NCBI GenBank assembly: GCA_030141605.1 | Contig: JAQGDQ010001764.1 | Span: forward strand, 1-26,324 | Reading direction: 5' to 3' | Source: Tubiluchus corallicola | Taxonomy: Eukaryota; Animalia; Priapulida | Length of the DNA: 26,324 bases | In this document: positions 1 to 26,324 of the stretch, one piece after another | Layout of the letters: every line of letters begins with the position of its first letter | How positions within the stretch are numbered: position 1 is the first letter of the stretch | Made by a program: the position numbers and the translations under genes | Notes under the pieces: generated by a model | The model's input: the letters and a program-made list of their open reading frames with translations, nothing else | What the model was told of the DNA's origin: nothing | Database searches by the model: none

Positions 1-2268
1 ACTCGCTTTACTTAAATGAAAAAATGATTATAGTTATGCATGCTTCTGTAGATAACTTAATGTAAATAAGGATGAAGTAAATGATGTAATAATTTGAGTA
101 GTGCGAGGTGAGTGTACGACCATACGGTCATTAACAAACTCACCTTACTTAAATGAAAAAATGATTATAGTTATGGATGCTTCTGTAGGTAACTTAATGT
201 AAATAAGGATGAAGTAAATGATGTAATAATTTGAGTAGTGCGAGGTGAGTGTACGACCATACGGTCATTAACAAACTCGCTTTACTTAAATGAAAAAATG
301 ATTATAGTTATGCATGTTTCTGCAGATAACTTAATGTAAATAAGGATGAACTAAATGATGTAATAATTTGAGTAGTGCGAGGTAAGTGTACGACCATACG
401 GTCATTAACACACTCACCTTACTTAGATGAAAAAATGATTATAGTTATGCATGTTTCTGCAGATAACTTAATGTAAATAAGGATGAAGTAAATGATGTAA
501 TAATTTGAGTAGTGCGAGGTAAGTGTACGACCATACGGTCATTAACACACTCACCTTACTTAAATGAAAAAATGATTATAGTTATGCATGTTTCTGCAGA
601 TAACTTAATGTAAATAAGGATGAAGTAAATGATGTAATAATTTGAGTAGTGCGAGGTGAGTGTACGACCATAAGGTCTTTAACACACTCACCTTACTTAA
701 ATGAAAAAATGATTATAGTTATGGATGCTTCTGTAGGTAACTTAATGTAAATAAGGATGAAGTAAATGATGTAATAATTTGAGTAGTGCGAGGTGAGTGT
801 ACGACCATACTACGGTCATTAACAAACTCGCTTTACTTAAATGAAAAAATGATTATAGTTATGGATGCTTCTGTAGGTAACTTAATGTAAATAAGGATGA
901 AGTAAATGATGTAATAATTTGAGTAGTGCGAGGTAAGTGTACGACCATACGGTCATTAACACACTCACCTTACTTAGATGAAAAAATGATTATAGTTATG
1001 CATGTTTCTGCAGATAACTTAATGTAAATAAGGATGAAGTAAATGATGTAATAATTTGAGTAGTGCGAGGTGAGTGTACGACCATACGGTCATTAACACA
1101 CTCACCTTACTTAAATGAAAAAATGATTATAGTTATGCATGTTTCTGCAGATAACTTAATGTAAATAAGGATGAAGTAAATGATGTAATAATTTGAGTAG
1201 TGCGAGGTGAGTGTACGACCATACGGTCATTAACACACTCACCTTACTTAAATGAAAAAATGATTATAGTTATGCATGCTTCTGTAGATAACTTAATGTA
1301 AATAAGGATGAAGTAAATGATGTAATAATTTGAGTAGTGCGAGGTGAGTGTACGACCATACGGTCATTAACACACTCACCTTACTTAAATGAAAAAATGA
1401 TTATAGTTATGCATGCTTCTGTAGATAACTTAATGTAAATAAGGATGAAGTAAATGATGTAATAATTTGAGTAGTGCGAGGTGAGTGTACGACCATACGG
1501 TCATTAACACACTCACCTTACTTAAATGAAAAAATGATTATAGTTATGCATGCTTCTGTAGATAACTTAATGTAAATAAGGATGAAGTAAATGATGTAAT
1601 AATTTGAGTAGTGCGAGGTGAGTGTACGACCATACGGTCATTAACACACTCACCTTACTTAAATGAAAAAATGATTATAGTTATGCATGCTTCTGTAGAT
1701 AACTTAATGTAAATAAGGATGAAGTAAATGATGTAATAATTTGAGTAGTGCAAGGTGAGTGTACGACCATACGGTCATTAACACACTCACCTTACTTAAA
1801 TGAAAAAATGATTATAGTTATGCATGCTTCTGTAGATAACTCAATGTAAATAAGGATGAAGTAAATGATGTAATAATTTGAGTAGTGCGAGGTGAGTGTA
1901 CGACCATACGGTCATTAACACACTCACCTTACTTAAATGAAAAAATGATTATAGTTATGCATGCTTCTGTAGATAACTTAATGTAAATAAGGATGAAGTA
2001 AATGATGTAATAATTTGAGTAGTGCGAGGTGAGTGTACGACCATACGGTCATTAACACACTCACCTTGCTTAAATGAAAAAATGATTATAGTTATGCATG
2101 CTTCTGTAGATAACTTAATGTAAATAAGGATGAAGTAAATGATGTAATAATTTGAGTAGTGTGAGGTGAATGTACGACCATACGGTCATTAACACACTCA
2201 CCTTGCTTAAATGAAAAAATGATTATAGTTATGCATGCTTCTGTAGATAACTTAATGTAAATAAGGAT
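1..2268. repeat. 137-bp tandem satellite, ~16.5 copies, truncated by the window start
   Basis: Unit start actc(gct/acc)ttacttaaatg recurs at 1, 138, 275 (period 137). Copies are near-identical, with a 3-bp duplication (catactacgg) in the copy near 810. Confidence 0.98.
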
Positions 2269-2359
2269 TGTGAAAGTTATTTATGAAGTCGAAATTGAAC
2301 ACTTGTAGAAAACAACTAAACACCAGATTACATGTTTGCCGAAAACTGAAACACTTTTA

Positions 2360-3058
2360 TTACAATAAGTACACTACATAGTTATAGGTAACATGACTGC
2401 TGCACTGAGGATCCTTGGATAAGACTATGATGGGGTAGGAAATTGCCACCATCTGTGTTAGGTGCGTCTCAATGATTCCAAGGGTTTGCCACTCTTTTAA
2501 AGAGTCTCTGTATCGTTGTTGTCGTTCTGGAGGCAACCTGTAGAAAGATCGACTATGTGCCAAGGCTTGTTGCTTAGTGAACTGTGGACGTTCGAACCCA
2601 GCCCATGGCAAAGTAGTCTCGTATCGACCATCAATGTGTTTGATGGATAAAGGAAACTCGTCCTTTTCCGTGTCAGGATGAATGTTCATGGACTCCAACT
2701 GCCACCAAGATTCACAGATATTGGCATCTGCATTCCTAGAGTACAGAGTGCGTACAAGAGGAACCAAGGAGGAATGTTGTGACAGGGAGTTAGGAACGCA
2801 ACCACTCAATGTCCAACCGAAGATGGTAGGAATCAGCATAAGATTGGAGTGGAAGATGGGAGCATTAGAGGTAAAGATGTGAGGAAGGGCATCATTACCA
2901 ACCAATACATCAATAGGCAATTGTAATTGACTGTAATCATCAGCATAATCTAAACCTTTTGGTAACGTAGTTAAGCACGACAATTCAACACCCTGAAGGG
3001 GTGAACATATGAAGGGAACAACCCAACAATTCATAAAATACCATTGATCATCATACAT
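2360..3058 (-). mobile_element. Degenerate BEL/Pao LTR-retrotransposon pol fragment (protease-to-RT linker region)
   Basis: Minus-strand translation has PIDVLVGND, LIPTIFGWTLSG, WWQLESMNI, DGRYETTLPW and YRDSLKEWQTLGIIE, in the order typical of BEL/Pao polyproteins. The expected (Y/F)LPHH motif is present in a shifted frame (DGGNFLPHHSLIQG, ~2412-2453), so the copy is frameshifted and truncated. No LTRs seen. Confidence 0.85.
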
Positions 3059-3132
3059 ACTACGCAGTTTGAACTCATATTTCTGTCTGTTAATTGAGGA
3101 AGTATTCTTCCCACCAAAAGTTTAAACTTGAA

Positions 3133-3220
3133 ACCCATCCAAGTACTAACCAGGCTCTACGTTGCTTAACTTCGGTGATCAAACGAGAACCGGTGTTTTC
3201 AACGTGATATGGCCGTAGAC
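3133..3220 (-). pseudogene. 5S rRNA pseudogene (5' ~88 nt, 3'-truncated)
   Basis: Reverse complement reads gtctacggccatatcacgttgaaaacaccggttctcgtttgatcaccgaagttaagcaacgtagagcctggttagtacttggatgggt, an invertebrate-type 5S sequence. Similarity stops after box C and the last ~30 nt are missing. Confidence 0.93.
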
Positions 3221-3419
3221 ATATCGTACATACATATATTCGTACACACATACATATAATACACACATACACACGTATGTAAGAATAGATGAATATTGAT
3301 TTCACGTCGATTTTAAAAACATACAACTACAAGTTACAATAGCTTGTCTCACTAACGAATAAATCAAACTATTCAGCTTCGGTTAGAAAGTAATTAATTT
3401 AAATAGTGAACGCTTAATA

Positions 3420-4007
3420 AAGGATAAGAAAAGGGGCACCTGAAGTTGGTTTCAGAAAAATCGCCTCAAAAAATAATATTACTTTACAGCAATTTTATGC
3501 GAATATCGTACTCGTGTTGAAAGTAATTTTCGTTTGTTTTCATTTTAAATCTCCCTTTTCGGCGGCGCCATTACATGACGTCATATACGCACCACGTAAA
3601 TCAGGGGAAGAAAAGGAAATGTTACATTATGACCCAAAAACTTTCCGTGCAAATCTATATTACTTAGCATTTCGTTTACCTGCTGGAAAGACTTATGTAA
3701 CTAGCCTCATAATTTAAAATGTTTGAGCCAATTGGTAAAATGTCGCTGACTCACCATCCAGGGTGCGCCACTCACCTGCCAAACTGCATTTTTACTCTTA
3801 TTGACAAGATACGGTAATTTAAAACTTTACATAATCAGCAACATGTATGCTACGAATGCTCTGATTATTTTTTCAATGTTACATTGTTACACTTTACTCA
3901 ATGTTATCAAAACTTGTTTCAAACGACCTACCATTGAAATAGCTGCACCTAACGGTCACTGCGGGAGTTTAAATTTACATGTTTTATACAGCGTTACAGC
4001 CGACGCA
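3420..4007 (+). repeat. Dispersed repeat, copy 1 (copy 2 at ~23515-24108, same orientation)
   Basis: Colinear matches along ~590 bp, e.g. aagaaaaggggc-cctgaag, tttgttttcattttaaatctccc, ccaattggtaaaa-gtcgctgactcacc, gctacgaatgctctgattatttttt, gcgggagtttaaatttaca. Confidence 0.9.
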
Positions 4008-4714
4008 AGCCCTGCATGCAAAAGGCAGTACGTAACTGATATTCTTGTGCTTTAAGAACAAACTGATTTAATAAAATTATGAAAAAGCTTCAACTTTAAA
4101 AATATAAGGTAAAATCTACACCATAGCACGAATAATAAGAATCATTGCAAGAACAGCATGTACAACGTACACGCTAAAGCCTAGGACACCTCAAGCGTGG
4201 GGGGGAGGGGGGCATTGCTGACTGTAAAACAGGAGACCAGGACGCCTGTAAATCTAATTTTAAATTGGCTCCTCATTTGAGATAAAAGGATCTCTGTTGG
4301 AGGCCTTTTATTTGAGACAAAGGGCCCTTGTTTGAAGCCCTTTATTTGAGATAATGGCCGCTTTTTGAAGCCATTTTTTTTAAACACTGGGCCCCCAGCT
4401 ACGCAAATGTAGCTGAAATATATTCGAGACGTGGGAGAGCAGATTAGAGGGTGACTCCATCTGACGGGACCCCATATTTTATTAGCTTAAGGGTCACAAA
4501 AGGTCATAATCGGGCCCTGTGTTGAATCAAGTAAACGAAGAGCCCATTTCGTTAATTGGATATTTAATGAGCTAATTTGCATAATTTCATCAATTAGGCA
4601 AAAATTTTACATGGAAAATTTTCATAGTGAGTTGCCACCACACTTGCTAAGATGATTGTCTCGGTAAAGAACAAAGGTCCAGTGATATATTACAAAGTTA
4701 CTAATACTGACCAT

Positions 4715-4826
4715 ATCTACGGCCATATCACGTTGAAAACATGGGTTCTCGTCTGATCACCGAAGTTAAGTAAAGTAGTACCTGGTTAGCATTGTATCGC
4801 CTAGGAATACCAGGTGAAGTAGGCTT
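4715..4826 (+). pseudogene. Degenerate near-full-length 5S rRNA copy, possibly the head of a 5S-derived SINE
   Basis: atctacggccatatcacgttgaaaacatgggttctcgtctgatcaccgaagttaag...cgcctaggaataccaggtgaagtaggctt. The box C region is partly deleted and there is no oligo-T terminator after it. Confidence 0.88.
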
Positions 4827-5870
4827 GCGGGATGCCCACACTGTATCTCGACACTAGGCGGAGGAGTTGCACAAGCAGCCAACGGCTAGAGGGTGGAGGA
4901 GGTCAAGTGATCCAACGGCCATGTGTAGAGGAGTAAACCTTCCAAATCAGGAGTGGAGCCTCGAAGGCGGACCAGTGCAGCATGCTCACTGACCCCGGCA
5001 GCTCCTGCAGCCAACCTGGTGCCAAACGTATCGCTCTGCTTTGCTTTGGGCTACACCAGGAAGGAAGAGAGGGGGTCCCTGTTGTCTGGCAACTCAGGAT
5101 CTCCATACACCTTGCCCAGGCGTGCACTCCAGTGGTTCAAGGATCGGACAGCTCAGCCACAGTCGACGCTGCAGCTCCATCAATGTGATCAATAACTGAC
5201 TCTCTTGGCGCACACTCCATTGTCTTCCGAGACAGAAGGATGCCAACCACTAATACTGAGCATTGATGCTGATGCTGATAGCCCTAGCTGTAATCCTAAT
5301 CCTAACCCAATTAGTAATCCGTTTCTCGAACTAATTTCTTGTGTGTGGAGAATTGTAAACTTTATCTGCCATAATTTTGCTTGGCAGCAATTTCGATTAT
5401 TTAACGATTGTTTTCCTATGCAATTGTAAACAATTATATATATTACGAATGAGAAATGCTTAGGTTGCTTTTGTCGTGTAAATAATTATTGTTGCCATGC
5501 TTTATTTGAGTTAATATATTATTTATGCTGTTGAGTTTTTATGAGAGGGGGTTAAAGATGAAAGGCTGGGAGAGAGAGAACGGCTATGCAGTAAAGACTT
5601 TGCTACTTGGTACAAAAACACAAACTTAAAAGTACTATAATTTATCCTTACCAAATTTTCCGCATAGTGGAATCTCCCACCGTCATTATGGCGTTTGAAA
5701 ATTTACCCCCCCCCCTAAATTTGTTTAGTTATTGTCCGATTCAAAAACCATGGAATGAGAGACTCTAGGCCTACGTTGCTTAGCTTAGTTTGTTGAAGCT
5801 GCTTTTGGAAGGTGTGTTGAATATCTGAAAAAGGAAAAAGTTGAGGGACTAGGTTGAGGACCCTGAAACA

Positions 5871-5924
5871 ATGACGTCACTGGTTGTGCTGATTTGCATC
5901 TTTTGCATAGTGAACAATTTTCAG
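5871..5924 (+). CDS. Small secreted Cys-rich peptide gene, coding exon 1 (signal peptide MTSLVVLICIFCIVNNFQ)
   Basis: aaacaATG start context, 18 codons with a hydrophobic core, strong donor cag|gtgaga, phase 0 matching the next exon. Confidence 0.75.
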
Positions 5925-6468
5925 GTGAGAATTTTACAACAGGTAACGCAAGTAGTTTTACAACAGGTAACAACAAAACAAATTTATTTTCAATGTCTGC
6001 AAGAATGAGATCTTAAAACTATTTGTGTTTAAAGGAAGACAGGATGATTTTTCATATACTCCCCAATTTTCAAATCCGATAAAAGGTCTACATTTTAATG
6101 CAATTAATACTGCAATGGCGTTTCTCAAATTAAATAATAGATTAAAATCTTAATTAACGGCGGGCGAGCCGAACTATTGATGACATCACAAACTAACATA
6201 ATTTTCAAAAGCAAAAATATTTGACGAGCGTGTTTGTGAAAGCGAGAATTAATTGTAGTACAGTGCTAAAATATTCACGTTTGCCGGTCTTAGTGCTTCG
6301 CTAAGCCGCGCGTAACTTAGAAAGTTTAACAAAATTTGAGTATCCGAGGTAATTATTATTTAATCGTAGCTTTGATTCAAAAATCCCATTGTAGTGTTCA
6401 ATATTTTTGAGCATTCTTTATTTTGAGCTAATGTCTACACAACTGTCCAGTTTTTCTTTTAAGGACCC

Positions 6469-7310
6469 GATGATTGTGTAAACACGAGTTCACAATAAAG
6501 TACGCTCTAAAATATTGAAAACTACAACAGCTTTTTTTAAATCAAAGCTTAGATTAAATAATAATTACCTCGGATACTCAACTTTCGTTAAACTTTCAAA
6601 GCTACTCGCGGCTTGGTGAATCTACTAAGATTGGCAACGGCGCTTTTTTGTCACGTGCACGTGGCCGACAAACAGAAGCCGGTACCGTGATAAGCATGAT
6701 CATGAACTGTTGTGTTAGTTTCTGACGTCATATGATGCAGAGCCCATTTTCGAGCTATCACGCGTTTAAGCAGTAACACTTACGCAAACGTGCTTGACGC
6801 GCAAGGGAAGACGCTTGACATCGCACAAACTGTGGTTAGTTTCTGACGTAAGCAATAGCTGTGTTTGGTTGCCGCTAATTAACTTTGTAAGCTAATTATT
6901 CAAATGTAAGAAACAATTGCTAACTTTTACAGGCAAGAAAATGTACATTTTGGACAGTAAAATAAAATGAGATTGAGTCTAAAGATTGAGTCCCTTGCAC
7001 GTCAAGCACATTTACGATTGGTGTCACGAAAATGGGCTCTGCATCATATGACGTCAGAAACTAACACAGCAGTTCATGATCATGGTTATCACGGTACCGC
7101 CTTCTATTTGTCGGCCACGTGCACGTGACAAAAAAGCGCCGCTGCCAATCTTAGTAGATTCACTGAGCCGCGAGTAGCTTTGAAAGTTTGACAAAGTTTG
7201 AGTATCCGAGGTAATTATTATTTAATCTAAGCTTTGATGTAAAAAAAGCTATTGTAGTTTTCAATATTTTAGAGCATTCTTTATTCTGAACTCGTGTTTA
7301 CACAATCATC
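6469..7310. mobile_element. Foldback/MITE-like long inverted repeat (arms 6469-6808 and 6991-7310), with a more diverged third partial copy at ~6150-6430
   Basis: Left arm gatgattgtgtaaacacgagttca...gtgcttgacgcgcaaggga is the reverse complement of right arm tcccttgcacgtcaagcac...tgaactcgtgtttacacaatcatc. 6283-6430 repeats part of the right arm directly (tttgagtatccgaggtaattattatttaatc). Confidence 0.9.
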
Positions 7311-7370
7311 CGCTTTTCCATTAAGTTTACATCTTCACTCAATGGTCACTATTATTATTATTATTAACAG

Positions 7371-7500
7371 ACTGCTCTGGGCTACGACGACTGCAGGGAC
7401 GACTCTGATTGTTCTCACACTGACTGCTGTCAAAACACCGTCATATACGTTCCATACAGAACAATCGGAGGGCAGATAAGAGTTGCCACGAAGCATATAA
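7371..7500 (+). CDS. Small secreted Cys-rich peptide gene, coding exon 2 (TALGYDDCRDDSDCSHTDCCQNTVIYVPYRTIGGQIRVATKHI)
   Basis: Acceptor ttaacag| and consensus donor |gtaagt. 130 nt, open in phase 0 and ending in phase 1. C-x5-C-x4-CC motif. More GC-rich than its flanks. Confidence 0.8.
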
Positions 7501-8223
7501 GTAAGTTTGAAGTTAAACATATTACATCACTGTGCGTTCAGAGTTAACTGCTGGTCAACAAGTCGACAAGAAAGTGAAAACTCTGACAGTTGCTGCGCAT
7601 TGTTGCCAGTGGGCCAGTGACGTAGTAAGTGCTTGTGGCGGAAGGGGGTGAAAAAACTTCTGGCGCCCTACCCTTTTAATGTTTTTGTCTTTTGTTGCAT
7701 TCTTGAAGCCGCAAACTGTGCTTTTTTGCGTCCCTTAACGCGACTTTCCTTTTTCGACATGATGGGGTAAAGATCATGCTGAGTTTGATTTGTGGTACTG
7801 CAGCAGAGTAACTCTTTTCTATCCATTAATTAATCGCAACACGACAGTCATTAAACATTCAGCTCCGGCATTAAAACTTGCAAAGATTATGAAAGATACA
7901 GAACACTTCAGGTTTTCACAATAATACAATCAGCATTTGGAGAAACGTCATTGTTTCTCACAAAATTATCCATCTGCTAAGCCACATGATACCCTATATA
8001 CACGGTTAAGTAACAATATTAGCCTTTTCCTAATCTGTACGTAGTAATTAAGTCGGTTAGGGTGATCTCTGACTAGGCAGTTTTATTGTAGGCTAAAAAC
8101 TTTTATTAATGTCGCATTAGTAATTAATAATTAACAGTCATTGAACTCTAGAAGAGTTCTCCCCTTCTCAAACTTGGGCCGGGAGGAGGTTGCCCATTGT
8201 CGGCCCCAGTTTGCTATAGGCAT

Positions 8224-10120
8224 TTGGTTGTTGCTGCGTGAATGCTTCGGCGTGTTACTCTAGACACTTAACCGAACTCGACATTCAACAGTAAGTTGTT
8301 GGTCTGCTGTGTCTAATGTGAACGCTTCGACGAGTTACTCTAGACACGTCTTAACCGAACTCGACACTCAACCGCAAGTTGTTGGTCTGCTGTGACTAGT
8401 GTGAACGCTTCGACGAGTTACTCTAGACACTTCTTAACCGAACTCGACACTCAACAGTAAGTTGTTGGTCTGCTGTGTCTAGTGTGAACGCTTCGGCGAG
8501 TTACTCTAGACACTTCTTAACCGAACTCGACACTCAACAGCAAGTTGTTGGTCTGCTGTGTCTAGTGTGAACGCTTCGACGAGTTACTCTAGACACTTCT
8601 TAACCGAACTCGACACTCAACAGCGTGTTGCTGGTCTGCTGTGTCTAGTGTGAACGCTTCGGCGTGTTACTCTAGACACTTCTTAACCGAACTCGACACT
8701 CAACAGTAAGTTGTTGGTCTGCTGTGTCTAATGTGAACGCTTCGGCGAGTTACTCTAGACACTTCTTAACCGAACTCGACACTCAACCGCAAGTTGTTGG
8801 TCTGCTGTGTCTAGTGTGAACGCTTCGGCAAGTTACTCTAGACACTTCTTAACCGAACTCGACACTCAACAGCAAGTTGTTGGTCTGCTGTGTCTAGCGT
8901 GAATGCTTCGGCAAGTTACTCTAGACACTTCTTAACCGAACTCGACACTCAACAGCAAGCTGTTGGTCTGCTGTGTCTAGTGTGAACGCTTCGGCGAGTT
9001 ACTCTAGACACTTCTTAACCGAACTCGACACTCAACCGAAAGTTGTTGGTCTGCTGTGACTAGTGTGAACGCTTCGGCGAGTTACTCTAGACACTTCTTA
9101 ACCGAACTCGACATTCAACAGTAAGTTGTTGGTCTGCTGTGTCTAATGTGAACGCTTCGGCGAGTTACTCTAGACACTTCTTAACCGAACTCGACACTCA
9201 ACAGCAAGTTGTTGGTCTGCTGTGTCTAGTGTGAACGCTTCGGCGAGTTATTCTAGACACTTCTTAACCGAACTCGACATTCAACAGCAAGTTGTTGGTC
9301 TGCTGTGTCTAATGTGAACGCTTCGACGAGTTACTCTAGACACTTCTTAACCGAACTCGACACTCAACAGTAAGTTGTTGGTCTGCTGTGTCTAGTGTGA
9401 ACGCTTCGACGAGTTACTCTAGACACTTCTTAACCGAACTCGACACTCAACAGCAAGTTGCTGGTCTGCTGTGTCTAGTGTGAACGCTTCGACGAGTTAC
9501 TCTAGACACTTCTTAACCGAACTCGACACTCAACAGTAAGTTGTTGGTCTGCTGTGTCTAGTGTGAACGCTTCGGCGTGTTACTTTAGACACTTCTTAAC
9601 CGAACTCGACACTCAACAGCAAGTTGTTGATCTGCTGCGTCTAGTGTGAACGCTTCGGCGAGTTACTCTAGACACTTCTTAACCGAACTCGACACTCAAC
9701 AGCAAGTTGTTGGTCTGCTGTGTCTAATGTGAACGCTTCGACGAGTTACTCTAGACACTTCTTAACCGAACTCGACACTCAACAGCAAGTTGTTGGTCTG
9801 CTGTGTCTAGTGTGAATGCTTCGGCGTGTTACTCTAGACACTTCTTAACCGTACTCGACACTCAACAGCAAGTTGTTGGTCTGCTGTGTCTAGCGTGAAT
9901 GCTTCGGCGTGTTACTCTAGACACTTAACCGAACTCGACACTCAACTGCAAGTTGTTGGTCTGCTGTGACTAGTGTGAACGCTTCGGCGTGTTACTCTAG
10001 ACACTTCTTGACCGAACTGGACACTCAACCGCAAGTTGTTGGTCTGCTGTGACTAGTGTGAACGCTTCGGCGAGTTACTCTAGACACTTCTCAACCGAAC
10101 TCGACACTCAACAGCAAGTT
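8224..10120. repeat. 83-bp tandem satellite, ~23 copies, in intron 2 of the peptide gene
   Basis: Unit gttgttggtctgctgtgtctagtgtgaacgcttcggcgagttactctagacacttcttaaccgaactcgacactcaacagcaa recurs at e.g. 8461 and 8544 (period 83). Confidence 0.98.
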
Positions 10121-10239
10121 TTACTCTCTCGTCTGAACGCGCTTTAACGAGTTACTTGACGAATTAAGTTAACGTGGTTTTATTCGCCGACCAATAGTGA
10201 ATCTTTTTAGTAATTGATGCACTGTAACGTTTAACTCAA

Positions 10240-10910
10240 GTGAATGAGAAAATGAACGAATCAATAATATAGTATGAATGAATGAATAAATGAATGAATG
10301 GACAGATGAATAAGTGAATGAATGAATGAATGAATGAATGAATGAATGAATGAATGAATGAATGAATGAATGAATGAATGAATGAATGACTGAATAGACA
10401 GCTGAATGAATGAATGAACAAATTATTAAAAGAATGAATGAACGAATGAATGAACGAATGATGAAAGAAAGAAAGAAAGAAAGAATAAATGAACAAGTGA
10501 ATGAATGAATGCATGAACGAGTGAATAAAGGAGTATGAATGAATGAATTAAGGAATGAATAAATGAGTGAAAGAATGTATGAATGAATGAATAAATAAAT
10601 AAATAAATGAATGAATGAATGAATGAATGAATGAATAAATGAATAAATAAATAAATGAATGAATGAATAAATAAATGAATGAATGAATGAATGAATGGAT
10701 GAATAAATAAATGAATGAATGAATGAATGAATGGACGGATGAATAAGTGAATGAATGAATGAATGGATAAGCGAATAGATGAATAAGTGAATGAATGAAT
10801 GAGTGAATGAATGAATGAGTGAATGAATGAATGATTGAATAAATGAACAAGTGGACGGATGAAAAAATGAATGAATGGGCGGATGAATGACCCAATGAAT
10901 GAATGAATAA
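10240..10910. repeat. Imperfect (GAAT)n/(AAAT)n microsatellite
   Basis: Direct reading. Source of the HSFI-repeat ORFs on the minus strand. Confidence 0.98.
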
Positions 10911-10982
10911 ATTAGCGAAATAGTGTATTAATAAAAGAATAAAGCGTCTTCAGTTGATTAAAGGATGTATGCATCTTTTCAG

Positions 10983-11005
10983 AGAAATGCAGGCGGTGCC
11001 CTTAA
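10983..11005 (+). CDS. Small secreted Cys-rich peptide gene, coding exon 3 (KKCRRCP-stop)
   Basis: Acceptor catcttttcag|. Phase-1 join gives a+ag aaa tgc agg cgg tgc cct taa, which supplies Cys5 and Cys6. AATAAA occurs downstream at 11394 and 11490. Confidence 0.7.
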
Positions 11006-11393
11006 CTTTGACATTTCATACGAATCCAAATTGCACTGGAGGTTACATGGATCCTGGAAACCAAGCAACTAGTAGTGGATGCACCATTGCTGGGTGGATT
11101 TGATGAAAAAATTTATGAAAAATAGAAAGAATGCTAATTTAACGTTAATTAAACATGCTGTTTACTGAGACCAGACGACATTTCGATACAATTTTCGTTG
11201 TCAATGTTCAAAATGAAGCCAAGACGAAATAATCGGTACATTTACGTTCCTGCAATTACCAAGACACAAAAAAACATTGATGTCACGTGACGTCTGCACT
11301 CAGTAAAGAGCATGTTGATTTATACAGGCTGAATCTTTCATGTATTTAATATTTTAATTGTATAAAATTTGAGGAAATTGTTTGCAATTACTG

Positions 11394-11399
11394 AATAAA
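11394..11399 (+). promoter_or_regulatory. Candidate polyadenylation signal of the peptide gene (alternative at 11490-11495)
   Basis: AATAAA ~390 nt after the stop codon. The motif is common in AT-rich DNA, so support is weak. Confidence 0.35.
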
Positions 11400-11486
11400 C
11401 CGATTTCAATTAAGAGAACATGTATTGCTGTGTTCCTATAATCAGTTAAGCAAACTTAGTTCCAACCAACAACAAGTTGCGTGACT

Positions 11487-11637
11487 GGTAATAAAGTTAA
11501 AGGAAAAGTCACCACAATTTTTGCCATGAAAATGTTAACGTTAGTGTTAGGGATTAGGATTAGAGTTAGGGTAAAGGTTATTTCGTTTTACCAGTGCCTC
11601 TTTTACCAGTGCCTCTTTTACCTGTGACTTTTTTACC
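11487..11637. repeat. Short element with inverted ends, a degenerate TTAGGG-like tract and 15-bp direct repeats
   Basis: aaaagtcac (11504) and gtgactttt (11624) are inverted. Internal ttagtgttagggattaggattagagttaggg, and ttttaccagtgcctc x2.5. Confidence 0.5.
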
Positions 11638-11880
11638 TGCATTAGTTTTATGATCGTATGTCATTGATGTTGACGTTGCGTGTTGAATGGTTTTGTTAAT
11701 ATTCCCAGTTCATCGTTTCGTACAGAATTCTTCAAGCACAAGACAACCCTTCACTTAGAGAAGGCTCAAAAAAATTCGTCTTAAATGATATACTAGTTTA
11801 AATAAGTACCACTATACCACTTTATACCAGTTGAGCAATACGTAACTTCAATTGTACTTTAGTTTCAGTTACGTATTGCT

Positions 11881-11977
11881 CATAGGAAAAACGTTACAAA
11901 AAATCGGGACCGGTGTTGGTGGTTCCTTATAAGCAAGTGTCCTTTATAAGCGAGTACCTTATAACCAAGGTTGACTG
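11881..11977 (-). mobile_element. Solo terminal fragment of the Tc1/mariner-type MITE family seen at 17527-18090
   Basis: Ends ...ccttataaccaaggttgactg|ta. Reverse complement aligns with 17527-17606 (cagtcaacct...actcgcttataa...ccaacacc-gtcc-gattttt...tttttcctatg). Confidence 0.8.
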
Positions 11978-12107
11978 TATGTTAAAATGTGGGATGCCTA
12001 AATATACCGTCATTTCACTGGTTGTAACATCTTTGTAAATCTGTAGCAGTTACCACCTTTAGTCACCATTTTTAAACCACCCTTTCGTTTTTTTTCTTTT
12101 CTTGCAG

Positions 12108-12265
12108 TTGCTCCTAATTCGATGACGCACACCTACTTTCCCAGCTATCAGAACGGAACCGAAATCGTCGTCGTCGGACGTTTGTCGGACCCGACTTCTG
12201 CGGGACGATTTTTCGGCAAAGTCGAGGGCAAGGGAGCGTATGGAGTGGTCACCTACGTTACCGAG
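12108..12265 (+). CDS. ITIH-like (inter-alpha-trypsin inhibitor heavy chain family) internal exon A: xAPNSMTHTYFPSYQNGTEIVVVGRLSDPTSAGRFFGKVEGKGAYGVVTYVTE
   Basis: Long polypyrimidine tract plus ttgcag| acceptor and gag|gtaacg donor. Matches the post-vWA ITIH motif T..F..Y..GSEIVVAG[KR]L. Enters in phase 1, exits in phase 0. Confidence 0.9.
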
Positions 12266-12731
12266 GTAACGTCCAGCGCATTGTCTTTGTATTTGGGTGA
12301 AACTCTGGTGATTTTGTGGCATGGGGATCGTCTTTTTGTCGCATCGTCAAGTTTTCTTGTATTATCAATTCAATTCAATTGTAATTTATTTATCTCTTTA
12401 TAATACTACAATAAAACATGATTAATGAAAGAGTCGCTAATAAGTTTTGAAGAATGGTTAAAATGTATAGATAGATCTAGAACTAGAGAAAGGATAGCGA
12501 AAAGACTATAAAGTCACCTAGTCTGCTATACATTAGGTATATACTCTTTCATTCCCTAGGTACCGTACCACAATGTTGTTACCTTACTTCAAACGTATAC
12601 CAATTAGGAAATTTGCTCAGTAATTATATTTAAGATTTAAATATGGTTGTACTTTAGATCAAAACGAAAATGTAAAATTAAAAATTAAGAACTCATTTAA
12701 AGATTATGTTTTCAGATATTACAACACTGTA

Positions 12732-13071
12732 CAGTCAACCCTCGTTAAACCGGACTAATTGGGGGGGGTGTCCGGTTTAGCCGATTGTCCGATTTATCCG
12801 ATATGCCTATATATGGTGTATATTATACAGGAATAATCACCTTAATAAGGCCTATATAAATTGCACTATATACTGTACACTATATACTATACTGTATATT
12901 ACTTTAAAATAGTTAACCTGTGAGGATAAAGAAATTATTGTACAGTTGGTAGGCCGTGTTGTGTTTAGCGCTCCGGCTCGGACGGAAATTGCTCAGTTTC
13001 CTTTACCACGGATGACGTCCGTCTTATCCGATATCCGGGCTAACGGGGTTCGGTTTAACGAGGGTCGACTG
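12732..13071. mobile_element. Tc1/mariner (pogo/Tigger-like) MITE, 340 bp
   Basis: 21-bp TIRs cagtcaaccctcgttaaaccg / cggtttaacgagggtcgactg (1 mismatch), with TA on both sides. Confidence 0.92.
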
Positions 13072-13404
13072 TAATTAAATTTAAGATTTAAATATGGTTG
13101 TACTGTAGATCTAAACGAAAATGTAAAATTAAACGTTAAGAACTCATTTAAAGATTATGTTTTAAGATATCTATTATAGCTTCTTACAACACTGTATAAT
13201 CTAATATAATTACAAGGGAACTACAATGTGTGGTTATTATAAAGTTGAATGTCTGTAGATATGTTACTTTACTAACATCGCATTACCTGTTTTACTAACA
13301 TCTTTATCTTTGTAAACTGTATGTTTTTATACGAAATAAACTCATAATAATAATAATTAGTAGATAAGATTAGAGTATGGCATTCTGACCCACAAAATGT
13401 CTAG

Positions 13405-13846
13405 CAGGAGTGTGCAAATTATCTGACTAGCAGGGCCACATTAAACTTTCCGGCAATTCCTGCGGGCCACAGGCAGTTTGATCAAGGAATCAAGTACAGA
13501 AAGGCCTAATAACGATTTTTTTGCATCCGACCTGCGTACATTACAAATTTATATTACAAACCATATATTTCTACTTTCAGGACAGATACTGGTAATTTCA
13601 TTACAATGCATATTAGTAATGTGTATCACACAGTCTGTGTAGTACAGTGACATTAAGCTACAACCGCCGATCTAGTAGAAAAAACTACCAGCACTGTCTT
13701 TGGGATCGTGGCATGGACTTCAGCTGGATACACTCAATTAATCGCCCGGGCCTCACTTTCATTAGGTTGACAAATCTCTTCGCGGGCCGCACAAATTCTC
13801 TCGGCGGGCCGTAAGTGGCCCGCGGGCCGCAATTTGCACACCCCTG
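13405..13846 (-). mobile_element. hAT-type MITE, copy 1 (inverted relative to 21781-22280)
   Basis: TIRs caggagtgtgcaaatt / aatttgcacacccctg, subterminal gcgggccg repeats. The internal sequence is the reverse complement of copy 2. TSD is degenerate. Confidence 0.9.
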
Positions 13847-13898
13847 GTGTAGAGTGTAGACTTGCCTTTATGATTTTTGCGACAATCTATTATTTTAG

Positions 13899-14066
13899 AA
13901 TGAGGTGGACACGGTACCTTCACAACAGACTGGTGAGAGGAAAGGTTTCGTTGAGAGAACCTGGGCCTATCAATGGGTGCAGGAGCTGCTAAATAAGAGA
14001 AACGTTGCACCTGCCGAGGAGGAAAAGCAGAAATTGCACGATCAGGCTTTAGAGGTCTCTCTAAAG
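13899..14066 (+). CDS. ITIH-like exon B: NEVDTVPSQQTGERKGFVERTWAYQWVQELLNKRNVAPAEEEKQKLHDQALEVSLK
   Basis: ttttag| acceptor and aag|gtgcgc donor, phase 0/0. Matches the ITIH motif ERLWAYLTIQQLL...AL.LSLKY. Confidence 0.93.
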
Positions 14067-14824
14067 GTGCGCCTTCGTAACGAGCTAACGTGATTTTGTG
14101 TATTGTGTTGTAAAAGTTTTGAAGCGCGTGCTATAGATGGCGTTGTTTTGCTTGTCTTTTTTGAAGTAGTAGTCGCGATTCAGTTTTCTGCCCTTAGTAC
14201 GAACAAGTGGTCGGTATCATTGGTCTGCGTTTGAATTCTTAGACAGTTTGAGGATTCAATTTTCTGTTAGGGGAGTTGGGAAAGCGATAAGTTGCTGTTT
14301 CGTTTGGCTCTATTGTAGGCCGAGCCAAGCGAAACTGATGAACAGTTACCGCAACGCAGAATAAATTCCTATCTTATCTTTATCCATCTTATCTTATCAA
14401 TAAAAACAAGTAGTATGTATCTTTTGTCTTTGTTTCACGTCCTCTCGTGAATTTTGTGTAGACAAGTCAACTTCTGATGTGTTTCCCTTTTGGAAGCCTG
14501 TCAGAAACTCACCCCGGCGGCGGGAATTGTTACTGTGGTGCTCCGGACAGAGAAAAAGAATGCATACTAAAAATCTCGGTAATTTTTTGTTTCGTATCCA
14601 TGTCAGATCCATGTAGTGAATCCGTGTCAAATGTGAACAGTTTGGACCACCAACTAACTGAAAAGTGATTCCACTTCTGATAGTCTATTATTATTACTAA
14701 AAGAAGTGTGAGGAAGGGACTCGATCTGGATTTGAACCGGAGCCTTTGTATTAATTTTTATTACAAATCCAGGCTTATTCTAGACTCCACGTATGAATAA
14801 ACAAATGATTTTTCGCCGTTTCAG

Positions 14825-14915
14825 TACAACTTTGTCATTCCGGGTCTCACCGCTCTCATCGTCGTGGAGCCGGATCGTGACGAAGTCCGCGGCTTGGAGA
14901 ACCTTGGCGACGAAC
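14825..14915 (+). CDS. ITIH-like exon C: YNFVIPGLTALIVVEPDRDEVRGLENLGDE
   Basis: tttcag| acceptor and aac|gtacgt donor, phase 0/1. Continues SLK|Y and matches the ITIH motif Y.FVTPLTSMVVTKP. Confidence 0.88.
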
Positions 14916-15376
14916 GTACGTTTTTTCATTGTTTTAGTGAATGCAAGCAGTATCTTAGATGCTTTGCTGAATAACTGTCTGTTTGACTGTGTGAATGACC
15001 TTGGTGATGAACGTACGTTTTTTCATTGCTTTAGTGATTGTAATCAGTATCTTGGATGCTTTGCTGAATGACTGTGTGTTTGACTGTGTGAATGACCTTG
15101 GCGACGAACGAACGGTTTTGTCATTGCTTTAGTGATTGTAATCAGTATCTTAGATGATTGGCTGAATGACTGTGTGTTTGACTGTGTGAATGACCTTGGC
15201 AACGAACGTACGGTTTTTTCATTGCTTTAGTGATTGTAATCAGTATCTTAGATGCTTTGCTGCATGACTGTGTGTTTGACTGTGTGAATGACCTTGGTGA
15301 CGAACGTACGTTTTTTTCATTGCCTTAGTGATTGTAATCAGTATCTCAGATGCTTTGCTGCATGACTGTGTGTTTG
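14901..15376. repeat. 97/98-bp tandem repeat, ~4.9 copies, overlapping the 3' end and donor of exon C
   Basis: accttgg unit starts at 14901, 14998, 15095, 15193 and 15291. Confidence 0.95.
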
Positions 15377-16391
15377 CGATAATGTTACAGGACCAGAATT
15401 TCGACGCGAATTTCTGGATGCATTCGCGTAAACGTTCGCGCTAATGCCCATTACCACGAATCCGGTAAGATTCGCGCGTTGGTTTTAACCGAATGTTAGA
15501 AAAATAAAAGAAATGCAGCAAGTCCTTGCCTAAAGACCCTAATATGGGAATCAGCAAAATTCTAAATGGCTCGCAAACTAAATCAGGAAATGTTAGGTCT
15601 CATTCTGAAAAAGATGTCATCGCCGATAGTGATTACTTCTTATAATAAATCACCGTAAGCGAAAATCAGTGTTCGCCGTTTCAATAGCGATAATTCATCG
15701 CAGTTGAACTCTGGAAGTTTCGACTTTGATTTTCTGGTTCTTGTAAAAAAACCTCGGCGGGAATCTGTCTAGATTCTGTCAAAAAGTAACGAAGTTCTGG
15801 CCCTGTGTTTTTGGAGCGGAGTTTTGGAGCAGGTGTGAGATTTGTCACGTTTGAAATTTTGTGACTGAAATTTTGTGTAAAAATGTAGGCTGTACTTTGT
15901 TGCCTAGGCATCTGTCTGCACAGAATAAAGTCAAAATGGATAAAGCTGTAATCAGCAAATGTGGCAGAGAGATAGGCTTGGGCGAGCCTTAGAAACCAAA
16001 TGCTTTTTGGTGTTTAGAGTGAAATATCACGGTCACAAGATCAAAATTGTCAAAAGTTCTGCCTGTTGTGACCTCGCTTGTCTGTTCGTGGGTTCTGCAC
16101 GTTTGTAGCACTCTCTAGTGGTGCGTTTAGACTGGCGAGTTTTTTCTCTGACCGCCCGACTCACAAGTGTGAACTGCTTTGCGAATTACTTTCGCTAAGT
16201 TATTGCAAGTTGCTGTCAGTTGATTTCCTGCGAGTTACTCTCGACACCTCTCGCAGCGACATGAGAACTGAGTGTCAGATCGTGCTTTCTGTCTGAGAGT
16301 AACTCGCAGCAAGTTTTGCTTTCTGGTTTGAACACCGCTTGCGAGTTACTTGGCAAGAAAGCTCGCCAATGTGAACGAGCCATAATTATTA

Positions 16392-16927
16392 CCGTATATA
16401 CTCGCATATAAGCCTACATCGCATCTAAGCCGACCCCCTAAAACTGCTTTAAAATGGCCAGTTTTTGCAAAAACCCGTATATAAGCCGACCATCAACTTG
16501 TCTAATTTTACTCCATAGCCAATCAACAAAATTGATCCCTTTTTGTTACGTTTTCTTTTTTTTCCAGGCATGGTGTATTGCACAAATAATTTTACAACTA
16601 AAATTATCAAAATTCAGCACACTTTTAAATTCTGTGGCCGCGTGCTCACGTTTGCCTCATTGGTTTGCTGTTCCTCTATAACCACGTGACCCTCATCTCC
16701 CCTACCACCACTACTACCACTAGCTTCACGTCGGCTTCACCACTAGCTGTAGCTTGGTTACGGCTCGCAACTGGTGACACACAGTGGTGTATTGCTAAAT
16801 AAAAAGTAGGTGGACGGCTAGTGTCTGTCCTTGTGTTCATTTTGTTTCATGCGCATATACGCAGACTCCCTGATTTCAGTATTGTATTTTATAGTTCTAA
16901 ATTCGGCTTATATGCGAGTATATACGG
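16392..16927. mobile_element. Tc1/mariner (Tc2/pogo-like, CCGTA termini) MITE, 536 bp
   Basis: Perfect 23-bp TIRs ccgtatatactcgcatataagcc / ggcttatatgcgagtatatacgg, with TA on both sides. Confidence 0.93.
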
Positions 16928-17143
16928 TACTTATTATGAGCATATATGTGTTATACATGTTTTTCTCTCTTGTAATTTTAAATTTATGCAATATTGTTGT
17001 ATGAATTTTACGAGCACCGATGCTTGTGTACTTTTTTAGCAGTCATTCTAAAGGATAAATACTGTCATTTTCATTTTCCTCAAAAACACAGTGTCACTCG
17101 CTTATTGTGTGTTTGTTAATGACTTTTTATTTGAACTTTTTAG

Positions 17144-17233
17144 CCGAACACGATAACGAGCGTTACAACACGAGATACGCATCTCCCAAATCCACCGCTG
17201 GGCGGGGACGCGGAGGCGGGCGTGTCCATTCCG
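17144..17233 (+). CDS. Probable ITIH-like linker exon D: (P)EHDNERYNTRYASPKSTAGRGRGGGRVHS
   Basis: tttttag| acceptor and ccg|gtaatt donor, GC-rich. Phase 1/1 bridges exons C and E and gives V-DNDPHF. No conserved motif, as expected for the variable ITIH linker. Confidence 0.65.
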
Positions 17234-17526
17234 GTAATTTGTCGGTCGACTACACTGATTATGTTGACTATTCAGATTATGTCGACTATTCAGATTGGGT
17301 CGTCTACACTGCTTATGTCGAAAGAGCAGATGTTCAACACTTTGTTTACGTAACATGTCTAGCTCTTATCTTTCTCGTTTGTTTTTGAATTTCTTTTTCC
17401 AACTATGTGCAAGTCTTTTGTGTTTTTGAGACGTTTGCGTCGCTTCGTAACTTTTATCTAACGTACTTTGCATAGTACGCCCTACTTCCGTATTTAAAAT
17501 ACCGGGTGTTTTAGTACTTTTAGATA

Positions 17527-18090
17527 CAGTCAACCTCGGGTGTAAGATACTCGCTTATAAGGGACCGCCAACACCAGTCCTGATTTTTCATAATGTTTTT
17601 CCTATGTAAAAATCTTCGTATATAAGGTACTCGGATATAAGGGACTTTCGCTTATAAGTTACTACCAACACCAGACCTGATTTTTCGTAGTGTTTTTCCT
17701 ATGTAAAAACCTTCGTATATAAGGTACTCGGATATAAGAGATTTTCGGTTATAACGGACGATATCTTCAGGTCCCCCATAATAGAAACCCAGGTAAATTA
17801 CCTCGCATATAAGGGATCCTATGATCAAAGCGAAATTGATCGATTTTTAATCTCAATTTTTCGCAAACTCGACCTTCGAACAGTTCGGTTTCCATGGTCA
17901 CATACATTTCGCATCACTGAAGCAGCTTCCTACATACCGTTTGCACTGAATGTGTAGCAATAATCCATAAAAATATGGGTAAAAGTACAGAAAAGTACAG
18001 GACTTGATACACCCTTGGTCTGACTTCACTTCGGATATAAGGGACGGTTTTTTCCAATCCGGAGGTGTTGCTTATATCCAAGGTTGACTG
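17527..18090. mobile_element. Tc1/mariner (pogo/Tigger-like) MITE, 564 bp, with an internal tandem duplication
   Basis: TIRs cagtcaacctcgg / ccaaggttgactg with TA flanks. Subterminal ctcggatataagg repeats. The block ccaacaccag...ttataa is duplicated at ~17568 and ~17665. Confidence 0.9.
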
Positions 18091-18532
18091 TACAACCTAC
18101 TTCCGTGTTTAAAATACCGGGTGTTTCAAAAGTGTCTCATTATTTTTAGATATGCGTTAAATATTATTAGCAGTTGCAGCTGGAACTAAATTTGCTGAGT
18201 CTGTAAATCATGGAAACCTTCCTGATATGAAACTTGGCTTCATAAGTCGACCTGCAGTCATTTTAATTTGTACCTGCATACTGTACCGCACTTTTTTTCT
18301 GCACAGCTGTGCAGTGGTTTTGCACCTCTGCTTTATGGTCAGCATGTTAGCTGAAAAAAATGACTCGAAACTTCAAAATGTAGACTCAAAAATATTCACC
18401 GCTGCTGAGCACATATTTACCGCAAGGTAAACATCAGTGGATGATTCTTGTGTTTTATGCAAGAATAATTATGCACTAAGATGCCTGGGATATAGGCAAA
18501 TGTCATGAACAAAAAAGTGGAGCAATGGAAAA

Positions 18533-18705
<173 letters not shown>

Positions 18706-19235
18706 GGTTCTGTGAGCAGCAGCAATAATAACCTGCTTAAAGCACAAGAAATCCCTCCACTGACATCAAGTTTAAAAAATCTGTCTTGAAATTTTATACC
18801 ATTTACATACTGCCTTTTTGTATGCAGGGCGTAATTCGGCAGTAACGGTGTATAAAACTTGTAAATTTAGACTGCTTCGATGACTATTAAGCTCAGCCAT
18901 TTTAATAGTAGATTGTTTGAAACAAGTTTAGATAACATTGCGTGAAGTTTCACATAATCAGAGCATTCGTAGCACACATATTGCTAACTAAGTAAAATTT
19001 TTAATCGCTGTACCTTGTCAATGAGATTAAAATATGTTTTCGCGTGTATTCGCAAAATTACTCTTGTTGAACGTACTAAAAAAACTATCCATGTTGCATT
19101 TTTATGTGCTTTTGCATGCGTCTATTCATCTAATATTATCTGTTGTCTAATATATTTCTTACGGCGTCTAAAATTGCATGACTATTCTGATGATGTTGTA
19201 CCTGTCAGAGTTGGCATTTTTATTTCTTCCTATTT

Positions 19236-20717
19236 ACCACTGGGCGTCCGTTCCATCCCGTCAACATCGACTACGTCTGCACCACTGCGTGTCTGTTCCA
19301 TTCCGTCAATGTTGACTACGTCTGCACCATTGAGTGTCCGTTCCATCCCGTCAACGTCGACTACGTCTGCACCATTGAGTGTCCGTTCCATCCCGTCAAC
19401 GTCGACTACGTCTGCACCACCGGGCGTCCGTTCCATCCCGTCAATGTCGACTACGTCTGCACCACTGGGCGTCCGTTCCATTCCGTCAATGTTGACTACG
19501 TCTGCACCACTGGGTGTCCATTCCATCCCGTCAACGTCGACTACGTCTGCACCACTGGGTGTCTGTTCCATTCCGTCAATGTTGACTACGTCTGCACCAT
19601 TGAGTGTCCGTTCCATCCCGTCAATGTTGACTACGTCTGCACCATTGAGTGTCCGTTCCATCCCGTCAACATCGACTACGTCTGCACCTCCGGGCGTCCG
19701 TTCCATCCCGTCAACATCGACTACGTCTGCACCTCCGGGCGTCCGTTCCATTCCGTCAATGTTGACTACGTCTGCACCACTGGGTGTCTGTTCCATTCCG
19801 TCAATGTTGACTACGTCTGCACCATTGAGTGTCCGTTCCATCCCGTCAATGTTGACTACGTCTGCACCATTGAGTGTCCGTTCCATCCCGTCAACGTCGA
19901 CTACGTCTGCACCTCCGGGCGTCCGTTCCATCCCGTCAACGTCGACTACGTCTGCACCACTGGGTGTCTGTTCCATTCCGTCAATGTTGACTACGTCTGC
20001 ACCATTGAGTGTCCGTTCCATCCCGTCAATGTTGACTACGTCTGCACCACAGGGCGTCCGTTCCATCCCATCAATGTCGACTACATCTGCACCACTGGGC
20101 GTCCGTTCCATCCCGTCAACGTCGACTACGTCTGCACCACCGGGCGTCCGTTCCATCCCGTCAACGTCGACTACGTCTGCACCACTGGGCGTCCATTCCA
20201 TCCCTTCAACGTCGACTACACGTCTGCACCACTGGGCGTCCGTTCCATCCCGTCAACGTCGACTACGTCTGCACCACTGGGCGTCCATTCCATCCCTTCA
20301 ACGTCGACTACGCCTGCACCACCGGGCGTCCATTCCATCCCGTCAACGTCGACTACGTCTGCACCACTGGGTGTCTGTTCCATTCCGTCAATGTCGACTA
20401 CGTCTGCACCACTGGGTGTCCGTTCCATCCCGTCAACATCGACTACGTCTGCACCACTGGGCGTCCGTTCCATCCCGTCAATGTCGACTACGTCTGCACC
20501 ACTGGGCGTCTGTTCCATTCCGTCAATGTCGACTACGTCTGCACCACTGGGTGTCTGTTCCATTCCGTCAATGTCGACTACGTCTGCACCACTGGGCGTC
20601 CGTTCCATCCCGTCAACGTCGACTACGTCTGCACCACTGGGCGTCCATTCCATCCCTTCAACGTCGACTACGCCTGCACCACTGGGCGTCCGTTCCATCC
20701 CGTCAACGTCGACTACA
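19236..20717. repeat. GC-rich 45-bp minisatellite, ~33 copies
   Basis: Unit ccactgggcgtccgttccatcccgtcaacgtcgactacgtctgca gives 15-aa periodicity in the ORF track. A single 2-bp insertion lies at ~20220. Confidence 0.98.
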
Positions 20718-21055
20718 GCAGTGGTTTGAAATCAATCGACGTAATACGGCCCAACGCAGACGAGACGGTCAAGACGCCTAGTTCTGTTGCTGACCACAGT
20801 GTTGATTTCTGTGTTTATCTAATTATGGTTTTCATTTTTCTGCTGATCTGCTAATGAATTCCTTTTCTGATTTCATGCGTGTCGTTTCACGTTTTTCAAA
20901 ATTTCTGTGCTGCTTTAGAATTTTTATTAATAGAGGTTATATGTTACGTTCTAACTGCTATGTTCAAAAAGTTACTAGAGATGTGCACTTTCTGTTGTCT
21001 ATTTCCTCTATTTCTAAGTTTTTCTGTCTATTGTTTATTAGTGCATGTGCGTGTA

Positions 21056-21612
21056 CAGTGTTCCCTCACTTATCGCGGGTGTTCCGTTCCAGGCCCGCCC
21101 GCGAAAGTGAATTTCCGCGAAGTAGGGCCGCTATGCTTACATGTTTGGGTGGCATCGTACGGCTTGAATAAATTCAGTCTCTAAAGAAAACAAATTGCAC
21201 GGTATCTGAGCCAATCAGAGACTGGGATACAGAGCAGCATTCTCTGGTTGGTCGCTTTCCACCAATCAACCAATCGTGTGTTGTGTACAATCTCACGACG
21301 GCAAGTAGCATCTCACGAGGTAGAAAAGTAGTACATTTCGTTTTTGGTGTGTATTCATCCGCCGAATAAATACACTATTTACTGTGAATGGTAATTTTTT
21401 TATGATTTATAATATTTTATGCAAAATTCATCAAATCTATACACTACTGTACAATACGTACTACGCATGTGCAAAAATACTTTAGACGGAGTACCGCAAA
21501 AATGCGCGAAAAAGCGAAAATACCGCGATAAATATTTTACATTAATATTTTTGAAAACCCGCGAAACAGCGAGTCCGCGATAAACGAACCGCGAAGTAGC
21601 GAGGGAACACTG
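21056..21612. mobile_element. Tc1/mariner (Tigger-like) MITE, 557 bp
   Basis: TIRs cagtgttccctc / gagggaacactg, extending imperfectly to tcgcgg/ccgcga. TA flanks and subterminal ccgcga repeats. Confidence 0.9.
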
Positions 21613-21780
21613 TAATTGATCACTTACATTCTTGGCCCAAAATGGGAGCCTTCTCGACTTTTTTTTGTAATCTGCAGTTCAGATCTTCAAGTAACAAGTT
21701 TTTTGTATTACTGTTTTATTGCTTTGAGACTAGTCGGCTTAAATAGCTATAATATTAACCTTGTGTTGATGCCCGTATGA

Positions 21781-22280
21781 CAGGGGTGTGCAAATTGCGG
21801 CCCGCGGGCCACTTGCGACCCGCCGAGAGATTTTGTGCGGCCCGCGAAGAGGTTTGTCAACCTAATGAATGTGCGGCCCGGGCGATTAATTGAGTGTATC
21901 CAGCTGAAGTCCGTGCCACGATCCCAAAGATAGTCCGGGTAGTTTTTTCTACTAGATCGGATGCCATTAACCCTTACAAGACGGTTGTAGCTAAATGTCA
22001 CTGTACTACACAGACTGTGTGATACACATTACTAATATGCATTGTAATAAAATTACCACTATCTGTCCTGAAAGTAGAAATATATGGTGTGTAATATAAA
22101 TTTCAATAACTTCTAAAATAGTTTCTTGAGTGTAGTAGTAATGATGTACACAGGTCGGATGCAAAAAAATCGTTATTAGGCCTTTCTGTACTTGGCTCCC
22201 TGATCAAACTGCCTGTGGCCCGCAGGAATTGCGGGAAAGTTTAATGTGGCCCTGCTAGTCAGATAATTTGCACACGCCTG
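21781..22280 (+). mobile_element. hAT-type MITE, copy 2, 500 bp
   Basis: TIRs caggggtgtgcaaatt / aatttgcacacgcctg. Perfect 8-bp TSD ccgtatga at 21773-21780 and 22281-22288. Confidence 0.96.
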
Positions 22281-23240
22281 CCGTATGATCTGCAAAATAG
22301 TGTGTGTTTTTTGTCAAATAGTGCAAAATTAGTTATGTAATTTTTGCTAACATCTGCGCATTTTTTGCTACAATATATTTCTACATAAGTTTTATTAAAG
22401 ATTGCTTAATATTAAACGTTTTACATTATTACAGATTATCATGACATTCAAAATTATATGCTTATATTTTATATAGTTTTATTTGTAGTCAAAATTAATA
22501 TTTTAATAAATGTATCTCATAGTAGTAACTCGTTTTCTATTGAATTTTCTCAAATAGCTAAGAAATATACATAAAACAGCAATTTATAAGCAATTGTGTT
22601 GTCTATATTTGCATGCTGTAGAATTCGTTTCATAACTTGTTTTCATTTCTCTCATTAGATGGCAGCACATGAATACATTGCATGTATGGGTACACAATTG
22701 TTAAACAAGAGGTTATACACTGTTATTAGTGTGACTGCACCCCATAATTGTGATCATGAATTTTTTTCTGGAAATCAACTGCTTTATTTTATAATGATGT
22801 TTAAAACCAGTGAGCATACTTTAAAATATTATATTAGCTTCTTTGCTTGTACACCACAGATACTTTATTTTGCTGATTAACTTATAAAAGTCTATTGAAT
22901 TTTTGAAATGAAATTTTATTTGATTTTTTTTGCACTTTTGTGCAATTTACTTTAAACATTGCTTAATTATAGGTTTTTTGCTGATTAAAAAACAGTAAAT
23001 ATTTATAGACATCGTAGTTTTTGCAAGAGTTTTGACCGAAATTTTAATTCTGTGTCGTTTAAGTAGATTGCTCTGCGTGTTGAAAGTGATAAAATATTTT
23101 TTGGCTATTAGATTTGCCATCAAACGATTTCTTTTTTAGCCATCGTGTCGCGATGAAACTGACCGTAAAGTAGTTTTGAAACAGGTATTTCTTTATTTTT
23201 CTTATTAGTTATTTATTCTACTTCTTTCTTTATTTGTTAG

Positions 23241-23354
23241 TTGACAACGACCCTCATTTTGTCGTGAAGTTGAAAGGAAGTAAAATGGCGGTGTGCTTCA
23301 CGATCAACGGGAAACCCGGACAGATCCTGAATCTGATCAGCGACGCCAAGAACG
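23241..23354 (+). CDS. ITIH-like exon E: (V)DNDPHFVVKLKGSKMAVCFTINGKPGQILNLISDAKN
   Basis: Polypyrimidine tract plus ttag| acceptor and acg|gtgagc donor, phase 1/1. Matches the ITIH motif VD.DPHFII.....LCFNI...PG..L.L..D. Confidence 0.95.
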
Positions 23355-23514
23355 GTGAGCGCAATTTAAACTTTAATAGATTTATTTCCCAGTGATGGTT
23401 GCATGCTGCAGAAAATGAGGGGAAAAGTAAAGGAGGATAAAAGAGGTTAGTGAGATGAGTTTTTTCAAACTCGAAACTAGAAGTTTTACTCTCAAGTCGC
23501 GGGAGAAATATTTA

Positions 23515-24108
23515 ACGGACAAGAAAAGGGGCGCCTGAAGTAGGTTTCAGAAAAATCGCCTTAAAAAATTATATTACTTTGCAGCAATTTTATGCGTTTA
23601 TCTTACTCGCACTGAAAGGAATTTTAGTTTGTTTTCATTTTAAATCTCCCGCAATACTGTTCCGAAGTCGCCATTACATGACATCATGTAGCAAACGTAA
23701 ATCAAGGGAAGAAAAGGCAATGTTAAATTATGTCTCAAAAGCCTTTCCGTGCAAATCTATATTACTTAGATTTTCGCTTACCTACTAGAAAGACTTATGT
23801 AACTAGAAAAGAAAATTATTAATTATTTAAAATGTTTTCACCAATTGGTAAAACGTCGCTGACTCACCCTCCAGGGAGCACCACTCACTAACCAAAAAAT
23901 GTATTTTTAATCTTATTGACAAGATACAGTAATTTTAAATTTTATTTAGTTAGAGGCTTGTGTGCTACGAATGCTCTGATTATTTTTTCAAACTTTACAA
24001 AATGTTATTTAAACTTGTTTCAAATGACCTGTCGTGAAAATGGCTGCGTCTAACGGTCATCGCGGGAGTTTAAATTTACATATTTTATACAGCGTGACTG
24101 CCGACGCT
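23515..24108 (+). repeat. Dispersed repeat, copy 2 (see 3420-4007)
   Basis: Colinear similarity with 3420-4007 along its whole length. Confidence 0.9.
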
Positions 24109-24230
24109 AAATATCTTAGCGTCAGTTTCTGTCTAATGTAAAGCCCAATAACTGGAAATTCTTCAAAGCTGCAATAAAAATTTGCGTTTTAGACTTACCG
24201 TCGTTTATTAAAGTCGCCTTTTATTTGTAG

Positions 24231-24440
24231 GTTTTTACGTCACCGGAGAAATCATTGGTGTTTCCAGCAAACTCCACGGAAAAGGATCAAAAGACAGGAC
24301 TTACTTCGGTACCGTCGTCGTATCCGTGAACGGTTACAGTCTGCAGTTTTCGCCCGACGAGATAACGACGAGCAACGGCCTGCGTCTGAGCTGGAAGAAA
24401 CATTCTGGTCTACTCCGGAGGGATGTTAGCATGAAGATCG
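24231..24440 (+). CDS. ITIH-like exon F (C-terminal ITI heavy-chain domain): (G)FYVTGEIIGVSSKLHGKGSKDRTYFGTVVVSVNGYSLQFSPDEITTSNGLRLSWKKHSGLLRRDVSMKI
   Basis: tttgtag| acceptor, phase 1. Matches the ITIH motif G..VNGQ.IG.......RTYF........I......SW. The 3' boundary is uncertain (gtactg at 24441 or gttagc at 24425). The gene continues beyond the window. Confidence 0.9.
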
Positions 24441-24480
24441 GTACTGACAGTTTTCTCTACTACTTTTTTTTAAAAGTATT

Positions 24481-25796
<1,316 letters not shown>

Positions 25797-26324
25797 TGTT
25801 CTCGTACCAGTAGTTTTCTCACACTTGCTGTCCATTTTAAAAGCTAAATATATCTGAGTAAAGCAGGTAGGTTGTGCAAAAAATGCTGGTGTTTATTACC
25901 CACGGATGAGAATGACAAATTGCAAAAAACTCTGAAACAGGCCGGGGGTTGGACAGCAACAAATTGCAATTTTGTGACCATAGAGAGCCTCTAAGTGGAC
26001 TTAAAATATCAGTTACCTTGTTTCATGCATAATTTAAAATACCCAACTATCAAGGATACATGATACCTAATTGTCACAAAAACGCCTAAGTACTGGCCGC
26101 TCCTATGCAAAAGTATATAAAAACTGTCTGCAATTGACTCAAATAACTCCGCATAATTGATTCTATATTTTTATACATAGAGATATACACGTGGTTACAC
26201 AGATGTACGTGATGTAAACAAAGTGACGGTCTGTCATCTAGCGGTCAGCTTGTGAAATAATGTACTGGGTCCGTAAAAATTTTCTCAACGAATTTACGCG
26301 ATTTACAAAAATGGCACTACTGGT

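Follow-up and report, generated by a model that had tools for sequence, protein, structure and literature searches.

A candidate three-exon gene for a secreted six-cysteine peptide, probably nested in an ITIH-like gene of Tubiluchus corallicola

Between positions 5871 and 11005 of the window, i.e., the whole 26,324-nucleotide stretch of Tubiluchus corallicola DNA analyzed here, an initial annotation had linked three short exons as the gene of a secreted six-cysteine peptide. The locus raises the question of whether these exons form a gene of their own, belong to a longer gene, or reflect chance, and what their product might do. Rechecking of the letters gave the same three exons, GT-AG sites, phases (0 and 1), and 68 codons. 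What the annotation had overlooked was the context: exons resembling those of an inter-alpha-trypsin-inhibitor heavy chain (ITIH) gene lie directly downstream on the same strand.

5871..5924, + strand: exon 1, coding part; start codon, hydrophobic core of the predicted signal peptide, phase-0 donor
6469..7310, no strand assigned: inverted-repeat element in intron 1 (297-base arms, 93%)
7371..7500, + strand: exon 2; predicted end of the signal peptide, C-x5-C-x4-CC, larger part of the predicted beta-hairpin; entered in phase 0, left in phase 1
8238..10912, no strand assigned: 83-base tandem array plus ATGA microsatellite, taking up most of intron 2
10983..11005, + strand: exon 3, coding part; Cys5, Cys6, stop codon; the least secure exon
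11006..11495, + strand: putative 3' UTR; poly(A) signals AATAAA at 11394 and 11490, end not fixed
12108..12265, + strand: ITIH-like exon, post-vWA part of Hybrid1; phase-1 acceptor; best PDB match human ITIH1 chain 482-516 (E 1.5, weak by itself)
13899..14066, + strand: ITIH-like exon, Hybrid2 helices; ITIH1 chain 547-586 (E 0.0019), ITIH4 (E 0.0068)
14825..14915, + strand: putative ITIH-like exon, in frame with its neighbors and assigned by frame and position; no family match
23241..23354, + strand: putative ITIH-like C-terminal exon, placed by frame; no match alone
24231..24440, + strand: ITIH-like C-terminal exon; PF06668 ITI_HC_C (E 3e-6, 27.4 bits versus a cutoff of 27)

In the peptide gene model, the start, stop, frame, and all four splice sites are intact. 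Exon 1 comprises 18 codons, beginning with an ATG in an A-rich context and ending at the donor CAG/GTGAGA, which ranks 16th among 1746 GT sites. Exon 2 (43 codons plus 1 base, with four cysteines) lies between a modest acceptor (ACAG/, rank 88 of 1327) and the donor A/GTAAGT; its GC content of 0.48 exceeds that of the immediate flanks (0.28 upstream, 0.43 downstream). Exon 3 follows the acceptor TTTTCAG/, the fifth best among 238 AG sites in 7541-12110, finishes a lysine codon, and adds six codons, including two for cysteine, before TAA. Splice scores of exons 1 to 3 fell inside the range of the ITIH-like exons, and exon GC contents of 0.48 and 0.52 compared with 0.28 to 0.34 in most flanks. 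Within the window, no second copy of the exon regions was found, nor one of 11006..11495 except for a 35-base internal inverted match. Judged from these sequence features, the three exons are likely to constitute a small independent gene with the predicted splicing.

The chance occurrence of such exons was estimated on both strands of 18,086 non-tandem bases with 60 shuffles, using textbook splice weights; the filter regained just two of the six ITIH-like exons used (12108 and 23241). With thresholds chosen after the exons had been seen, none of the 60 shuffles contained an in-phase pair of a signal-like first exon and a C-C-CC exon. The ATG at 5871 opened the sole signal-like first exon in the non-tandem window (shuffle mean, 0.07), with a best 10-residue hydropathy of 3.77. 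Exon 2 was likewise the only internal exon with C-C-CC in the real sequence (0 in 60 shuffles); at least four cysteines by itself was not unusual (1 real exon versus 0.52 per shuffle). For exon 3, the probability of a chance match was about 0.07: among the six good acceptors before the ITIH exon, only this one yields two early cysteines, and it alone also adds a stop, with AATAAA signals coming after it. Exons 1 and 2 beat chance; exon 3 is less secure. We consider it quite unlikely that these exons represent a silent relic, or sites brought together by chance in an intron rich in repeats, a reading which is favored by the empty homologue searches described below, the post hoc thresholds, and the modest acceptor of exon 2, but which is opposed by the absence of the exon 1-2 pair from all shuffles, the intact frame, start, stop, and splice sites, and the single-copy state of the exon regions in the window.

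Read coverage was examined in two sequencing runs. One contig of run X1 (of unknown kind) was colinear over 7314-7449, and X1 contained half of 10 words sampled from exon 2; in run X2, which we guess to be an RNA run, next to none of these words occurred and exon 2 was not covered. In both runs, 10915-11446 and the ITIH-like exon bin 12112-12244 were uncovered, which has no bearing on splicing either way. The aligned stretches of X1 and X2 contained no joint at 7500 or 10983, and the 5924/7371 junction lies outside both stretches.

How the peptide exons relate to the ITIH-like gene depends on where the 5' half of the latter is located. No VIT or vWA exon was found in 83 scanned frames, 80 of which were + strand frames of 2.2-12.5 kb. 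Because of this result, and since the window begins inside a 137-base array, the ITIH 5' half is likely to lie outside the window, and the peptide gene is therefore probably nested in an intron of the ITIH-like gene. Same-strand nesting occurs in human, with 75 nested parallel pairs among 749 overlapping pairs, and selection acts against same-strand overlaps (PMC2330155). A sequence search for relatives of an ITIH-like exon gave none, and fold prediction of the ITIH exon alone was of low confidence. Complex prediction pairing exon 2 and the ITIH exon 12110-12265 scored 0.00 and was counted neither for nor against any relationship.

The acceptor at 12108 ranks second of 1327 and is the strongest in the interval (score of 8.0 versus 3.1 at exon 3). 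This suggests another arrangement, which we regard as unlikely: exons 1 and 2 might provide the ITIH-like gene with an alternative 5' end, with exon 2 spliced to 12108 and exon 3 either a minor terminal exon or a product of chance. The resulting protein would be secreted and ITIH-like, without VIT and vWA domains but with a four-cysteine hairpin as its head. The phases of exon 2 and 12108 are compatible (the split codon encodes Ile), and the peptide exons lie on the ITIH strand of a window in which other ITIH 5' exons were not found. Two strands of the Hybrid1 domain in human ITIH1 come from sequence preceding vWA (PMC7170535), and a hairpin could, speculatively, take their place. However, the ITIH1 domains matching the downstream exons are interleaved with residues 45-287 (PMC7170535), so that a chimera would leave these domain parts without most of their partner strands. 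Neither the whole of exon 2 nor parts of it showed similarity to solved ITIH chains, and PDB and Pfam searches linked it to none of the VIT, vWA, and hybrid domains; a weak search found no longer protein carrying exon 2, and exon 3 makes the cysteine set even, at the base of the hairpin. No search supported a resemblance between the hairpin and the strands that precede vWA in ITIH. It appears very unlikely that both uses coexist, i.e., that a new scaffold (half-colipase cap plus 25-residue cationic hairpin) is encoded by exons which, in the case of exons 1 and 2, also serve as an alternative ITIH head; a single locus would then produce the peptide on its own as well as an ITIH variant that lacks VIT and vWA.

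For the independent nested gene, which we prefer, the claimed cysteine spacing C-x5-C-x4-CC-x25-C-x2-C was reproduced, with cysteines at mature positions 4, 10, 15, 16, 42, and 45 and loops of 5, 4, 0, 25, and 2 residues (loop 4 having 25 and loop 5 having 2). The mature part would comprise 46 residues, given predicted cleavage after A-L-G; the signal features read from the sequence are the hydrophobic core (3.77) and small residues at -3/-1. The proposed contrast between an acidic N-terminal and a basic C-terminal half also held: six Asp fall within the first 16 residues, and residues 17-46 contain 7 Lys/Arg and zero acidic residues and are rich in Val, Ile, and Tyr. AlphaFold, run on exon 2 alone, agreed with the suggested long beta-hairpin, predicting strands at 20-26 and 32-38 (pLDDT 88 and 79; residues 21-39). 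The cysteine region of this model, whose input was without exon 3, was of low confidence (pLDDT 51-57). The strand limits imply a register i+j of 58-59, and Cys42 and Cys45 would hence lie opposite the Cys15/Cys16 pair. We infer a disulfide-directed-hairpin cap (Cys1-4, Cys2-5, Cys3-6); a ladder of Cys1-2, Cys3-6, and Cys4-5 also fits this geometry.

All homology and fold searches used exon 2 only, and short queries are weak. No relatives were found by a word-index search at near and longer lengths, by phmmer against 1.84 billion representatives (0 at E 0.001), or by a PDB sequence search. Pfam and NCBIfam gave nothing, with no Pfam family at E 10. Foldseek gave no match for exon 2 (best E of 2.2), and fold comparison with VIA returned 0 of 48,161 at Z 2. 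Of 133 metagenomic pattern matches, one was discarded because it ran on the opposite strand of an 812-amino-acid bacterial frame, which, from reading its sequence, we take to resemble a TonB-dependent receptor. A viral pattern scan gave 12 loci, none like a small secreted peptide of this spacing. Nor did any search support a resemblance between the hairpin and the second finger of mucin cystine knots. The suggestion of an undescribed family stands insofar as no known family matched in the libraries searched, but it rests on one gene. No homologue or paralogue keeping the cysteine pattern was found with which to demonstrate selection on the frame, and this counts against the explanation preferred here. 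The gene is probably real, with a lineage-specific, disulfide-rich product of putative function.

We propose that the nested gene encodes a secreted 46-residue peptide in which three predicted disulfides would clamp a predicted long cationic beta-hairpin. This hairpin (residues 17-46) would be the working part, likely binding microbial surfaces in defense, and part of its charge would be hidden by the Asp-rich cap. As a whole, this combination of nested gene, clamped hairpin, and defense role is the best explanation, with about an even chance of being correct; provided that the gene is real, the defense role itself comes close to even. Among marine antimicrobial peptides, cationic hairpins closed by disulfides form a main class (PMC10608444); a net charge of merely about +2 speaks against the role. 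Alternatively, with gene and fold retained, the peptide might be a ligand, inhibitor, or toxin binding a receptor, channel, or enzyme via its hairpin, resembling long-loop venom peptides or one half of a prokineticin/colipase domain. We rate this as rather improbable. The low net charge fits a protein ligand; the colipase fold is built from a pair of disulfide-directed hairpins, a motif also present in a spider toxin family, where its loop spans 17 residues (bioRxiv 10.1101/485722); and neurotoxins make up most Swiss-Prot peptides with C-C-CC-C-C (PMC4558851). The Atlas neighbors of exon 2 were knottin toxins, with scores of 0.81 or less, but a third of shuffled proteins reach 0.8, and a psi-conotoxin match to the cysteine part was not significant (E 1.1). 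The empty Pfam, PDB, and fold searches, the lack of a pro-region and of a tandem paralogue in the window, and the absence of any sign that the animal is venomous also weigh against a ligand or toxin. The C-C-CC-C-C order does not predict function: synthetic MgCRP-I peptides showed neither antimicrobial nor toxic activity (PMC4558851).

If real, the gene would provide a small secreted peptide whose cysteine spacing differs from that of every family checked; its three disulfides would carry an unusually long hairpin as a natural scaffold. Cysteine-rich, lineage-restricted peptides are common in invertebrates, and a single orphan is therefore of moderate interest; it would be more surprising if the ITIH-like gene also used the exons of this peptide. 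The gene also illustrates a blind spot of open-reading-frame scans and of motif screens limited in loop length, such as the MgCRP-I transcriptome screen with its loop maximum of 10 residues (PMC4558851).

Among known systems, the inhibitor cystine knots (conotoxin framework VI/VII and spider knottins) share the C-C-CC-C-C order, given exon 3; the long loop 4, two-residue loop 5, and absent fold match speak against a standard knottin. The MgCRP-I peptides of Mytilus are likewise short, secreted, and lineage-restricted, with six cysteines in C-C-CC-C-C order, and loops 1 and 2 fall within their consensus C(X3-6)C(X1-7)CC(X3-4)C(X3-5)C (PMC4558851). The last loops of 25 and 2 residues lie outside it, and whereas MgCRP-I members have a ∼15-residue pro-region ending in KR or RR and all cysteines in the last exon (PMC4558851), the present peptide has neither, its cysteines being spread across two exons. 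The opening C-x5-C-x4-CC, which is also that of prokineticins, is a generic module that occurs in repeat proteins on viral contigs as well, and so it is no sign of prokineticin kinship. The hairpin predicted to follow the CC pair is similar to one of the two disulfide-directed hairpins in the prokineticin/AVIT/colipase fold, but the peptide is without the AVIT start, exon 2 is without a Pfam, PDB, or fold match, and six cysteines contrast with the ten that the colipase fold requires (PMC6425005), which excludes prokineticin identity. Beta-hairpin antimicrobials such as arenicins, tachyplesins, and capitellacin weigh about 2.5 kDa and contain one or two disulfides, polychaete members being released from BRICHOS precursors (PMC10608444). 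In contrast, the predicted peptide has 46 residues, an acidic cysteine cap, and no BRICHOS domain, such a precursor being excluded because 68 codons leave no room for it; what it would share with them is a cationic, Val/Ile/Tyr-rich hairpin with a Gly turn and a cysteine-closed base.

The three exons of the candidate six-Cys peptide gene (5871-5924, 7371-7500 and 10983-11005, +) were found where the initial annotation had placed them, the GT-AG borders and the phases (0, then 1) likewise agreed, and counting in the spliced sequence confirmed its loops 4 and 5 of 25 and 2 residues. The spliced frame comprised 68 codons, with a Lys codon split over the putative second junction (7500/10983); its predicted mature part had 46 residues and a net charge of about +2. 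Two AATAAA signals were present 3' of the stop codon, at 11394 and 11490. Repeats made up most of both introns: intron 1 carried an inverted-repeat element, and intron 2 an 83-base array together with an ATGA microsatellite. No second copy of the exon regions was found within the window. In one sequencing run (X1), a single contig (depth 3, three differing letters) was colinear over the intron 1/exon 2 border at 7314-7449; one of its letter changes turned the first codon of exon 2 from Thr to Ala, which in a single contig may be an error. The segment 7621-8178 was matched by many divergent X1 contigs and was repeat-like.

Using generic textbook splice-site weights, the donors of exons 1 and 2 ranked 16th and 40th of 1746 GT sites, and the acceptors of exons 2 and 3 ranked 88th and 26th of 1327 AG sites. 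The scores of all peptide exons fell inside the spread of those of the ITIH-like (inter-alpha-trypsin-inhibitor heavy chain) exons downstream. Chance tests covered 18,086 non-tandem bases on both strands and 60 local Markov shuffles. Within these bases, the sole signal-like first exon started at 5871 (0.07 expected), and exon 2 was the sole internal exon with C-C-CC. The in-phase exon 1-2 pair arose in none of the 60 shuffles, with thresholds chosen after the exons had been seen. Four Cys alone in an internal exon would be expected 0.52 times by chance, and the exon filter picked up just two of the six ITIH-like exons. Of the 237 AG sites upstream of the ITIH exon, 4 yielded two Cys within the first seven codons; among the six well-scoring acceptors, 10983 alone did so (chance about 0.07; base rate, 24/1886). 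Since the exon pair was never reproduced by shuffling, versus a chance of about 0.07 for exon 3, support is good for exons 1 and 2 and moderate for exon 3. That the peptide exons are a relic is quite improbable.

Downstream, a divergent ITIH-like gene was represented by its 3' half (12108-24440, +), with at least six in-frame exons:

12108-12265, + strand, ITIH-like exon; best PDB match ITIH1 chain 482-516 (E 1.5)
13899-14066, + strand, ITIH-like exon; match to ITIH1 (E 0.0019)
14825-14915, + strand, ITIH-like exon placed by frame
17144-17233, + strand, ITIH-like exon placed by frame
23241-23354, + strand, ITIH-like exon placed by frame
24231-24440, + strand, ITIH-like exon; match to PF06668 (E 3e-6)

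A search with one of these exons found no close relative. The ITIH-like gene marks the source as an animal. According to PMC7170535, the solved ITIH1 chain comprises residues 35-672 together with a 22-residue tag (660 residues in all); by this numbering, exons 12108 and 13899 match precursor residues 494-528 and 559-598, just past the vWA domain (288-477). Among 80 plus-strand frames of at least 28 codons at 2.2-12.5 kb outside arrays, none was recognized as a VIT or vWA exon, a search that shorter or very divergent exons could escape. Because the window starts inside a 137-base array, the 5' half of the ITIH-like gene is probably located beyond the window, and the peptide gene would probably be nested in an ITIH intron of over 12 kb. 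Nesting on the same strand is known yet disfavored (PMC2330155 and PMC11694760). Alternatively, exon 2 could be spliced to 12108 in an ITIH chimera: this junction is in phase, and the acceptor at 12108 scores 8.0 versus 3.1 at exon 3. However, ITIH hybrid domains are built from stretches on both sides of the vWA domain (PMC7170535), and the product would lack most of these; we consider the chimera unlikely.

Several other elements were observed in the window. A contig from a second run, guessed to be RNA (X2; 170 bases, depth 117, six other letters), matched 14823-14890 from the acceptor AG of exon 14825, with just three letters upstream of the match, too few to infer a splice. A 98-base tandem array (14901-15376, 4.9 copies) had units copying the end and donor of exon 14825-14915, and a possible small exon near 15391-15427 did not match the ITIH-like phase chain. 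A 45-base minisatellite (19236-20716, 32.9 copies) contained long open frames, one Ser/Thr-rich, and its unit frame shifted once; it occupies a possible ITIH linker place and could be a mucin-like exon or non-coding. Two degenerate 5S rRNA copies lay in opposed orientations (3104-3220, -; 4715-4825, +), and a high-copy repeat element was present in two inverted copies (13404-13846 and 21781-22281). A 253-codon frame (2360-3121, -), with only a sub-threshold Pfam match to DUF3106, resembled an LTR-retrotransposon fragment.

The long beta-hairpin proposed initially was also predicted by AlphaFold from the mature 39-residue part encoded by exon 2 alone, without alignment. Strands spanned residues 20-26 and 32-38; pLDDT was 88 and 79 across residues 21-39, and 51-57 in the Cys region. 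Pairing the strands end to end, or placing the turn at Gly-Gly, gave i+j = 58 or 59. From these strand limits, Cys15 and Cys16 would face positions 42-44, and exon 3 brings Cys42 and Cys45; this register argues for exon 3 without reliance on splice scores. The disulfides could form a directed cap (1-4, 2-5, 3-6) or equally a ladder (1-2, 3-6, 4-5). Fold searches with the 39-residue fragment gave a best E of 2.2 and, in a second search, 0 of 48,161 at Z 2; for so short a query these nulls mean little. Most likely, an independent gene nested in the ITIH-like gene, a reading drawn from one gene known here from sequence, would make a secreted peptide in which an acidic disulfide cap would hold a cationic, hydrophobic hairpin that would bind microbial surfaces.

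Searches for relatives, all with exon 2 alone as query, found none in the word-index database (near and longer lengths) or among 1.84 billion representatives, and no match in PDB, Pfam, or NCBIfam. Its Atlas neighbors were knottin toxins, with scores of 0.81 or less, inside the shuffle range. That the peptide is a ligand or toxin seems rather unlikely. A single metagenome locus was rejected as a chance match on the opposite strand. The opening module C-x-D-D-x-D-C-x4-CC also occurred in Cys-rich proteins on viral contigs, so the C-x5-C-x4-CC opening, previously taken as prokineticin/AVIT-type, is generic and no sign of such kinship. One viral contig (IMGVR_UViG_3300006923_000059:6690-7706) carried tandem Cys-rich modules, C-x5-C-x4-CC-x4-C, with a next loop of 4 residues. 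Word searches of the open-access literature turned up neither this spacing nor a case of a peptide gene within an ITIH gene, which does not prove absence.

The available parts of PMC8004829, PMC12846013, and PMC13208793 contain no family with this Cys spacing. A nemertean peptide with the C-C-CC-C-C order is on record. MgCRP-I shares the Cys order, but the window peptide lacks its consensus, pro-region, and exon layout (PMC4558851), and colipase-fold proteins have ten Cys in contrast to six here (PMC6425005). The window peptide is about twice as large as the antimicrobial hairpin peptides of marine animals (PMC10608444), and a spider family with a disulfide-directed hairpin and a 17-residue loop provides a precedent for the long loop (bioRxiv 10.1101/485722).

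Follow-up and report, generated by a model that had tools for sequence, protein, structure and literature searches.

Genes that sit inside the introns of other genes are typically young duplicates, according to one survey of such arrangements (PMC5174743). Among the nested genes of flies, 71.3% are reported on the strand opposite to the host, in line with the view of the first-pass annotation that same-strand nesting is the less common class; the same-strand minority (about 29%) is 72.5% single-exon, and about 27% of it carries introns of its own (PMC3814207). Same-strand nested genes have been reported to avoid conflict with their hosts mainly by being expressed in different cells. The transcript of the host can also be shortened via intronic polyadenylation when the nested gene is active, as described for H13/Mcts2 (PMC13309782) and for human genes (PMC3192792). 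In human ITIH1, the HC-Hybrid1 domain is composed of residues 266–287 and 478–543, and HC-Hybrid2 of residues 45–265 and 544–652, as given in the structural report (PMC7170535). For cysteine-rich secreted peptides, the mussel MgCRP-I paper gives the consensus C(X3-6)C(X1-7)CC(X3-4)C(X3-5)C, a pro-region with a dibasic site and an array contained in one exon (PMC4558851), and the prokineticin/colipase fold is described with ten conserved cysteines (PMC6425005). Our searches of the open-access literature yielded neither a description of a gene inside an ITIH intron nor one of how invertebrate ITIH genes are divided into exons.

Here, the window (the whole analysed stretch of DNA, 26,324 nt, from the priapulid Tubiluchus corallicola) contains a three-exon gene for a cysteine-rich peptide, which probably sits inside a phase-1 intron, more than 12 kb long, of a full-length ITIH gene on the same strand. 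All nine exons, three of the peptide gene and six ITIH-like, are on the + strand. The first-pass annotation had put the peptide stop codon about 1.1 kb before a phase-1 internal ITIH-like exon, and both phase and distance hold: 1,102 nt separate the stop codon (11003–11005) from the acceptor of this exon (exon A) at 12108. The upstream stretch (1..5870) has no recognisable ITIH exon; it harbours a 137-bp satellite (1–2268), a 253-codon frame on the minus strand (2360–3121), two 5S rRNA-like copies and a repeat with a second occurrence at 23513–24107. Most of the second peptide intron consists of an 83-bp satellite (8238–10120) and an ATGA microsatellite (10274–10912), spanning 8238..10912, and satellites make up 4.8 kb of the 12.1 kb before exon A. 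Just upstream of exon A, a high-copy inverted-repeat element is represented by one end, which is truncated (11881..11986), with a depth of 187,154 in bin 11851–11983 in the read contigs of run X1; the same element recurs at about 17518–17703. The window contains no N letters.

At the sequence level, the peptide gene is a complete unit with start codon, splice sites, stop codon and poly(A) signal. Exon 1 (5871–5924) carries the start codon and a hydrophobic, signal-like stretch (maximum 9-residue Kyte–Doolittle mean 3.7) and ends in a phase-0 donor; three other GT sites in that phase follow 5909, 5942 and 5966. Exon 2 (7371–7500) contains the end of the signal and Cys1–4 (C-x5-C-x4-CC) and has a phase-1 donor, and the coding part of exon 3 (10983–11005, phase-1 acceptor) adds Cys5 and Cys6 (C-x2-C) and the stop codon. 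The poly(A)-signal hexamers ATTAAA (11148) and AATAAA (11394 and 11490) follow, within a likely 3′ UTR at 11006..11495 whose end we infer from the sequence. Joined at canonical AG/GT sites, the exons give 68 codons with one stop; the 68-residue peptide, predicted to be secreted with a signal peptide, has the array C-x5-C-x4-CC-x25-C-x2-C, with six mature cysteines at 26, 32, 37, 38, 64 and 67 (C-C-CC-C-C order). On a crude splice-site score, the peptide donors are strong (98.5–99.1st percentile), and the exon 3 acceptor (86.7th percentile) is weaker than that of exon A, which, ranked against every AG site of the window, reaches the 99.9th percentile. Exon 3 bears marks of coding constraint: a 91%-identical form of it in the read contigs keeps both cysteines, and three of its four substitutions before the stop are synonymous in the coding frame, versus none and one of four in the other frames.

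Modelled alone by AlphaFold, exon 2 has strands at residues 20–26 (pLDDT 88) and 32–38 (pLDDT 79), a predicted beta-hairpin with a pTM of 0.34. Searches with exon 2 gave no match among homologues, in Pfam or among PDB sequences, and the fold search with its model gave none at E ≤ 0.001; the best Atlas score, 0.81 (<0.9) and a lead only, names knottin toxins. The loose cysteine pattern is weakly specific, turning up in 33 of 300 shuffled sequences of about 17 kb, and a tighter pattern, CxxDxDC..CC, which was picked after seeing the sequence, occurred in none of 300. A metagenome scan with the exon 2 frame yielded 133 pattern matches that reduced to one locus; this was rejected, as it lies in the frame opposite to a long ORF of bacterial look, presumably TonB-receptor-like. 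Judged only by its cysteine pattern, the peptide may be a disulfide-knotted extracellular ligand, a defence peptide or a toxin-like peptide.

The six ITIH-like exons (A–F) match the post-vWA (back) half of ITIH heavy chains. They comprise 276 codons without a stop, have canonical dinucleotides at all 12 splice sites and range in GC from 0.49 to 0.62. The post-vWA hybrid-domain segments are present: exon B (13899–14066, phase 0 to 0), assigned to the helical part of HC-Hybrid2, matches the ITIH1 chain at 547–586 (E 0.0019) and ITIH4 at 542–580 (E 0.0068), and exon A (12108–12265, phase 1 in, 0 out), assigned to the post-vWA part of HC-Hybrid1, has ITIH1 482–516 as its best-ranked match, yet at E 1.5, with none at E ≤ 1 and an Atlas score of 0.80 (<0.9). 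Exon C (14825–14915, phase 0 to 1) is ITIH-like; searched alone, it gave no PDB or Pfam match. The putative linker exon D (17144–17233, phase 1 to 1) is assigned only from its splice sites, its open frame and its GC, with no family match, and exon E (23241–23354, phase 1 to 1), with no Pfam, PDB or homologue match, carries at 23249 a DPHF motif that we take to be the ITIH Asp-Pro cleavage-site motif preceding the C-terminal domain. The putative start of the ITI_HC_C domain is in exon F (24231–24440, phase 1 to 1), after which the gene continues beyond the window. Exon F alone reaches E 3.3e-5 and 24 bits against Pfam ITI_HC_C (PF06668; cut-off 27) over model positions 5–76 of 189, and a relative, P0001 (54% identity, E 3.4e-13), one of four matches in a search of representatives with exon F, passes the cut-off at 39.8 bits. 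The other three matches (fn3, SpaA and DUF4116 repeat proteins) were rejected, a homologue search of exon F among longer proteins gave no match, and its profile found no ITIH match in the PDB. The longest intron seen in this gene is D–E (6,007 nt), and four of the six acceptors are in phase 1.

The first-pass annotation had found no signal-peptide, VIT or vWA exon in 1–12107, and for VIT and vWA this is borne out within the limited power of our scan: none of the 128 + strand stop-free frames (at least 20 aa, outside satellites) matched a VIT or ITIH-type vWA family in a Pfam scan that recovered one of four ITIH control stretches. None of nine VIT/vWA motifs was present in the six frames; the control motifs were picked with the exons already known, and one of them, TYF, matched eight places. 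A VWA_CoxE match (frame 6770–6892, E 0.17) was rejected, being part of a high-copy inverted-repeat element and having no PDB match.

Runs X1–X3 derive from one sample, possibly the source of the window itself, and are therefore not independent evidence. In X1, depth is about 240–420 over the peptide promoter and exon 1 and 277–590 over exon 3 and the UTR, with 159 on exon 2 and the same pattern in X2, a hint that the peptide gene may belong to a small duplicated family; the apparently duplicated segment stops near 11320. Depth summed over contigs does not equal copy number, however, and rare variants are lost from them. Exons A, B and C have equal depth in X1 (166–167 each, at a likeness of at least 88%); among the listed pieces, exon A is covered by record 4 and exons B and C by record 8, and the X1 contigs hold no second copy of these exons at 88% or more. 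A contig of run X6, whose RNA origin is a guess, starts at the exon C acceptor with 6 differences in 68 letters (91% identity), and this form could be a paralogue rather than an allele; X6 has no cover on the peptide exons or exons A and B and is uninformative on them either way.

Nesting is the likely reading. The first-pass annotation had posed the choice between a host intron exceeding 12 kb and a 5′-truncated ITIH copy; this was correctly framed, and the evidence leans towards nesting. A full-length host is favoured because the six exons are intact, because the X1 contigs show no second copy of exons A–C at 88% or more and because the two ITIH halves interlock in one fold. Exons A and B correspond to the later of the two segments that build HC-Hybrid1 and HC-Hybrid2, so the back half would not fold alone, and a gene that has been kept intact should have its 5′ exons somewhere. 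In neutral-decay simulations (4,000 runs), the six exons stayed intact in 3.5% of runs at 6% divergence, or 0.1% with indels, which makes an old orphan duplicate unlikely; at 1% divergence, 33–59% stayed intact. The rank of the exon A acceptor is as expected of a used site. Without the peptide gene, a host intron of about 6.5 kb suffices, comparable to intron D–E. The duplicate-like look of the peptide gene also favours nesting, young duplicates being the typical source of nested genes (PMC5174743). On the other hand, neither a host exon upstream nor a splice into 12108 was seen, nested genes with introns on the strand of the host are a disfavoured class, the whole host intron would be at least twice as long as the longest seen in the ITIH-like gene, the strong peptide donors would compete with host splicing, and a recent rearrangement of a single-copy gene would also leave the exons intact and single-copy. 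If the peptide gene is nested, the host would have its signal, VIT and vWA exons before position 1 of the window; its splicing would connect a phase-1 donor out of view with the very strong acceptor at 12108 and pass over all three exons of the peptide gene. The peptide gene, probably a DNA-level duplicate from a small gene family that carried its introns along, would keep its own promoter and poly(A) signals, and conflict between the two genes would be avoided mainly through expression in different cells.

It is rather unlikely that the ITIH half is an orphan, namely a 5′-truncated duplicate or a recently rearranged gene downstream of an ordinary stand-alone peptide gene. The failure to find 5′ exons in 12.1 kb fits such an origin, as do the truncated repeat end at 11881–11986, which could mark a breakpoint, the end of the duplicated-looking peptide segment near 11320, which would indicate a rearranged region, and the 91% form of exon C in X6; an old truncated copy, however, ought to have decayed, and the X1 contigs show no second copy of exons A–C at 88% or more. 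To fit both facts, a single-copy gene would have to have been broken very recently. A false assembly join, whether at the repeat that precedes exon A or at one of the satellites, seems very unlikely. X1 contigs span 11292–11832 and 11944–12380, the latter with 0 differences, and the high-copy 11833–11943 is bridged by none of the listed contigs (29 letters of X1 record 3 past 11832 do not fit); the exon 3 letters of the window at 10954–11102 are missing from the X1 and X2 contigs, and the read-contig comparison covered the sequence outside the satellites, all of which would leave room for such a join. However, the stretch lacking a bridge is only about 110 nt, the absence of N letters together with satellites of 1–2 kb fully written out suggests a long-read assembly, and exons 2 and 3, on either side of the satellites, agree in phase and together make up the full cysteine array. 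It is scarcely probable that short or diverged ITIH 5′ exons were overlooked in 1–12107, with the peptide gene interleaved or the host an unusual short form. The low power of the scan, in which exon A itself reached only E 1.5, and a GC-rich stretch (0.55–0.60) with open frames at about 4820–5220 could speak for this; nevertheless, about 480 residues of the ITIH front part would have to be placed, the VIT/vWA motifs are absent, a PDB search with two of the three + frames from the GC-rich stretch gave no ITIH match at E ≤ 10, and the nine exon-like candidates in 11006–12107 have a GC of 0.35–0.41, lower than that of exons A–F, and lie in or beside high-copy repeat bins.

The phases also permit readings in which the two genes share transcripts. 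The first-pass annotation had noted that skipping exon 3 would give an in-frame chimera; the arithmetic is right, as a 7500/12108 splice leaves the frame open for 338 codons, and it is uninformative, phase 1 being the commonest acceptor phase locally (4/6). That the peptide promoter and first exons are the true 5′ end of the ITIH gene, with such a secreted chimera kept by selection, would account for intact ITIH exons without an upstream exon and would suit the strong exon 2 donor and the weaker exon 3 acceptor. It is highly improbable all the same: the chimera would lose Cys5 and Cys6, leaving four of the six mature cysteines in an incomplete array, exon 3 has its signs of coding constraint and is followed by poly(A) hexamers, and the ITIH portion of the chimera would be without the N-terminal strands that complete the two hybrid domains, as delimited in ITIH1 (PMC7170535). 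Quite unlikely, too, is that the peptide gene is wired into host splicing as a switch between the two ITIH halves. The host intron (as we infer it), the exon 2 donor and the exon 3 acceptor are all phase 1, and with such a switch the locus could have four secreted products, all in frame: the complete ITIH protein, the peptide by itself, a VIT–vWA front half capped by the two-cysteine exon 3 and ending at the poly(A) site of that exon, and a back half headed by the peptide. If this were true, a duplicated peptide gene would have given ITIH a regulated way to split its halves.

If nested, as we prefer, the locus adds a further case of a disfavoured class, a multi-exon gene on the strand of its host, in a layout that is uncommon but known, and its guest would be an orphan cysteine-rich peptide with no detectable relative. 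Gene predictors are likely to merge or break up such loci, and the all-phase-1 layout makes the locus well suited to testing cleanly how strong internal exons are passed over by a host. It would gain in importance only if real levels of the alternative in-frame products were seen in RNA.

The peptide resembles knottin (ICK) peptides, whose disulfides form a 1–4, 2–5, 3–6 knot, in being short, predicted to be secreted and of C-C-CC-C-C order, and it shares this order with the N-terminal half of the prokineticin/colipase fold. It differs from that fold in having six mature cysteines versus ten and no Pfam match for exon 2. With mussel MgCRP-I as described (PMC4558851), it shares the predicted signal peptide, the six-cysteine order and the hint of a multigene family in which the signal exon is conserved while the mature exon varies; the x25 loop after CC and the x2 last gap fall outside the MgCRP-I consensus, there is no dibasic-site pro-region, and the array is interrupted by an intron. 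Neither the sequence searches nor the fold search with exon 2 gave a significant match. On the host side, exons A and B are collinear with the post-vWA part of the ITIH heavy chains (ITIH1, PDB 6fpy; ITIH4, PDB 9c4f), and the DPHF motif and the ITI_HC_C-like exon are shared, whereas exons for the VIT domain and for the vWA domain with its MIDAS motif were not found in the window and exon F is under the Pfam cut-off. As in H13/Mcts2, intronic polyadenylation in the guest could truncate the host transcript; peptide exon 3, being terminal and in phase 1, could be used by the host in frame. Mcts2 is an imprinted retrogene, whereas the peptide gene has three exons. Although the upstream exons of the host would here lie outside the window and the spliced intron is conjectural, the locus is similar to the reported same-strand, intron-containing nested genes of Drosophila (PMC3814207, PMC5174743), in that a short gene, probably a duplicate and with introns of its own, would lie on the strand of its host in a long intron, with competing splice sites.

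The three-exon gene on the + strand that is predicted to encode a secreted peptide is probably real. The exon coordinates in the first-pass annotation proved correct: exon 1 (5871–5924), exon 2 (7371–7500) and the coding part of exon 3 (10983–11005, ending at the stop) have canonical splice sites, with donors of exons 1 and 2 in phases 0 and 1, and join into a 68-codon reading frame whose cysteines lie at 9 and 12, in the signal, and at 26, 32, 37, 38, 64 and 67. Poly(A) hexamers lie 3′ of the stop at 11148, 11394 and 11490. The cysteine pattern by itself is weak, being also found in 33 out of 300 shuffles; the gene is better supported by read contigs. Exon 2 queries found no relatives by sequence, embedding or fold search, and the predicted peptide is classed as an orphan. 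Intron 1 is filled by nested inverted repeats of a very high-copy element (6281–7325; 297-nt arms, 93% complementary).

Variant forms of the peptide gene occurred in contigs of the sequencing runs X1, X2 and X3, which represent one sample, possibly the source of the window. Over 10954–11102, the X1 form has 13 differences from the window in 149 nt and retains the exon 3 acceptor and both cysteines; of the four substitutions that precede the stop, three are silent when read in the proposed frame (versus 0/4 and 1/4 in the others), and the fourth is Lys to Arg. This form reads through the stop for two more residues to a second stop; since the window also has this in-frame stop two codons further on, its early stop looks derived. 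Forms 5–9% different provide most of the X1 and X2 coverage of exon 3 and the UTR (10922–11321), at 1.7–3.5× flank depth. X1 depth was ~240–420 on the promoter and exon 1 and 277–590 on exon 3 and the UTR, versus 159 on exon 2 and 166–167 on ITIH-like exons A–C for comparison, a contrast that is a hint only, summed contig depth not being copy number; X2 showed the same pattern over the peptide gene. It hints at about two loci that may have the signal exon and the 3′ end in common, with exon 2 not shared at 80% likeness. A His-to-Asp change occurs in exon 2 at 7416 in X1 and X2 contigs. By the tabulated numbers, X2 and X3 contigs end at 5913 and pick up again near 5955, which suggests a second exon 1 form ~41 nt shorter (5914–5954 absent); it would have a consensus donor GTGAGT after codon 13 (after 5909), with phase 0 kept. 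If so, the window's exon 1 would be derived and five codons longer. Four in-frame (phase 0) donor candidates arise from a small internal duplication around the exon 1 end (5910–5966).

The gene downstream of the peptide gene is ITIH-like by sequence, with six predicted exons on the same strand (276 codons, no stops). Human ITIH1 482–516 ranked top for exon A (12108–12265) at only E 1.5, exon B (13899–14066) matched the ITIH1 chain at 547–586 (E 0.0019) and ITIH4 at 542–580, and exon F (24231–24440) matched ITI_HC_C at 24 bits, below the 27-bit cut-off, which is passed by the protein P0001, its sole true relative. Exons C (14825–14915), D (17144–17233) and E (23241–23354) were placed from their splice sites, open reading frame, GC content and motif matches, and gave no match when searched singly in databases. 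The acceptor of exon A lies 1,102 nt past the peptide stop, confirming the ~1.1 kb noted earlier, and ~480 residues ahead of it, comprising signal, VIT and vWA, are missing. A 98-bp tandem repeat (14901–15376) starts inside exon C and repeats the exon end and donor four more times, creating decoy donors. Intron D–E contains a 45-bp GC-rich minisatellite (19236–20716, 33 copies), and a degenerate 18-bp repeat similar to it lies just after exon D (17245–17321).

Other elements were also observed. A stop-free frame of 253 codons (2360–3121, −), whose only Pfam match was DUF3106 (E 0.0036), resembles a BEL/Pao-type retrotransposon fragment. 5S rRNA-like copies lie in inverted orientation at 3104–3220 (−) and 4715–4825 (+) (Rfam 66.4 and 53 bits); after the latter come ~400 nt of GC-rich sequence that contain open frames, match no family and may form the body of a SINE derived from 5S rRNA. 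Two repeat elements each occur twice, at 13404–13846 and 21781–22281 (84% identity) and at 3418–4006 and 23513–24107 (81% identity). The gene content and repeats of the window suggest an invertebrate animal as its source.

The layout of the peptide gene before the ITIH-like exons is real. The first-pass annotation had proposed either nesting in an ITIH intron or a 5′-truncated ITIH copy; the layout stood, and the likeliest reading is a same-strand, multi-exon peptide gene nested in an ITIH intron, with truncation unlikely. It is least probable of all that ITIH 5′ exons within the window were missed. The power of the family scan was limited (one of four ITIH controls matched Pfam). None of the 128 + strand stop-free frames of at least 20 aa outside the satellites matched VIT or ITIH-type vWA families, and none of nine VIT/vWA motifs was found in six frames with the satellites included (longest + frames there 35, 47 and 32 aa), which agrees with the earlier statement that no such exons were found in 1–12107. 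Between the peptide stop and exon A (11006–12107), where upstream exons were to be sought, all nine exon-like candidates are AT-rich and repeat-associated. A VWA_CoxE match (E 0.17) was rejected; its frame lies inside a high-copy element and had no PDB match. A false join is also very improbable: X1 contigs span 11292–11832 and 11944–12380, the 110-nt gap between them is a high-copy repeat end, unbridged among the contig pieces listed, and 29 letters of one contig misfit beyond 11832, but the join would need to fall in this very short repeat, and the assembly looks long-read, judging from the absence of N.

The case for nesting is indirect. Exons A–F are intact and the exon A acceptor is nearly the strongest in the window. 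Exons A–C lie at a single even depth in X1 at a likeness of at least 88%, so that no recent parent copy is visible, and in simulations of a copy drifting by 6%, the exons all stayed intact in only 3.5% of runs, or 0.1% once indels were allowed. Each of the two hybrid domains of ITIH1 is reported to combine strands that lie on either side of the vWA domain (PMC7170535), and a knotted fold is predicted for VIT–vWA proteins (bioRxiv 10.1101/2023.06.16.545156); the ITIH back half is thus unlikely to function alone. An intact, single-copy back half is most simply read as part of a complete gene. The host intron need be only ~6.5 kb once the peptide gene is taken out, close to the 6,007-nt intron D–E. 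Several points speak against nesting. A single-copy gene that was broken only very recently, and so truncated, would fit the same data, and the 91% form of exon C in X6, a run that we guess to be RNA, might be a paralogue. Selection also disfavours nested genes that carry introns on the host strand: in flies, 71.3% of nested genes are reported as opposite-strand and 72.5% of the same-strand ones as single-exon (PMC3814207), with similar figures in PMC5174743, and two-thirds of human nested genes as opposite-strand (PMC4394429), although a newer mammalian survey describes only a slight strand bias (PMC11694760). No publication on such a nested ITIH locus was found in the open-access literature searched.

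Splicing 7500 to 12108 had been proposed to give an in-frame secreted chimera. The frame is indeed open (338 codons), but four of the six ITIH acceptors here are in phase 1, only four of the six mature cysteines would be retained and the ITIH part would lack its folding partners, so a maintained chimera is very doubtful. By the same phase arithmetic, a host phase-1 donor could join exon 3 as a terminal exon, ending at the peptide poly(A) site. The sole RNA-like trace, an X6 contig starting at the exon C acceptor with three unaligned letters before it, weakly hints at a spliced ITIH transcript.

The mirror product ending at exon 3 would resemble the intronic polyadenylation reported for nested genes (PMC3192792; PMC13309782). 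The peptide gene itself, with its signal exon and 3′ end apparently common to the putative loci and exon 2 differing, would resemble families with a hypervariable mature exon (PMC4558851). If nested, the locus would be a further case of the known same-strand multi-exon nesting, here with an orphan peptide.
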